Positions 1 to 64,000 of a DNA stretch of 64,000 nucleotides are shown one piece after another. The position numbers and the translations under genes were made by a program. The stretch is taken from NCBI GenBank assembly GCA_030059665.1, contig JANVYR010000001.1:224001-288000 (forward strand), in the 5' to 3' direction. Under the pieces are notes generated by a model. That model saw only the letters and a list, made by a program, of their open reading frames with translations. It did no database searches and was not told the origin of the DNA. The DNA comes from Candidatus Calditenuis fumarioli. GTDB lineage: Archaea > Thermoproteota > Nitrososphaeria_A > Caldarchaeales > Calditenuaceae. Position 1 is the first letter of the stretch; each line of letters starts with the position of its first letter.

Positions 1-502
1 CCTCCACGGTACCGCACGTCACCTCCCTCACCAGGTCGGTCTCGTAACGCCAGGCCGACAGCCTCTCCAGCAGCCCGTTCACGTCGACGGATGAGACGTC
101 GCCGTGGACGAGGACCGCAGGAACCGTCCCATGCTCCCTGATCCTCACCGTCAGCGCCCGCGTATCGACGCCCTCCATCCCCACGACTCCGTGCTCCCGC
201 AGGAACTCGTCGAGCGTCCCTCTGCTCTTCGCGTTCGAAGGGTAGCCGCACGCGCTCCTGACCACCACGCCCTCAGCCCAGATCCTGCTCGACTCGAGCC
301 CGCAGGTCCACGCTCCGTAGTTGCCTATGTGAGTGTACGTGAACAGGACGATCTGGCCGTTGTAGGAAGGGTCCGTCAGGGTCTCCTCATAACCTGAGAA
401 GGAGGTGGTGAAGACCAGTTCTCCGAAGGCTTCCCCCTCGGCTCCGAATCCCCTTCCCTTCACCACGGTCCCGTCGCCGAGGACCAGCAGCGCCTCGGAC
501 AT
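1..502 (-). CDS. carA: Carbamoyl-phosphate synthase small subunit, N-terminal part (runs off window start)
   Basis: Hand translation from ATG at 502: MSEALLVLGDGTVVKGRGFGAEGEAFGELVFTTSFSGYEETLTDPSYNGQIVLFTYTHIGNYG, the CarA N-terminal signature. Not in the ORF track because it is truncated. Confidence 0.93.
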   Translation of the reverse strand, partial: MSEALLVLGDGTVVKGRGFGAEGEAFGELVFTTSFSGYEETLTDPSYNGQIVLFTYTHIGNYGAWTCGLESSRIWAEGVVVRSACGYPSNAKSRGTLDEFLREHGVVGMEGVDTRALTVRIREHGTVPAVLVHGDVSSVDVNGLLERLSAWRYETDLVREVTCGTVE

Positions 503-594
503 CAGAACGTGCAGCGGAACCCACTAAATGTGGTTTGTGGTGCCGCAACCTGTTCCGTTGAAATAGTGATGACTCGATGAGGGCAAAGGCCCTC

Positions 595-1137
595 TCAGGA
601 GCTCGAGACCGTGGCCCTCAGCTGCTGGACCGTCCTCTCCAGCCCATCGAGCAGTTCCAAAACCTGGGACCGGATCGCCCTGAGCCGCTCGACCTCGGCG
701 GAGAGGGCGCTCACCTTGGCCTCGAGTTCCTGAACTTTGTTCCGGAGCTCCTCCACTTCCCGGCTCTGCTGCTCCTCCGTCAGCGTCTGCTGAAGGCTCC
801 TGAACAGCTCAGGCACCTCGATCTTGACGCCCTCTTTCAAGAAGCGCTCGTAGGTCTCCCTGACCAGCTTCCCGGCCTTCGTCCTGCCCGACAGGTGGGC
901 CCTTATTGTGGCCTCGGTCCTGCCCAGTTCCTCCGCGATCTGGGTGACGGGCATCTTCGCCCTCTCCCTGGCCAACGCGGCCGCCGCAACCGCGAGGCTG
1001 TCCACCCATGTTAGGCGCCCTTCGGGGTTCCTGAGCTCCTCGATTGCCTCCCGGCTGAAGAGCGACGCTATCAGCAGCGCGGCCTCGAGCCTGTGGATCT
1101 CCTCCCTTCCGACCGGCGAGAGCGGCACCTCAGCCAT
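595..1137 (-). CDS. COG1318-type HTH transcriptional regulator with C-terminal coiled coil
   Basis: [20 protein letters not shown] helix-turn-helix followed by a heptad-rich tail. ATG 1137 is preceded by GGAGGTGA and overlaps the KaiC gene stop. Confidence 0.75.
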
Positions 1138-1909
1138 CGCCCTCACCTCCAGCTCCGACCTCCTCGAGCGCGACCCTCCTCGGCGCCGTGAACCTTTTCG
1201 AGCTGTGGACTACGATGCCCTGGTCCGTGATCTCGAGCGGGTGCCTAGACATCGAATGCGCAGTCCCCCTCATCTTCCAGACGATTATGCTCCTCCGCAG
1301 CTCGCCGTCTATCTCGTCCAGGTCGAGCCTCACTATTCCGTCGGCGGCGTGCTCCACGCCCGGCCCTCCGAACCCCCTCTCCGTCACGCTCACCTGGGAG
1401 ATCAGTATCGATGTCACGCCCATGCCGGAGAGGACCTTCTTCAGCTGGAGGACGATCCCCCTCGCAGCGGCCGGCTTCGTGATGTACAGCGTGGTCACCG
1501 AGTCGATGACGCACCTGACCGCTCTGGTCTCACGAAGCGCCTCCCTCAGGACGTCGATGAGGGCCATGTAGTCGTCGGGGGCCCTGACGACGTACCTCTC
1601 CCTCTTGGCGGCCTCGCCGATGCCTGCGGTGAAGGCGTCGACTATCGCGAAGGTCCCATCGCGCTCAAACTCGCTCACGTCCCAACCGAACTGGGACATG
1701 GAGACCCTGACCTGAACAGGATGCTCCTCGAGCGCCACCAGAACCCCAGGCTCGCCCCTCTTGAGTCCGTTGTACAGGAACTGGTAGCCGAAGATGGACT
1801 TGCCGGTACCTGGTCCTCCGCTCAGCAGAACGACGTTCCGTTTCGGTATGCCGCCGTTCACGATCTCATCGAATCCCTGAATGTACGTCTTCACGCGCTC
1901 GATCGCCAT
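1130..1909 (-). CDS. KaiC-like RecA-superfamily ATPase (single domain)
   Basis: Walker [19 protein letters not shown] and the KMRGT motif typical of archaeal KaiC-domain proteins. Confidence 0.9.
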
Positions 1910-1991
1910 CTCCCTCACCCACTGAGGTATTATGTTTTCCCGGGATTTTTATTTTTCATGGACGACAAAGGTAACGTGTGACCGAGAGAGG

Positions 1992-2810
1992 CTAAGCTCT
2001 TTCACGACCCTTCCTCGACAGAATTTCGACCCACGGGTTGTCCTTGAGGAAGCTGGGAAGCTCCGACCGCTCAATCTCGCTTGCCGGTTCAGGCCCCCGT
2101 CTCTCCTCTGGTCGAGCAGCAACTGCGGTCTCCTGCCTCTGCGACGCGATGGACGCCAGCTGTCGGGCCAGCGACTCGACCCTCGCCCTCAGCGCATCGA
2201 CCTCCGCGACGAGCCTCCTCAACCCCTCGAGCGCCGCCACCCTCGCCTCCAGCTCCTGAAGCCTGCGCAGGACCTCTGTGATCTCCGCAGAAACCTCTGC
2301 TGGCGCCCTCTCGCGGACGAGGGTCTCAGAGGATACTCGCGCCTCAAGGTTCTCGACCTTCCTGAGAAGCTCCTCGAGCATCCCCAACATTCTCGTCAAG
2401 ACCTCAGTTCCGACGTCGCGCTGAGTCCCACCGCGCTCCTCCTGACGAGCCTCCGGCTCCCGCTCAGTCAGCTCCACCTCCCGGGTCCTCGGCGGCACCA
2501 CCTCCTCGACCTCTGTGCCCGTGTACCTCAGCAGCCCGAGGCCGTGGAACCTGAAGACGTGCACCCCAACGCGTTCGATCAAAATGGATGGGGCCGCGAC
2601 GTACGCCAGCATCCCCCTCGAAGAGTCGTGGTACGCCTCGAGTGCCGCGGAGAGCAGATCGGATACCGACGCGTCGTCTTCTACGATCCTGACCGTTCCG
2701 GTTGCCCTATCGGACCTGAACGTGATCGTCGATTCGCCGATCTCCACCTCGTATCCCTCTGACTCGAGGTGCCTCGCGATCCGCTGGATCAGCGCCCTCC
2801 TCGTCCTCAA
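1992..2810 (-). CDS. Hypothetical protein: globular N-domain, coiled coil and C-terminal LPSFLKDNPW motif
   Basis: 272-aa ORF with host-like composition, co-oriented upstream of the KaiC gene; heptad repeats in the C-terminal half. Confidence 0.6.
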   Translation of the reverse strand: MRTRRALIQRIARHLESEGYEVEIGESTITFRSDRATGTVRIVEDDASVSDLLSAALEAYHDSSRGMLAYVAAPSILIERVGVHVFRFHGLGLLRYTGTEVEEVVPPRTREVELTEREPEARQEERGGTQRDVGTEVLTRMLGMLEELLRKVENLEARVSSETLVRERAPAEVSAEITEVLRRLQELEARVAALEGLRRLVAEVDALRARVESLARQLASIASQRQETAVAARPEERRGPEPASEIERSELPSFLKDNPWVEILSRKGRERA

Positions 2811-2859
2811 CCGCTGGCGCTTAAAGTCCCTCCCGGGCCTCTATCAGCCTTTTGCGGGA

Positions 2860-3636
2860 TCAGGCAGAGTGGGAGAGGAAGTCCATTCTACCTCCGTCGA
2901 CGGTTATGACCTGACCCGTGATGAACGACGCCCTATCTGACGCCAGGAAGACCACGACGTCAGCCACCTCCTCCGGCCTGCCGATCCGCCTCAAGACCGT
3001 CCTCGACTCTGCCCACCTGATGTTCTCCTCCGCCTCCTTTGCCGGCCTCCCCAGTATCATGTCGGTGGCGATAACGCCCGGTGCCACGGCGTTCACGGTT
3101 ATCCCGTACTCGCCGAGCTCCAGCGCGAGCCTCTTGGTCAGCACCACGATCGCCGCCTTGGTCATCGCGTAGTACGTCGTGTTCCTGGCCGAGGTCCCGA
3201 GGCCCGCTATCGAGGTGACGTTCACGATCCTTCCGTACCTGTTCGCGATCATCGAGGGAACGACCGCAGCAGTGCAGTTGACCACGCCCTTGACGTTGAC
3301 CGCGTACAGCGCGTCCAGTATGGCGACGTCGTCCAGAACTCCTCCGCGCATGAAGACGCCGGCGTTGTTCACCAGTATGTCGATCCGCCCGAACCTGTCC
3401 AGCGCATCTGAGACCATCCGGTCCACCTCCTCCCTAATCGAGACGTCGGCCTTAGCCAGCATCACCTCCCTCCCCAGCTCCTTGATCTCCCTCGCGGTCA
3501 CGGCGGCCTCCTCATCGCGTGCGAGGTAGTTGCAGACGACATCGCACCCCTCCCTCGCGAGTCCGATCGCTATCGCCCTCCCTATGCCGCGCGAGGCACC
3601 GGTGACGAGCGCCACCTTGCCGAGCAGGTCTCCCAC
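2860..3636 (-). CDS. SDR family oxidoreductase (FabG-like)
   Basis: [12 protein letters not shown] and YxxxK (YAMTK) motifs. Confidence 0.92.
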
Positions 3637-3744
3637 GGGTTGTGATCGGTACAGCCCGGAGATATCCCTGAGGGCAAACCTGTAGTGGAGACCTCACAAA
3701 GTGAGGTTTTTATCAATTGCCTGCGAAATTACTGCGATCGGGCA

Positions 3745-6402
3745 ATGGGACGCTACGTTTACCTGTTCGAGGAGGCGGTGGGCCTGACGAGGTTCGAGCT
3801 CGGCGGGAAGGGTTACGGCCTCGTGGAGATGACCTCTGTGGGCCTCCCGGTACCTCCGGGGATGGTGATAGTCACCGAGGCTTGCCGTGAGTACTACAGG
3901 AACGGCGGCAGGGTACCCCAGCAGGTCCTCGAGGAGGTCAGGCAGAAGCTCGAGCAGCTCAGCGCGAAGGTTGGTAGGCGTCTCGGAGACCCGGAGAGGC
4001 CGCTGATAGTCTCGGTCAGGTCAGGCGCCCCCTACTCGATGCCCGGCATGATGGACACCATCCTCAACGTGGGGCTGAACGACCGGGTGGTGGAGGCCCT
4101 CGCGGAGAGGACGGGCAACAGGAGGTTCGCATACGACGCCTACCGAAGGCTCCTCCAGATGTTCGGTCGCATCGTGATGGGCGTACCAGGTGAGAAGTTC
4201 GAGGAGGTGCTGAAGCGCTACAAGGAGAGGGAGGGCGTGAAGTACGACCACGAGCTCTCGGTCGATGCCCTCAGGTCCATCGTTGAGGAGTTCAAGCGCA
4301 TCATAAAGGAGCACACGGGTAAGGAGTTCCCGCAGGACCCATGGAAGCAGATCGAGATGGCAATAGAGGCGGTCTTCAGGTCCTGGAACAACCCGAGGGC
4401 CATCGAGTACAGGAGGTACTACAAGATCAGCGACGACCTGGGAACCGCGGTCAACATCCAGCTGATGGTCTTCGGTAACACTGGCCCCAACTCGGGCACC
4501 GGGGTCGGGTTTACGAGGGACCCGTCGACCGGGGAGAAGCGCCTCTACGGCGAGTACCTCCCCAACGCGCAGGGCGAGGACGTGGTCGCCGGCATCAGGA
4601 CGCCTCTCCCGATCGAGAAGGTCGACCCGGAGATCTACAGGCAGCTGAAGGAGACGGCCGAGAAGCTCGAGCGCCACTTCAGGGACATGCAGGACTTCGA
4701 GTTCACCGTCGAGGACGGCAAGCTGTACCTGCTTCAGACGAGGAACGGGAAGAGGACCGCACAGGCCGCCGTGAAGATCGCGGTCGACATGGTCAGGGAG
4801 GGGCTGATCACCGTCGAGGAGGCCCTGATGAGGGTCTCGCCATCTGACCTGAACCAGCTGCTCCACAGGCGCCTCGACCCGCGCGCCAAGGTGAACCCGA
4901 TCGCGAAGGGCCTTAACGCCTCCCCGGGCGTCGCCACCGGAAAAGTCGTCTTCCGCGTCGAGGAGGCCGTAGAGCTGGGCAAAGCAGGCGAGAAGGTGAT
5001 ACTCGTGAGACCTGAGACGACCCCTGACGACATCAAGGGGATCATCGCGGCCCAGGGGGTCCTCACCAGCAGGGGTGGGATGACCAGCCACGCGGCCGTC
5101 GTCACGAGGGGCATGGGGAAGCCGGCCGTCGTCGGTTGCGAGGAGATAACGATAGACCTCGAGAAGGAGCAGTTCGTAACGGCATCGGGCGTCGTGGTCA
5201 GGAAGGGCGACGTGATCACGATAGACGGCTCAACGGGTTACGTCATGCTCGGAGAGGTTCCAACGATCGAGCCCGAGATGACGGAGGAGCTGAAGACGCT
5301 CCTGAAGTGGGCCGATGAACGGAGGAGGCTCGGTGTAAGGGCCAACGCCGACACGCCGGAGGCCGCGAGGAAGGCCAGGGAGTTCGGAGCGGAGGGCATT
5401 GGGCTCTGCAGGACCGAGAGGATGTTCAACGCTCCCGACCGTCTGCCGATAGTGAGGGAGATGATCATGGCAGCCACCGAGGAGGAGAGGAGGGCCGCGC
5501 TGGAGAAGCTGTACCCGATGCAGCTGCAGGACTTCAAGGAGATCTTCAGGGCGATGAAAGGCCTGCCGGTCACCGTGAGGCTCCTGGACCTGCCGCTGCA
5601 CGAGTTCCTGCCGCCCGCGGAGGAGCTGATCAAGGAGATCTACGAGATGAGGCTCAGGGGCGCCAGCGAGCGTGAGATCGAGGAGAAGCTGAGGGTCCTC
5701 AGAAAGGTGGAGGCGCTGAGGGAGCACAACCCGATGATAGGGCACAGGGGCTGCAGGCTCGCGATAACGAACCCCGAAATCTACCGGATGCAGGTCAGGG
5801 CCATCCTGAGGGCTGCGATAGAGGTGCTCCGCGAGGACGGTGAGACGGCGGAGGTCCAGATAATGGTGCCGCAGACGGCCTTCGCTAAGGAGCTGGAGAT
5901 CATCAGGAAGCTTGTCGAGGAGACGGCCGAGGAGGTCTTCGCCGAGACCGGGACGAGGATCCCGTTCAAGTTCGGGACCATGATCGAGACGCCGAGGGCA
6001 GCACTTACCGCAGCCGAGATCGCGAAGGTAGCCGACTTCTTCTCCTTCGGCACCAACGACCTGACCCAGACGACCCTCGCCTTCAGCCGCGACGACGCGG
6101 AGTTCAAGTTCCTCCAGCCCTACCTCGAGAAGGGCATACTGAAGGAGAACCCGTTCGAGGTGCTCGACAGGGAGGGAGTTGGCAGGCTGGTCAGGATGGC
6201 CACCCAGGAGGGCAAGGCCGCCAACCCGAGGCTGGAGGTGGGAATCTGCGGAGAGCACGGCGGCGAGCCTAACAGCATCGCGTTCTTCCACGAGGCGGGC
6301 CTCGACTACGTCAGCTGCTCACCGTACAGGATCCCGATAGCGAGGCTCGCGGCCGCCCAGGCTGCGATTAGGGAGAAAGTGGAGGTCAGCGTGACGGTCT
6401 GA
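3745..6402 (+). CDS. ppdK: Pyruvate, phosphate dikinase
   Basis: LGGKG, VSVRSGA..SMPGMMDT, GGMTSHAAVV phospho-His motif, GLCRTE and GICGEHGG. Likely start is ATG 3745. Confidence 0.95.
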   Translation: MGRYVYLFEEAVGLTRFELGGKGYGLVEMTSVGLPVPPGMVIVTEACREYYRNGGRVPQQVLEEVRQKLEQLSAKVGRRLGDPERPLIVSVRSGAPYSMPGMMDTILNVGLNDRVVEALAERTGNRRFAYDAYRRLLQMFGRIVMGVPGEKFEEVLKRYKEREGVKYDHELSVDALRSIVEEFKRIIKEHTGKEFPQDPWKQIEMAIEAVFRSWNNPRAIEYRRYYKISDDLGTAVNIQLMVFGNTGPNSGTGVGFTRDPSTGEKRLYGEYLPNAQGEDVVAGIRTPLPIEKVDPEIYRQLKETAEKLERHFRDMQDFEFTVEDGKLYLLQTRNGKRTAQAAVKIAVDMVREGLITVEEALMRVSPSDLNQLLHRRLDPRAKVNPIAKGLNASPGVATGKVVFRVEEAVELGKAGEKVILVRPETTPDDIKGIIAAQGVLTSRGGMTSHAAVVTRGMGKPAVVGCEEITIDLEKEQFVTASGVVVRKGDVITIDGSTGYVMLGEVPTIEPEMTEELKTLLKWADERRRLGVRANADTPEAARKAREFGAEGIGLCRTERMFNAPDRLPIVREMIMAATEEERRAALEKLYPMQLQDFKEIFRAMKGLPVTVRLLDLPLHEFLPPAEELIKEIYEMRLRGASEREIEEKLRVLRKVEALREHNPMIGHRGCRLAITNPEIYRMQVRAILRAAIEVLREDGETAEVQIMVPQTAFAKELEIIRKLVEETAEEVFAETGTRIPFKFGTMIETPRAALTAAEIAKVADFFSFGTNDLTQTTLAFSRDDAEFKFLQPYLEKGILKENPFEVLDREGVGRLVRMATQEGKAANPRLEVGICGEHGGEPNSIAFFHEAGLDYVSCSPYRIPIARLAAAQAAIREKVEVSVTV

Positions 6403-6462
6403 GCTATCAGAAGTCTTCCACATCGTTGAACTCCAAAAACTTGGAACTACTGAGGGCGAGGG

Positions 6463-7485
<1,023 letters not shown>

Positions 7486-7618
7486 TTATTGAACCCACCC
7501 AGCACCGTGTCGTCCCAGATAAATCGGCTTCTCCGAGGGTGTGCCGGCTCTTAAGGCCCTGACCGTCAGCGGTACCGGTTAGGACGAGGAGATCCCTGCG
7601 TAACCCGGGGAGATTACC

Positions 7619-7825
7619 TCACCCATCCTGCTGCCGCGGTCCTGCATCAACAATATTCCTCGTGACCTCCCGAGCAACACCCAGGTCTTCGACATACGTC
7701 ACCACCCTGCTGTGCTTGACGGCGAAGTTGAACCTGCCCTCCAGCGCCTCCCTCAGGTTCCTGATCAGGACCCGCTCGTACCTCGACCTCTTGGAAGCCC
7801 AATCTAGGCTCGCGTTCGGTGCCAT
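7619..7825 (-). pseudogene. Possible remnant of a ThiI/THUMP N-terminus
   Basis: KRSRYERVLIRNLREAL...VKHSRVVTYV resembles the ThiI N-terminal segment by eye. The ORF is only 68 aa and sits at the island edge. Confidence 0.25.
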
Positions 7826-7894
7826 GAGAGAGTGACTTAATAGCAGTTAACGTAGGGAATCAGGTCGGAGAGAATGCGATGAGGTTGGTGCGAC

Positions 7895-7919
7895 AAAGAA
7901 AAGGGAAAAAGGGGAGGGG
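7895..7919 (-). terminator. Oligo-pyrimidine tract, candidate archaeal terminator for minus-strand transcript
   Basis: 25 uninterrupted purines on +, reading CCCCTCCCCTTTTTCCCTTTTCTTT on the minus strand. Confidence 0.35.
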
Positions 7920-7947
7920 TTGATCTCTTCTGCTATTTCTCTGTTCT

Positions 7948-8239
7948 CTGCGTAGTGCCTTGTGGCTTAATTCATCGGCTATTTCCGCTCTCTAGGCATT
8001 GCAGACGCGATTTTTAGGTGCAGTTCTCCGGTTGAAGAAGGGAGCTTTTACATGAACTTTTGGGAAGGTTTAAGAAGTGATTTGTCATGCGACGTAAGTC
8101 GTCATACCAGCTTTTATACTTTTCAGCAAAGCTTATATGAAATTTGGAGAAAGCGCAAATGACACCGTCAAAGTTTCCGGGAATTGAGGGTTCCAGAGGC
8201 GAAAGAGTTCGGAGAATTAAGCCACAAAGCACTGCGTAG
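7948..8239. repeat. 26-bp imperfect inverted repeat (7948-7973 / 8214-8239) enclosing an AT-rich segment
   Basis: Reverse complement of 7948-7973 is GAATTAAGCCACAAGGCACTACGCAG; 8214-8239 is GAATTAAGCCACAAAGCACTGCGTAG (23/26 identical). Confidence 0.85.
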
Positions 8240-8268
8240 TTATCCTCATCCTCGGTCGTTTGGGGCCC

Positions 8269-8387
8269 GGGCCGGTGCTATATAGCTCTAAGTACGCCTC
8301 ACCGCCTCACGGCGGGGGCGACTAATAACGTCGAAGCGCCCGTGCCCGGGTCTCCCCCGCCGAGGCGCTCGGTCCTATGTACGGCCC
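8269..8387 (-). ncRNA. Candidate structured RNA immediately downstream of the IS110-like gene
   Basis: Stem 8303-8318/8354-8367 (CGCCTC-ac-GGCGGGGG with CCCCCGCC-GAGGCG) closes two hairpins, 8319-8333 and 8339-8350. A possible outer helix pairs GGGCCG 8269-74 with CGGCCC 8382-87. Expression is not shown. Confidence 0.4.
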
Positions 8388-9650
8388 TAGGCCCATTTTC
8401 TCTTCCATTTATAGATCACCTCTACTGTTGTCTTCTGTTCCTCGACGAACGCTCTCTTCTCATCGGTGATTAAGTATCTCGGGTTAACCCCTAGCCTCCT
8501 TGCAGTCAACTGAACCAAGGAGTGCTTGGCAGCACCGTCATATATCAGACCTTCTCGATCCTTCTCGGGAACGAGTCCGAATTTCCTGTAGTTCTCGGTC
8601 AAGCTCCTGGTCTCATCAATCTCCATGAACACGTCGCAGGCGAACGCCTGTGTGACAACGTCTCCGTCATCGATGCCCAGATCCTTGAACATTTCGCAGA
8701 TCTTAGGATAGCAACTCTTGATGGTCTGAATGAAGTTCGTTGCCTCCATCATCAGATAGTCCTCAACCATCTCGATCCTCAACGACCTTTCGTCTTCTGA
8801 TACCGGCAGAGCATCGAGCTGTTGGAGCAGTCCCTGACGACTCCTTCTGGCATACCGATATAACAGCATGCTTACCCAACACCTCAGATGTTCCTTCGTC
8901 AATCTCCGCTGATACTTCGGCTTAACGTATCTCAGCAGAACCGCATCGTAGACGTCGTTCTTTATCTCCGTCTTGAACCCTTTTAGGACCTGTGGGTGGT
9001 GTCTTTCTAACCACTCCACGAGACCCTTTGGCTTCCCTTCGTGTTTTTTCCGCCAGCCGTGGAGGGCCGACGGTCTGGTCAGTACCCAGACCTCGACCCC
9101 GCTCTCGACGAGTTGCTTCAGAATCCCCACATTGCTCGGCCACAAAGCATCAACCAGAACCCTCTTGACGTCGTTGTCTTTTAGGAACTTCGGGAGCTCT
9201 CCGTTCTCGACTTGAGATATCAGCTCTTTCTCCGCTATGAAAACCATCGCCGGCCTCTTCTGATGGAAATCAACACATGCTCCGTCAAACCTCGGAAGCT
9301 CTGATATCTGCTCGAGTCTCCTGAACAGCTCAAGGGCTTTCTCCTTCAGCTTCCAATCGAGATGTTCTTGGTTTGCTTCTCCGATCATTCCTATCATCTC
9401 ATATCGCAATGCAGGTTCATAAGGAATGTGAGTTAGTGTCCAAGCTCCTGAAGGAGGTTTTGGTTCAGGAAGGGGAGACGCAGGCGATACCTGTCCTTGA
9501 GCAGTTGATGAAGTAGAGAGGTATAAGGGGTATGGCTTATCATAAGCAGTTCACTCTTGTGTCTTTGAATTCCAAAGCCGAGAGGATGGGAGAGGGAAGT
9601 AAGGGCCCTCTGGGAGGGGGAACTTTACGAGCTTCACGCTTATAGCTCTA
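8281..9650 (-). mobile_element. Candidate IS110-like element bounded by TATAGCTCTA direct repeats
   Basis: Identical 10-mer at 8281-8290 and 9641-9650 brackets the DEDD gene (1360-bp spacing). The region is visibly lower in GC than its flanks. Confidence 0.45.
8387..9409 (-). CDS. IS110-family-like DEDD (RuvC-fold) recombinase/nuclease, divergent
   Basis: Acidic tetrad D47 (ACVDF), D87 (VLVDA) and D152/D155 (KNDVYDA, the IS110 KxDxxDA motif), then a helical linker and a GLVP segment lacking the PxxxxSG serine. Confidence 0.65.
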   Translation of the reverse strand: MRYEMIGMIGEANQEHLDWKLKEKALELFRRLEQISELPRFDGACVDFHQKRPAMVFIAEKELISQVENGELPKFLKDNDVKRVLVDALWPSNVGILKQLVESGVEVWVLTRPSALHGWRKKHEGKPKGLVEWLERHHPQVLKGFKTEIKNDVYDAVLLRYVKPKYQRRLTKEHLRCWVSMLLYRYARRSRQGLLQQLDALPVSEDERSLRIEMVEDYLMMEATNFIQTIKSCYPKICEMFKDLGIDDGDVVTQAFACDVFMEIDETRSLTENYRKFGLVPEKDREGLIYDGAAKHSLVQLTARRLGVNPRYLITDEKRAFVEEQKTTVEVIYKWKRKWA

Positions 9651-9735
9651 TGCTGTCAGAACGGTTTCGGGAACCCTGCCCACTACCGTCGTGAGACGGC
9701 TCACCTTTTTTGAGCACGCAGGAACCGCCTTAACC

Positions 9736-10143
9736 GTGAACCCGATCAGGGCTGTGCTGCCGGTCGTCTCGATCGTGGTGATGAACTCGATCGGAAGCTA
9801 CGTCTCGGCCAGGGGTGCGGGTCTCGCTTGCCCAGACTGGCCACTATGCCCGTTCCCCGGAGACGAGCTGGTGCTGCTGGAGTTCACGCACAGGGCCTTC
9901 GCGATTGTGGTGCTCCTCGCGGTCGTTGCGGTCACGGTCCCATCGATCCGTTACGGCGGGGTCGCCCGAAAGCTGGCCGTCCTCGCGTTAGCTCTGTTGC
10001 TGGTCCAGATAGGCCTGGGAGGTGCGGTGGTGCTGACTGCGCTTAGGGCTGAGCTGGTTGCCTTGCACATGGCCGTTGCGAGCTCCGTCCTCGCTGCGTA
10101 CTCGATGCTAGCCGCGGTGCTGCTCTGGCGGGTGGAGAGATGA
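9736..10143 (+). CDS. ctaA: Half-size heme A synthase (COX15/CtaA family)
   Basis: GAGLACPDWPLC, EFTHR and LHM motifs; four TM helices. Likely start is GTG 9736. Confidence 0.8.
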   Translation: MNPIRAVLPVVSIVVMNSIGSYVSARGAGLACPDWPLCPFPGDELVLLEFTHRAFAIVVLLAVVAVTVPSIRYGGVARKLAVLALALLLVQIGLGGAVVLTALRAELVALHMAVASSVLAAYSMLAAVLLWRVER

Positions 10144-10784
10144 CCGTAGCGATCCTCGGTGGGACCGCTGGCCTGGGAAGGGCCCTCGCGATCAGGCTCG
10201 CCTCAAGCGGCGTCCGCGTCGTAATCGGCTCGAGGTCCGAGGAGAAAGCGAGAGAGGTTGCGAAGGAGGTCTCACGGCTGACCGGCTCCGCTCACGTCGA
10301 GGGCAGGAGGAACGAGGACGCGATCGAGGGCGCCGAGTTCGTGGTCTTCGCTGTGCCGTATCCCGGGATGTACGAGGTGGCCAAGGCGGTTCGCACGAAA
10401 CTCGGTGAAGGATCGGTGATCGTCTCAGCGATCGTCCCGCTCGAGTCCGACCTGGGAGGGCCAGCGAGGTACATAGAGCCTTCCGCAGGTTCCGCGGCCG
10501 AGGCGCTCCAGGAGCAGCTGAGGGGTTTCCCCGTCGTCTCGGCCTTCCACTACACGCCAGCCTCGCTCCTCGAGGACCTGAGCGCCGAATTGGACGTCGT
10601 CGTCTGCGGAGAGAGGGAGCCCGCATACCGGCTGATCGAGCTGCTCAGGGGCGTCAGGGGCATCAGGCCCCTTTACGGAGGTCCGCTGAGGAACTCCAGG
10701 GTGACGGAGAGGTTGGTCCAGCTCCTGATCGAGATCAACCGGGAGCACAAGACGAAAGCCGCCACCTTACGGTTCGCCTTCTGA
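10140..10784 (+). CDS. npdG: NADPH-dependent F420 reductase
   Basis: ILGGTAGLGRALA, IGSRS, SAAE and GGPL motifs. Confidence 0.85.
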   Translation: MTVAILGGTAGLGRALAIRLASSGVRVVIGSRSEEKAREVAKEVSRLTGSAHVEGRRNEDAIEGAEFVVFAVPYPGMYEVAKAVRTKLGEGSVIVSAIVPLESDLGGPARYIEPSAGSAAEALQEQLRGFPVVSAFHYTPASLLEDLSAELDVVVCGEREPAYRLIELLRGVRGIRPLYGGPLRNSRVTERLVQLLIEINREHKTKAATLRFAF

Positions 10785-10822
10785 GGTACAAGATTATAGA
10801 GCACGTCGAGTTAACCCATCGC

Positions 10823-12175
10823 GTGGATCCGGCGATATTCAGGGCGTACGACGTCAGGGGCGTTTACCCGAGACAGGTTAACGGCGAGGTGGCCTACGCG
10901 CTGGGCCTCGCCTTCGGCAGGATGGTAGGCGGCGGCAAGGTTCTGGTGGGGCGGGACGTCCGGCTGAGCGGTCCCGAGCTGGCCAGGTATCTGTCGCTTG
11001 GGCTGGAGGACGCGGGACTCCGGGTCTTCGATGCTGGTGTGGTGCCGACGCCGGCGCTGTACTTGGGCGTCGTCGAGGGCGGGTTCGACGGAGGCGTCCA
11101 GGTCACCGCATCGCACAACCCTCCCGACTGGAACGGGTTCAAGTTCGTCACCGGAACGGGTGAGACGATCTCTCAGGGGATGGGGATGGAGGAGCTGAGG
11201 GATGCGGCGATGTCGCTGGCGAACGTCCGGGTGCCGTCGAGGGATCCGGGCACCGAGAGGGTCGACGTCCTCGGTCGCTATCTAGAGCGGCTCAAGTCTC
11301 TGGTCAGACTCAGAAGGAAACTGAAGGTCGCTGTGGACTTCTCCAACGGCGCCGGAGCCGTCGTCGGCGCGCGGTTGCTGCGGGAGATCGGTGTGGAGCT
11401 TCACCCCCTGAACGACGTCCCCGATGGCAGGTTCCCAGCGCACCTTCCGGAGCCTACGCCCGAGACCGCGGAGGAGCTGAGGAAGACTGTGCGGGAGCAG
11501 GGACTGGACCTCGGTGCAGCTCTCGACGGCGACGCTGACAGGGCCGTCTTCTGCGACGACAGAGGGAGGCTCTTGGAGGGCGACCTCTCGCTGGCGGTTC
11601 TCGTCTCAGCGCTCGGCGTCAGGGGCAAGGTGGTTTACGACGTGAGCTGCAGCTCTGTGGTCGAGGAGGTCATCAGGTCGAAGGGCTGTGAACCCGTCCT
11701 CTGCAGGGTCGGGCGTGCGTTCATGCTAAGGAAGGTGAGGGAGGTGGGTGCTGTGATCGGCGCGGAGAAGAGCAACCACCTGTACTTCTCCGAGATCCAC
11801 GGGTTCGACGACGGCCTGTTCGCCGTTGCCAAGATGGCCGAGGCCGTGAGCGGCATGGAGAGACCCCTCTCGGAGTTCATCGACTCGCTGCCGAAGCGCT
11901 ACGCGTCAACCATATTCTCCGTGAATTTACCGAACGACGAGGTCAAGTGGAAGGCGATGGAGGTCATCGCGAGGAAACTCTCCTCGATAGCGAAGGAGAC
12001 GCTGACGATAGATGGGGTCAAGGCCTATCTCGACGACGGCTGGGTCCTGATCAGGCCGTCAAACACCATGCCCCAGATCAAGTACACCGCAGAGTCCGTG
12101 ACGGAGGAGGGGTTGAGGAGGCTCCTCGCCATCGCGGAGAAGACGATAGCCGAGAGCGTCTCCCAGTTGAGGTGA
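10823..12175 (+). CDS. Phosphomannomutase/phosphoglucomutase
   Basis: FRAYDVRG, TASHNP phospho-Ser motif, DGDADR and RPSNT. Confidence 0.93.
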   Translation: MDPAIFRAYDVRGVYPRQVNGEVAYALGLAFGRMVGGGKVLVGRDVRLSGPELARYLSLGLEDAGLRVFDAGVVPTPALYLGVVEGGFDGGVQVTASHNPPDWNGFKFVTGTGETISQGMGMEELRDAAMSLANVRVPSRDPGTERVDVLGRYLERLKSLVRLRRKLKVAVDFSNGAGAVVGARLLREIGVELHPLNDVPDGRFPAHLPEPTPETAEELRKTVREQGLDLGAALDGDADRAVFCDDRGRLLEGDLSLAVLVSALGVRGKVVYDVSCSSVVEEVIRSKGCEPVLCRVGRAFMLRKVREVGAVIGAEKSNHLYFSEIHGFDDGLFAVAKMAEAVSGMERPLSEFIDSLPKRYASTIFSVNLPNDEVKWKAMEVIARKLSSIAKETLTIDGVKAYLDDGWVLIRPSNTMPQIKYTAESVTEEGLRRLLAIAEKTIAESVSQLR

Positions 12176-12194
12176 GCTGCCGAGGGCAGAGCGG

Positions 12195-12974
12195 CTACGT
12201 GCCCCTTGTGACCCTCTCGGTCCTTGCCCTGTACCCCATCGAGTCGAGCGTGGCAAGCAGCTCGTCAACCGTCACGCTGACCGGAATCCTCGCGATGGCC
12301 CTTCCCTCGCGGTAGGAGACGGAGAGAGCGGTCCCTCCGAGCGATTCGATCGCGGACCTCACGGCCTGCTCGCAACCCTCGCACGTCATCCCATCCACAG
12401 CCAGCTCTATCGTTAACATCGGTTGCTTGAGCTGCTCCGCGACCGACCTCACGGCCCTTTCCGCGGACGTACCCCTCGCCATCTGTAGGTATTTGTCGAC
12501 TACGAGCCCGAGGTACTCCCTGCAGCACTTCCCAGATGGATTAGTTGTGAGGCACCATTTCCCAGTACCTGCCTTCGTGAAGGCCACGATGTCCTCCAAT
12601 GAGTCGCAGCACCCCTTCTCGATTATCTCTCGTTCTATCATCTCCTCCGTTACTTGGAGACAATAGCATATTGGTCTCGGAGGCTGTCTCTCCTTCAACC
12701 CGAACCTCGTCTTCACCTCGTCCTTCAGGAAGTATGTTTTGCTGACGTTGTTGAAATAGAACATCTCGCATTGTGGATTGCTGCAGAAGTAAAACCCCTC
12801 AGTGAGGTGCGACCAGAACTTCTCCGGAACGTGTGTGGCAACGGTGACCTTCAGGACCCTAAGCCCCCGCTCACCGCAAACAGGACAGACCCTCTGGTCC
12901 TTCTCGGACTCCTCTCTGATGTGGATCTGCCTGCCGGTGACGGTGAGGTGCCTTTTCCGCTCCACCGCGCTCAT
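12195..12974 (-). CDS. CopZ-like copper chaperone: Zn/[2Fe-2S] N-domain plus HMA domain
   Basis: CPVC, YFCSNPQC, PICYC, KGCC and NPSGKCC, then MTCEGC. True start is ATG 12974; the 5' extension in the ORF track belongs to the YHS gene region. Confidence 0.8.
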   Translation of the reverse strand: MSAVERKRHLTVTGRQIHIREESEKDQRVCPVCGERGLRVLKVTVATHVPEKFWSHLTEGFYFCSNPQCEMFYFNNVSKTYFLKDEVKTRFGLKERQPPRPICYCLQVTEEMIEREIIEKGCCDSLEDIVAFTKAGTGKWCLTTNPSGKCCREYLGLVVDKYLQMARGTSAERAVRSVAEQLKQPMLTIELAVDGMTCEGCEQAVRSAIESLGGTALSVSYREGRAIARIPVSVTVDELLATLDSMGYRARTERVTRGT

Positions 12975-13117
12975 CGCGATGCGTACTTGGCAGGGTTTGC
13001 CTTGAACTGGTCGAGGCATTGCTGGCGGCAGAAGTAGTAGGTTTTGCCGCCGTACTCGTACGTGTACTTCGCCGTCTTCTCGTTGACCTCCATCCCGCAA
13101 ACCGGATCCTTCGCCAT
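12971..13117 (-). CDS. YHS-domain protein (48 aa)
   Basis: Hand translation MAKDPVCGMEVNEKTAKYTYEYGGKTYYFCRQQCLDQFKANPAKYASR. Its stop overlaps the CopZ start (ATGA). Confidence 0.9.
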   Translation of the reverse strand: MAKDPVCGMEVNEKTAKYTYEYGGKTYYFCRQQCLDQFKANPAKYASR

Positions 13118-13284
13118 CGCACTTCACTCCCCTCAGCGAGTATTTACGCCGTTCCCCTCCATGCGACGATCATTCGGTCACGATGCCCTCCAGACCTCCA
13201 CCTTGCCACGACGCCTCGACTCCCGTTGAGCGCGACCCCTGCCCTTTGGCTTTGGGTTGACGTGAAAAGGATGCCCGGATTGGT

Positions 13285-14439
13285 CTAACGGCCGAAGTGC
13301 CTCTCGACCACCGACCGGACGTCAACAGAATCGGCCGTCCTGAACCCCAGCTCGTTCAGGCTGCCCTTCAGCGCCTCCAGCGTTCTTGTCACCCTCTCCG
13401 GCGACACCATGCCCATGTTTCCGATCCTGAAGATCTTGCCCTTCGTCTTGCCCATCCCGCCGGCGATGTGAACACCGTACCGCTCCTTCATCGTCCTCGT
13501 CAGCTTAGCGTCCTCGATACCCGCTGGGAGCCTGCCGGCGATCAGCGTCCTCGACCTGAACTCCGGTGCGGGGAAGACCTCGATCCCCATCCGTTCGAGG
13601 GCCTCGTAGAAGGCCCCAGCGCCCGCAGCGTGGTTCCGGAACCACCTCTCGAGGCCGACCACCTCCAGTATGTGCTGGAGCGATGCGCGGAGGGCGAAGA
13701 AGAGCGATACCGCCGGCGTGAAGGGCGTCTCCCACCTCTTCATGAACTCCCTGTGCGTCACGAGGTCGAAGTAGTGGGGCCTCCTCTGCTTCCTCACCAC
13801 CCTCTCCCATCCCTCCTCGCTGATGTAGAGCACCGCGAGGCCAGGAGGCGCTGCGAGGCACTTCTGGGTGCCGCCGACGAAGCAGGTCACGCCCCATCTG
13901 CTCAGCCCCATCGGGTAGCCGCCGATCGACGTGACGCCGTCGACGATCAGGGCTATTCCGTTCCTCCTGCAGTACTCCGCGATCGCGGGGACGTCGCTGC
14001 AGTACGCTCCGGTGGAGGTCTCGTTGTGGACCAGAAGGACCGCGTCCGCGCCCTTCCCCTCAACTTCCCTCTTCACCTGCTCCAGGGTCGGTGCCGTCCC
14101 GAGGGGGAGCTCGATCACCTCCACCTTATCCGAGTAGTACCTGGCAGCCTCGGTCATCCGCTCGGCGAACAGGCCGTTGACGAACGAGATGACCCGATCG
14201 TTCCTGTCGAGGAGGTTGGCCACCGCGGCCTCGATTCCACCGGTCGAGGAGCAGGTGAGGACGAAGACGTCCCCCGACTCGGCTCCGATGACCTTCCTGA
14301 TCCCATCCAGCACCTCCCGGTGTACCTGACGGAAACCCTCGTCCCTGTGGTTGATCATCCGGGAGGTCATGGCGCGATAGGCGGCCTCGGGCACATCTGT
14401 CGGACCGGGGAGCATCAGGATCCAGTCCTGTCCGTCCAC
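13285..14439 (-). CDS. Class V PLP aminotransferase (serine-pyruvate/alanine-glyoxylate type)
   Basis: LMLPGPT, VHNETSTG, VDGVTS, GGTQKCLAAPPG and FRIGNMG. Confidence 0.92.
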   Translation of the reverse strand: MDGQDWILMLPGPTDVPEAAYRAMTSRMINHRDEGFRQVHREVLDGIRKVIGAESGDVFVLTCSSTGGIEAAVANLLDRNDRVISFVNGLFAERMTEAARYYSDKVEVIELPLGTAPTLEQVKREVEGKGADAVLLVHNETSTGAYCSDVPAIAEYCRRNGIALIVDGVTSIGGYPMGLSRWGVTCFVGGTQKCLAAPPGLAVLYISEEGWERVVRKQRRPHYFDLVTHREFMKRWETPFTPAVSLFFALRASLQHILEVVGLERWFRNHAAGAGAFYEALERMGIEVFPAPEFRSRTLIAGRLPAGIEDAKLTRTMKERYGVHIAGGMGKTKGKIFRIGNMGMVSPERVTRTLEALKGSLNELGFRTADSVDVRSVVERHFGR

Positions 14440-14495
14440 GTCACAACACGTGCCCCGCTTCTATTCAACCGATCTCGGACAGGGCAGAGTCTCGT

Positions 14496-15371
14496 TCAGC
14501 CCAACAGGTTCCTGATGTGAGGAGGGTAGAGGTGGCGCAGCTCCATGCCGTGCACCATCACCACGACCTCCTCCTCGTAGAACCTGTCGACGGTGCTCCC
14601 AGCGGGGAGTTTCACCGTCCTCAGTCCCTTGAGGCGCTCGAGGAAGGCCTCTGCTGTGGAGTCGTCCTCCGAGAGCAGGACCTTTAGCGGCACCATCGCG
14701 AAGAGGACCCTGCCCTTCACGACGTGTCTGCTCGACTTGGGAGGGAACCTCAGCCCCTCAAGGGCCGAGCAAATGACGTCCTGCTTCCCGATCGGCCTCG
14801 ACGCGACCACGGCCCTCCACTCACCCCTCCTTAACCCATCGAGGGCCTCCTCCTCACGCTGGTGGACGAGCCCGTAGGGCTCCAGCAACCGGTCGATGAA
14901 CGCCATCATCCTGTATGCTTGGTACGTCGAGACCGGTGATCCGGACCTCAGCAGGTAGGCCGAGCCGGTGGAGTCCATGACCGAGGCGAACGCCCTCCCG
15001 TCGAGGGCCATCCCGTCCATCGCCCGCTCCGGATCGACCGGTGCGACCTCGGCCTCGAGGTCCCGCGAGATCCTGCTCAGGAAGTCGGAGAGGTCGAAGT
15101 CCCTCCTCACGGTCCTGAACCACCTCTTCACCTCGACCTCGTTTGACATGTAGTCCACTGAGTACGCGAGGACCCTCCTCGCACCCATTCGCCTGAGCGC
15201 CTCGACCCTGTGGTTGCCGTCGAGAACTATGCCGTGCTCCCTCGAGACGATCACCGGATGCAGGAGCAGACCCGTTGAGCGGAGCTCGGAGATCACGGAT
15301 TCGAGCAGACCCCTGATGACCTCCTCGTGCGGGATGAGCCGATCGATATCGACGAACTCCAGAGACCCCAT
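14496..15371 (-). CDS. ParB/Srx-fold protein, SerK/SbnI-like free serine kinase candidate
   Basis: LIPHEEV, HPVIV, VLDGNHRVEAL and C-terminal FPPKSSRH. Confidence 0.6.
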   Translation of the reverse strand: MGSLEFVDIDRLIPHEEVIRGLLESVISELRSTGLLLHPVIVSREHGIVLDGNHRVEALRRMGARRVLAYSVDYMSNEVEVKRWFRTVRRDFDLSDFLSRISRDLEAEVAPVDPERAMDGMALDGRAFASVMDSTGSAYLLRSGSPVSTYQAYRMMAFIDRLLEPYGLVHQREEEALDGLRRGEWRAVVASRPIGKQDVICSALEGLRFPPKSSRHVVKGRVLFAMVPLKVLLSEDDSTAEAFLERLKGLRTVKLPAGSTVDRFYEEEVVVMVHGMELRHLYPPHIRNLLG

Positions 15372-15460
15372 CCGTCTTCAAGACACTTCGCATGAAATAT
15401 TACGGTGACATGGGCTCGTAACGACGATCAGGTTAAGTCTGGGAGTGCGGCTCTAACGTC

Positions 15461-16504
15461 GTGAGGAGGCTCAGACAGCTCTCGGATTCGGTCCTCAACG
15501 CGATAGGCAACACGCCCCTCGTCAGGCTCAACAGAATCCCCCAGTCGATGGGCCTCAAGGACGTGGAGATCATGGTCAAGATGGAGTCGCTCAACCCATC
15601 GGGCAGCCTGAAGGACCGGATCTACCGGGAGATGATCACGAGGGCAGAGGAGAAGGGCGAGCTGAGGGAGGGGATGGAGATCCTCGAGGTCTCCACCGGC
15701 AACGCGGGGATCGCGTGCAGCTTCGTCGGCACCGTGCTCGGCTACAAAGTGACCGTGGTGATGCCGGAGGGCGTGAGCGTGGAGCGGAGGGAGCTAATCC
15801 GTGCCTACGGCGGCGAGGTCCTCCTGACGCCCGGCGGCGAGTCGGACGTGGACATTGCCATGGAGAAGGTCAGGTCCTTGGTCTCCTCGAACCCGAACAG
15901 ATACTGGTTCCCCAACCAGTTCGAGAACCCGAACAACCCGCTCGCGCACTACAGGACGACGGGCCCTGAGATCTGGGAGCAGACCAACGGGAAAATCGAT
16001 GCCTTCGTGATGTCCTACGGCTCAGGAGGCCTTATCACCGGTGTAGGAAGGTACCTCAAGGAGAGGGACCAGAAGGTGCAGGTGTACGCGGCGGAGCCCT
16101 CCGAGTGCCCAGTGATCGCCGAGGGGAGGTGGGGCAGGCACAAGATAGAGGGCGTCGGCGACGGCTTCATCCCGAGGAACATGGACATGTCCCTGATCGA
16201 TGGGGTGGTGATGGTCAGCTCCGAAGAGGCCATAGAGATGGCTAGGAGGCTCACGAGGGAGGAGGGGATCTTCTGCGGCATATCCTCTGGAGCCAACGTG
16301 GCCGCCGCCATCAAGCTCGTAAGGGCCTCGCCTGATCTGAGGCGGGTCGTCACCGTGATCTGCGACTCGGGTGACAGGTATCTCTCAACAGAGGTCTTCG
16401 GCCACCACCGCGAGCTGCCCGTCGTCGAGAGGGAGGTGAAGCTGGACCAGTACACGCTCGAGCAGCGGTCGAAGCACATCCGGAGGCTGAGGATCGTCCG
16501 ATAG
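15461..16504 (+). CDS. cysK: PLP-dependent cysteine synthase family protein
   Basis: IGNTPLVRL, NPSGSLKDR, STGNAG, HKIEGVG and GISSGAN. Confidence 0.88.
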   Translation: MRRLRQLSDSVLNAIGNTPLVRLNRIPQSMGLKDVEIMVKMESLNPSGSLKDRIYREMITRAEEKGELREGMEILEVSTGNAGIACSFVGTVLGYKVTVVMPEGVSVERRELIRAYGGEVLLTPGGESDVDIAMEKVRSLVSSNPNRYWFPNQFENPNNPLAHYRTTGPEIWEQTNGKIDAFVMSYGSGGLITGVGRYLKERDQKVQVYAAEPSECPVIAEGRWGRHKIEGVGDGFIPRNMDMSLIDGVVMVSSEEAIEMARRLTREEGIFCGISSGANVAAAIKLVRASPDLRRVVTVICDSGDRYLSTEVFGHHRELPVVEREVKLDQYTLEQRSKHIRRLRIVR

Positions 16505-16559
16505 GCGGGGTCGATTCAGAGTATAATTTGGGGTTCATCACTTTACACGTTGAGAAGGA

Positions 16560-17423
16560 ATGCTCCTCTTGGGGCGCCTCAGCTTGCCTCGATTCAGCGT
16601 CTCGAGGCCCTCATCCCTCAGGGAGGCTGTCGAGAGGCTCTCTTCGGGAGAGGGGGTCTACCCAATAGCGGGCGGGACCGCGCTCATACCCCTGATCAAG
16701 AAAGGACTCCTCGAGGTGCGGGAGCTCGTCGACCTCTCGTCCGTTAGGGAGCTCGGTGCCATCCGGCGCGAGGACGGCAGAGTCTTCGTGGGTGGCATGG
16801 TGACGCACTCGGAGCTGGTCGATGCCGCACCGTGGGGAATGCGGAACGTCCTCCGAGATTTCCTGAGGAACCACACCTCACCGCACGTGATGAACCTCGC
16901 CACCGTGGGCGGATCCGTAGCCTCTTCCACCTCGTCGGAGGACCTGCTCCCCGTCCTTCTGGCGGCAGACGCGGAGGTCGTCCTCGCCGGACGCGATGGA
17001 GACCACTCCGTCAGCCTCGAGGATTACCTCGCACGCCGCGACTCGTTCAGAGCGGAGATGGTCGAGGGCGTAAGGGTCAGGTACGTCTGGGATGGTTGGA
17101 GGTTCTCCTTCAGCAAGCTCTCGGTCTCCGTGCGGAGGATGCCTGCCTTCTGCGTCGTGGTGGGTGCGCGCGTCTCCGATCAAACTGTAGAGGACTGCAG
17201 GGTTGCGGTCGCCTTCGCCGACGGCTTGAGGCCCGGTAGGCTGAGGGACGTTGAGGACGCGGTGAGGGGGAAGAGGGTAGACGCGGTTAGGGCCGCAGAC
17301 GTTGAGGATGCGGTGAGGAGGTCTATCAGGCCTGCGGGTGACGTCCACTTCCCCTCGGAGTACAGGAGGAAGGTCACGTCAAGGGTCACGGCCCTGATGC
17401 TCTCGGAGGTGTTAGGCGCGTGA
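16560..17423 (+). CDS. Xanthine dehydrogenase-family FAD-binding subunit (enzyme 1)
   Basis: IAGGTAL, ATVGGS and terminal DVH.PSEYRRKV. Operonic with the 2Fe-2S and Mo subunits. Confidence 0.82.
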   Translation: MLLLGRLSLPRFSVSRPSSLREAVERLSSGEGVYPIAGGTALIPLIKKGLLEVRELVDLSSVRELGAIRREDGRVFVGGMVTHSELVDAAPWGMRNVLRDFLRNHTSPHVMNLATVGGSVASSTSSEDLLPVLLAADAEVVLAGRDGDHSVSLEDYLARRDSFRAEMVEGVRVRYVWDGWRFSFSKLSVSVRRMPAFCVVVGARVSDQTVEDCRVAVAFADGLRPGRLRDVEDAVRGKRVDAVRAADVEDAVRRSIRPAGDVHFPSEYRRKVTSRVTALMLSEVLGA

Positions 17424-17878
17424 TGGTCGAGCTGAAGGTTAACGGAAGGCCTTACCGGGTCGAGGTAACCGAGAACGAGCTGCTGGTGGACGTCCTCCGT
17501 TACAGGCTCGGGTTCATGGGAGTCAAACAGGGTTGCGGCGAGGGCGATTGCGGCCTCTGCCTCGTGCTGATGAACGGCAGGCCCGTGCACTCATGCCTCA
17601 TCCCCGCCTGGAGGGCCGACGGCAGCGATATCGTCACGGTTGAGGGCATAGGCTCCGAGACCTCTCTCCACCCGGTGCAGAGGGCCTTCATAGACCAGGG
17701 GGCCGTCCAGTGCGGCTTCTGCATACCCGCGGCTGTCCTCATCGGGAAGTGGCTGCTGGACAGAGGGCTGGCGGGCGACAGGGAGACCGTCAGGTGGGCA
17801 TACAGGGGCCTCCTCTGCCGCTGCGGCTCCTACCTGCGCTTCGAGGAGGCCGTCGCGCAGGCCTCGCGGGGTGGGTAG
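17420..17878 (+). CDS. Xanthine dehydrogenase-family 2x[2Fe-2S] subunit (enzyme 1)
   Basis: GCGEGDCGLC, QCGFC and LCRCGSY. Confidence 0.92.
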   Translation: MMVELKVNGRPYRVEVTENELLVDVLRYRLGFMGVKQGCGEGDCGLCLVLMNGRPVHSCLIPAWRADGSDIVTVEGIGSETSLHPVQRAFIDQGAVQCGFCIPAAVLIGKWLLDRGLAGDRETVRWAYRGLLCRCGSYLRFEEAVAQASRGG

Positions 17879-17881
17879 CGG

Positions 17882-20227
17882 ATGGACGAGGAGACGATCA
17901 AGCGGTTCGAGCAGATCCTGAAGGCGAGGGAGTTCTACGTGGTGGGCAAGAAGGTGGCGAGGGTCGACGCGCTGGACGCGGTCCTCGGCAGACCGATGTA
18001 CACGACCGACCTCCTCACGTCGAAGGCGCTCTACGTGAGGGCAGTCAGGTCACCGCATCCGCACGCGCTGATCAGGTCGATCGACTCTTCAGCGACGAGG
18101 TCCGTTAGGGGCGTGGTCGACGTGATAACGCACAGGGAGATACCGGGCGTCAACGACGCGGGATCGCTCACCTCCGACAGGCCGCTGCTTGCCGTCGACA
18201 GGGTCAGGCACTACGGAGAGGCGGTGGCGCTGGTGGTGGGCGAGGATGAGGTCTCCGTGGACGAGGGCATAGCCGCGTTCAGGGTGGAGTACGAGCCGCT
18301 GCCCGCGGTCTTCGACCCGGTGGAGGCCCTGAAGCCTGACGCCCCCAGGATCCAGGAGCAGGGGAACCTGATCAACCACGTCAAGATCAGGAAGGGTAAC
18401 GTCGAGGAGGGCTTCTCGGCATCGGACGTCGTGATCAGGAACGAGTACAGGACGCCCTTCATGGACGGCGTTCCGATGGAGATCGAGGTGGCCTACGCTT
18501 ACCCCGAGCCCGACGGGACGATAACCTGCATCGCCTCGATGCAGAACCCGTTCGACGTTTACAATAAGGTGACGAAGGTCCTCGGTCTCCCGCCCGAGAA
18601 GGTCAGGGTCATCCAGGCGGCCACCGGCGGAGGTTTCGGGCCCAAGTCCGACGAGTCGCCGATAGACGTGGCAGCCTACGCGGCCCTCGCCGCCTACAGG
18701 AACAGGAGGCCGGCCCTCGCTACCTTCACACGGGAGGAGGCCATGGCGGTCCAGACGAAGAGGCACAGCTTCCGGATCGTCAACGAGACCGGAGCCACCT
18801 CCGACGGGAGGCTGCTGGCGTGGAGGTCGACGCTTTACCTGACCAACGGCCCCTACTACTCCAAGGGCCACCTGGTCATCCAGAGGGCCACGTTCCACTG
18901 CACCGGACCCTACGAGGTGCCGAACGTCTGGGCCGACGGGTACGCCGTCCTCACCAACAACACCCTCGCCGGCTCCACCAGAGGCTTCGGGGCGCCCGAG
19001 GCCCACTTCGCGGCCGAGGTCCAGATGGACGTCCTGGCCGAGAAGCTCGGGATGGACCCGCTGGAGCTGAGGATGAAGAACATGCTCAGGCCCGGCTCCC
19101 TGACGGCGACGTCCCAGAGGATAGACGACGACGGACTCGTCAGGTGCGTCGAGGCCGCGGCCAGGCTCTCGAGGTGGACCGAGAGGAGGAGGGAGCACGA
19201 GCAGTTCAACCGCGCCAACGGTCGGTACAGGAGGGGCATAGGGATAGCGCTGCTTTACCACGGCAACACCCTCGGCCCCGAGGGCGAAGACTACGCGGTC
19301 GTTCACCTCTCCGTCGACGAGAGGGGGAAAGTCAAGCTCCAGACCGGTCTGACGGAGTACGGGACTGGAGCGCTGACGTCGCTGGCCATCCTCGTCGCGG
19401 AGGCCCTTGGGATCGACGTCAGGGACGTGGAGCTTCTCAGGCCCGACACCAGGGCTGTCAGGAACCCCGGGCCAACGGTTGCCTCGAGGACGACCGTGAT
19501 CGGAGGGAGGGCTGCGCTCGACGCAGCGGCCAAGCTCAGGGCGATCCTCGACCCGATAGCGGCGGAGCTCCTCGGCTGCCGTCAGGACGAGCTCGTCTAC
19601 AGGGACGGGAAGGTTATGGTGGCCGGAGATCCCAACCGCTCGATCTCGTTCAGGGAGCTCGTGAGGAGGGCGATCGGGATGGGGCTCGAGCTGAAGGTCG
19701 AGGGGTTCTACAAGGCTCCCGATACGAAGTGGGACAAGGAGACGGGCCAGGGCGCGCCGTACAACCAGTACACCTTCGGCGCCCTCGTCTCCGAGGTCGA
19801 GGTCGACCTGCTCACTGGCGCGGTGAGGGTGCTCAGGATGACCGCGGTCTACGACGTGGGGAAGGCGATCAACCCGCTAGGGCTCAAGGCCCTCATCGAG
19901 GGCGGCTCCATCATGGGCCTGGGTCACGCGCTGACGGAGGAGTTCCTGCTCTCCGACGGGGTTCCCGTGACTTTAGGCTTTCAGGGCTACAGCATACCTA
20001 CCTCCGTCGAGTCGCCCTTCGAGATAGTCCAGGAGGTGGTGGAGTCGGAGGGGAAGATCGGCGCGCTCGGTGCAAAGGCGATGGGCGAGATCCCTGTAGT
20101 TCTACCGATGGCCTCGATAGCGAACGCCGTGGCCCACGCCATCGGCTACCACATCAAGGAGACGCCCCTGAAGCCGAGCAGGATCTTGGAGGCGCTGGAG
20201 GAGCTAGGGATCGCTTACAGGCCCTGA
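17882..20227 (+). CDS. Xanthine dehydrogenase-family molybdopterin subunit (enzyme 1)
   Basis: GGGFGPK, RGFGAPE, GPTVASR and GAKAMGE with the catalytic Glu. No CoxL AYxCSFR motif. Confidence 0.92.
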   Translation: MDEETIKRFEQILKAREFYVVGKKVARVDALDAVLGRPMYTTDLLTSKALYVRAVRSPHPHALIRSIDSSATRSVRGVVDVITHREIPGVNDAGSLTSDRPLLAVDRVRHYGEAVALVVGEDEVSVDEGIAAFRVEYEPLPAVFDPVEALKPDAPRIQEQGNLINHVKIRKGNVEEGFSASDVVIRNEYRTPFMDGVPMEIEVAYAYPEPDGTITCIASMQNPFDVYNKVTKVLGLPPEKVRVIQAATGGGFGPKSDESPIDVAAYAALAAYRNRRPALATFTREEAMAVQTKRHSFRIVNETGATSDGRLLAWRSTLYLTNGPYYSKGHLVIQRATFHCTGPYEVPNVWADGYAVLTNNTLAGSTRGFGAPEAHFAAEVQMDVLAEKLGMDPLELRMKNMLRPGSLTATSQRIDDDGLVRCVEAAARLSRWTERRREHEQFNRANGRYRRGIGIALLYHGNTLGPEGEDYAVVHLSVDERGKVKLQTGLTEYGTGALTSLAILVAEALGIDVRDVELLRPDTRAVRNPGPTVASRTTVIGGRAALDAAAKLRAILDPIAAELLGCRQDELVYRDGKVMVAGDPNRSISFRELVRRAIGMGLELKVEGFYKAPDTKWDKETGQGAPYNQYTFGALVSEVEVDLLTGAVRVLRMTAVYDVGKAINPLGLKALIEGGSIMGLGHALTEEFLLSDGVPVTLGFQGYSIPTSVESPFEIVQEVVESEGKIGALGAKAMGEIPVVLPMASIANAVAHAIGYHIKETPLKPSRILEALEELGIAYRP

Positions 20228-20269
20228 GACCGTCGACCCAAGAGATAGGTTATCTCGAGGACCGTTCGG

Positions 20270-21250
20270 GTGAGGAGCCCGGTGGGCGGCATGCCGGGAG
20301 AGCTCGTGGTGGTGGCCCTCGGCGGTAACGCGCTCCTGCAGAGAGGTCAGCGCGGAACCTTCGAGGAGCAGTACGCGAACGTCCAGGAGACCTCGAGGTA
20401 CCTCGCCGATCTGGTCGAGAGGGGCTACAGGCTCGTGATAACGCACGGCAACGGTCCGCAGGTGGGGGCCACGATGCTACGCCACGACGCGGGCCTGAAG
20501 CTCTACAACGTCCCACCCTTCCCGATGGACGTCTGCGGCGCCGAGACGCAGGGCTTCATCGGTTACATGATCCAGCAGGCGCTCAGGACCGAGCTGAAAC
20601 ACAGGGGTATCGACAAGTACGTGATAACGGTGATCACCCGCGTCATCGTCGACGAGAACGACCCGGCCTTCCGTAACCCGACCAAACCGGTAGGCCCCTT
20701 CTACACGAGGGAGGAGATGGAGAGGATGAAGGCCGAGCATCCGGAGTTCGTCTTCAAGGAGGACAAGGCGAGGGGAGGGTGGAGGAGGGTGGTGCCTTCG
20801 CCAGATCCGAAGATCATCGCGGAGCGGCACGCCATCAGGACGCTCGTCGACGCGGGCTTCATCGTCGTCGCCTGCGGTGGCGGAGGGATCCCCATCATCG
20901 AGAAGGACGGTTGGAGGGCCGTAGGCGTCGAGGCCGTGATCGACAAGGACCTGGCCAGCGAGCGGCTGGCGACCCTGATCAGGGCCGACTACCTCGTGAT
21001 CTTGACCGACGTTGACGGCGCCTACCTCGACTTCGGCAAGCCCACACAGAGGAGACTGGGAGTCGTGAGGGTTAGCGAGCTGAAGCGGTACTACGAGGAG
21101 GGGCACTTCGGTGAGGGGAGCATGGGGCCGAAGGTGCTGGCGGCGATCAGGTTCATCGAGAACGGAGGGAAGAGGGCTGTGATCGCGGAGAGGTCCCAGG
21201 TCCTCGCAGCCGTCGAGGGGAAGGCCGGCACCCAGGTCTACCCCGATTGA
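20270..21250 (+). CDS. arcC: Carbamate kinase
   Basis: [34 protein letters not shown] and GSMGPKV. Confidence 0.95.
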
Positions 21251-21300
21251 GGGAACGTGAGGGAAAGAACCCGAGGGAGTTAGCTTCGCTGCGCGCCCGG

Positions 21301-22320
21301 TCAGATCCTGTTGCCAGCGACGAGCGCCAGCACCGCAGCCCTGACGTAGACGAGGTTCTCGGCCTGGTCGTAGATCACGCTCCTCGGGCCGTCCATCACG
21401 TCGTCGTCCGCCTCCTGCCCCCTGAACACCGGAAGGACGTGGGTGACTATACCGTGCCTGTCCATCAGGTCCGTCAGCTCCCTCGTCAGCCTCCAATCGA
21501 TGAACCTCCTGTGGAGCTCCAGCTCTTTCTCCCTGCCGAACCTGTTCAGGCCCTCCATCACGCAGGCGTGGCTCGCCCAGCTCCTCGGGAAGACGACGTG
21601 CGCACCGGTCAGGGCCTCCTTGAGGTCGTGCGAAATCTCGAGCGATCCTCCCGAATCCCGGGCGTTCTCCTTCGCCTGGGCCACGAGCCGCTCGTCAAGC
21701 TCGAACCCCGGTGGATGCGCGAGGACCACGTCCATCCCGTACCTCGTGGCTATCAGCATCTCGTCCTGGACGCTCCCCCAGCTCCTGATCCGGTCGCTGT
21801 AGGCCCACATGATCACGTACTTCTTTCCCTCGACCTTGCCCCTGAACTTCTCGGCGATGGTGAAGAGGTCCGTGATCGCCTGCGTCGGGTGGTACATGTC
21901 GTCGGCCATGTTTATCACTGGAATCTTCGCGTGCTCGGCGTACTCCCTGATTATCGCGTTCCCGCGGCCGTAGACGTAGTCAACCGCCGACTCGAGGATC
22001 CTGACGCCAAGCGCGTGACCGAAGCGCTCGTACATCTTCGCCATGTCCTTGACCGATTCACCCTCTGCACCGCGCGTCGTGGCGAAGTCGATGAACTGGG
22101 CGTGTCCTCCCAGCAGCGTTGCAGCGGCCTCGAAGCTCGCCCTCGTCCTGGTGGAGGTGTTGTAGAAGAGCATGAAGAAGGTCCTGTTCTTGAAGAGCTC
22201 GGGTACGTGGCCCGCGTAACGCCAGAGCTTGATCTGACGAGCGAGGTCCATCACCATGTCCAGCTCCTCGACCTCCCACTCTTGTGTAGAGATCAGGTCC
22301 TTTCCATACAGGTCCACCAT
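21301..22320 (-). CDS. Transcarbamylase of the YgeW/knotted-like clade
   Basis: STRT and HPTQ carbamoyl-phosphate motifs. WAYS, FPRSWA and HVLP replace the canonical OTC SMG and HCLP. Confidence 0.8.
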   Translation of the reverse strand: MVDLYGKDLISTQEWEVEELDMVMDLARQIKLWRYAGHVPELFKNRTFFMLFYNTSTRTRASFEAAATLLGGHAQFIDFATTRGAEGESVKDMAKMYERFGHALGVRILESAVDYVYGRGNAIIREYAEHAKIPVINMADDMYHPTQAITDLFTIAEKFRGKVEGKKYVIMWAYSDRIRSWGSVQDEMLIATRYGMDVVLAHPPGFELDERLVAQAKENARDSGGSLEISHDLKEALTGAHVVFPRSWASHACVMEGLNRFGREKELELHRRFIDWRLTRELTDLMDRHGIVTHVLPVFRGQEADDDVMDGPRSVIYDQAENLVYVRAAVLALVAGNRI

Positions 22321-22334
22321 TTCGGCACAACACG

Positions 22335-22407
22335 TGTTTTCGTCAATTTGTAAGTGATGTCCAGCCGAAGGACCATGCGACAGCGTGAAGCCAGTTTAAC
22401 GAAAACA
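22335..22407. promoter_or_regulatory. Inverted repeat in divergent promoter region (candidate operator)
   Basis: TGTTTTCGTCAA (22335-46) and TTAACGAAAACA (22396-407) are 11/12 complementary, between the divergent transcarbamylase and XDH-2 genes. Confidence 0.35.
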
Positions 22408-22487
22408 TCGATCGAGTTCGCAGATGTGGGGCTCGGGCATCGCGTCCTACGTCAACGATCAACGTTGATATCCTGCGCCCGAGATCG

Positions 22488-22970
22488 TTGTACGGATTGA
22501 AGTTTCCCCACTCCGCAAGAACGCGGGAGATAAGGTTCGTTCTGAACGGCAGTGAGACCTCGGTCAGGGTGCCCCCCGGGTACACGCTGCTGGAGACCTT
22601 GAGGTACGTGCTGAGGATGACCGGGACGAAGGAGGGCTGCGCCCGGGGAGACTGCGGCGAGTGCACCGTCCTCGTCGACGGAGTTCCTGTCCACGCCTGC
22701 CTGACGCTCATGTCCCAGGTTGAGGGGCGGAGCGTTTTGACGGTGGAGGGGATAGACAGGCAGCACAGGCTGATCAGGGCATTCGTCGAGGAGGGCGCTG
22801 TCCAGTGCGGTCACTGCACGCCCGGCATCGTGGTGGCGGCGTACCACCTGCTGAGCCAGGTTCCCAGGCCCACAGAGGAGCAGGTGCGGGAGGCCCTCAG
22901 GGGAAACCTCTGCAGGTGCACCGGATACGTGAAGATAATTCGAGCGGTCCTTAAGGCGGGTGAGGCTTGA
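22488..22970 (+). CDS. Xanthine dehydrogenase-family 2x[2Fe-2S] subunit (enzyme 2)
   Basis: GTKEGCARGDCGEC, QCGHCTPG and NLCRCTGY. Exact start is uncertain. Confidence 0.93.
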   Translation: MYGLKFPHSARTREIRFVLNGSETSVRVPPGYTLLETLRYVLRMTGTKEGCARGDCGECTVLVDGVPVHACLTLMSQVEGRSVLTVEGIDRQHRLIRAFVEEGAVQCGHCTPGIVVAAYHLLSQVPRPTEEQVREALRGNLCRCTGYVKIIRAVLKAGEA

Positions 22971-23851
22971 CGATGCAGCACCTCGCGGACGTCGAGGTCT
23001 ACTCCGTCAGGACGTTGCGAGAGGCGTTGGAGCTCCTCTCCTCCGTCAAGGGGCTGAGGGTCATAGCTGGTGGGACCGATCTGATAGTCCAGCTCAAGAC
23101 TGGTGTTGTGCCGAAGACGAACCTCCTCGACGTCTCAAGGGTCGACGAGCTGAGGTACGTCAGGTTCGAGGACGGCATCCTCAGGATCGGCGCGTTGACG
23201 ACCTTCATGGAGATCTACAGGTCGGAGCTCGTGAGGAGGCACGCTCCCCTGCTCGCCGAGGCGGCGTTCACGGTCGGTTCCTTCCAGATCATGAACAAGG
23301 GCACCATCGGCGGAAACATCGTCAACGCCTCGCCAGCAGCTGACTCGCTACCTCCGCTTTACGCGCTGAACGCGGAGCTCAAAATCGTCGGACCCAGGGG
23401 CGAGAGGTTCGTGAGGATTCAGGACTTCTACAAGGGTTACAAGAAGCTCGACCTGATGGCCGACGAGCTGGTCGCGGAGGTCAGGATCAGGCCACCTGGT
23501 GAAGGATACGTAGGCCACTTCTTCAAGCACGGTCTGAGGAGGGGCGACGCGATCGCTGTGGTGAATGGCGCTGTACTGCTTAGGCTGTCCCCTGAAGGGA
23601 TCGTGAGGGACGCCCGGGTAGCCCTCGGTGCGGTGGCCCCAACCGTTGTCAGGTCACCCAGCTCCGAGAGGGTGCTCGTGGGATCCAGACTGAGCCCGGA
23701 AGTGATGTGGAGGGCTGCGGAGGCGGTGGTGAACGACATATCTCCGATCGACGACGTGAGGGGAAGCGCTGCCTACAGGAGGGAACTCTCGGTCAACTAC
23801 GTCTTCATGACGCTTTACCGGATCGCGAGGGAAACCGGGGTGGTGGCGTGA
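22967..23851 (+). CDS. Xanthine dehydrogenase-family FAD-binding subunit (enzyme 2)
   Basis: IAGGTDL, GTIGGNIVNASPAAD, GAVAPT and PIDDVRGSAAYR. Confidence 0.93.
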   Translation: MTMQHLADVEVYSVRTLREALELLSSVKGLRVIAGGTDLIVQLKTGVVPKTNLLDVSRVDELRYVRFEDGILRIGALTTFMEIYRSELVRRHAPLLAEAAFTVGSFQIMNKGTIGGNIVNASPAADSLPPLYALNAELKIVGPRGERFVRIQDFYKGYKKLDLMADELVAEVRIRPPGEGYVGHFFKHGLRRGDAIAVVNGAVLLRLSPEGIVRDARVALGAVAPTVVRSPSSERVLVGSRLSPEVMWRAAEAVVNDISPIDDVRGSAAYRRELSVNYVFMTLYRIARETGVVA

Positions 23852-26127
23852 CCGCGCAGAGGGCGGTGGGCGCACCAGTAGCTCGGCGGGACGCCTTCGA
23901 GAAGGCCGTTGGCGCGGCGAAGTACGCCTCCGACCTGTTCCTGGACGACATGCTCTGGGTGGCAGTCCTGAGGAGCAAATACCCGCACGCGAGGATCAGG
24001 CGTATCGACACCTCCAAGGCCGAGTCCCACCCCAATGTGGTCGCGGTCTTCACGCACAGGGACGTCCCGGTGAACAGGTACGGCCTCTTCAAGAAGGACA
24101 GGCCAGTACTGTGCGACGACAAGGTGCGGTACATAGGTGACCCAATCGCGCTGGTGGCGGCCGAGACGAGGGAGGACGCCCTCGAGGCCCTGAAGCTGAT
24201 CGAGGTCGACTACGAGCCCCTCCCTCCGGTGACAGACCCGATCGAGGCGATGAGGCCCGATGCGCCGAAGGTCCACGACGACGGCAACATATGCAGGGAG
24301 GTCCACCTCAGGCTCGGTGACGTTGATGGGGCCTTCGCAAGGGCGGACGTGATAGTCGAGAACACCTACAGGACAGGTGCGCAGATCCACGCTTACCTCG
24401 AGACCGAGGCGGGCATCTCTTACATGGAGGACGGGAAGATCGTGGTGGTCGCGGGAGGCCAGTCGCCGTACAGGGACAGGGCGGAGATCGCACACGCCCT
24501 GAACCTTCCGGAGGAGATGATCAGGGTCGTCACGCCGTACGTGGGAGGTGCCTTCGGAGGGAAGGACGACATAACCGTGCAGATCCACCTGGCGCTGGTC
24601 ACGTGGAAGACCGGCAGGCCCGCGAGGCTCGTCTGGAGCAGGGAGGAGTCGATGATGGCCGGGACCAAGCGCCATCCCGCGATCATCAAGATCAGGACGG
24701 CCGCGACCAGGGACGGAACGATACTCGCCAACAAGATCGAGATCGTTCTCGACAAGGGCGCGTACACCGCGCTCGGACCGGCGGTCCTCGACGTCGCGGT
24801 CGAGAACTGCAACGGCCCCTACCGGGTTCAGGCGTCCCAGATCGACGCTTACCTCGTCTACACCAACAACATGGTAGCGTCCGCCTTCAGGGGATTCGGC
24901 GCACCCCAGGTGATCTTCGCCATAGAGCGGCAGATGGACCTGCTCGCGAAGAAGTTGGGGATGGATCCGCTGGAGCTGAGGCTGAAGAACGCCCTTAGGA
25001 AGGGCGACCGTTACGTCTTCGGGAACGTCCTCGAGGGGAGCGTCGGCATCGCCCAGTGCCTCGAGGTCGCGAGATCTCACCCACTTTGGCGGAGCAGGGG
25101 GAGGAACTCGTGCGAGTGGCCCTGGTTGAGGAGGGGCGTTGGTGTTGCGGCCGCCATGAAGGGTTACACGATAGGCGCCCTTCCCGACAAGGGAGTTGTT
25201 GCGCTGGAGCTGCTCAGGGACGGAAGGGTCCTCGTCAAGGGGAGCTTCACCGAGATAGGGCAGGGCGTCATCCAGGCAGTCGCCCAGATCGCGGCCGACC
25301 TCCTCGGGGTGAGCGTGGACGACGTGGAGGTGGTCTTCGCCGACACGGAGGTCACTCCGGACACCAGCGTCACCTCGGCATCGAGGCAGCTCTTCCTCGC
25401 GGGGAACGCGGTGAGGGAGGCCGTCGAGGCCCTCAGGGAGAGGGTGGCAGAGCTGGAGGGGAGGCTGAGCGGGAGGAGGCCGGCCAGGGTGGAGTTCTCG
25501 GGCGGCTGGGTTTTCATCGACTCGGAGAGGAGGTACAGCCTGCAGGAGCTGGCGAGGCTCCTCGAGTCCACCGGGCTCGGTAGGCAGGTCCTTGGCGTCT
25601 ACGAGGTCCCACGGGTCGAGCCGCTCCCCGGAACCCTCGAGATACCTCACCTGTTCTACATGTTCGGTGTGACGCTGGCGGAGGTGCTCGTGAACCTCCT
25701 CACCGGCGAGGTGACGGTATCCAAGGTCGTTTCGATCGTCGACGCGGGCAGGGTGATCAACCCCATCACCTTCACGGGTCAGGTGGAGGGTGCGGTGGCA
25801 CAGGGGATCGGGTTCGCGCTGATGGAGGACGCCAAGATTCGGGACGGTTACCTGCTCACGAGGGACCTCTCGACGTACCTGATCCCGAGCTCGAAGGACG
25901 TGCCCGAGATCGAGGTCATACCGGTGGAGACCGAGGAGGCGGAGGGGCCCTTCGGTGCCAAGGGCATAGGAGAGATAGGGATAATCTCGGTGGCACCCGC
26001 TATACTGAACGCGGTGGCTGATGCGACCGGCGTTGAGCCCAACGCGATACCGCTGACCCACGAGCGCCTCTACTGGCTGCTGAAGGAGCACGGGCTGGTG
26101 GAGCAGCTCAGGAGGGCCTCCACATGA
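23848..26127 (+). CDS. Xanthine dehydrogenase-family molybdopterin subunit (enzyme 2)
   Basis: VGGAFGGK, AFRGFGAPQ, TSASR and GPFGAKGIGE. Likely start is GTG 23848, overlapping the previous stop. Confidence 0.93.
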   Translation: MTAQRAVGAPVARRDAFEKAVGAAKYASDLFLDDMLWVAVLRSKYPHARIRRIDTSKAESHPNVVAVFTHRDVPVNRYGLFKKDRPVLCDDKVRYIGDPIALVAAETREDALEALKLIEVDYEPLPPVTDPIEAMRPDAPKVHDDGNICREVHLRLGDVDGAFARADVIVENTYRTGAQIHAYLETEAGISYMEDGKIVVVAGGQSPYRDRAEIAHALNLPEEMIRVVTPYVGGAFGGKDDITVQIHLALVTWKTGRPARLVWSREESMMAGTKRHPAIIKIRTAATRDGTILANKIEIVLDKGAYTALGPAVLDVAVENCNGPYRVQASQIDAYLVYTNNMVASAFRGFGAPQVIFAIERQMDLLAKKLGMDPLELRLKNALRKGDRYVFGNVLEGSVGIAQCLEVARSHPLWRSRGRNSCEWPWLRRGVGVAAAMKGYTIGALPDKGVVALELLRDGRVLVKGSFTEIGQGVIQAVAQIAADLLGVSVDDVEVVFADTEVTPDTSVTSASRQLFLAGNAVREAVEALRERVAELEGRLSGRRPARVEFSGGWVFIDSERRYSLQELARLLESTGLGRQVLGVYEVPRVEPLPGTLEIPHLFYMFGVTLAEVLVNLLTGEVTVSKVVSIVDAGRVINPITFTGQVEGAVAQGIGFALMEDAKIRDGYLLTRDLSTYLIPSSKDVPEIEVIPVETEEAEGPFGAKGIGEIGIISVAPAILNAVADATGVEPNAIPLTHERLYWLLKEHGLVEQLRRAST

Positions 26128-27524
26128 GCGGGCCCGAGAGGGTCCTGATCAGGGCAAGGGCGGTCATCCCGATGGACAGGAAGGGCAGGGTCATCAGGGA
26201 CGGTGCGGTGCTGATTGAGGACGGCGCCATATCGTCGGTGGGCACGAAGGACGCTGTACGGGAGCCCCACGCGAAGGACGACCTGGTGATCGACGAGCCG
26301 TACGGCCTTGTTATCCCCGGGTTGATAGACATTCACGTCCACCTCGCTCAGGCGCTGATAAGGGGCGTCGTCCCCGACGACGTGACGCTGCTCTCCTGGC
26401 TGAGGGACTGGGTCTGGAGGCTCCAGGGCGTCTACGACGCTGAGGACGGAAGGGCCAGCGCGGAGCTCTGCGTGCTCGAGATGCTCAAAACCGGCACCAC
26501 CTGCTTCCTCGAGGCGGGCCTCCACAGGAGGTACGGCCTTGACGGGGTCGCCGAGGCCGTCACGAGGTCAGGCATCAGGGCCTTCCTCTCCAAGAAGGTG
26601 ATGGACCTGAGAGGTTACGCCACGGTCGAGAACGCCCTGCCCGAGGGGATGATCGAGGACGGTGAGCAGTGCCTGCGAGACTTCCTCGAGATGAGGAAGA
26701 GGTGGGCCGGTGCTGGCGACGGCAGGATCGACGTCTGGATAGGTCTCAGGACGCCAGGAGCGGTCTCGGACGAGATGTTCGCGAGGGCCGCGCAGCTGGC
26801 CGACGAGCTCGGTGCGGGGGTCACGATGCACCTCGCTGAGGTGGAGGAGGACCTCAGGTACTTCGCCTCTCGGGGGCACACGCCTTCCAGCTTCCTCAGG
26901 GGCTTCGGCCTCCTCGGCAGGAAGAGGGTCTACGCCCACTGCGTCTGGCTCGGCGATCGGGACATCGAGGCCTTCGCCTCCACGGGCACCTCCGTTGCCC
27001 ACTGCCCCTCGTCGAACCTCAAGCTCGGATCCGGTGTGGCGCCGGTGGTCGCGATGAGGAGGAAGGGCGTGACGGTCGGTCTCGGGTGCGACGGCGGTCC
27101 CAGCAACGACGCCTACGACATGGTCCGGGAGATGAAGACGGCCGCGCTGCTCCAGAAGGTCTTCCACGGCCCCTCTTCGATGACCTGCTGGGACGTCCTC
27201 GAGATGGCCACCGTGATGGGCGCCAGGGCTCTGGGGATCGAGGAGAGGGTCGGTAGCCTCGAGGTCGGCAAGCGGGCAGACGTCGTCGTCCTCAGGCTCG
27301 CCCACCCCTCAGTCAGGCCCTTCACCGATCCGGCATCTCTCGCTGTCTACTCCGCCACCGGCAGGGACGTGGTCCACGTGCTGGTGGACGGAAGACCCGT
27401 CGTCCTCGATGGCCGTGTGCTGACCATGGACGAGGAGAGGGTTCTGAGGAACGCGGAGGAAAGGCTTGAGGCCGTGCTCCGGAAGTTCGGCCCCGAACGT
27501 CCCGCAGCTCCCCGAGACCCCTGA
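26124..27524 (+). CDS. Metal-dependent amidohydrolase/deaminase (SsnA/MtaD/guanine deaminase-like)
   Basis: HVH, HLAE, HCPSSNLKLGSG, GCDG and GSLEVGKRAD. Confidence 0.88.
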   Translation: MSGPERVLIRARAVIPMDRKGRVIRDGAVLIEDGAISSVGTKDAVREPHAKDDLVIDEPYGLVIPGLIDIHVHLAQALIRGVVPDDVTLLSWLRDWVWRLQGVYDAEDGRASAELCVLEMLKTGTTCFLEAGLHRRYGLDGVAEAVTRSGIRAFLSKKVMDLRGYATVENALPEGMIEDGEQCLRDFLEMRKRWAGAGDGRIDVWIGLRTPGAVSDEMFARAAQLADELGAGVTMHLAEVEEDLRYFASRGHTPSSFLRGFGLLGRKRVYAHCVWLGDRDIEAFASTGTSVAHCPSSNLKLGSGVAPVVAMRRKGVTVGLGCDGGPSNDAYDMVREMKTAALLQKVFHGPSSMTCWDVLEMATVMGARALGIEERVGSLEVGKRADVVVLRLAHPSVRPFTDPASLAVYSATGRDVVHVLVDGRPVVLDGRVLTMDEERVLRNAEERLEAVLRKFGPERPAAPRDP

Positions 27525-27578
27525 ACGCGTTTGGCGATCGGTTAATAAGAAGTGCTCTGGCATGGACGATCCGAGGGC

Positions 27579-28127
27579 ATGTCCGTGCAGACCAAGAGGA
27601 GGAACGTCCTGAGGGCGCTGCTCTCGGTCGCGGTCCTCGCGGTGCTCGCGCCCTTCTCCGGACTGGCCAGGTACTTCTACAGGGAGTCGGCTTCCCAGTC
27701 CCAGCGGCAGAAGATAGCGAACGTCAACGACCTCAAGCCCGGATCCTACGTCTTCTTCTCCTATCCGAGGACCGGAGACCCGAAGATCGACGGCGACCCC
27801 TTCAGGCAGTACATCCTGCTGATGACTCGAGACGGCAAGATAAGGGCCTACAGCAGGGTGTGCGTCCACCTCTGGTGCCTGCCGACATACGCGTCCGACA
27901 GGGGCCTGCTTGTCTGTCCATGCCACGGCTCCATCTACCGCGAGGAGGACGGGGTGGCCATCGCGGGGCCCGCATCGCTCCAGCCCTATCCATACAACGC
28001 GCTACCGATGGTCAAGCTCGAGATAGACGGGAACGGTGACATCTACGCGGTCGGAATCGACGGACGCATCGGCCTCGGCCGCGAGTGGAGGAACAGATCA
28101 CCTGATGAGAACGTGGTGAGGGTGTGA
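27579..28127 (+). CDS. Rieske iron-sulfur protein with Tat-type signal
   Basis: KRRNVL plus a TM helix; CVHLWC and CPCHGS boxes. Likely start is ATG 27579. Confidence 0.92.
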   Translation: MSVQTKRRNVLRALLSVAVLAVLAPFSGLARYFYRESASQSQRQKIANVNDLKPGSYVFFSYPRTGDPKIDGDPFRQYILLMTRDGKIRAYSRVCVHLWCLPTYASDRGLLVCPCHGSIYREEDGVAIAGPASLQPYPYNALPMVKLEIDGNGDIYAVGIDGRIGLGREWRNRSPDENVVRV

Positions 28128-28128
28128 G

Positions 28129-29457
28129 ATGTCGAAGGAGTACAGGACCTTCAGGGAGGCCATCGATGCCCTGATCAAGTGGACCGTCGAACGCCTTGAG
28201 AGGACGCCCTTCGCCGCGTTCAAGTTCACCTTCCCGAAGCAGTACATCTCGCCCTTCGGGTACCTGGGCACGCTGACGGCCATAGTCTTCCTCATCCTAG
28301 GCGTATCGGGGGCCATCCTGATGTTCTACTACACGCCCTCGATAGACACCGCCTTCGCGAGCGTCAGGGAGATCCAGGAATCAGTGCCGTTCGGGTTCGT
28401 GATGAGGCAGATCCACTACCACGCCTCGAACTTCATGGTCCTCCTGGCGGTCTTCCACCTCTACTACCAGTACTTCTCCGGTCGCTACAAGATCAAGAAC
28501 GAGGTCCTCTGGGTCACGGGGATCATACTGGGGATCCTGACGGTGCTCGAGGCCTACACCGGGTACAACCTGATCCTGAACCAGCGGGCGATGCTGGCCA
28601 TCAACATCGGGATGGGCCTCACCTTCTCAGCTCCGGTTCTGGGGCCCTCCATCGCACCGATCCTGATGGGCGGCGGTTACTTCGACCTGATAGTCCGGTT
28701 CTACGCGCTCCACGTCTTCATAATACCGCTTCTGTTGCTTCTGCTCCTCACGGTCCACATCCCGAGGGCCCTGATCATAGACATGCCGATGATTCTGGGA
28801 GTTATAGGTGCCATCTTCGTGACGGCCGGCATGTTCCCCGCGGAGCTCGGGCTGAGGTTCGACCCGACGAAGGGCTCTGTTGAGGTGCCCGAGTGGTACC
28901 TGACCTCGATCTACGCCTTCCTCAGGACCGGTTCCGAGAGGTTCTGGGCCGGCGCGCTCCTTCCCCTGCTCTTCGCGATCTTCTTCCTGATCGTGCCGTT
29001 CGTGGACAAGTCCAAGAAGCTCTCCTGGAGGGACAGGCCCTTCTTCGCGGCCATGGGCATAGCCTCCATACTGATGATCATCGTCACAACGGTCTGGGGC
29101 TTCTACGTGGACTTCTCCAAGCTCACGGTCTTCGAGCAGCTCTACGTCGAGCCCGTCATCTACTACAGCTCCTTCGGCATCATCACGTTGATCAGCTTCT
29201 TCTTCACCTACAGGTACCTGACGAAGCCTAGGGGGAGGCCCACGCCAGCGAAGCCTCTTGTTCTCTCGCCGAGAGCTGGGACTGCAGGCGTCGTGATCAC
29301 GCTGTTGCTGGTGGTCGCCTTCAGCTGGCTCGCGGTCCTCACGTACCTCGAGAACATGCCGAACATCTCGATGTTCAACATGGGCATGTCGATGATCATG
29401 CTAGGGCTGATGCTGCACATCTACCGTCACACGGCATCCGCTGCCGCCAAGACCTGA
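28129..29457 (+). CDS. Cytochrome b of a bc-type complex, with extra C-terminal helices
   Basis: IHYHASN, FHL, LHVF heme ligands and PEWY motif; directly follows the Rieske gene. Confidence 0.9.
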   Translation: MSKEYRTFREAIDALIKWTVERLERTPFAAFKFTFPKQYISPFGYLGTLTAIVFLILGVSGAILMFYYTPSIDTAFASVREIQESVPFGFVMRQIHYHASNFMVLLAVFHLYYQYFSGRYKIKNEVLWVTGIILGILTVLEAYTGYNLILNQRAMLAINIGMGLTFSAPVLGPSIAPILMGGGYFDLIVRFYALHVFIIPLLLLLLLTVHIPRALIIDMPMILGVIGAIFVTAGMFPAELGLRFDPTKGSVEVPEWYLTSIYAFLRTGSERFWAGALLPLLFAIFFLIVPFVDKSKKLSWRDRPFFAAMGIASILMIIVTTVWGFYVDFSKLTVFEQLYVEPVIYYSSFGIITLISFFFTYRYLTKPRGRPTPAKPLVLSPRAGTAGVVITLLLVVAFSWLAVLTYLENMPNISMFNMGMSMIMLGLMLHIYRHTASAAAKT

Positions 29458-29799
29458 CCTCATTGGTCCTTCTGCGATCGGGACGTTTGCCCTAGGAGAG
29501 ACGGACGCAGAGGGTGCTCGCCTATAGAGCGACGCCCAACTGGAACTGCATCACCCGTCACCGCGTGATCTGCCGAGACGGTTGGCGATGAGACGGTGCT
29601 CGCTTGCCACGGTTCTTATGAGAGCCGAGGTCTTACCAGCCGAAGATGGATGTCCTTCGCGGGTGGAAGATGACCTTCGGGAACGGGGGATCAAAGGGGC
29701 GATTGGCGGTATGAGCAAGTCCGTTCGGCTCACTCTGGAGACCTAAGGGCCCGCACGGCGCTGGGTCCTGTCACCGGAGGTGCGGTGGGCTCCCCGGGC

Positions 29800-30447
29800 T
29801 TAGAGCCTGATCAATTCGGCCCTCACTTCCTGACCGGATATCTCGAGGATGGCTGCGTTGCCGGACTTGGCAGGTCCGGCGTTCACAACCGTCGTCTTCC
29901 CCAATTTCGAGACGCTCCGGGCTTCGTGGATGTGGCCGCATGAGACCGCCAGAGGCTCCGACCTCTCGCAGTACTCCCTCACGGTCAGGCTGCCGACGTG
30001 CGCTCCTCCCAGGAAGTCGGCCGAGGTCCCGTGGGGCGGCGTGTGGGACACCAGCAGGTCCACCTTCCCTACCCGGTCCAGGACCTCCCCGATCTGCTGC
30101 TCCGTCAGGTCGATCCAGCTTTTCGGACCCCCAGCGAGCCCTCCACCCACGCCGCCCACCCTCAGACCACCGACGGTCACCGTGCGGCCGTGCAGATTGG
30201 TGACGCCGTCTAGCCCCACGTCGCTCCTCAGCAGCTCCGGAGGGTCGCAGTTCCCCGGGACGTACAACACCTGTATCCCCGAGGAGGAGAGGATCGTGAG
30301 GACGCGACGGACCTCCTCTACCGTGCCGAAGGTGGTCAGGTCTCCAGCGACCACGATGAGCTCAACGCCCTCCCTCCTGGCGAGCTCCGATGCGGCGGAC
30401 GCAGCCCTCATGCTGCCGTGAACGTCGCTTATCTGGAGGACCCTCAT
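29800..30447 (-). CDS. Metallophosphoesterase (Icc-related)
   Basis: SDVHG, AGDL, PGNCD, HTPP and CGHIHE. Confidence 0.9.
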   Translation of the reverse strand: MRVLQISDVHGSMRAASAASELARREGVELIVVAGDLTTFGTVEEVRRVLTILSSSGIQVLYVPGNCDPPELLRSDVGLDGVTNLHGRTVTVGGLRVGGVGGGLAGGPKSWIDLTEQQIGEVLDRVGKVDLLVSHTPPHGTSADFLGGAHVGSLTVREYCERSEPLAVSCGHIHEARSVSKLGKTTVVNAGPAKSGNAAILEISGQEVRAELIRL

Positions 30448-30479
30448 CCGTCACCGTGCTCAGGAGCCGTTCATTAAGT

Positions 30480-31841
30480 TCATGCGGGCAGTCCGAGTGA
30501 CCGGAGAAGCTGTATGTGCGCGTCGGACCTTACCGGGTAGTAGGCGAAGAACCAGAAGGCTGTGGCTGCCAGCAGGAGCAGAAGGACCGCCCTCTCGAAC
30601 CTGCCCTGCAGGAGGAGACGGACAGCGCCCAGCGCGAGGAAAGGAACGACCTGGTAGAAGTAGAACGGGTAGACCCAGCGGTGGGCCAGGTACGCAAGCG
30701 GGAAGTAGACCAGGTAGTTCAGGCCGAACCAGCAAGCCAGGAGCAGGTCGAGCCTGTGGGGGTCAGCGGAGGGGTCGTCGCCGCGGGCCACCTGCCTCCA
30801 CGCCGAGATGACCCCTCTCACGAGGAAGTACGCCATAACGACCCAGCTCGTCCACCAGAGGGGAGCGGCCATTCCGTAGTAGGCCACGGGTCTGTAGGAG
30901 GTCCCGTCGACGGAGACGGTCACCACGTAGAACCCCATGGGCTGGAAGGTAACGCCCGGAAGGGTCCAGCTCAAGGGCAGATCCACCTTAACTGTGGTTC
31001 CGTCTTGGTTGGCGTGGACGCAGTAGAATGGATTCATGCCTCCGAGGCAGTTGAAGGTCAGCGAGGAGTGGTAGCTGAGGATGAAGTCGAGGTGCGCGAG
31101 CGGCGTGGGGAACGCACCGAGGTACGCGTCGTAGAGAGCCAGTCCAGATACCATGACGGATGCGCTGATGAGCACCAGGAGGTACGCTCCCCTCACCCCA
31201 GCGTAGAGACGCTCCGCCACGTTCGGTCCCCTCGAGGACCTGAGGAGCTCGTAGAGCACTAAAGCTCCGACCCCGAAGACGGCCGAGGCCTTCGTCAGGA
31301 GGGCGAGGCCCATGACCAGCCCGGAGAGCAGGGTCTTCCTCCTGAGGAGGAGGTAGGCGCTGAGGAGGAGGAAGAGGTTCGTTGGCGGGTCGAGGACGCC
31401 TATCGAGCTGAGGTTGAAGGAGGTCACGTCGGCCGCGTAAAGGAAGGCGACCGCGAGCCCGGCCCAGCCTGATCCCAGCAGCAGAGCCGCCAGGCGGTAA
31501 AGGACGTACACGCTGAGGGTGCCGGTGATCACGGAGCTGATCCTCCAGCCATACGGGTTGTCGCCGAGGACGGTCATGCCGAGCTGCATCAGCCACTTCG
31601 ATAGGGGTGGGTGCTCGTTGTTCGCGGGCCTCCCGGCCATCATCTCCCTGACCGCAGGGACGTAGTGCGCCTCATCGAAGACGAAGCTGCACTTCTCCTT
31701 TGCAACCCTGCAGGCCTCGAGGTCCTCCGGCCAGGGCGTTCCGATGATGGTGAGGTGGAGGAGCAGGAAGAAGAGCGTCATCGCGACGGCGATCAGGTGC
31801 GTGTCCGCGGACCTCAGCGTCCCGACTGCCCGTCTGATCAC
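30480..31841 (-). CDS. GT-C/PMT-like membrane glycosyltransferase (family 39-like)
   Basis: FDEAHYV, NNEHPPLSK, YGWR and multiple TM helices. Confidence 0.82.
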   Translation of the reverse strand: MIRRAVGTLRSADTHLIAVAMTLFFLLLHLTIIGTPWPEDLEACRVAKEKCSFVFDEAHYVPAVREMMAGRPANNEHPPLSKWLMQLGMTVLGDNPYGWRISSVITGTLSVYVLYRLAALLLGSGWAGLAVAFLYAADVTSFNLSSIGVLDPPTNLFLLLSAYLLLRRKTLLSGLVMGLALLTKASAVFGVGALVLYELLRSSRGPNVAERLYAGVRGAYLLVLISASVMVSGLALYDAYLGAFPTPLAHLDFILSYHSSLTFNCLGGMNPFYCVHANQDGTTVKVDLPLSWTLPGVTFQPMGFYVVTVSVDGTSYRPVAYYGMAAPLWWTSWVVMAYFLVRGVISAWRQVARGDDPSADPHRLDLLLACWFGLNYLVYFPLAYLAHRWVYPFYFYQVVPFLALGAVRLLLQGRFERAVLLLLLAATAFWFFAYYPVRSDAHIQLLRSLGLPA

Positions 31842-31872
31842 GCGCTTATGCCCGCGTGGCTAGATTTAGGGC

Positions 31873-32313
31873 GTGCTCGGCACCGGAAGGTGCGTGGAGT
31901 GCGAGCTGTACATCGACGGCGCATCGCTCGGCAACCCCGGGCCTGCGGGATACGGGTACGTGATCCGGTGCGAGGACGGCATCCATAAGGCCTCCGGCCA
32001 CATAGGGGTGACCACCAACAACGTCGCGGAGTACAGGGCCCTGATCGAGGGCCTGAGAAGGTGCCTCGAGCTCGGGTGCAGGAGGGTCAGGGTGTGTTCT
32101 GACAGCGAGCTCCTAGTCAAGCAGCTGCGTGGCGATTACAGGGTCAGGAGCAGGAACCTGATCGCGCTGCACGGAGAGGCGCTGGAGCTGATGCGGTCCT
32201 TCGAGTCCGTGGAGGTGGTCCACGTTTCGAGGGAACTGAACGTGGAGGCAGACCGCCTCGCGAAGAGCGCCGCGAAGACGGGGACTGGGGAGACGAGGTC
32301 TCGAGGACGGTGA
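31873..32313 (+). CDS. rnhA: Ribonuclease HI
   Basis: IDGASLGNPG, TNNVAEY, SDSEL and RELNVEADRLA. Confidence 0.92.
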   Translation: MLGTGRCVECELYIDGASLGNPGPAGYGYVIRCEDGIHKASGHIGVTTNNVAEYRALIEGLRRCLELGCRRVRVCSDSELLVKQLRGDYRVRSRNLIALHGEALELMRSFESVEVVHVSRELNVEADRLAKSAAKTGTGETRSRGR

Positions 32314-32654
32314 GCCGGGATCAGGTAGATGAGCGGCCGTGCAGCGACCGGGACGAAATGACCAAGTACATAATCGGCGCCACGGCGGTCAAGATGGTCA
32401 GGACCGGGCTGGAGGTCTACAGGGACTTCCTGATGTCGTTCTCAGAGCGGTTCATGGGAGGGCACAACGTTCCGCGGGAGGACAAGGAGGCCGTCCACCT
32501 CGAGGTGAGCTGGGTGGAGGAACTCCTCTCGAGGCTTCCTCAGGACAGGGAGCTGGTCCTGGAAAACCCCAAGGCGACGGAGCTGGAGAGGCTCAGGGTC
32601 GGTCTGGAGGTCTTCAGAACGCTGGCCGAGTACTCTAAGTCGAGGCTGAGCTAG
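32310..32654 (+). CDS. Hypothetical protein
   Basis: 114-aa ORF with host-like codon use that overlaps the rnhA stop (GTGA). Confidence 0.55.
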   Translation: MSRDQVDERPCSDRDEMTKYIIGATAVKMVRTGLEVYRDFLMSFSERFMGGHNVPREDKEAVHLEVSWVEELLSRLPQDRELVLENPKATELERLRVGLEVFRTLAEYSKSRLS

Positions 32655-32746
32655 GTCCGGCCGGGAGCGCCGCTGAAGGATCTGAACTCAGCTCTGAAGA
32701 GGGTCTCGGAGGAGCTCGAGTCTCCGAGGTTCGCGGTGGAGCAGCG

Positions 32747-33445
32747 TCAGGAGGCCTGAGCCCATACGCGCTCGAACTCCCGGGCGAAGGCCCTCGCGAC
32801 CTCCCTGTCGTAGATGACCACGACGTTCTCGTCGTTCTCGTCCTCCGCGGACGCAGTGAAGTTGTAGCTCCCGGTGATCACCGTCTCGTCGTCGATCACC
32901 ACGAACTTGTGGTGCATCAATTCCGAATTGCCGTCGAGCCTCACGTCGATGCCCGCGCTCTTCAGCCGCTGGTACTCGGACCCTCTGACGTCGGCCTGTT
33001 GCCGCTCGATGACGACCCTCACCTCGACGCCCCTCTGGTGTGCCCTGATGAGGGCTTCCGCAATCGGGTCGCTGGTGAACGAGTAGACCGCGACAAGAAC
33101 CCTGCTCTTGGCCGAGTCTATCAATGAGACTATCAGGGAGGCGCAGTTCATCGTCTTCGAGAAGCAGACCTCCCCCACTCCCCCGACAACTCGGGTGAAC
33201 GTCGTCGTCACGGTTGCAACGCTCGTGCTCACCACGGTCCGCGTGACTCCCACCGTGGTCGTCATGAGCGCCGTCTGGGTGACGGTACCTCCGGGCCTGG
33301 TAACGGTGGTCGTCGCGAGGGTCCTGATGGTCTCGGTGACCGTGACCGTGCCCCTGCCGTAGGCGCCGGCCGCGAAGCCCGCGACGAAGCCGAGGATCAG
33401 CACCGCGACGACTAGGACGGCAGATACCCCAGCGGTCCTGCTCAT
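32747..33445 (-). CDS. Membrane-anchored phospholipase D-family nuclease (single HKD)
   Basis: N-terminal TM helix, Thr-rich linker and MHHKFVVIDDETVITGSYNFT. True start is ATG 33445. Confidence 0.88.
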   Translation of the reverse strand: MSRTAGVSAVLVVAVLILGFVAGFAAGAYGRGTVTVTETIRTLATTTVTRPGGTVTQTALMTTTVGVTRTVVSTSVATVTTTFTRVVGGVGEVCFSKTMNCASLIVSLIDSAKSRVLVAVYSFTSDPIAEALIRAHQRGVEVRVVIERQQADVRGSEYQRLKSAGIDVRLDGNSELMHHKFVVIDDETVITGSYNFTASAEDENDENVVVIYDREVARAFAREFERVWAQAS

Positions 33446-33539
33446 GCGCTTCCCAACCCCTCGCTTTATTTCAACGTCCCGGACCTCCGAAGCATAGAAC
33501 TGGTTAAGGAATTTCTGAAGGATCGGGGTTTCGATCTGC

Positions 33540-34757
33540 GTGCAGCCCGCCAGGCGCGTCGAGCTCCAGAGGGGCCAGACGCTGCTGATGAAGGGCCCTG
33601 CTTCGGCGAGGTGCGTGGCCGGTAGCGTGGACGTCTTCGGGTACAGGCCCACGTCCCGGGAGCTGATGGTGGCGAGGCCCTGGAAGACGCTGCCGATCCA
33701 CGCGCTCGAGGACTCGGTGCTCGAGGTCAGTGCCGGACCGGGGAGCTCGACGGAGCTGCTGGACTTCGACGCGATCCCCAGGGAGTGGAGGGAGCTGCCG
33801 GAGAAACTCGGTAAAGAGTTCAGGGTCGCGTTCCTCGGCCGGGTCGACTCGGGCAAGACCTCGTTCCTCCTGCTCTCCCTGAACAGCAGGGTTGGAGAGG
33901 GTCCGGTGACGGTGGTAGATCTGGACGTCGGCCAGCCGGAGCTCTGCCCTCCCACGACCTTCGCCGTGGCAGAGGCGCGCGCACCCACCTACAGGCTCTC
34001 CTCCGTGAACGCGGCTGCCGTGTACCCCTTCGGGTTCACCTCGCCCTCCTACGCGATCTCGCGGTCCGTGGAGCTGATCAGGAGGCACATGGGCCGCCTC
34101 GCGGAGTCGGAAAGGGTCCTGCTGAACCTGGACGGGTGGGTGGACGGTGAGGAGGCCCTACACCACAAGGCCTCCATCGTCAGGGCCCTGAGGCCGACCG
34201 ACGTGGTCGCGATCGAGGCAGAGGTGTCCGGGGAGCTGCGGGAGGCCTGCGACGAGGTCGGCGCGGAGGTCCACCGGGTCGAGCGTCCCCCAACGGTCCC
34301 CAGGAGGGACAAGGAGGAGAGGAAGCGGGCAAGGGAGATGGGCTACGCGTCGGCGTTGAGGGGTGCCTCGCTGCGCCAGACGGTCAAGTCCTGGGTGACT
34401 TACTACCCGGTCAACTCGGACGACCCCATCCGCGATCCCGAGCTGTACCTGCTTGAGGTGATGAAGGACATCGAGACGAGGAGCCTGGACATCGGTCTGG
34501 ACCTGCCGGAGGATTACGGAACCGAGCCTGACCTCGGCAGAGCAGGTGCGGGCCTGCTTTCGTACGTGACCGACGAGGAGGGGAAGGTCCTGGGGCTGGC
34601 GCTGCTGGTGGGGTTCTCCAGGGAGAGGAACCTGGTGAGGCTGCTCACCAACCACCAGGGACCGATCCGGCACCTCAGGCTGGGGGCCGTGGTCCTCTCG
34701 CAGGGGTTCGAGGAGCTCTGCGTCGTGAGCCCGCCGGCTCTCAGGACCGGGAGCTGA
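33540..34757 (+). CDS. Clp1/Grc3-family polynucleotide 5'-kinase
   Basis: GRVDSGKTS, DLDVGQ..CPP, NLDGWV and a C-terminal RKRAR segment. Confidence 0.8.
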   Translation: MQPARRVELQRGQTLLMKGPASARCVAGSVDVFGYRPTSRELMVARPWKTLPIHALEDSVLEVSAGPGSSTELLDFDAIPREWRELPEKLGKEFRVAFLGRVDSGKTSFLLLSLNSRVGEGPVTVVDLDVGQPELCPPTTFAVAEARAPTYRLSSVNAAAVYPFGFTSPSYAISRSVELIRRHMGRLAESERVLLNLDGWVDGEEALHHKASIVRALRPTDVVAIEAEVSGELREACDEVGAEVHRVERPPTVPRRDKEERKRAREMGYASALRGASLRQTVKSWVTYYPVNSDDPIRDPELYLLEVMKDIETRSLDIGLDLPEDYGTEPDLGRAGAGLLSYVTDEEGKVLGLALLVGFSRERNLVRLLTNHQGPIRHLRLGAVVLSQGFEELCVVSPPALRTGS

Positions 34758-35199
34758 GACCGGTGCCCTCCTCCACTATCTCCATCGGCTCCTGCTCGAA
34801 CCTCCGCAGGACTCCGTCCAGCCTCCAGGCGGCAATACCCCTCACCTCATTCCCCGAGACGGAGGCGATCACGTAGGTGAACCCAGGGAAAGCGTGCTCC
34901 AGGTCGTAGGCGCTCGGTATCGCCGGGTAGTCCGGGTGGCTGTGGAAGACGCCGATGACGATCCGGCCCCTCTGGGCCTCCTCCCTCTCCACCGCCATGT
35001 ACTCAAGGGGGTCTATCGAGTACCTCGTCCGGCGGGTTCCGTTGAAGGCGTTCCTCATGGGCACCACCCGCTCCACCACCCTCACGCCGTCGACGACCCT
35101 CCCCACCAGCAGCCCGCACCCCTCCTCTGGGTATGCCCTGATCAGGTGGTTCAGCATCTCGTCGAGGAGGCGTCTCGGGATCCGGATCATCCGGTTCAC
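34741..35199 (-). CDS. JAMM/MPN+ metalloprotease
   Basis: YPEEGCG and HSHPDYPAIPSAYD (HxH-x7-S-x2-D). Confidence 0.92.
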   Translation of the reverse strand: MNRMIRIPRRLLDEMLNHLIRAYPEEGCGLLVGRVVDGVRVVERVVPMRNAFNGTRRTRYSIDPLEYMAVEREEAQRGRIVIGVFHSHPDYPAIPSAYDLEHAFPGFTYVIASVSGNEVRGIAAWRLDGVLRRFEQEPMEIVEEGTGLSSRS

Positions 35200-35316
35200 A
35201 GCCCTCCTGCGGTTTCTATAAATCTTGACCGAGGAGGCACACCGGTTCCTGGGAAGCCACAGCGACGCCCTTCAACCAAACTTTATAGCCCACAACTCAC
35301 CTCGTGAGTTGGGATC

Positions 35317-35610
35317 ATGATACAGGGTCTCGAGTGGGTCATCGTCCTCGTCGTGGTACTGGTGCTGTTCCTCTGGGGTCCCGAGAAGCTGCCCAAACTG
35401 GCTAGGGCCGTGGGGCAGGCCAAGAGGGAGTTCGAGAAGGCGAGCAGGGAGGTCCAGGAGGAGCTGACGAGACCGTCCGCTGAAACCTCTCGGGCCGGTG
35501 GTTCCAACGATATAATCCAGATCGCGAGGTCCCTCGGGATCGAGACCGAGGGGAAGACCAGGGAGCAGATAGCCGACGAGATCGCTGCCAAGCTGAAGAA
35601 GGCAACGTAG
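35317..35610 (+). CDS. tatA: Twin-arginine translocase TatA/E subunit
   Basis: TM helix, WGPEKLPKLARAVGQAKREF and C-terminal LGIETEGKT. Confidence 0.92.
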   Translation: MIQGLEWVIVLVVVLVLFLWGPEKLPKLARAVGQAKREFEKASREVQEELTRPSAETSRAGGSNDIIQIARSLGIETEGKTREQIADEIAAKLKKAT

Positions 35611-35613
35611 GCC

Positions 35614-35865
35614 ATGCTCTCTCCGCTCGAGCTAGTGTTCATCGTGGCCGTCATCGCGTTCCTTTGGGTGCTGCTGAAGCCAGACGTCATCGTGAAGTGG
35701 GCCCGCGGTCTGGGGAGGCTAGCGGGTGAGGTGAGGAGGGGCCAGGAGGAGGACGACCTCATCCGGGTCGCAAGGGAGCTGGGGATCGAGACGGAGGGCA
35801 AGGAAAGAGGGGAGATCCTCGAGGAAGTGGAGAGGAGGCTCAGGTCCAGCTCTAAAGGGGCCTGA
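35614..35865 (+). CDS. Second TatA/B-like subunit
   Basis: TM helix, ARGLGR amphipathic helix and the same LGIETEGK tail as the upstream gene. Confidence 0.75.
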   Translation: MLSPLELVFIVAVIAFLWVLLKPDVIVKWARGLGRLAGEVRRGQEEDDLIRVARELGIETEGKERGEILEEVERRLRSSSKGA

Positions 35866-35907
35866 AAGGAAAAAATCCGAACGGGTGTTTTGGCCGTTCT
35901 CCTCAGC

Positions 35908-36093
35908 TCAGCCGGTCGGCGTCGGCGGCTTCTCGGCAGGTGCCTTCTCCGCTGGCGGCTTCTCTGCCTTGGCGACCTTCTTGGCAGCCTTCTTCACCGC
36001 TCTCTTGGCGCCCTTCGCAGCCTTCTTGGCTCCCTTCTTAGCAGCCCTTCCCATCTTCTTCCCACCCTTCTTCGCAGACTTCTTGGCGGGCAT
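35908..36093 (-). CDS. Small Lys/Ala-rich basic protein (histone H1 tail-like)
   Basis: 61 aa with 20 Lys. GTGGTGA SD-like motif and AT-rich promoter upstream; A-run (T-run on minus) downstream. Confidence 0.7.
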   Translation of the reverse strand: MPAKKSAKKGGKKMGRAAKKGAKKAAKGAKRAVKKAAKKVAKAEKPPAEKAPAEKPPTPTG

Positions 36094-36162
36094 CGTTCAC
36101 CACTCACGATTTATTGTAAAACATTGGTATAAGAATCTTCTGCAACGCGCGGTGAATGTGGA

Positions 36163-36768
36163 ATGAGGTTCGGTGTGCTGGTGCTGGCAGCTGGGGGATC
36201 CACCAGGATGAGGGGCAGGTTCAAGCTGCTGGAGGACCTCGGGGGCAGGCCGGTGGTCAGGTGGGCAGTGGAGGCGGCGATGGGTTCAGGCTGCAGGCCC
36301 GTGATGGTCGTGCTCGGAGCCAGGGCGGAGGAGGTGAGGAGGGTGCTTCCTGAAACGGTCGAGGTCGTGGTGAACGAGGCCTGGCGTGAGGGGATGTCCA
36401 GCAGCATCAGGGCCGGCGTGGGATCGCTGCCTCCTGGAACCGGTGGGGTCGTGATTTGCCTCGGTGACATGCCCTTCGTCACGCCGGGGACCATCGATCG
36501 ACTGGCTTCGGCCGCAGCCGAGCACGGGATAGCCTACTGCAGGTCGGGCGAAGAGGTGAGGAGCCCATCCGCGTTCAGGTCCGAGTTCTTCGGAGATCTC
36601 CTCCGGCTGAGGGGTGACGCGGGCGCCAAGGACGTGATCAGGCGGAACCCCAGCAGGGCGGTTGGTGTCGATGTGGACCCGGTGGAGCTGCTGGACGTAG
36701 ACACCGAGGAGGAGCTTGAGGCCGCAAGGAGGATAGCACAGGAAAGGGGACTGGGGTGGAAAAGATAG
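36163..36768 (+). CDS. mocA: Molybdenum cofactor cytidylyltransferase-like NTP transferase
   Basis: LAAGGSTRM..K, EGMSSSI, LGDMP, GDAGAK and DVDT. Confidence 0.82.
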   Translation: MRFGVLVLAAGGSTRMRGRFKLLEDLGGRPVVRWAVEAAMGSGCRPVMVVLGARAEEVRRVLPETVEVVVNEAWREGMSSSIRAGVGSLPPGTGGVVICLGDMPFVTPGTIDRLASAAAEHGIAYCRSGEEVRSPSAFRSEFFGDLLRLRGDAGAKDVIRRNPSRAVGVDVDPVELLDVDTEEELEAARRIAQERGLGWKR

Positions 36769-36807
36769 CCCAAAAAAGGTATGGTGGTCCCAGGATGCTG
36801 ACGGTCG

Positions 36808-37386
36808 TCAGGTCTTCCTGCGCCAGGCGAGGACGTACCCGAGTCCGCCGGCCAGCACGCCGATCCCCAGTATGATGATGAACACCGCTATCCAGAGCGG
36901 GTAGCCTCCGGGGATGGAGTAGAAGACTTTCTCGTGGACCTCCTGAACCGTCCACCCCTTGCCTCCGACCGCGGGCGGCAGCATGGCGGCCCCTGCCAGG
37001 TACCCTCCGATCATCATCAGCCAGGTAGCTCCTATGACGCCTACGTTCATGAAGATCAGGTGTATCCATGCCAGCAGGTTGAGCGAGCCGGAGTAGGGCT
37101 TACCCAGGGTCACCTCGATGTGGTGGTAGAACAGCGCGGTCACCGCAACGCCGATGACGCCGACGATCAGGTAGGTGACGTACCCGACCGTGAACCAGGT
37201 CCCTGCGCTGCCACCCGCGATGACCCTCGAGACCTCTGGCTTCAGCCACGCGAACTGACCTAGGACGAAGTAGGCCGTGAGGATCAGCGCCAGCGCCCCC
37301 TGCACGATCGCCGCAGCGATGAACCGGTTAGCCCAGGTGGAGACGCGACCGGACATACCCATCACCCGCACCATTTGATATGCCAT
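36808..37386 (-). CDS. Conserved-type membrane protein (4 TM)
   Basis: Hydrophobic 192-aa ORF with IAGGSAGTW and AWIHL motifs; function not recognised. Confidence 0.7.
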   Translation of the reverse strand: MAYQMVRVMGMSGRVSTWANRFIAAAIVQGALALILTAYFVLGQFAWLKPEVSRVIAGGSAGTWFTVGYVTYLIVGVIGVAVTALFYHHIEVTLGKPYSGSLNLLAWIHLIFMNVGVIGATWLMMIGGYLAGAAMLPPAVGGKGWTVQEVHEKVFYSIPGGYPLWIAVFIIILGIGVLAGGLGYVLAWRRKT

Positions 37387-37449
37387 CCCCGTATTTAGTT
37401 ATCACCGGTGCAGAAAATTGTAACCAAATGTGCGCAAATTTGTAAAGCG

Positions 37450-37767
37450 TTAGCCGCCGCCGAAGAGGAGCCCCATCCCCGAGAGGGAGCGCTCGTCCTC
37501 CTCCTTCAGGGCTTTGACGACCTCCTCGAGCTCGGCCCCTGTCACCACGCGGCCGTCCTCGCCGACCAGCTCCTTGGCCCTGGTCTCCTGCTCCTCGGTC
37601 CCCATCACCCGTATGTAGTAGCCCTCCCTTCCGGTAAGCAGCTTGGCGTCCCGAGAGATCACGCTCGCCCTCGAAGCTAGGTCGTCGGAGAGTATCCTCG
37701 AAAGGACCTTGTCGTGCTTCTCCCCCGGAACCCAGATCACCAGCACACCACGATCTGAGGATCGCAC
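37450..37767 (-). CDS. Hypothetical protein
   Basis: 105-aa ORF, co-oriented downstream of argG, with host-like composition. Confidence 0.6.
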   Translation of the reverse strand: MRSSDRGVLVIWVPGEKHDKVLSRILSDDLASRASVISRDAKLLTGREGYYIRVMGTEEQETRAKELVGEDGRVVTGAELEEVVKALKEEDERSLSGMGLLFGGG

Positions 37768-37810
37768 CTAAAGTGGGTTCGGCTCTTCGATCGCGAGCGC
37801 TGGAACCCCC

Positions 37811-38998
37811 TCACCTGACGCCCCTCCTGGCCCTGTTCAGGATCCTCGTCTCGAGGGACCAGAGCCTGGAGAAGGCCTCGCCGGCGCGCTGGTCGAAGGT
37901 GCTCATGCCGGAGTAGGTGATCAGCTCCTCCGAGTAGGCCGAGAACCCGCTCCTCCTCCCCATCACCCTGAGAGACCCCTTCTCGAGCCTGAGCCTGACC
38001 TCTCCCGTGACCACCTTCTGCGTCTCCTCGATGAAGGCGTCGAGCGCCCTCCTGAGCGGGTCGTGCCAGAGGCCCGCGTAGGCGAGCCAGGTCCACTCCT
38101 CCTCGACCGCCCTCTTGAAGGCCAGGGTCCTCCTCCCCAGCACCAGCTTCTCGAGGTCCCTGTGGGCCCGGATCAGGACGGTCGCCGCGGGCGCCTCGTA
38201 GACCTCCCTCGACTTAAGCCCGATCACCCTGTCCTCGATGTGGTCAATCAGGCCGATGCCGTGTCTCCCAGCGCGGAAGTTCAGGTGGGTGATCATCGCC
38301 TCCAGGGGCATCCTCTCGCCGTTGACGGAGACAGGCGCACCTCTTTCGAACTCCACCGTGATCTCCTCGCCCTCGGGCCACTCGGACGGAGGCCTCAGGA
38401 ACTTGAAGGCGTCCCAGTCGACGGGGTGCCACGGGTCCTCGAGGTCGCCCGCCTCGATGGACCTACCCCAGAGGTTCTCGTCGATGCTGTACTTGCTCTT
38501 CTTGAGGTCCAGCTTGAGCCCCCTCGACCTGGCGTACTCGATCTCCTGGTCCCTGCTCATACCCCACTCCCTCACCGGCGCTATCACCCTCATCTCCGGC
38601 ACGAGGACGGAGAAGGTAGCGTCGAACCTCAGCTGGTCGTTCCCCTTCCCGGTGCAACCGTGTGCCACCGCATCGCACCCCTCCTTCTTGGCGACCCTGG
38701 CAACCTCCTCCGCGATCAGGTACCTGCTGAGGGCGGTCGAGACCGGGTACTCACCCTCGTAGAGCGCGTTCGCCTTGATGGCAGGCTTCACGAACTCCTC
38801 CGCGAACCTGGACTTCCCGTCGATGAGGTAGTGCTTGACCGCACCGGCATCGTAGGCCCTCCGCTCGACCTCCTCGAAGTCCTCGGGCTGGCCGACGTCG
38901 ACCGTCACGGTGATGACCTCGGCGTTGTACTTCTCCTGGAGCCACTTGATCGAGACCGTGGTGTCAAGGCCGCCGCTGTAGGCGAGTGCTACCCGCAC
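37811..38998 (-). CDS. argG: Argininosuccinate synthase
   Basis: LAYSGGLDT, HGCTGKGNDQ, YSIDENLWG and KSREVYEAP. Confidence 0.96.
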   Translation of the reverse strand: MRVALAYSGGLDTTVSIKWLQEKYNAEVITVTVDVGQPEDFEEVERRAYDAGAVKHYLIDGKSRFAEEFVKPAIKANALYEGEYPVSTALSRYLIAEEVARVAKKEGCDAVAHGCTGKGNDQLRFDATFSVLVPEMRVIAPVREWGMSRDQEIEYARSRGLKLDLKKSKYSIDENLWGRSIEAGDLEDPWHPVDWDAFKFLRPPSEWPEGEEITVEFERGAPVSVNGERMPLEAMITHLNFRAGRHGIGLIDHIEDRVIGLKSREVYEAPAATVLIRAHRDLEKLVLGRRTLAFKRAVEEEWTWLAYAGLWHDPLRRALDAFIEETQKVVTGEVRLRLEKGSLRVMGRRSGFSAYSEELITYSGMSTFDQRAGEAFSRLWSLETRILNRARRGVR

Positions 38999-39046
38999 AC
39001 CGACACGCCCCGGTCCACGCTAATAGACCCTATCCCGCCAGGCCCC

Positions 39047-39554
39047 TCAGACCTCGACTACCTCAGCCTCCATCCTATCGAGGTCCAGGACCGCGAAGGT
39101 CGACCTGCCGGTCAGGGCTCCGTAGACCTCTCCCGGGTTCAGAACGAGCGTCTGCCCGACGCGCCGGAGGTCAATTCTGTGCGTGTGGCCGTAGAGAACC
39201 GCGTCCCACCTGTCCGAGACCGCGAGGGCCTCCACTACCCTGACGAGCGTGTCCGCCGAGCCGAAGCCCGTGGACCAGCAGCCTCCTCCCTCCCAGCTCC
39301 AGCTCGTGGGGCCAGTGCGCCAGCTCGATCCCGGACCTCGACGCGACCGAATGAAGCATCAGCGGGTCTCCGTCGTTGTTGCCGAGGACGGCCACGACCC
39401 TCGGGGCAGCACCGGAGAGCTCGCGCAACGTGAACGGGCTAGTGAAGTCTCCGAGGTGGACAACGGCCTCAACGCCCCTCTCCCTGGCGAGCGAGAGGGC
39501 CGACCTCAGCTTGACGAGGTTGTCGTGGGTGTCCGAGAGGACGGCGACCTTCAC
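39047..39554 (-). pseudogene. YfcE/MJ0936-type phosphodiesterase split by a +1 frameshift
   Basis: SDTHD, HLGD and GNND lie in one frame, GHTH and NPGE in another. Removing one C of CCC 39267-39269 restores HGFGSADTLVRVVEALAVS. Confidence 0.8.
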
Positions 39555-39594
39555 GCGTTGCCTTGCCGTGCGCGGCCGGGAAAAACCTTGCCCC

Positions 39595-40194
39595 TCAGAG
39601 GGCCCGGACCAGCAGGTCCATCGCCAGCACCAAGAGCATCGTCGCAAGCCCGGCGGTCAGAAGCCTCTTCACGGCGAACACGGTCCTGAGGTGGAGGGCA
39701 CGCTCCAGAGCAAGGCCTACCGTGACCAGCAATCCGAGCGAGACGGTCACCGAGGCGTAGGTACCGATCAGGGGGTCCGCGTTCAGCAGGAGCGAGAGCA
39801 AAAAGGGCATCGCGACGATTCCGACGCCGAATGCCGCAGAAAGGCCGTTTACGGTCCCCACGAGGACCGGTGCGCTCCGTGCGACCCTCTGGTAGAGCGT
39901 CCCCTTGAGGTCTGCCAGGATGGCCTCCTCCAGCTTCCTGAGCCTGTGCTCCTGCTCGATCCTCTCCGCTATCCAGGCGCCCGTGAAGCCCGAGATGGCA
40001 GATCCGACGGCCACGGAGAGGACCGTCATCAGCGCCGCCTGGTAAGAGAAGGTCCCCGAGAGGAACATGCCCAGCACGAGGCCCGAGCCGACCATGATAC
40101 CGTCGAAGAAGTTCATCACTGCGACCCGGCGGGCCACATCGGCCGCCTTCGCGATGCTCAGGACCTCCCTCGCCCTGCGGATCAGCTCCATCAC
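39595..40194 (-). CDS. VIT1/CCC1-family membrane protein
   Basis: NFFDGI, ISGFTGAWIAERIE and TM helices. Confidence 0.8.
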   Translation of the reverse strand: MMELIRRAREVLSIAKAADVARRVAVMNFFDGIMVGSGLVLGMFLSGTFSYQAALMTVLSVAVGSAISGFTGAWIAERIEQEHRLRKLEEAILADLKGTLYQRVARSAPVLVGTVNGLSAAFGVGIVAMPFLLSLLLNADPLIGTYASVTVSLGLLVTVGLALERALHLRTVFAVKRLLTAGLATMLLVLAMDLLVRAL

Positions 40195-40484
40195 TTCCGC
40201 TCCGGCCTCCTAACCTCGGCCACTACGGCGTCCACCGAGTGGACCACGCCTCCCAGATCGCGGATGGCCTGTGAGATCTCCTCCAGGTCCAGGTCCCTAC
40301 CCTCGACGGTGACCTTGATCGTCTCCGTCTCGGCGTCCACCTCTACCACAGAGGAGTCCACCCGCTCGACGCCCCTCACCCTCGTCAGCTCCAGGGCGAA
40401 CTCGACGACGCTCGGCTGGTGAGGCTTCAACACGTCCAGTACCAGACGGGTGATGTGGGCTTTCCCCTGCGGACCTTCGCCCAC
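40191..40484 (-). CDS. DUF211-family protein
   Basis: RLVLDVLKPHQP and GGVVHSVD; usual partner of VIT1-like genes. Confidence 0.85.
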   Translation of the reverse strand: MGEGPQGKAHITRLVLDVLKPHQPSVVEFALELTRVRGVERVDSSVVEVDAETETIKVTVEGRDLDLEEISQAIRDLGGVVHSVDAVVAEVRRPERK

Positions 40485-40586
40485 CGCCTTACCCTCACCT
40501 GGGACGGAAAGGTGCGTCCAGCTATTAAAGCGCGTTGACCCGTTGACTTATAAGCTGAGAGCGCGGGGGGATTTCAGGGGAACGGG

Positions 40587-40802
40587 ATGGTCAGGCTCTT
40601 CAGGACGCCGGTGGTGGTGGAGGGCAGGAAGGTCGGCGAGTGGTTCTGGGGGGTCACGTGCGACGCCTGCCTGGTCGAGATCGATGCGGCCCACGAGGTG
40701 ACCAGGTGCCCCCACTGCGGTGCCGTCTTCCACTCGTTCTGCTATAACGCCCTCCTCGCCAGCAAGGGCAAGTGCCCCAAGTGCAAGATGGATCTGGCGT
40801 AG
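40587..40802 (+). CDS. Small C4HC3 RING-like zinc-finger protein
   Basis: C25-x2-C28-x12-C41-x2-C44-x4-H49-x2-C52-x10-C63-x2-C66. Confidence 0.75.
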   Translation: MVRLFRTPVVVEGRKVGEWFWGVTCDACLVEIDAAHEVTRCPHCGAVFHSFCYNALLASKGKCPKCKMDLA

Positions 40803-40983
40803 TTTTCGGGCTCGGTGACATTTCCATGTCGTCGGTCAATGCGCCTCTCGGTGAATGTCCTCAACGGCTCCCTTGAAGGTCGCTGGCCCTCCGACGTACA
40901 ACCGAGGACTCGCGCTGAGCCCCTTCCGGAATGGGCCGAGGAAACTCTTATCAGAACGGCGGGGTTTCGGTCGGTGAGGCCTC

Positions 40984-41361
40984 ATGTCAGAGACTGGGGG
41001 CGACGAGATACCGCTGGACTACGTGGAAACTCCCACGGGCCTGCGCGTGCCGACCTTCGAATCGGTGCAGAAGGCCTTCGAGAGGGTCAGGGAGTGGTTC
41101 GAGAGCGCGGAGCAGTACCTGCAGGAGGACGACAGGCGGATAGAGGAGCTCCGGCGCAGGGTTGAGGACCTCCAGATGTCGGCGAGGAGCACGGGAGCGG
41201 CGGGCGAAGACGAGGAGTTCAGGGAGCAAATCCTGAAGGCCATCGACGAGATGAAGAGGCGCCTTGAGAGGATAGAGGAGGAGCTGACCGAGGTGAGCGA
41301 GGCGGTCCAGCTCCTATTTGAGATCGCAGAGCGGCTCGAGCGGTCCGAGAGAAAGTCGTGA
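40984..41361 (+). CDS. Hypothetical coiled-coil protein
   Basis: 125 aa, Glu/Arg-rich heptads; GGTGA-type SD upstream. Confidence 0.65.
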   Translation: MSETGGDEIPLDYVETPTGLRVPTFESVQKAFERVREWFESAEQYLQEDDRRIEELRRRVEDLQMSARSTGAAGEDEEFREQILKAIDEMKRRLERIEEELTEVSEAVQLLFEIAERLERSERKS

Positions 41362-41367
41362 TCGGCG

Positions 41368-42300
41368 CTAACCCTGCTTCAGCTCGCCCTCATCGATGTC
41401 CGTCCTGCCGTATCCGAGGACCTTCCGCTCCGACTCGAGCCTCCGGATCTCGGACTCCAGCTGCTCCTTCCTCCGCTCGAGCCTCCTGATGTCCTCCATC
41501 AGCTCCTCGAACTGCTTCCTGTACGACTCCAGCACCGCCTTCTCCTCCTCCAGCCGTTTGACCTCCTCCCTCTTCCGCTCCTCGAGCCTGGCGAGCCGGA
41601 GCAGCCTCGCCTCCCTGACCCTGAAACGCCTGTCGAGGTCGTTGAAGGCGACCTCCACCTTCCTCGAGGCCTCGTCCAGCTTCCTGAGGTAGCGCTCCTC
41701 CAGGTCCCTGATCTGACGCTCCAGCAGCGCCTTCCGCTCCTCGAGCTCCTCGATCCGTCCGTATACCCCCTGTATCTCCCGTTCCTTCTCCTCCAGCTCC
41801 GCCCTCAGCCTCATCGTCTCCTCCTTGAGCTCCTCCAGCTTCCTCCTCTCCTCGATCAGCTTCGACCGCTCCTCCTCCAGAAGATCCCTGGCCTTCATCA
41901 GGTCCTCGACCGTGTCGTACTGGAGCTTCAGGTACTCCACGAACCGGTCCTGGTCCGCCTTGTACGCCTCGAGTATCCCCCTTATCTTGGTGAGGGTGTC
42001 GAGGGCCTCCAGCAGCCGCTCGGCCACGGTCTCGGTGTGCGCCTTGAAGGCCGCCTCCATGCTCTCCTCGATCACCTGCCTCGTCCCCTCCGACATCGCC
42101 CGCCTCACCTCCACGCCGATCGATCCCAGCCTCGCGGAGACGCTATCGACCGTCTGGGAGAGCCTCTCGAGCTCCCGGGAGAGGTCCTGCTGTAGCGCGT
42201 CGATCCTGGACCTGAGTTCTAGGAGAGCGTTGACGAGCTCCTCCTGCTTTCTCCCTCCGCCGAGCGGGCTCAATCTGTTCAATCCCGAAACGCATATCAT
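41368..42300 (-). CDS. Long coiled-coil protein, no ATPase motif
   Basis: About 310 aa of near-continuous heptads. Start is uncertain (ATG 42300 or a downstream TTG). Confidence 0.7.
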   Translation of the reverse strand: MICVSGLNRLSPLGGGRKQEELVNALLELRSRIDALQQDLSRELERLSQTVDSVSARLGSIGVEVRRAMSEGTRQVIEESMEAAFKAHTETVAERLLEALDTLTKIRGILEAYKADQDRFVEYLKLQYDTVEDLMKARDLLEEERSKLIEERRKLEELKEETMRLRAELEEKEREIQGVYGRIEELEERKALLERQIRDLEERYLRKLDEASRKVEVAFNDLDRRFRVREARLLRLARLEERKREEVKRLEEEKAVLESYRKQFEELMEDIRRLERRKEQLESEIRRLESERKVLGYGRTDIDEGELKQG

Positions 42301-42332
42301 AAATATTTTTCCCACGCGGAGGATTCCCGTGA

Positions 42333-43334
42333 TCAGGGAACCCAGCGCATGAGCTCCTCGACGCTGTTGAGACCCCTCGCCCTCAGCTCCGCGAGAATCT
42401 CCTCGAGGATCCTCCGCACGGCATAGGGACCGCGATAGGCCAGCACCGTGTAGAGCTGGACCGTGTTGGCTCCGGTAGAGAGGGCCTCTACTGCATCTCG
42501 ACCGGTGAACACCCCGCCGACAGCGTTCAGCTCGAACTCCCACCCGAACCTCCTCCTCAGCTCGTTGACGGCCCTCATCATCAGCGGGAACAGGGGCCTT
42601 CCGCTGAGACCCCCCCTTCCCGTGGAGAGGCGGCGGTCCTCGGTGGGGAGCGCGTTGACCGCTGTCACGCCCTCGAACCCCGCGTCGAGCCAGACCCTGA
42701 TCGCCGAGAGGACGGCCTCCCAGAGCCCCTCGATCGGCGGATGGACCTTCAGGTATGTTGGCCTCGACTTGATGGGGCGCAAGGCCTCGACCAGGTCCCT
42801 GAACTTCGTCCCGGAGAGGTAGCTCCTCAACTCCGGAGTGTTAGGGGAGGAGATGTTCACCTCGACGCCGTCACCCACCTGCTGGGCTAGCCGGTAGCAC
42901 CGGACCATCTCCTCGATCTCGACGGCACCGATGCTCACCATCAGTGGTACCTTCCCACCTCTCCTCGCGGAGAGACGGCGTACCGCCTCCTCGATCCCCG
43001 GGTTCGGGAAACCCATGGCGTTCAGCAGAGCCTCCTGCTCCCTCAACCTCACGAGCCTCGGCCTCGGGTTCCCGGGCCTCGGTGAGGCGGTGAAGGTCCC
43101 CGCGGTCACGTATCCGAACCCCAGCTTGGCCAGTCGCGTGGCGTACGATCCCGTCTTGTCAAATCCGGCCGCGAGTCCCACGGGGTTCCTGAGGGTTCCA
43201 AGTGCGGTCCTGACCCTGAGAGCTGGGTCCTCGAGCGAGACTTCAGGGAAGAGCGCGAGCGCCCTCAGCCCCAGGACGTGGGAGGTCTCCGGAGGCATCT
43301 TCCGCAGCAACCTGAAGGCCGCCTCGGCCAGCAA
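42333..43334 (-). CDS. pyrD: Dihydroorotate dehydrogenase (class 2, quinone type)
   Basis: NPVGLAAGFDK, GNPRPRL, NAMGFPN, VNISSPNT and GGLSG. Confidence 0.92.
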   Translation of the reverse strand: MLAEAAFRLLRKMPPETSHVLGLRALALFPEVSLEDPALRVRTALGTLRNPVGLAAGFDKTGSYATRLAKLGFGYVTAGTFTASPRPGNPRPRLVRLREQEALLNAMGFPNPGIEEAVRRLSARRGGKVPLMVSIGAVEIEEMVRCYRLAQQVGDGVEVNISSPNTPELRSYLSGTKFRDLVEALRPIKSRPTYLKVHPPIEGLWEAVLSAIRVWLDAGFEGVTAVNALPTEDRRLSTGRGGLSGRPLFPLMMRAVNELRRRFGWEFELNAVGGVFTGRDAVEALSTGANTVQLYTVLAYRGPYAVRRILEEILAELRARGLNSVEELMRWVP

Positions 43335-43443
43335 CCCGCATCCGTCAGTATGCCCGCGAATATGAGCCTCCCCATCCGGAGCGTCGCGATCGGCATCGGA
43401 TACAGGTTTTTTTTTTGGAGAGCCTTCAAGCTCCGGGCGGAAG

Positions 43444-44907
43444 ATGTGGCTGCTTCCGGTGCCTGATCAGCTGGAGGTACTGATCGTCGGCGCTCTCGTG
43501 ACGCTCGCCGTCGGTTCCCTCTCCGGCAGGGAGTGGGGCAGGCTCGCGTCCTCCGTCACGGCCACGGTTTCCTTCACGGCCTCCCTTTACATCACCCTCG
43601 TCCAGTTCCTGAACGGTTACAGGGTCACGTTCGGACCGGGTCAGGGAATACCGGGGTCGGTCATCGTCGTCGACCAGCTCTCGAACTTCCTCTCGCTGGT
43701 CGTCTTGGCGATCTTCGTCTTCTCCTCGATCTACTCGGTTGGGTACATCGAGGAGAGGCACACCGAGTTCTTCTCGCTCCTGCTGGTCCTCGCGATCGGG
43801 ATGCTAGGCGTCTTCTACGCCGGCGATGCGGTCTCCTTCTTCATCTACTGGGAGGTGATGAGCCTCAGCTCCTACCTTCTAGTGGCGTTCAACTACCGGG
43901 AGTGGGAGGCCGTCGAGGCGTCGCTGAAGTACCTGATCATGAGCTCCACCGGATCCGCGGCGCTCCTCTTCGGGATATCGTTGCTTTACGGCCTGACGGG
44001 GGACCTGACCTTCGCGGGGATGAGAAGCGTTCTGGCCTCCGAAGCTCTCGCCAGGGAGACGTGGTCGATAGCAGCCTTCGCCTTCGTCGTAGGAGGGCTT
44101 GCGGTGAACGCCGCGGTCGCGCCCTTCCACTTCTGGCTTCCGGACGCCCATCCGGCCGCACCTTCCCCGGTCAGCGCTCTCCTTTCCGGCGTCGTGATCA
44201 AGGCCGGCGTCTACGGCATGCTGAGGCTGCTGCTCAACGTCTTCCCGCTTGAGCAGTACGGCTGGCAGCTAGGGCTGCTGATGCTTGGGCTCGTGACGAT
44301 GACGGTGGGGAACCTGATGGCCGCCCTCCAGGACGACATCAAGAGGCTCTTGGCCTTCAGCAGCATCGCCAACATAGGCTACATCGTCTTCGGGATCTCG
44401 CTCGGCAACCAGCTGGGCCTGGTGGGGAGCGTGCTGCACGTCCTCAACCACGCGGTGGCCAAGGCCCTCCTCTTCCTCTCCGCGGGGTCCTTCATCCACA
44501 CATTCCACACCCGCAGCCTCGAGGAGCTCTCCGGCGCCGGCAAAGTCCTTCCCGTCACCGGCATAACCTACAGCGTCGGTGCCCTGAGCCTCGCGGGCGT
44601 TCCCGGACTTAACGCCTTCGTCAGCGAGTACGTCATCATCGCTGGAGCCCTCGCCTCCCCCTTTTGGCCCTTCGCGGTCGTGATGATACTGAACGTGCTG
44701 ATCGGTGCCATGTACCACCTCAGGGTAATTCAGACGATATTCCTGAAGCCCTCGTCGCAGAAGGTGAACCCTGCCCGTGAGCCGGGCTACTCGATGCTGG
44801 TCCCGATGGTGATTCTGGCCATAGCTGCGATCGTGATCGGCGTCTACCCGGCGCCCTTCCTCTCGGCAGCGGAGGCGGCCCTGAGGTCCGTGATCTTGGT
44901 CAGGTGA
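43444..44907 (+). CDS. MrpD/NuoN-like proton-translocating membrane subunit (standalone)
   Basis: FIYWEVM, ASLKY, PFHFWLPDAHPAAPSP, LLAFSSI and NHAVAKALLF. Confidence 0.88.
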   Translation: MWLLPVPDQLEVLIVGALVTLAVGSLSGREWGRLASSVTATVSFTASLYITLVQFLNGYRVTFGPGQGIPGSVIVVDQLSNFLSLVVLAIFVFSSIYSVGYIEERHTEFFSLLLVLAIGMLGVFYAGDAVSFFIYWEVMSLSSYLLVAFNYREWEAVEASLKYLIMSSTGSAALLFGISLLYGLTGDLTFAGMRSVLASEALARETWSIAAFAFVVGGLAVNAAVAPFHFWLPDAHPAAPSPVSALLSGVVIKAGVYGMLRLLLNVFPLEQYGWQLGLLMLGLVTMTVGNLMAALQDDIKRLLAFSSIANIGYIVFGISLGNQLGLVGSVLHVLNHAVAKALLFLSAGSFIHTFHTRSLEELSGAGKVLPVTGITYSVGALSLAGVPGLNAFVSEYVIIAGALASPFWPFAVVMILNVLIGAMYHLRVIQTIFLKPSSQKVNPAREPGYSMLVPMVILAIAAIVIGVYPAPFLSAAEAALRSVILVR

Positions 44908-45006
44908 GGGGATGAGGCCTCCTGCAGGGCCTGAGAATTCCCACCGTAGTGCTCCTTCCTGTGGAGAGGCCCCCCTTAACCGGGAAGGGGAGCGAACAGT
45001 CGGGCG

Positions 45007-45840
45007 ATGTCGTTGAGACGGGAGATGAGTTATATGCAGAACGCGGACTCCGGACTGATGGGGGTGCTGAGCTCGGCGTTGAGGCTCAAGCCGCCGGTAG
45101 CGATGCGGGTGAAAGACCTGCTGAACCTCGCGAGGCTTACGCTGGTCGGAACGGAGCAGCAGACCTTCTTCTGGCACTTCAGCCACGGTAACTCCAGGAT
45201 ACTGGGGTCGCTGTACTCGATACCATACTGGAGGCGTAGCCTCCCGATCTTCTTCTACACGAAGCTCCCGGAGGGCGTGGTGCCGGACGCCTACGTGGCT
45301 TACCGCTACATCGACCGGGAGGAGGTCTTCTTCACCAGGGACAACGACGACCCTAAGTTCCTGTACGCGCCCGTGGTGGAGCTGGACCAGCCACCCGGTT
45401 TCCTCGTGGACGCCGTGAGCGGCAAGTCCAGACCCCAGGTCGAGATGCCGGTACTGACGAGGACCTCCAACTTGTCCTCGTTGCTGAGGCTGCTCGTGGT
45501 GGCCTCCTACGACGGCCAGCAGCCTCCGATACTGAGGTTCGACGCCGACGGCAGGTCGGTCCTCGGCGTGCTACTGCCGTTCTTCGACTACTACGAGGCC
45601 AACGCGCTCCCTGTCTTCGTCTACGTCGAGCTCGAGGCCGCGCCCCAAACGGGCTTCATCAGGTACATCGCGTCGGAGGGCGTCGAGGACGCCGAGTTCA
45701 CCGACCGGGTGACGGACATGAAGTTCTTCTACGCAAGGACCGTCTCGGTTGAGGACAGGCCGTTCTGGATGCCCAACGACGTCGGAGCGAGGAGGAAGAG
45801 GAGAGTGGGGGTGCATCGGTCCAGGGAGGGGGTAGGCTGA
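45007..45840 (+). CDS. Hypothetical protein with internal tandem duplication
   Basis: Two similar halves (LPIFFY...YVAY...FLYAPVV and LPVFVY...FIRY...FFYARTV). Confidence 0.7.
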   Translation: MSLRREMSYMQNADSGLMGVLSSALRLKPPVAMRVKDLLNLARLTLVGTEQQTFFWHFSHGNSRILGSLYSIPYWRRSLPIFFYTKLPEGVVPDAYVAYRYIDREEVFFTRDNDDPKFLYAPVVELDQPPGFLVDAVSGKSRPQVEMPVLTRTSNLSSLLRLLVVASYDGQQPPILRFDADGRSVLGVLLPFFDYYEANALPVFVYVELEAAPQTGFIRYIASEGVEDAEFTDRVTDMKFFYARTVSVEDRPFWMPNDVGARRKRRVGVHRSREGVG

Positions 45841-45913
45841 GCTGGCGCGGATACGTCCTGTCCGTCGTTCCTGGGGTTAACTTCTAATTAGGCCGAACGC
45901 GCTACCGTTTCGG

Positions 45914-46090
45914 ATGTCTGCTGGCAGGAGGCGGAGGAGGGAGGCACCGATGCCGGCTACCGGCGCGGGACTCCTGAGGTTCTTCGAGGAGGAGGGGAGG
46001 GGGCTCAAGCTGAGGCCTGAGATCGTCCTGATCGCTGGAATCGCGCTGATCGCTGGCGTTGTGGTTCTCTCCAAGTTCTTCCCGGTCTAG
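45914..46090 (+). CDS. secG: Preprotein translocase Sec61beta subunit (58 aa)
   Basis: Hand translation MSAGRRRRREAPMPATGAGLLRFFEEEGRGLKLRPEIVLIAGIALIAGVVVLSKFFPV; GAGLLRFFEE is the archaeal Sec61beta signature. Confidence 0.9.
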   Translation: MSAGRRRRREAPMPATGAGLLRFFEEEGRGLKLRPEIVLIAGIALIAGVVVLSKFFPV

Positions 46091-46348
46091 GTGGTGACCT
46101 TGCTCTCGATCGACACGAGGCTCAGGGCCCGAGGGTTCAGGTACGAGGCGGTCAGGTCGCCGTTGATCAGCGAGGCGGTGGCCGTCAGCAGGTCGCTGAG
46201 GGAGGAGGAGAAGGAGAGGGCCGCAAGGGTCCTCTCGGAGCTGGGATCCACCAGCAAGAGGATTCGGGAGTCCGAGCGCCGACGCCTGGACGCGATCGTT
46301 CGGGGAGTGAACGAGATCCTTCCGACCATCAGGAGGAAGGCCTTCTGA
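46091..46348 (+). CDS. Hypothetical protein
   Basis: 85-aa ORF abutting the Sec61beta stop. Confidence 0.55.
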   Translation: MVTLLSIDTRLRARGFRYEAVRSPLISEAVAVSRSLREEEKERAARVLSELGSTSKRIRESERRRLDAIVRGVNEILPTIRRKAF

Positions 46349-46389
46349 GGCAGCAGGCCCCGCGTCATGCCCTTCCGCAGGTCTGCCCC

Positions 46390-46584
46390 TTGAGCGCCGC
46401 GGCGGTCCTCGTCAAGGCCACGCAACTGGCGATCGCGCTGGCACTTCCGGTGCTGGTCCTCGTCTTCCTCCACCATTACGGACAGGGCGTTGGAAGGACC
46501 TGGGTGCCGATCTGGCTGGTGCTGACGCTCCTCTGGAACGCCCTGCTGATAGCGCTGGCGTTGAAGGGGAAGTTCCCAAGGTGA
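46390..46584 (+). CDS. Small 2-TM membrane protein
   Basis: 64 aa with two hydrophobic helices. Confidence 0.5.
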   Translation: MSAAAVLVKATQLAIALALPVLVLVFLHHYGQGVGRTWVPIWLVLTLLWNALLIALALKGKFPR

Positions 46585-46591
46585 GGGGCCC

Positions 46592-46852
46592 TCAGAAGGG
46601 CCTCGGCCTCAGGACCACCTGCTTGCCCTCACGCCTGAGGGTTATGGTCTTGTGCTTCCCGACGTTCTCCCTCAGCTGCGACGGGACGTACACCCTGCCG
46701 TACCTGTCGATGGGGACCACCCACCTCTCGCCGCCGAGCTCGATCACAGCCTCCACCGCACCCTCCGCGATCCGCTTCGGCACCTTCACCCGCCAGTACT
46801 TCCGAACGTTCTTGTCGATCTGGATTACCTCCGCAAGACCCTGAGACTCCAT
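46592..46852 (-). CDS. AbrB/MazE/SpoVT-like DNA-binding protein (double repeat)
   Basis: IDRYGRVYVPSQLRE motif plus an N-terminal VKVPKRI repeat. Confidence 0.65.
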   Translation of the reverse strand: MESQGLAEVIQIDKNVRKYWRVKVPKRIAEGAVEAVIELGGERWVVPIDRYGRVYVPSQLRENVGKHKTITLRREGKQVVLRPRPF

Positions 46853-46900
46853 TGGTATAACGAATTATGCCTCACCTTATAAATTGGAGGCGAGGGCGGT

Positions 46901-47800
46901 TCAGGTGGAGCCGGCGCCGGCCCGGGAGGCGACGAAGTAGATCCCTGTTATCACGAGGGCAGCACCGGCCACCAGCTCGGGCCTGGGGACCTCGTTCAGG
47001 AAGAGGGCCGCGAGGGTGGGTGCCACGACGGGCTCGAGGAGCGCAAGGGTCGCGGCCTGATGGGGCGTCAAGCCCTTCAGGGAGGAGAACTGCAGCGTGT
47101 GTCCCAGAGTAGTAGGAAGCAGCGCTTGCCCCAGCAGGGGCGCGAGCTCGGCGCTGTTCGGGAGCCTGATCAACTCCCCGGTGGCGGGCGAGGACGCGGC
47201 GATGGTCAGGGCCGCGGCGCCGTACACGAAGGGGAGGAGGGAGAGCGGGCTGCCTGTCCTCCTGACGGGTCTCGCGACGATGAGGTAGACGGCCCAGGTG
47301 AGAGCAGAGAGCAGGGCCACCGCGTCGCCCAGCAGGTTTCCGGGAGAGAAGGCGAGCTGGGATCCGGAGATCACCACTACGCCCGAGACGGCCAGGACCG
47401 TCCCGATCATCGCGGTCCCGTCGGGGACGTGCCTCCACAGGACGTACGAGAGCGCTAGGGCCCAGATCGGTGTGGTGTTGACCAGGACGGCCGCGTTCAG
47501 CACCGAGGTGAGCTTGACCGCTGTGGTGAAGAGGAGGACGTGAAGCCCGAGGAGGGCGCCCATCGCGACGAGCTTCGGCCACCCTACCCTGGAGGGGGAG
47601 GGAACGTCACGCCGGAGAAGCAGGTGACCTAAGGTCAGGAAGAGAGCTGAGAGCCCTAGTCGGTAGAGAGAGATCGAGGTCGCCGAGAGCTCGGGCATGA
47701 GCCGGATGAAGACCGCTGACGTCCCGAAGAAGGTCCCCGCGAGGGCCCCCTCCAGGAGGTGGACGTTGACTTTCAATCCTCCCTCCTCAGGAGACCACAC
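46901..47800 (-). CDS. DMT/EamA family transporter
   Basis: Ten TM helices; NTTPIW and LLEPVVA. Confidence 0.88.
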   Translation of the reverse strand: MWSPEEGGLKVNVHLLEGALAGTFFGTSAVFIRLMPELSATSISLYRLGLSALFLTLGHLLLRRDVPSPSRVGWPKLVAMGALLGLHVLLFTTAVKLTSVLNAAVLVNTTPIWALALSYVLWRHVPDGTAMIGTVLAVSGVVVISGSQLAFSPGNLLGDAVALLSALTWAVYLIVARPVRRTGSPLSLLPFVYGAAALTIAASSPATGELIRLPNSAELAPLLGQALLPTTLGHTLQFSSLKGLTPHQAATLALLEPVVAPTLAALFLNEVPRPELVAGAALVITGIYFVASRAGAGST

Positions 47801-48965
47801 CGGTCCCGTACGTGGTGGTGATCGGCCTGCCCCTGCTGAAGCGGTCGATCGAGAAGTGGTCCGGGTCGAAGAACTCCGGTCTCCTCCCGAGCGCCAGGTC
47901 CCTGACGGCCATTCCGATCGCCGGTGCGAGCTTGAAGCCGTGGCCGCTGAGGCCGAAGGCCCAGATCAAATTGCGCACCTCCGGGTCCCTGCAGATCACC
48001 GGGTGCCAGTCGGGCGTGACGTCGTAGAGCCCGGTCCAGCCCCTGACCAGATGCGGCGACCTCTCGAAGGCCGGGAACCTCCTGGATATCCGCTCGTGGT
48101 AGCTGAGGAAGGTCTCCCTCGAGACGGGCCTCCCTCCCTCATCGGGCGAGGCGATGGCGGTCGGAGGAGGCTCGATCGATCCGACGTAGGTCTCGGCATC
48201 TCCGTGGGGCCTCATGTAGAAGTCCAGTCCGAGGTCCGCGAAGACCGGGTGCTCGCCCCTGAAGTCCTCGGGCCTAGCGAAGACCCCTATCTCCTCCCTC
48301 AGCACCTTCATCGGTACATCCCTCCCGAAGGTCGAGGCGATCCGCTGGGTCCAGACGCCGGTGGCCAGGACGAGCGTCTCCGGCGCGTACTCTCCCCTCT
48401 CCGTGACCACCCTGCTAGCCTCGTTCCCCTCCACGACGACCTTGGTGACCCGCACGCCCTCGACTATCCTGGCTCCGTTCCCGGCAGCGGCCTTCGCGAA
48501 GGAGAGGGCGGTCTCAGTGGGCTCAGCGAAACCCGACCCGGGCTCGTAGGCGGCAGCGGCGATCCCGTCCACGTCAGCCTGTGGGATCAGGTCCTTCACC
48601 TCATCCGGAGAGATCGTCCAGGTCTCGACGCCGAGCGACCTTAGCATGCTCACGTTCCGCTCCAACCCCGCCCTGAGCCGCTCTGGAACGGCGAGGACGA
48701 ACCCGACCCGCCGGAAGCCGCAGCTCCCTCCCACCAGCTCCTCGAAGCGCTCGAAGACCCTGTAGCTGGTCAGGGCCATTCTGGCGACCTCAGGCGTGCT
48801 GTAGTGCAGCCTTATGATGGCAGTTGAGTACCCGGTCTGACCCGAACCTATCCTGTTGGCCTCGAGGAGCACGACGTCCCTCCCCACCTCGTTCGAGAGG
48901 TAGTAAGCGATCGCGGTTCCTGTAGATCCGCCGCCGACGACGAGGAATCGCACGCGCTCAACCAT
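47787..48965 (-). CDS. FAD-dependent oxidoreductase (sarcosine oxidase beta / DAO family)
   Basis: VVGGGSTG, TPDWHPVI and GLSGHGFKLAPA. Confidence 0.9.
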   Translation of the reverse strand: MVERVRFLVVGGGSTGTAIAYYLSNEVGRDVVLLEANRIGSGQTGYSTAIIRLHYSTPEVARMALTSYRVFERFEELVGGSCGFRRVGFVLAVPERLRAGLERNVSMLRSLGVETWTISPDEVKDLIPQADVDGIAAAAYEPGSGFAEPTETALSFAKAAAGNGARIVEGVRVTKVVVEGNEASRVVTERGEYAPETLVLATGVWTQRIASTFGRDVPMKVLREEIGVFARPEDFRGEHPVFADLGLDFYMRPHGDAETYVGSIEPPPTAIASPDEGGRPVSRETFLSYHERISRRFPAFERSPHLVRGWTGLYDVTPDWHPVICRDPEVRNLIWAFGLSGHGFKLAPAIGMAVRDLALGRRPEFFDPDHFSIDRFSRGRPITTTYGTGVVS

Positions 48966-49011
48966 CGCGATCCACCTGGGTGCGCTCGCTCTTATGAGTT
49001 GAACTGCGCCT

Positions 49012-50169
49012 TCAGGAGCTCGATCTGGACTTCACCGCCTCAACGATCCGCCTGATCCTAGCCCTCCCCAACGGGTACACTGGTTTCTCGGGAAGGATGC
49101 CCTGTGGCCTCGCGATCAATATCACGATCAGCACTATGCCCATCAGCAGGCGGTCGAGCCAGACGACGCTGAACGGCAGCACCGGCTCGAGCAGTCCCTT
49201 GTACTGGTCGATCAGAGCACGCGCGGTGACGTAAATCGAGGTGCCCAGCAGGACGCCGACCTCGTTCCCCGCACCCCCGAGGATCACCATCACCCACGGC
49301 AGGAAGGTCCATGTGGCCCTGTCGTAGGCCGTTGCGATCAAGCCTCCCGCGTAGAAGGCCCAGAGGGCGCCGCCGATCGCCGCTATCGCGGAGCTCACCA
49401 TCAGGACGTTCCTCCTGAGCGCTACCGTGTCCTTCCCCAGCACCTCGGCTGCAACCTCCTGGTCCCTCATCGCCCTTAGAGCCCTGCCCAGGGGCGACCT
49501 CGAGACGAGCCTGACGTAAAGGACGATGAGACCCGCGACGGCGGCGATTATCAGCGTGGCAGAGAGGAACCTGAACTCCCCTCCGACCCATCCGAAGGGG
49601 TCCACCACGCTGACGCCTAGCGTTCCGCCCACGATGTCCCTAGTGTAGTAACCGATCGCGGTGAGGAACTCGCCGAAGGCGAGGAGCGTCATGGCCAGGT
49701 AGTCCTCCCTCAGGCGAAGCGCAGGGTAAGAGGCCACGAGACCGAGGGCAGCGCCGACGGCGGCAGCCATCAGTAGCGTCATGAGGAGGATGCCGATGGA
49801 GAGCACGGGGTTAGCGTAAAGGACTTTGTTGATGCAGATGACGATTATCGAATTGTCCTCGATGTAATCCATCCGATCTAGGATCGTGGGCTTCTGGGGC
49901 GAGAGGCCCCTGATGCACTCAGCCACCACGGGGTCAGTTATTCCGGAGACACCTGAGTAAACGTTGAACAGGTAACCGAGGAGTCTGCCCGGGATGGAGC
50001 CGGCGACGAAGGCTCCTGCAGCGACGCTCAGCACCTTCCCGAAGTTGGGTATCCCCGACTTGCCGTACTCGAGGTCGAGCGAGAGGTTGACGATGAGGTA
50101 GATCGCTAGGTATGCGAGCAGGTACGTCAGGAAAACGTACGCGGACCTTAGGGCCTCTTCGTCGATCAA
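49012..50169 (-). CDS. livM: Branched-chain amino acid ABC permease
   Basis: GIPNFG, LRLREDYLA, SPLGRALRAMRD and ILGGAG. Confidence 0.88.
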   Translation of the reverse strand: MIDEEALRSAYVFLTYLLAYLAIYLIVNLSLDLEYGKSGIPNFGKVLSVAAGAFVAGSIPGRLLGYLFNVYSGVSGITDPVVAECIRGLSPQKPTILDRMDYIEDNSIIVICINKVLYANPVLSIGILLMTLLMAAAVGAALGLVASYPALRLREDYLAMTLLAFGEFLTAIGYYTRDIVGGTLGVSVVDPFGWVGGEFRFLSATLIIAAVAGLIVLYVRLVSRSPLGRALRAMRDQEVAAEVLGKDTVALRRNVLMVSSAIAAIGGALWAFYAGGLIATAYDRATWTFLPWVMVILGGAGNEVGVLLGTSIYVTARALIDQYKGLLEPVLPFSVVWLDRLLMGIVLIVILIARPQGILPEKPVYPLGRARIRRIVEAVKSRSSS

Positions 50170-51110
50170 GCCCCCTTCCCACCTCCTTTCCTGAGACGTG
50201 CGGTTATGCCGGATAGCTGGAGGCCAGAGAGGCCCTTAGGGAAGACGAGCAGCGTGACCGCCATGATGAGGAGCGGGAAGACGATCCTGTACGGGAGGAT
50301 CCAGCCGCCGACGGCCCTGGAGAGCTGGAATATCCCGTAGATTTCGACGAGGCCGATCGTGAAGCCACCCAAGACGGCGCCGTAGATGCTTGATAGGCCT
50401 CCGAGGATGCTCGATGCGAAGATGCTCACCAGCATCCTCGATCCGAATGCGGGGTCCTGCTGGTAGTGGAGTCCGAGGAGGACGCCCGATACCCCGGCCA
50501 GACCACCTGCCAGGAACCAGGAGAAGAGGTAGACGAGCTTCACGTTGACGCCGAGCGTCCCAGCAAGCATCGGGTTCTCGATGGCCGCCCTCATCGCCAC
50601 GCCGAAGCGGGTCCTGTGGAGCAGCAGCACGAGCGCTGTGAGTGTCACCGCAACGAAGGCGATCGAGGCCAGGAAGACTCCGGGGCCTATTCCCTCGATC
50701 TGGACGTCGAACCTCCTCAACAGGACGTCCCTCGACTGCACCCTGAAGGTCTGCGTGATCAGGTCGGCGTAGATGTTGAGCGCCGCTATCAAAACGAGCT
50801 CGAAGGCTATCGTCGCTATCATCTGGTGGAGCAGTCCGGCTCCCCTGTTGATGAGGGGCCTGAGCGCGAGAAGGTAGAAGGCGGCGGAGACGGCACCGGA
50901 AATCAGGAAGGCCGCTGGTATCGAGTAGTACGCATTCAGCTTCAGCACCGAGGCGAAGGTCAACAGCGTGTATGACCCGACGGTGGCTAAGCTCCCGTGG
51001 GCGAAGTTGGGCACCTTCGTCGTCATGTAGGTGAGCGTCAGCCCAAGACTCAGCATCGACAGCGTGCTCGCGTAGATCACGGCGTCCCTCACTAGCGGGT
51101 CAACTGCCAC
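50166..51110 (-). CDS. livH: Branched-chain amino acid ABC permease
   Basis: VPNFAHG, TRFGVAMRA and ILGGL. Likely start is GTG 51110. Confidence 0.88.
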   Translation of the reverse strand: MAVDPLVRDAVIYASTLSMLSLGLTLTYMTTKVPNFAHGSLATVGSYTLLTFASVLKLNAYYSIPAAFLISGAVSAAFYLLALRPLINRGAGLLHQMIATIAFELVLIAALNIYADLITQTFRVQSRDVLLRRFDVQIEGIGPGVFLASIAFVAVTLTALVLLLHRTRFGVAMRAAIENPMLAGTLGVNVKLVYLFSWFLAGGLAGVSGVLLGLHYQQDPAFGSRMLVSIFASSILGGLSSIYGAVLGGFTIGLVEIYGIFQLSRAVGGWILPYRIVFPLLIMAVTLLVFPKGLSGLQLSGITARLRKGGGKGA

Positions 51111-51222
51111 GTGCCACCGTGTCCCAGATCGGGTATAAAGCTGATCCGCCCAGGTGTGTTCACGGCCATAAGGATGAATTCCCGAACTGCTTAAATGTAG
51201 GCTCTTGACAAGTTCATCTGCA

Positions 51223-52557
51223 ATGAAAGCCGCGGAGAAAGGGCTCGGAATCTCGACGGCTGCCGCCGCCGGACTCGCGGTGGTTCTGCTGGTGGTTGGG
51301 CTTGCGATCGGAGCGTTCGCGATCGGTCCAGCCGTCTCACCTGCGAGGGTGGAGACCGTAAGGGTGACCGAGAGGGTTACAGTTACGGCTGCAGGCCTTC
51401 CAAGCGAGGTGACGATAGGTGCTTTGCTGCCTCTCACGGGAGACCTGGCCTCCTACGGCGAGAACAGCAGGGCAGCGCTGGAGCTGGCCCTCTCCGAGAT
51501 CAACGACTACCTGAAGAGGATAGGAGCAGGATTCACCATCAAGCTCGTCATCGAGGACACCGAGACCAAGCCCGAGACCGCTGACGCGAAGCTGAAGAGC
51601 CTCCATGCCAGGGGCATCACGCTGATAGTCGGCCCCCAGACGAGCGGCGAGGTCAGGCGTATCAAAGGATATGCCGACTCGAACAAGATCCTGTTGGTCA
51701 GCCAGTCCTCTACGGCCCCCGACCTGGCGATACCCGACGACTTCGTCCTGAGGTTCTGCCCCGACGACACCATACAGGGACCGATAGGACCGAGGCTGGC
51801 TAAGGAGCTAGGAGCGACGCACATCATCTACGTCTGGAGGGGAGACGCCTGGGGTGACGGTCTATACAGGACGTCCAGCGATGAGGCCAAGAAACTCGGT
51901 CTGACCATCGCGGGTGAGATCAGATATGCCCCTGAGAAGAAGGAGTTCTCCGCGGAGGCTGCCACACTCGCCGACACGGTGAAGAAGTTGATCAACCAGG
52001 GAGTCGACCCTAAGAAGATCTTCATCGAGTACGTTGCCTTCGGAGAGGCGGTTGCCTTCATGAGCGCCGCAGCCGACTACCCCGAGCTAGCCCAGGTCAG
52101 GTGGTTCGGAAGCGACGGGACCGCACAGCTAGCGGAGGTCCTTCAGGACCCGAAGATATCGGCTTTCGTGGCCAACGTGAAGTGGGTCAACCCGCTCTTC
52201 GCACCGGCCGAGAACGAGAAGAAGCAGAAGGTGATGAACTACGTCAAGCAGAAGCTCGGAAGGGAGCCTGACGCCTACGCCTACGCCGCATACGACATAC
52301 TGTGGGTGTACGCCCTGACGATTCTGCAGGTGCAGAAGGTCGATGCCGACCTGATCAGGAAGGCGATGCCCGAGGTGGCCAGGAGCTACTACGGTGCGAT
52401 AGGGCGGGTCGTGCTCAACGCAGCGGGAGATCTGGCAGGCGCCGACTACGACCTGTGGGTCGTCCAGAAGGCCGGTGACAAGTACCAGTGGGTAAAGGCA
52501 GGAGTCTACAGCTTCACGACGGGTGCCTTCAGCTGGACGCCAGGCTTCTCGCTGTAG
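51223..52557 (+). CDS. livK: Branched-chain amino acid ABC substrate-binding protein
   Basis: N-terminal TM helix, IGALLPLTG, IEDTETKP and AYAAYD. Divergent from the permeases. Confidence 0.88.
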   Translation: MKAAEKGLGISTAAAAGLAVVLLVVGLAIGAFAIGPAVSPARVETVRVTERVTVTAAGLPSEVTIGALLPLTGDLASYGENSRAALELALSEINDYLKRIGAGFTIKLVIEDTETKPETADAKLKSLHARGITLIVGPQTSGEVRRIKGYADSNKILLVSQSSTAPDLAIPDDFVLRFCPDDTIQGPIGPRLAKELGATHIIYVWRGDAWGDGLYRTSSDEAKKLGLTIAGEIRYAPEKKEFSAEAATLADTVKKLINQGVDPKKIFIEYVAFGEAVAFMSAAADYPELAQVRWFGSDGTAQLAEVLQDPKISAFVANVKWVNPLFAPAENEKKQKVMNYVKQKLGREPDAYAYAAYDILWVYALTILQVQKVDADLIRKAMPEVARSYYGAIGRVVLNAAGDLAGADYDLWVVQKAGDKYQWVKAGVYSFTTGAFSWTPGFSL

Positions 52558-52635
52558 AGCACCTGAACGGTTGACGTTTTTATCTCGTTCCATTCACCCT
52601 TATATCAGTAGCCAGAACCCGGAGGGGAAGCGGCG

Positions 52636-53400
52636 ATGACCGGCCTCGGGATAACGGTGAGGGGGGTCGTCAAGACCTTCGGGGGACTGAGGGCTCTGGA
52701 CGGGGTGGACATGGAGGTGAGGCCTTCCTCGATCTCGCTGCTGATAGGGCCGAACGGTTCCGGCAAGACCACGCTGATCAACGTCATCTCGGGCGTGCTG
52801 AAGCCCGATGCCGGAAAGATCTTGCTCGACGGAAAGGACATCACAGGCAGGCCTCCCCACGAGATCTACAGGCTCGGAGTCCTCAGGACATGGCAGATAC
52901 CGCAACCCTTCCTCAGGCTCAGCGTCCTGGAGAACGTGATGGTCGCCGACGGCACCAATCCCGGAGAGGGTTTCATCGCGTCGGTGCTCGGCAGGCGGCG
53001 GTGGATCAGGTACGAGGAGGAGCTGGTCGAGAGGGCGTTCAGGATACTGGAGCTGGTTAGGCTGGACCACCTCTGGGACTCGGAGGCCTACAAGCTCAGC
53101 GGAGGACAGATGAAGCTGCTCGAGGTCGCTCGTGCCCTGATGAGCGGAGCGAGGGTCCTACTGCTCGACGAGCCGGCGGCCGGAGTCAACCCAGCCCTCG
53201 CAGAAGAGCTCTTCGCGAACCTCGTCAGGGTCAGGGACAGGCTCGGTGTGACCTTCCTGATCGTGGAGCACAGGCTGGAGCTGGCGATGAAGTACACGGA
53301 GCACTGCTATGCGATGTTCAACGGAAAGGTGATCGCGGAGGGGAAGCCGGTTGAGGTTCTGGAGAACGCTAAGGTGATCGAGGCTTACCTGGGTGGTTGA
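52636..53400 (+). CDS. livG: Branched-chain amino acid ABC ATPase
   Basis: GPNGSGKTT, LSGGQ, LLDEPAAG and VEH. Confidence 0.92.
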   Translation: MTGLGITVRGVVKTFGGLRALDGVDMEVRPSSISLLIGPNGSGKTTLINVISGVLKPDAGKILLDGKDITGRPPHEIYRLGVLRTWQIPQPFLRLSVLENVMVADGTNPGEGFIASVLGRRRWIRYEEELVERAFRILELVRLDHLWDSEAYKLSGGQMKLLEVARALMSGARVLLLDEPAAGVNPALAEELFANLVRVRDRLGVTFLIVEHRLELAMKYTEHCYAMFNGKVIAEGKPVEVLENAKVIEAYLGG

Positions 53401-54112
53401 CGTGATAGCCATCAGCGACCTCGAGGCCGGATACGGGCCCCTCCACGTGCTCTTCGGGATCACGACCTCTTACCAGAGGGAGGCCATAACAGCGATCGTG
53501 GGGCCCAACGGCTCGGGGAAGTCCACGCTGCTTAAGACGATCTTCGGGCTGACGAAGGTCTTCAGGGGTCAGATAACCTTCGACGGCAGGGACATCACCG
53601 GGAGGCCTCCCCACCAGATCTCGAGGCTCGGCATCGCGTACCTCCCACAGACCGACAACGTCTTCGCGAACCTCACGGTCAGGGAGAACATCGCCATGGC
53701 CACGTACGGCATGCGGAAGGAGGAGGCTGCGGAGAGGGTTGAGGAGGTCAAGTCCTTCCTGCCGGTGATCGAACGGTACTGGAACAGGAAGGCCGGATCC
53801 CTCAGCGGCGGCGAGCGGCAGATGGTCGCGATGGGGATGGCGCTGATCAGGAGGCCGAAGGTGATGCTCTTCGATGAGCCCACGGCCAACCTCTCGCCGA
53901 AGTTCGCGAAGATCGTGCTCGAGCAGATAGTGAGGCTGAGGGACGACCTCAGGATCACGGTGCTCCTGGTGGAGCAGAACGCCCTAAGGGCTCTGGAGCA
54001 CGGCGACAGGGCCCAGCTCCTCGTCAGCGGCCAGCTGGTCTACGACGGCCCCGCCCGAGACCTCCTGGAGAACAGGGAGCTCGGCAGGCTTTACCTGGGC
54101 CTCAGGTCCTGA
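53393..54112 (+). CDS. livF: Branched-chain amino acid ABC ATPase
   Basis: GPNGSGKST, LSGGERQM, FDEPTA and LLVEQN. Confidence 0.92.
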   Translation: MVDVIAISDLEAGYGPLHVLFGITTSYQREAITAIVGPNGSGKSTLLKTIFGLTKVFRGQITFDGRDITGRPPHQISRLGIAYLPQTDNVFANLTVRENIAMATYGMRKEEAAERVEEVKSFLPVIERYWNRKAGSLSGGERQMVAMGMALIRRPKVMLFDEPTANLSPKFAKIVLEQIVRLRDDLRITVLLVEQNALRALEHGDRAQLLVSGQLVYDGPARDLLENRELGRLYLGLRS

Positions 54113-54160
54113 ACCGAGTGGTCGTGTCAGGTTCATATCCCGTTTCCTCGCGGAAGAGCC

Positions 54161-54634
54161 GTGACCGTCAAGGTCGGAGATAGGGCACCTGACTTCGAGC
54201 TCCTGGACCAGGACAGGAAGCCGAGGAGGTTGAGCGAGTTCAAGGGGAAGAAGGTCGTGCTGGCGTTCTTCCCGGGAGCCTTCACGTCCGTCTGCACGAA
54301 GGAGATGTGCACCTTCAGGGACGGAATGGCCGAGTTCAACAAGCTCGACGCCACGGTCATCGGGATATCCGTCAACGACCCCTTCACGCTGAAGGCCTTC
54401 GCTGAGCAGAACAAGCTGAACTTCGTCCTGCTGTCCGATTACACCAGGGAGGTCTCCCGGAAGTACGGCGGCGTCCACGAGGACTTCATCGGCATGAAGG
54501 GTTACTCGGTAGCCAAGAGGGCCGTCTTCGTCCTCGACAGGGACCAGGTGGTCCGCTACGCGTGGGTCTCAGAGGACCCGACCAAGGAGCCGAACTACGA
54601 GGAGATCAAGAAGGTTCTGGCGCAGATATCGTGA
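54161..54634 (+). CDS. bcp: Peroxiredoxin (BCP/PrxQ type)
   Basis: FFPGAFTSVCTKEMC with peroxidatic and resolving Cys. Confidence 0.9.
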   Translation: MTVKVGDRAPDFELLDQDRKPRRLSEFKGKKVVLAFFPGAFTSVCTKEMCTFRDGMAEFNKLDATVIGISVNDPFTLKAFAEQNKLNFVLLSDYTREVSRKYGGVHEDFIGMKGYSVAKRAVFVLDRDQVVRYAWVSEDPTKEPNYEEIKKVLAQIS

Positions 54635-54683
54635 TCCGCAACCGGTCTTCCTGTCCCACTTTTTCGCGCGTTCAGCCCGTTTT

Positions 54684-55256
54684 TCAGGGCGGTTCCGGCG
54701 TGGACTCCCTGAGCCTCCTGGCAGCGACTTCAGCGGCCTCCTTCAGGATCTTCCTCACCTCCTCCTCGTCCGGCTCTATCGGAGGCATGTACATGCTCGG
54801 GACGGTGCCGATCTCGAACGAAAGGTCCTCCAGCTGCTCCTGGACCGACTGGAGCTGATGACCTATCTCGGGCGCTACGCCCCTGATCGAGGGGGCCACC
54901 GACGATATGAGGGACCTTATCGGACCGATGAACTTCCTGAACTCGTCTATGTCCCTGATGGTCTCCAGCTTGTTCACCACCGCCTCGATCATCAGCTGGT
55001 TCCTGATGGCCGCGTTCAGCATCGACCTGAGCTGCCTGAGCTCGTTCGCGTAGATCACGGCCCTCTCCTCGTCGCCCTCCAGCTTCGCGGCCACCACCTG
55101 CTCGAAGAGCAGCTTCGAACGGTTCGTCATCTCCCTCACGCGCCTCTCCATCCTGTCCCTTACTATCGAGAGGCCCACGGTGACCCTCTCGATCTTCTCC
55201 TCCCTGCTCTTCCTGAGCTTGAATCCCATCCGGAACAGCCGCATGCCATGCGACAT
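54684..55256 (-). CDS. ESCRT-III (Snf7/CdvB-paralog) protein
   Basis: AVIYANEL, IEAVVNKLET, APEI and EVRKILKEA...PEPP helical pattern typical of archaeal CdvB proteins. No C-terminal extension. Confidence 0.78.
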   Translation of the reverse strand: MSHGMRLFRMGFKLRKSREEKIERVTVGLSIVRDRMERRVREMTNRSKLLFEQVVAAKLEGDEERAVIYANELRQLRSMLNAAIRNQLMIEAVVNKLETIRDIDEFRKFIGPIRSLISSVAPSIRGVAPEIGHQLQSVQEQLEDLSFEIGTVPSMYMPPIEPDEEEVRKILKEAAEVAARRLRESTPEPP

Positions 55257-55404
55257 AATACCGATGAACGCCCTGCTCTACGCTGCAATACGCCGGTACG
55301 ACGCCGCGAGGTCTGGCGTCATCACGGCGGACTCCGTGCCCTTCGGCGTAAACCGATTCCCTCCGGCAAAATTATTTCAAGCGCTGGACCACGGTATCGG
55401 CGGA

Positions 55405-56745
55405 TTGGCGTCGGCCGAGGACTATTACGAGCTGGCCGTTCAGCTTTCGCGCTTCTACGGAGGCAAGATCGAGACGGTCCCGAAGGTTCCGGTCAGGTCG
55501 CTCAAGGACTTCGCGATCTGGTACACTCCGGGCGTTGCGGCGGTCTCGAGGGCTATCGCGCGGGACAAGGACGAGTCCTTCAACCTGACCAACAGGTGGA
55601 ACACGATCGCGGTCATCACCAACGGAAGCAGGGTCCTGGGGCTCGGCGACATAGGACCGGAGGCTTCTCTCCCGGTCATGGAGGGGAAGGCGCTGATCTT
55701 CAAGTACCTCGGAGGTGTGGACGCGGTACCTCTTCCGATAAGGGCCAGCACGCCGGAGAAGTTCGTGGAGATCGCTGAGGCCCTCGAGCCGGCTTTCGGG
55801 GGCTTCAACCTGGAGGACATCAGCTCGCCCGAGTGCTTCCAGATCCTCGAGGAGCTCTCGAGGAGGCTGGAGGTTCCTGTCTGGCACGACGACCAGCTGG
55901 GCACGGCGGCCTCGACGCTCGCGGCGCTGATCAACGCCCTCAAGGTCACCGGCAGGACGGTCCGGGGAACGAGGGTCGTGCTGCTGGGGGCTGGTGCAGC
56001 GAACATAGCCACCGCCATAATGCTGGAGAAGTACGGCTTCGACCCCGGTGACATGATACTGGTCGACACGAAGGGCGTCCTCCATCCGGAGAGGGAGGAC
56101 ATGGACTCGTTGATGCTGAGGCACAGGTGGAAGTACGAGCTCGCGATAAGGACCAACAGGTCCAGAGTTAAGGGAGGGCTGGAGGAAGCTCTGGTAGATG
56201 CGGACGTTCTGATAGCAGCCTCGCGCCCGGGTCCAGGAGTGATCAAGCCCGAGCACATCAGGCTCATGGCCCGGGACCCGATCGTCTTCGCCCTCGCCAA
56301 CCCGGTTCCGGAGATTTGGCCGTGGGAAGCCAAGCAGGCGGGGGCCGCGGTGGTCGCGACGGGGAGGAGCGACTTCCCCAACCAGGTCAACAACAGCCTC
56401 GTCTTCCCGTCGGTCTTCAGGGGCGCGCTGGACGTCAGGTCGAAAGGGATCACCTACGAGTCCGCCATAGCGGCGGCCGTCGAGCTGGCGAGGTTCGCGG
56501 AGGAGAAGGGGATATCGCCGGACTACATCATACCCACGATGGAGGAGTGGGAGGTCTATCCGAGGGTGGCAGCGGCGGTGGCGGACTGGCTCTCCCGCAA
56601 CGGCTTCGCGAGGAGGCCGACGACGTACGAGGAGGAGGTCGAGAGGGCCAAGAACATCATCGGACGTGCGAGGAGGGTGCTGGAGGAGATGGTCAGGACC
56701 GAGCTCGTCAGGCCGATACCTACGTCAGGTCGACAGCCCGTCTGA
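55405..56745 (+). CDS. NAD(P)-dependent malic enzyme
   Basis: YTPGVA, VLGLGDIG, PVMEGK, NLEDI, HDDQLGT, GAGAA and GRSDFPNQVNN. Start near TTG 55405 is inferred. Confidence 0.92.
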   Translation: MASAEDYYELAVQLSRFYGGKIETVPKVPVRSLKDFAIWYTPGVAAVSRAIARDKDESFNLTNRWNTIAVITNGSRVLGLGDIGPEASLPVMEGKALIFKYLGGVDAVPLPIRASTPEKFVEIAEALEPAFGGFNLEDISSPECFQILEELSRRLEVPVWHDDQLGTAASTLAALINALKVTGRTVRGTRVVLLGAGAANIATAIMLEKYGFDPGDMILVDTKGVLHPEREDMDSLMLRHRWKYELAIRTNRSRVKGGLEEALVDADVLIAASRPGPGVIKPEHIRLMARDPIVFALANPVPEIWPWEAKQAGAAVVATGRSDFPNQVNNSLVFPSVFRGALDVRSKGITYESAIAAAVELARFAEEKGISPDYIIPTMEEWEVYPRVAAAVADWLSRNGFARRPTTYEEEVERAKNIIGRARRVLEEMVRTELVRPIPTSGRQPV

Positions 56746-57517
56746 CTTCGCCCTCCAACTCAAGACCAGCGGGCGATATGCCGTAGTGCCTGCACGAGAA
56801 GACCGTGTAGGCCAGCCCTCCGAAGTGCTCGGCCACCCCGCTCTCCACGGGCTCGTGGGCCCTGATCAGGCACTTGAGGCCGGAGTTGCTGAGGAACTGC
56901 CTCGTGGCCGAGCGGCCGTACCTGTATATCCCGGGGCCCCTCCAGCTGGGACCGAACCACTCTATCGACTCGTCGGGGTCGTTCCACAGCAACTGGATCA
57001 CGCTGTCGTCCTCCAGGTCCTCTCCCTGCTTCCTCAGTGGCATCAGCTCCCTCAGCGACGTCGGGCCCATGGGGATGCCTCCGTGGACGAGGAAGAAGGA
57101 GTCGTTGAGCACCGCAGCGATCGGCAGCTCAGCGTAGAGCGACCCGACCAGGCCGAACGCGCCGTGACCGAAGCGCCTGACCACGACCTCGTGGAAGCCG
57201 TAGTGGTAGTTCATCTGCGACGTCTCGTGGTTCCCCCTCAGCGTGATGACCCTCTCCGGGTTCTCCGCCTTCGCTCTGAGCAGGTCCACGAAGACCTCCA
57301 GCTGCTCCGGTCCCCTGTCGACGTAATCCCCCAAGAAGACGATCAGGTCGTAGTCCCGCAGGCGACTCAGGGCCGAGACGAGCGAGCGGTGGTCGCCGTG
57401 AAGGTCTCCGACTACGAGGACCCTCTTCCCCTCCAGTTTGAGCAGGGCCTCCTCGCGCCTCAGGACCTCCGCCGCCGCCTCAATGGCCTCCCTGAACTCC
57501 CTGAAGGAGGGCATCAA
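56720..57517 (-). CDS. PPP-family Ser/Thr protein phosphatase
   Basis: GDLHG, GDYVDRG, LRGNHE, HGG, RAHE and TVFS. Confidence 0.9.
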   Translation of the reverse strand: MMPSFREFREAIEAAAEVLRREEALLKLEGKRVLVVGDLHGDHRSLVSALSRLRDYDLIVFLGDYVDRGPEQLEVFVDLLRAKAENPERVITLRGNHETSQMNYHYGFHEVVVRRFGHGAFGLVGSLYAELPIAAVLNDSFFLVHGGIPMGPTSLRELMPLRKQGEDLEDDSVIQLLWNDPDESIEWFGPSWRGPGIYRYGRSATRQFLSNSGLKCLIRAHEPVESGVAEHFGGLAYTVFSCRHYGISPAGLELEGEVRRAVDLT

Positions 57518-57530
57518 CCCGCAGACTCTC

Positions 57531-58079
57531 TCAACCAGACTCCGCGGGGACGAAGGCGTAGGTCAGGTAGTTCTCCGGCATCCTCCGCTCGACCACCAGC
57601 CTCACGTCCATGCCGATCTTGATCTGACTCGGATCCTTCGCCTTGAGCCAGGCGAGCACGTTGAAGCCCTCCTTCATCCGTGCGATGGCGACGACGTAGT
57701 CATCGTAGTGCATGAAGCTGGTGGGCTTGACGTTGATGACCGTGTACGTCAGCAGCTTCCCGGGCCCCTCGATCGGCCTCCACTCCATCTCGGTGCTGCC
57801 GCATTTCGAGCAGTCCGCCTGCGGCGGGAAGAACCTGAAGCCGCACGATTTGCACTCGGTGTAGAGGACCTGGTCCTGCTGGAGCCCCTCGAAGAACCGC
57901 TGGATCCGCTTGACGGGGATCAGGTACCTGAGCCTGAGCTCGCGTTGGTCGAAATACAGCGGGTCGCCCGTCTTCTCGTCCCTGACGATGGGCAGGCCCG
58001 TCCTGACCTTCTCCTGTTCGACCGATTCGAGCCACATCTTGATGAAAGCCTCGATCTGGTCCCTGGGGATGCCGCTCAT
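57531..58079 (-). CDS. DUF35-type Zn-ribbon/OB-fold protein
   Basis: CKSC..FFPPQADCSKC followed by an OB fold ending IKIGMDV. Confidence 0.88.
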   Translation of the reverse strand: MSGIPRDQIEAFIKMWLESVEQEKVRTGLPIVRDEKTGDPLYFDQRELRLRYLIPVKRIQRFFEGLQQDQVLYTECKSCGFRFFPPQADCSKCGSTEMEWRPIEGPGKLLTYTVINVKPTSFMHYDDYVVAIARMKEGFNVLAWLKAKDPSQIKIGMDVRLVVERRMPENYLTYAFVPAESG

Positions 58080-58124
58080 TTCGCACTAATTCAGCTCCCG
58101 CGGTATATCCGTCTATCGCGACGA

Positions 58125-59318
58125 TTACGGACCGCGGGCCTCTGTCACGTCGGCCCTGAGACCGAGGGCGGCGAGCGCGAGCACCGGGAGCGCGATCAAG
58201 GCCATCGTCCCAAAGGGGCCGGTCGGCAGACCCGAGGCAAAGATCAGCGCGGAGAGCGGAGACCCGACCGCAACGCCGAGCAGACCAGATGCGTTCAGGA
58301 TCCCTGAGGCCGTTCCCCTGACCTCGCGGGGCAGCGAGAGGGCGATGTAGCTCGAAGCGTGGAAGACGAAGCCGAGGGCCACCGAGAAGACCAGAGCCGC
58401 CATCAGCCTCATCCAGGACGCCTGGACTCCTAGCTGGAGGAGGGCGGAGCTCGCAGAGACGGCCACGAGTCCGACCGTAAGCGCGGCGTTCGGCCTCCAC
58501 TTCCCTGCGACCCTGGAGGAGGCGAAGAAGAACGGTATCGAGAGGCCCGTGGAGACGGCCATGAACACCCCTATCTGGGCCGCGGCCGACCTCTCGTCCA
58601 TCCCTACCGCCTTCACGAGCAGCGAGGGCAGGGTTCCAACGACACCGCCGATGACGAGGTAGAGCGCGAGCATCGAGAGGGAGGCCGTGACCACCGGTAA
58701 GGCGAACTCCGATATGCCGTGTCCCCGACCGCGATCTTCGTCGATGACCGCGCTCTCTGGCTGCAGGGGCCTAGCGATGAGAGCGTACACGCAAACGGCC
58801 GCTGTGATCGCCGCTACCGTGGCGTAGACGCCGCCAAACCCGTACCTCAGAACCAGCGCCGTGGCGGAACCTGAACCCATCACGATGGAGATCGCGACGA
58901 AGGTCCAGAAGACCGCGAGCGTTCTACCCAAGGTCTGCCGGAATACGTCACCGATCGCGGCGAGGGCGGATGGGACGACGAACGAGTCGGAGACCGCGTG
59001 GAGCGCCCTGAAGACCAGCAGGTGAAGCGGTGTGGGCGAGTACGCGTAGCCCATCATCACGGCCGCGTCCACGAGGAGTCCCATAATCATGGGCCGAGTC
59101 CTTCCTATCCTGTCGACGACGATCCCAGCTATCGCGCTCATCGGAATCGCGATCATCGAGTACAACGCCGCGATGACCGAGGCCAGCAACTCGTCGGCGC
59201 CTAGCGAGAGGGCGTGTGAAGCTATGACCGGTGAGATCATCGATGTGTCGATCAGCGACGCGAACCCTATCGCCCCTACGCCGGCTATCGACCTCGCTGA
59301 TGCCACGCCCGGATCCAC
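58125..59318 (-). CDS. MFS transporter
   Basis: About 12 TM helices; GIVVDRIGR motif A. Confidence 0.88.
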   Translation of the reverse strand: MDPGVASARSIAGVGAIGFASLIDTSMISPVIASHALSLGADELLASVIAALYSMIAIPMSAIAGIVVDRIGRTRPMIMGLLVDAAVMMGYAYSPTPLHLLVFRALHAVSDSFVVPSALAAIGDVFRQTLGRTLAVFWTFVAISIVMGSGSATALVLRYGFGGVYATVAAITAAVCVYALIARPLQPESAVIDEDRGRGHGISEFALPVVTASLSMLALYLVIGGVVGTLPSLLVKAVGMDERSAAAQIGVFMAVSTGLSIPFFFASSRVAGKWRPNAALTVGLVAVSASSALLQLGVQASWMRLMAALVFSVALGFVFHASSYIALSLPREVRGTASGILNASGLLGVAVGSPLSALIFASGLPTGPFGTMALIALPVLALAALGLRADVTEARGP

Positions 59319-59433
59319 AGGAGTGCACTCTATAAGCTTGCGGTTTCGTCAACAATCGGGCAGAGGATTGTGGAAACCACCAAAGTGAAACCGGAACCGA
59401 GCCGAGCGATCTCAGACCGGACGGAGGGTGGGG

Positions 59434-60024
59434 CTACCGGGAGGCGAGCGCTATCCTCTCCTGCTCGACCTTCTTCTTGATCGCGTAGCTCCTCACGTCG
59501 TTGGAGGCGGCCGCGATGATCTCGTCGGCGAGCGCCTCGTCGATAGTCCTCACGTTCCTGAAGGAGCTGAGCCGGGCCCCCTCTGCCAGCCACCGGAGGG
59601 CCAGGTCGAGCCTCCTCTGGGGAGAGATATCGACGGCCTTGAAGTAGGTGATCCCTCCGTAGGTCACCCTCGTGGTGTCCTCCCGCGGCGCGGCGTTCTC
59701 TATCGCCCTCACCAGGACCTGGATCGGGTTCTCCCCAGTCCGGAGCTGGATGATGTGGAGCGCGTTCAGGACTGCCCTCAGCGCCTTCTGCTTCTTGCCC
59801 CCGTTCTTCCCCGGCCTCATCAGCATGTTGGCGAGCCTCTCGACGACGTTCACTTTCGCTTTCCCGAAGCGCCGGTGCTCGTGCCTCCCTCCGCTGTGTG
59901 GCAGCACGATGGGTGAGAGCGCTATGTACGCCCTCAGCCCAGGGTCCCTCACCTCGACCTGCGAGAGGTCCCACTGGTGGAACAGCCTGAGCGGCGGCAG
60001 CCTCACCTCTTCCTCCTGCGCCAA
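59434..60024 (-). CDS. rps7: 30S ribosomal protein uS7 (archaeal)
   Basis: [20 protein letters not shown] and [10 protein letters not shown]. Confidence 0.96.
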
Positions 60025-60129
60025 CCCGGAGCATTCCTGAGGCCCCGTTATGTAAACCTGAGCGGACGGGGGAGGGGAACGCTGGGAGGACCGTCACGGT
60101 TAATGAGGCGGCGCGAGCTTTCGGTCTTG

Positions 60130-60204
60130 GGGCCCGTGGCCTAGCCTGGATAAGGCGGCGGCCTCCTAAGCCGCAGATCCCCGGTTCAAATCCGGGCGGG
60201 CCCG
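60130..60204 (+). tRNA. tRNA-Arg (anticodon CCT), no intron, CCA not encoded
   Basis: Acceptor GGGCCCG/CGGGCCC, anticodon arm GCGGC-CTCCTAA-GCCGC and T-loop GGTTCAAATCC. Confidence 0.96.
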
Positions 60205-60470
60205 TGGGTATCTAATGGCAATTCGCAGGGAATGAGGGAGCGGATTTTGAAGTTTGTAACGACGCGACCGCAGATGGTGTGCCCACTCTCCAGCGCCGAT
60301 CAGATGGATTCGGGGCCGTCTACAGCTCCATTGATAATAGAATACCGTTATTCGGCCCGACTTTCGACAATCCGTCGTCTTCGCTTTGGCAATCCGCAAG
60401 GGCGATTACATGCTCCTTCCCCATCTGAGGCCCTCAAACGGAAAACGCAATATGACGCCAATGGAGGCCG

Positions 60471-61379
60471 GTGGCGTTGAGGACGCTGATCGGGTCGGGC
60501 GCCGTCGAATCGCTAGAAGCCTGGCACGAGGCTGACGCCATCAAGGTCAGGGTGAGGCTCAGGTCCGGAGTTCACGTGAACTCGGTCACCACCGGTCTCC
60601 TACGCTACATGTTCGGCGGGTATCTCGATCCGTTCACGTTCACAATGCAGCACACGGAGGTGGATTTCCTCGAGGTCGAGCAATCGAATCCGATTACAGC
60701 GCGGAGCGGCGAGCTGGAGCTCGCTATCCCTGCCGGGCGAGTAGCGCGAGGGATGCTGTGGGAGTACGAGACGATGGGGACTATAGTGGCCCCTGGGTTG
60801 AAGGTTGACCTCAAGGGAAGGCCTGACGTAGTGGTGATGCTGATGAGACCTCCAGGGCCTGACGCTCGCATCGTTGCAGACAAGAGCAGGCTAACGGCGT
60901 CGTCCGGTGACGGGTGGGCGTTCGCCGGGTTGGAGAGCTCCCCGAGCGGCGGGCTGAGGATCGAGGTCACCTCGGGTGGTCGCGGCTTCAGCGGGGTCAA
61001 GGTGGAGGTCAGGAGGAGCGTCGAGTGGTGCCCGATGTACACGACGATGTTGAACGAGATCTCCCAGGTGGAGAAGATCGCCTCCTTCGAGCCCGGCAGC
61101 CCGGGTGTAGTCGAGTGGCGCCCCGATTACCCCGTGTACGAGCCCTTCCTGGCGGCGCTCTCAACCCAGCCGAGTTACGACGAGATCCTGAGGTTGCTGG
61201 ACATGATGGGCATCGAGGCCCGGCGCGACCTCTTCCGGATGATGATAGTTCTGGGTAGGCCCCACTACGTCCTCGCGGACCTGAAGCCGGTTAGGACGAA
61301 GCTGAGGGTCTGCATGAGCAGGCGTCTGAGGAGGGACGTCGTCGACGAGACCGAGCTCCGGCTTGAGGGCCTGGAGTAG
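60471..61379 (+). CDS. Hypothetical protein
   Basis: 302-aa ORF with plausible codon use and beta-rich pattern; no recognised motif. Confidence 0.65.
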   Translation: MALRTLIGSGAVESLEAWHEADAIKVRVRLRSGVHVNSVTTGLLRYMFGGYLDPFTFTMQHTEVDFLEVEQSNPITARSGELELAIPAGRVARGMLWEYETMGTIVAPGLKVDLKGRPDVVVMLMRPPGPDARIVADKSRLTASSGDGWAFAGLESSPSGGLRIEVTSGGRGFSGVKVEVRRSVEWCPMYTTMLNEISQVEKIASFEPGSPGVVEWRPDYPVYEPFLAALSTQPSYDEILRLLDMMGIEARRDLFRMMIVLGRPHYVLADLKPVRTKLRVCMSRRLRRDVVDETELRLEGLE

Positions 61380-61420
61380 CAGGAGCCCGTGGATCCTCTT
61401 ATTTGCGTCCATCGCAACCG

Positions 61421-62560
61421 ATGCTGGAGGGGATAGCGACCAGTGCGGTCTGCGGAACCACCTCCGCCCTGATATCGAGGTCGATAGGCGTCTGCAAGAG
61501 GTGCCTCGTCGAGTCGGAGAAGGGGCTCGAGGTGGCCATCTCCAACCACAGGCGCTTACGTTCGGAGTTCGGGCTCCCTCCTGAACCTCCGAGGACGAAG
61601 GGAGGGCTGCCGTGCAACCTCTGCGCCGCGAACTGCGTGATCGGTGAGGGCGAGGCTGGTTACTGCGGCATCAGGGGTGTCGGGAACGGAAGGCTCTGGA
61701 GCCTCTCGACGACGGAGCAGGGCCTCCTCCACTACTACCTCGACCCTCACGTGACCAACTGCTGCAACGCCTGGTGGTGCCCCGCTGCCACGGGTTGCGG
61801 CTACCCGAGGTACGCGGTCACCAGCGGTCCCGAGGTCGGACACTTCAATCTCGCGCTGTTCTTCTACGGTTGCTCCTTCAACTGCCTCTTCTGCCAGAAC
61901 TGGACCCACAAGGTACTGAGCTGCGGTAAGCGCGTTTCCGCCAGGGAGCTCGTCGAGCTCACCCTCTCGAACCCAAGGATCACCTGCTGGTGCTGGTTCG
62001 GTTGGTCGCCAGAGCCGCAGCTGCCGTTCGCGCTGAACGCGTCGAGGCTCCTGGTCGAGTCGAAGGGAGAACGGGTCTGTAGGATTTGCTGGGAGTGGAA
62101 CGGCGACGGACATCCCGCGCTGGTCAGGAGGGCGGCCGAGCTGTCGCAGGTTACGTGCGGGAACGTGAAGTTCGACCTGAAGGCGTTCGACGGGAGGGTG
62201 CACGTGGCCCTGACTGGGATGAGCAACAGGCGGACGCTGGAGAACTTTGAGCTGGTCTGCAGGGAGTTCTTCGACGCCCGGCCCGAACCTCCGGTTCTCG
62301 GCGCCACCACGCTCCTGGTGCCGCACTACGTAGACGCCGAGGAGGTCTCGAGGATAGCGGAGTTCATCGCGAGCATCGACGACCGCATCCCCTACAGCCT
62401 ACTGGTCTTCCACCCAGACTTCAGGATGGACGACGTCCCCGTGACGCCGGAGAGGCAGGTCTGGGAGTGCTACAGGGCTGCGCGGAGGCACCTCAAGAGG
62501 GTGAACGTTGGGAACCTGCACCTGCTCTATTGGCCGGCAGGGATTCGCCCGCTGGCGTGA
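61421..62560 (+). CDS. Radical SAM protein (AmmeMemoRadiSam/PflX-like)
   Basis: CNLCAANC..CG N-terminal cluster and GCSFNCLFCQNW (CxxxCxxC). Confidence 0.88.
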   Translation: MLEGIATSAVCGTTSALISRSIGVCKRCLVESEKGLEVAISNHRRLRSEFGLPPEPPRTKGGLPCNLCAANCVIGEGEAGYCGIRGVGNGRLWSLSTTEQGLLHYYLDPHVTNCCNAWWCPAATGCGYPRYAVTSGPEVGHFNLALFFYGCSFNCLFCQNWTHKVLSCGKRVSARELVELTLSNPRITCWCWFGWSPEPQLPFALNASRLLVESKGERVCRICWEWNGDGHPALVRRAAELSQVTCGNVKFDLKAFDGRVHVALTGMSNRRTLENFELVCREFFDARPEPPVLGATTLLVPHYVDAEEVSRIAEFIASIDDRIPYSLLVFHPDFRMDDVPVTPERQVWECYRAARRHLKRVNVGNLHLLYWPAGIRPLA

Positions 62561-62607
62561 TCATCAAAGATATCCTGATATTATGCGAATTCTCGCGACA
62601 TATCTGG

Positions 62608-63102
62608 ATGAGGTGGTTCTTCGGACCGGGACCGTGGCACGGGTTCAGGTGGATCACACGGGGGGACATGAGGATACTGGTCCTGGAGGCGCTCGCCGAC
62701 GGACCGAAGAGGGGGTACGAGGTGATCAAGGCCATCAGGGACAGGTTCCACGGCCTTTACTCGCCCAGTCCCGGAGCGGTCTACCCGACGCTTCAGCTCC
62801 TGGAGGACGAGGGGCTCGTGGCGTCTGAGGTCCTGGACGGCAAGAGGGTCTACCGGATAACGGACGAGGGCAGGAGGTTCCTCGAGGAGCGGAAGGACAG
62901 GGCGCGGGAGCTGCTCGAGAAGGGAAGGAAGGTGATGGGCGCGGAGGCCGCTGAGCTGATGGACGCCGCGCGCTCGCTGGCATTGACGGTCTTCCAAGCC
63001 TACGCGACGCTTCCGCCGGAGAGGTTGCTCGAGGTGGCGGAGGTCCTGAGGGAGGCGAGGGTCAAGGTCCTGAGGGTGATAGGAGGGGGAGGGAGCGGTT
63101 GA
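62608..63102 (+). CDS. PadR-family transcriptional regulator
   Basis: GYEVIK, SPGAVYPTL..LEDEGLV and RVYRITDEG. Confidence 0.92.
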   Translation: MRWFFGPGPWHGFRWITRGDMRILVLEALADGPKRGYEVIKAIRDRFHGLYSPSPGAVYPTLQLLEDEGLVASEVLDGKRVYRITDEGRRFLEERKDRARELLEKGRKVMGAEAAELMDAARSLALTVFQAYATLPPERLLEVAEVLREARVKVLRVIGGGGSG

Positions 63103-64000
63103 GGGCGATAGAGGCGGAGGGCCTCAGGAAGGTCTTCGGGAGAGTGGTGGCGCTCGACGGCGTCTCCTTCACCGTCGAGGAGGGGGAGGTCTTCGGGCTC
63201 CTCGGCCCCAACGGCGCCGGGAAGACCACGACCATCAGCATCCTCACCACCCTGATCAGGCCGACCTCCGGATCGGCTAGGGTCTGGGGCTACGACGTCA
63301 GGACCGAGACCTCCAAGGTGAGGAGCGTGATAGGCCTTGTACCCCAAGACCTGACGGTGGACGACGAGCTCACCGGGCTCGAGAACCTGAGGCTGATGGC
63401 CGCGCTCTACCACGTCCCCAAGGACGTCGCGGAGCGGAGGATCGAGGAGGTCCTGGAGCTGGTGGACCTCAAGGAGGCAGCGGGGAGGAGGGTCGAGACC
63501 TACTCGGGAGGGATGAGGAAGAGGCTTGAGCTGGCGGCAGCGCTCGTCCACAGACCCAAGGTCCTCTTCCTCGATGAGCCGACGCTCGGGCTCGACGTGC
63601 AGACCAGGGCCCACATCTGGGACTACATCAGGAGGCTGGTGAGGGAAGAGCAGCTGACGGTGCTGATGACGACGCACTACATGGACGAGGCCGACGCCAA
63701 CTGCGACCGGATAGCCGTCATCGATCGGGGGAGGATCATGGCCATAGGAACCCCGAGGGAGCTGAAGGTGAAGCACGGGTCCGACGTGATAGAGCTGGAG
63801 GTGCAGGGCGACGGCTTTGACCTGCAGAACCTGGTGAAGGGCGTGGAAGGCGTGACGGACGTCCGCGTCTCGGGCAACAGGATCTCGGTCAGGGTCGTCA
63901 GGGGCGAGGAGGTGCTGCCGGAGCTGATGCGGAGGATGATCTCGAGCGGCCTATCGGTGAGCAGGATCGAGATGAGGAGGCCGACGCTCGACGAGGTCTT
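63099..64000 (+). CDS. DrrA-like ABC exporter ATPase (runs off window end)
   Basis: Hand translation from TTG 63099: LLGPNGAGKTT, YSGGMRKRL, FLDEPTLGLD and TTHYMDEA. Not in the ORF track. Confidence 0.92.
   Translation, partial: MRAIEAEGLRKVFGRVVALDGVSFTVEEGEVFGLLGPNGAGKTTTISILTTLIRPTSGSARVWGYDVRTETSKVRSVIGLVPQDLTVDDELTGLENLRLMAALYHVPKDVAERRIEEVLELVDLKEAAGRRVETYSGGMRKRLELAAALVHRPKVLFLDEPTLGLDVQTRAHIWDYIRRLVREEQLTVLMTTHYMDEADANCDRIAVIDRGRIMAIGTPRELKVKHGSDVIELEVQGDGFDLQNLVKGVEGVTDVRVSGNRISVRVVRGEEVLPELMRRMISSGLSVSRIEMRRPTLDEV

Follow-up and report, generated by a model that had tools for sequence, protein, structure and literature searches.

To our knowledge, IS110 is so far the sole mobile member of its protein superfamily whose RNA logic is known. 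Elements of the IS110/IS1111 type, such as IS621 and ISCro4, encode a protein with a RuvC-like DEDD domain, a coiled coil and a helical RNA-binding domain, as well as an RNA encoded in cis, which in IS1111 lies 3' of the gene; they have no inverted ends, and their insertion is site-specific. In IS110, an internal loop bears guides on its 5' and 3' sides; these base-pair with opposite target strands and share the central dinucleotide of the target. TasR of the TIGR systems is an endonuclease that works as a dimer and has two 9-nt spacers, one for either strand of a single site; these spacers are swappable, and each directs a RuvC cut, which results in a staggered break (PMC12045711). TIGR arrays have been described, and their natural targets are unknown (PMC12045711). 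A survey of the superfamily reported no further families (10.1101/2024.06.21.599552), and another survey chose loci by the IS110 Pfam architecture, which the protein family described here escapes (10.64898/2026.10.21.760802). We found no description of this family in the literature searched.

We analyzed a window (the whole stretch of 64,000 nucleotides of Candidatus Calditenuis fumarioli DNA) containing a low-GC intergenic island, which encodes a 340-aa protein and, directly 3' of its gene, a structured RNA of ~120 nt (Table 1). The listed open reading frame begins with TTG; the ATG at 9397 is the likelier start, since the ESM Atlas record of this protein begins at residue 5. An earlier note on this DNA had described an intact acidic tetrad with a KxDxxDA signature, and both are present in the protein as D47, D87, D152 and D155 and the motif KNDVYDA. 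In an alignment of homologs reaching down to ~30% identity, K150, D152 and D155 are invariant, and D47 and D87 are conserved in every homolog that spans them. The note had further observed that the C-terminus departs from the GLxPxxxxSG sequence carrying the IS110 serine, and this holds for the family as a whole. In ~45 aligned homologs GLxP is followed by a loop of variable length with no conserved Ser, Thr or Tyr, and none of them has the loop serine, so the serine-less loop is a trait of the lineage and not a sign of decay. Five canonical archaeal IS110 proteins, fetched for comparison, do carry GLxPxxxxSG; an hhalign comparison of the family profile with these five gave no meaningful alignment, and therefore no residue-level equivalence to the IS110 serine can be derived.

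The profile searches that the earlier note had proposed gave a divided result. PF02371 (Transposase_20) and PF01798 (Nop) match neither the 340-aa protein nor any of 38 family members, and PF02371 has no match in the genome of the window either; PF01548 (DEDD_Tnp_IS110) likewise does not match the protein itself, and gives a weak match in two of the 38 members (E 0.0024, below the cut-off). No Pfam or NCBIfam model matches the protein even at E values up to 10, and no PDB chain was matched when searched by sequence and by profile. A PCNA-like identity considered for small accessory ORFs was dropped, as those ORFs have no Pfam match.

A model of the 340-aa protein was built with AlphaFold from 38 sequences and is confident (pLDDT 88.2, pTM 0.83). 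Its N-terminal part is predicted to form an RNase H/RuvC-type sheet (strands 44-47, 54-58, 63-67, 83-86 and 106-110), in which the acidic residues lie where beta1 (44-47) and beta4 (83-86) end and where the helix 152-159 begins, and this predicted placement of all four is the RNase H/RuvC pattern. The helical linker described in the note corresponds in the model to two long antiparallel helices (172-200 and 205-233), and the C-terminal domain is all-helical, with no beta strand anywhere after residue 170. Among PDB structures searched with Foldseek, only ISCro4, IS621 and TIGR-TasR were matched at E ~1e-4; the next match was above 0.01, and Nop5 chains appeared only at E above 0.03 with a TM of ~0.13. 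A structural alignment with VIA, which is independent of Foldseek, placed TasR (9mty_B) first (Z 14.7, rmsd 3.4, 247 residues), ISCro4 second (Z 13.1) and TasH (21kl_A) third (Z 12.7, on residues 172-340). As modelled, the protein thus combines a RuvC fold with a coiled coil and a Nop/Tnp-like helical domain, and the assignment to an atypical lineage with IS110 and TasR likeness agrees with these significant matches, all of which are to TasR, IS621/ISCro4 or TasH. The RuvC and Nop-type architecture of TasR, with no serine recombinase site, is recovered at the level of the fold only. None of the three outcomes that the note had named as speaking against its reading was encountered: the model has a RuvC fold, the loop has no serine, and the homologs do not keep the SG loop.

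A homodimer was also predicted, with a score of 0.66 compared to 0.01 for the best of three controls, a mark that is reached by 20 of 30 proteins solved as one-chain pairs and by 1 of 23 solved as single chains; since similar complexes have already been solved, this score may reflect likeness only. The homodimer runs have at least 96% of contacts in common, the partner pLDDT is at least 83, and the predicted interface is the coiled coil at residues 179-218.

The earlier note had suggested a cis-encoded RNA without a visible TIGR array, and the RNA was found just 3' of the gene. In many homologs the predicted C-terminal tail of the protein is a read-through of a conserved DNA element that begins right after the stop codon. 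Six copies of this element in the same genome, one of which lies behind a 287-aa paralog, consist of conserved blocks and two variable windows of 10-15 nt (V1 and V2), both of which differ wholly between the six. Their consensus fold is a long outer stem around an internal loop; a GC-rich hairpin caps this loop, which holds V1 on its 5' side and V2 on its 3' side. Relatives from other genera have the same layout with a different sequence; in nine of them compensatory changes occur at 7 of 18 pairs, and the observed covariation score was reached by none of 500 shuffles. Of the two strands, only that of the gene accommodates the invariant G-U pairs. In the RNA class of the other genera AUGAC precedes and GA follows each guide, an arrangement resembling that of box C/D RNAs, whereas the class-1 RNA of the window has no clear C/D boxes.

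RNA and gene occur one to one. A covariance model applied to the complete genome G012 identified eight RNAs, one directly behind the 3' end of each of its eight gene matches, and in G011 it identified four, all paired with a gene; at each locus examined there is exactly one RNA unit per gene. Tandem Repeats Finder detected no array in positions 5000-13000, and Rfam gave no match to the RNA. A second, donor-binding loop or a segment of the RNA matching the element ends was looked for and not found. Reads of one metatranscriptome run fell only on a nested MITE and on a part of the gene shared with paralogs, and are uninformative on expression of the RNA.

The variable windows of the RNA match the two flanks of the element on opposite strands. 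We scored matches as being in the right geometry when they had the same sense as DNA upstream of the gene or were antisense to DNA downstream of the RNA, and used the mirror geometry, which has an equal search space, for comparison. For 26 loci with hand-curated guides, exact matches of at least 9 nt numbered 27 in the right geometry and 1 in the mirror geometry, and those of at least 10 nt numbered 12 and 1, respectively. An independent set of 16 loci, the guides of which were extracted automatically from the model alignment, gave 9 against 0, and pooling both sets (42 related loci) gave 36 against 1 for exact matches of at least 9 nt. At many loci the match is perfect over 9-14 nt, and the geometry fits even for a metagenomic member with 35% protein identity. 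The upstream guide can be either V1 or V2, and since both arrangements describe the same duplex, the element can be placed in either orientation relative to its site.

Unoccupied sites were available for three insertions of the 287-aa family in G012, a genome of a sister genus. All three are missing from G013, where their flanks are contiguous, and at each empty site the two guide matches share 2 nt, precisely where the element is inserted. The empty sites read CTAACCT-AA-ATAAGCTG (L024), TCACGAT-TT-ATACCGT (L039) and CAGGGTT-AA-ATAATGC (L032), with 3, 6 and 4 bp, respectively, duplicated around the center upon insertion. An opposite-strand guide pair of the IS110 type, overlapping at the insertion dinucleotide, is therefore present in this family. 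The guides match target DNA and not the ends of the element, since a host stop codon forms part of the host side at one junction; the targets abut host start or stop codons. The element ends themselves are ragged and are not conserved among copies that are 87-96% identical, and a search for inverted ends or terminal inverted repeats found none. The copies L032 and L039 are 96% identical, yet they differ at 7 of 18 guide positions, and such young copies occupy different sites with different guides.

For the copy in the window, the guide matches coincide with the two edges of the intergenic low-GC island. The note had called this region a lower-GC island, and the GC content is indeed 0.50-0.52 over positions 8001-9500 compared to 0.62-0.66 in the flanks. 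The left target half lies 41 nt from the start of a host gene at 9691, and the right target half 17 nt before the start of a 2-oxoacid oxidoreductase beta gene. By analogy with the three insertions described above, the unoccupied site of this copy would read TAGAGCT-ATA-ACGTCGA, and the duplex expected as the target of its RNP is TAGAGCTATAACGTCGA. No intact target was found in its own genome at up to two mismatches. An empty site was not found in genomes of the same genus, where the flanks fall on separate contigs and the intergenic sequence has diverged too far; metagenome contigs scanned with a gapped pattern gave nothing, and contigs of three hot-spring metagenomes carry only occupied junctions at this site. 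An empty site for copy L005 was sought and not found, the family-1 copy L011 in G012 has no clean empty site (its flanks are on different contigs in relatives), and none was found for any family-1 copy. The case for insertion of the window's copy consequently consists of the two 10-nt matches at its edges and the analogy.

Table 1. Features of the putative element and its flanking target halves; positions are those of the window.
Feature	Position	Strand	Basis
Right target half, host DNA, gene strand ATAACGTCGA, complementary to V1	7472..7481	-	Guide-flank match
Whole inserted element (putative extent), ~2.16 kb, filling the low-GC intergenic island	7482..9640	-	Two guide matches, GC profile, analogy with three insertions having empty sites
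CCCCTCCCC and T-rich tract, after the RNA in all copies	7894..7921	-	Alignment of copies
Nested MITE, 276 bp (7956-8231), with 8-bp duplication	7948..8239	.	Absent from copy L005
Structured guide RNA unit: outer stem, V1, hairpin, V2, outer stem	8248..8371	-	Consensus fold; covariation in relatives; one-to-one with gene
Guide V2 TAGAGCTATA, identical to 9641-9650	8281..8290	-	Guide-flank match
GC-rich conserved hairpin with GNRA-type GUGA loop, between both guides	8295..8320	-	Consensus fold
Guide V1 TCGACGTTAT, complementary to gene-strand 7472-7481	8325..8334	-	Guide-flank match
Gene for RuvC, coiled-coil and Nop/Tnp-like protein without the IS110 serine, 340 aa	8387..9409	-	ORF list, alignments, model
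5' leader	9410..9640	-	Alignment of the genome's copies
Left target half, host DNA, gene strand TAGAGCTATA, identical to guide V2	9641..9650	-	Guide-flank match

The remaining parts of the element were delimited by comparing the copies of this genome. The proximal ~100 nt of the 5' leader (9410-9510) are conserved among them and preceded by a TATA-like TTATA, and the alignment shows no variable windows in the leader. The conserved CCCCTCCCC with its T-rich tract is likely an archaeal terminator. The nested MITE has 18-nt inverted ends and an 8-bp duplication, CTACGCAG. We also considered whether the 10-mer shared by 9641-9650 and 8281-8290 marks the two ends of the element, and rejected this, as one occurrence is the guide in the RNA and the other is host flank.

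Relatives detectable by sequence are few and limited to Caldiarchaeum and Nitrososphaerota metagenome bins. The Atlas suggests archaeal clusters of 956, 57 and 269 members and, after these, viral clusters whose IS110 Pfam labels are partial, and a search for related loci in public genome contigs and viral contigs confirmed no relative. The 1.57-Mb genome of the window contains five intact copies of the gene (100, 86, 86, 68 and 61% identity), one frameshifted copy and one remnant, as well as the shorter paralogous family of 287 aa. Among 76 genomes belonging to the class, presence of the gene is patchy. Canonical IS110 (PF02371) is absent from these and is found in other genomes of the phylum.

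Compared with the described systems, this locus shares with IS110/IS1111 the features listed at the outset: the three-part protein, the RNA encoded in cis and 3' of the gene as in IS1111, internal-loop guides that pair with opposite target strands and overlap centrally, the lack of inverted ends and site-specific insertion. Unlike IS110, it has neither the catalytic serine nor the hairpin bearing it; PF02371 does not match, and PF01548 matches no more than weakly, in two of 38 family members; its RNA has one loop and no donor-binding guides, where the IS110 bridge RNA has a target loop and a donor loop; and its ends are unconserved, with a duplication of 3-6 bp, insertion in either orientation and a target of its own for every copy. 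TIGR-TasR (PDB 9MTY; PMC12045711), the best structural match, has in common with it a RuvC domain with the acidic residues, the absence of the serine, a coiled-coil dimer (predicted here) and two interchangeable guides of ~9-10 nt directed to opposite strands of one short site. It differs from TIGR-TasR in having, instead of an array, one guide unit in an extended stem-loop at the 3' end of the gene; in the overlap of its guides by 2-3 nt, where TIGR guides abut; and in that the system would itself be a mobile element, the natural target of which is its own insertion site. The likeness to archaeal box C/D sRNPs extends to the three-part architecture and dimer of Nop5 and to the RNA layout of terminal stem, guide, internal stem, guide and terminal stem. 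The RuvC-like domain of Nop5, however, is an inactive one that recruits fibrillarin, whereas the protein described here retains the acidic tetrad; the Pfam Nop model does not match, and the targets are flanking DNA and not rRNA. The OMEGA nucleases TnpB and IscB (IS200/IS605) and homing endonuclease genes would have the same lifestyle as proposed here, in which recognition of the element-free site leads to retention or homing, and TnpB also takes its guide RNA from the 3' end of its gene. The fold is nevertheless unrelated to those of TnpB, IscB and LAGLIDADG proteins, and, in contrast to those systems, there is no partner transposase, the two guides address two strands, and no TAM is involved. 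The best reading is that the element stands between IS110 and TIGR-Tas, sharing with them the fold and the opposite-strand tandem guides, and having neither the serine domain and the two-loop RNA of the one nor the array of the other.

We propose, with a probability of roughly 55%, that this is a mobile RNA-guided RuvC nuclease of the homing type, which uses one tandem-guide RNA to target its own unoccupied insertion site. The element would be a selfish, mobile unit of ~2.2 kb (7482-9640) with two working parts, one being a RuvC-type DNA endonuclease that acts as a dimer and resembles TIGR-TasR and IS110 proteins in its build but has no IS110 serine nucleophile, and the other a single guide RNA, presumably expressed as the 3' end of the gene's own transcript and processed from it. 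Within its one internal loop this RNA would carry two guides of ~10 nt for a 16-17-bp site, one pairing with the bottom strand in its left half and the other with the top strand in its right half, and at the center of the site they would overlap by 2-3 nt. The RNP would then cut the empty site with a short stagger around this center, and host repair would copy the element in from an occupied allele (homing); at new sites the element may instead be joined in by end-joining or microhomology. An occupied site would be immune, since insertion splits it. The explanation builds on what is observed here, that is, the fold, the acidic residues, the missing serine, the RNA structure, the guide-flank matches, the empty sites and insertion at the overlap. 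A homing-type element is favored because the fold is that of TasR, the acidic residues are kept, the IS110 nucleophile is absent and the RNA specifies the target only. End-joining at new sites fits the ragged ends, the short variable duplications and the random orientation, and the interchangeable spacers of TasR fit the two orientations in which the elements are inserted.

The main alternative, which we regard as possible and hold only tentatively, is a serine-free RNA-guided transposase or recombinase, the RuvC sites of which would excise the element and transfer strands at the central dinucleotide, with the single-loop RNA acting as half of a bridge RNA that aligns the target halves or the flanks of the resident element. 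The 2-nt guide overlap lies precisely where insertion occurs, as that of IS110 guides lies at the core, and each insertion compared with its empty site is flanked by a duplication of 3-6 bp that contains the overlap; both facts recall the IS110 core and could mean strand exchange and not break repair. The fold match to ISCro4 and IS621, nearly as strong as that to TasR, and the weak PF01548 match in two of 38 members (E 0.0024) also speak for such an enzyme, as does the survival of both half-sites at the junctions, by which one RNP could synapse the ends of the element. Against it, the place of the IS110 nucleophile has neither a conserved Ser, Thr or Tyr nor a beta hairpin, and the RNA has neither a second, donor-binding loop nor a segment matching the element ends. 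These ends are ragged, without inverted repeats and unconserved even in copies 87-96% identical, the duplication is not constant in length (3, 4 or 6 bp), and either orientation occurs relative to the same guide-defined site. Simple homing, on the other hand, does not account for the joint appearance of new guides and new sites, and the 96%-identical copies with differing, flank-matching guides are as yet explained by neither homing nor the recombinase model; gene conversion of the coding part and a process of guide renewal are both possibilities. A serine-free "half-bridge", in which one RuvC dimer with a single-loop RNA excises and inserts the element and the guides are re-specified for every new site, would explain the unrelated, flank-matching guides of such copies, though we consider it doubtful.

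The abutment of targets to host start and stop codons, the resemblance of the relatives' RNA to a box C/D unit with guides between AUGAC and GA, and the existence of solo-Nop TasA proteins that are not nucleases (PMC12045711) would also fit a non-cutting RNA-guided module for DNA binding or regulation, or a Nop5-like RNA-modification factor, recruited by the host for the neighboring genes. This is improbable, given that the four acidic residues are all conserved across a wide family, the gene is multicopy with decayed copies, sister species differ in whether they have it and show clean empty sites, the GC content of the island is low and, after insertion, the intact target is gone. It is very improbable that the locus is a decaying IS110 relic with no current activity, the guide-flank matches being historical leftovers, even though no Pfam model matches the protein, one copy is frameshifted and another reduced to a remnant, and a MITE lies inside the window's copy. 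The whole family, down to ~30% identity, has the serine-less form along with intact reading frames and conserved catalytic residues; many loci show perfect guide-flank matches of 9-14 nt; young copies of 96% identity are found at different sites with different guides; and the RNA hairpin shows compensatory changes.

A mobile homing-type nuclease of this kind would give the TasR-like type of nuclease a natural target and a testable lifestyle, with empty sites at hand for comparison. It would also be a compact system from a hot-spring organism, consisting of ~340 aa and ~120 nt and needing no PAM. The archaeal element mixes traits of IS110 (an RNA stem-loop in cis with overlapping guides) with those of TasR (no serine, symmetric guides) and with a box C/D-like RNA layout, and is directly relevant to the evolutionary link that has been proposed for IS110, TIGR-Tas and Nop5. 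If the half-bridge mechanism were true, the element would be a living intermediate of IS110 recombinases, TIGR-Tas nucleases and box C/D RNPs, and one that acquires or rewrites its guides.

Two copies of the shorter 287-aa paralogous family in the complete genome of the sister genus (L032 and L039 in G012) are 96% identical over 1.6 kb; nevertheless, both of their guides and the central hairpin of the RNA differ, and the differences within the hairpin include compensatory changes. The RNA module seems either to undergo exchange or to be evolving much faster than the gene. Elsewhere, several copies have one guide that is near-identical letter for letter and a second guide that is different (L013, L100 and L101 in genome G028; L102 and L108; L112 and L113). 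Since one guide is common to such copies while the other is not, some lineages may insert beside a repeated sequence.

The 287-aa family is abundant in G012, G028 and one further genome (G033), and its 3' RNA is the same as that behind the window gene. Its motif, KSDIKA, is without the fourth acidic residue, and either S or N occupies the position of D291. In copy L013 the end of the coding region (L013:2193-2206) could base-pair with the first box of the RNA and with the outer stem on its 5' side, and complementarity of this kind, spanning 9-14 nt, recurs at equivalent places in L017, L018, L032 and L039. Such alternative pairing could act as a gate on RNA processing.

Additional features of the window's element, together with a 287-aa family member, are listed in the table. 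One of the leader ORFs is a 37-aa remnant (MAYHKQF...) of a protein that is full-length, at 152 aa, in copy L002; the other, of 47 aa, is conserved and lies antisense to the start of the gene. Neither has a match in Pfam. Across the genome there are 13 occurrences of the nested MITE's ends, many of them shortly behind the terminator tract of other element copies.

Coordinates of additional features
Feature	Location	Strand	Basis or identity
Two small ORFs in leader, divergently oriented	window 9532-9645 and 9373-9516	+	
68-aa ORF in tail	window 7619-7825	-	
Tail segment	window 7658-7792		99% to contig 2 550339-550473
Tail segment	window 7489-7662		83% to contig 2 54828-55002
MITE, 276 bp, nested in 3' tail	window 7948-8239		18-nt inverted ends (TGCYTTGTGGCTTAATTC); 8-bp duplication CTACGCAG
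287-aa family member	L040:1438-2301 (G000 contig 1, ~324.9-325.8 kb)	-	

The two flanks of L011, a G012 copy belonging to the window gene's own family, are found on different contigs in the related genomes G011 and G013, and its left junction falls within a tRNA-like sequence. This locus may have undergone a rearrangement mediated by copies of the element.
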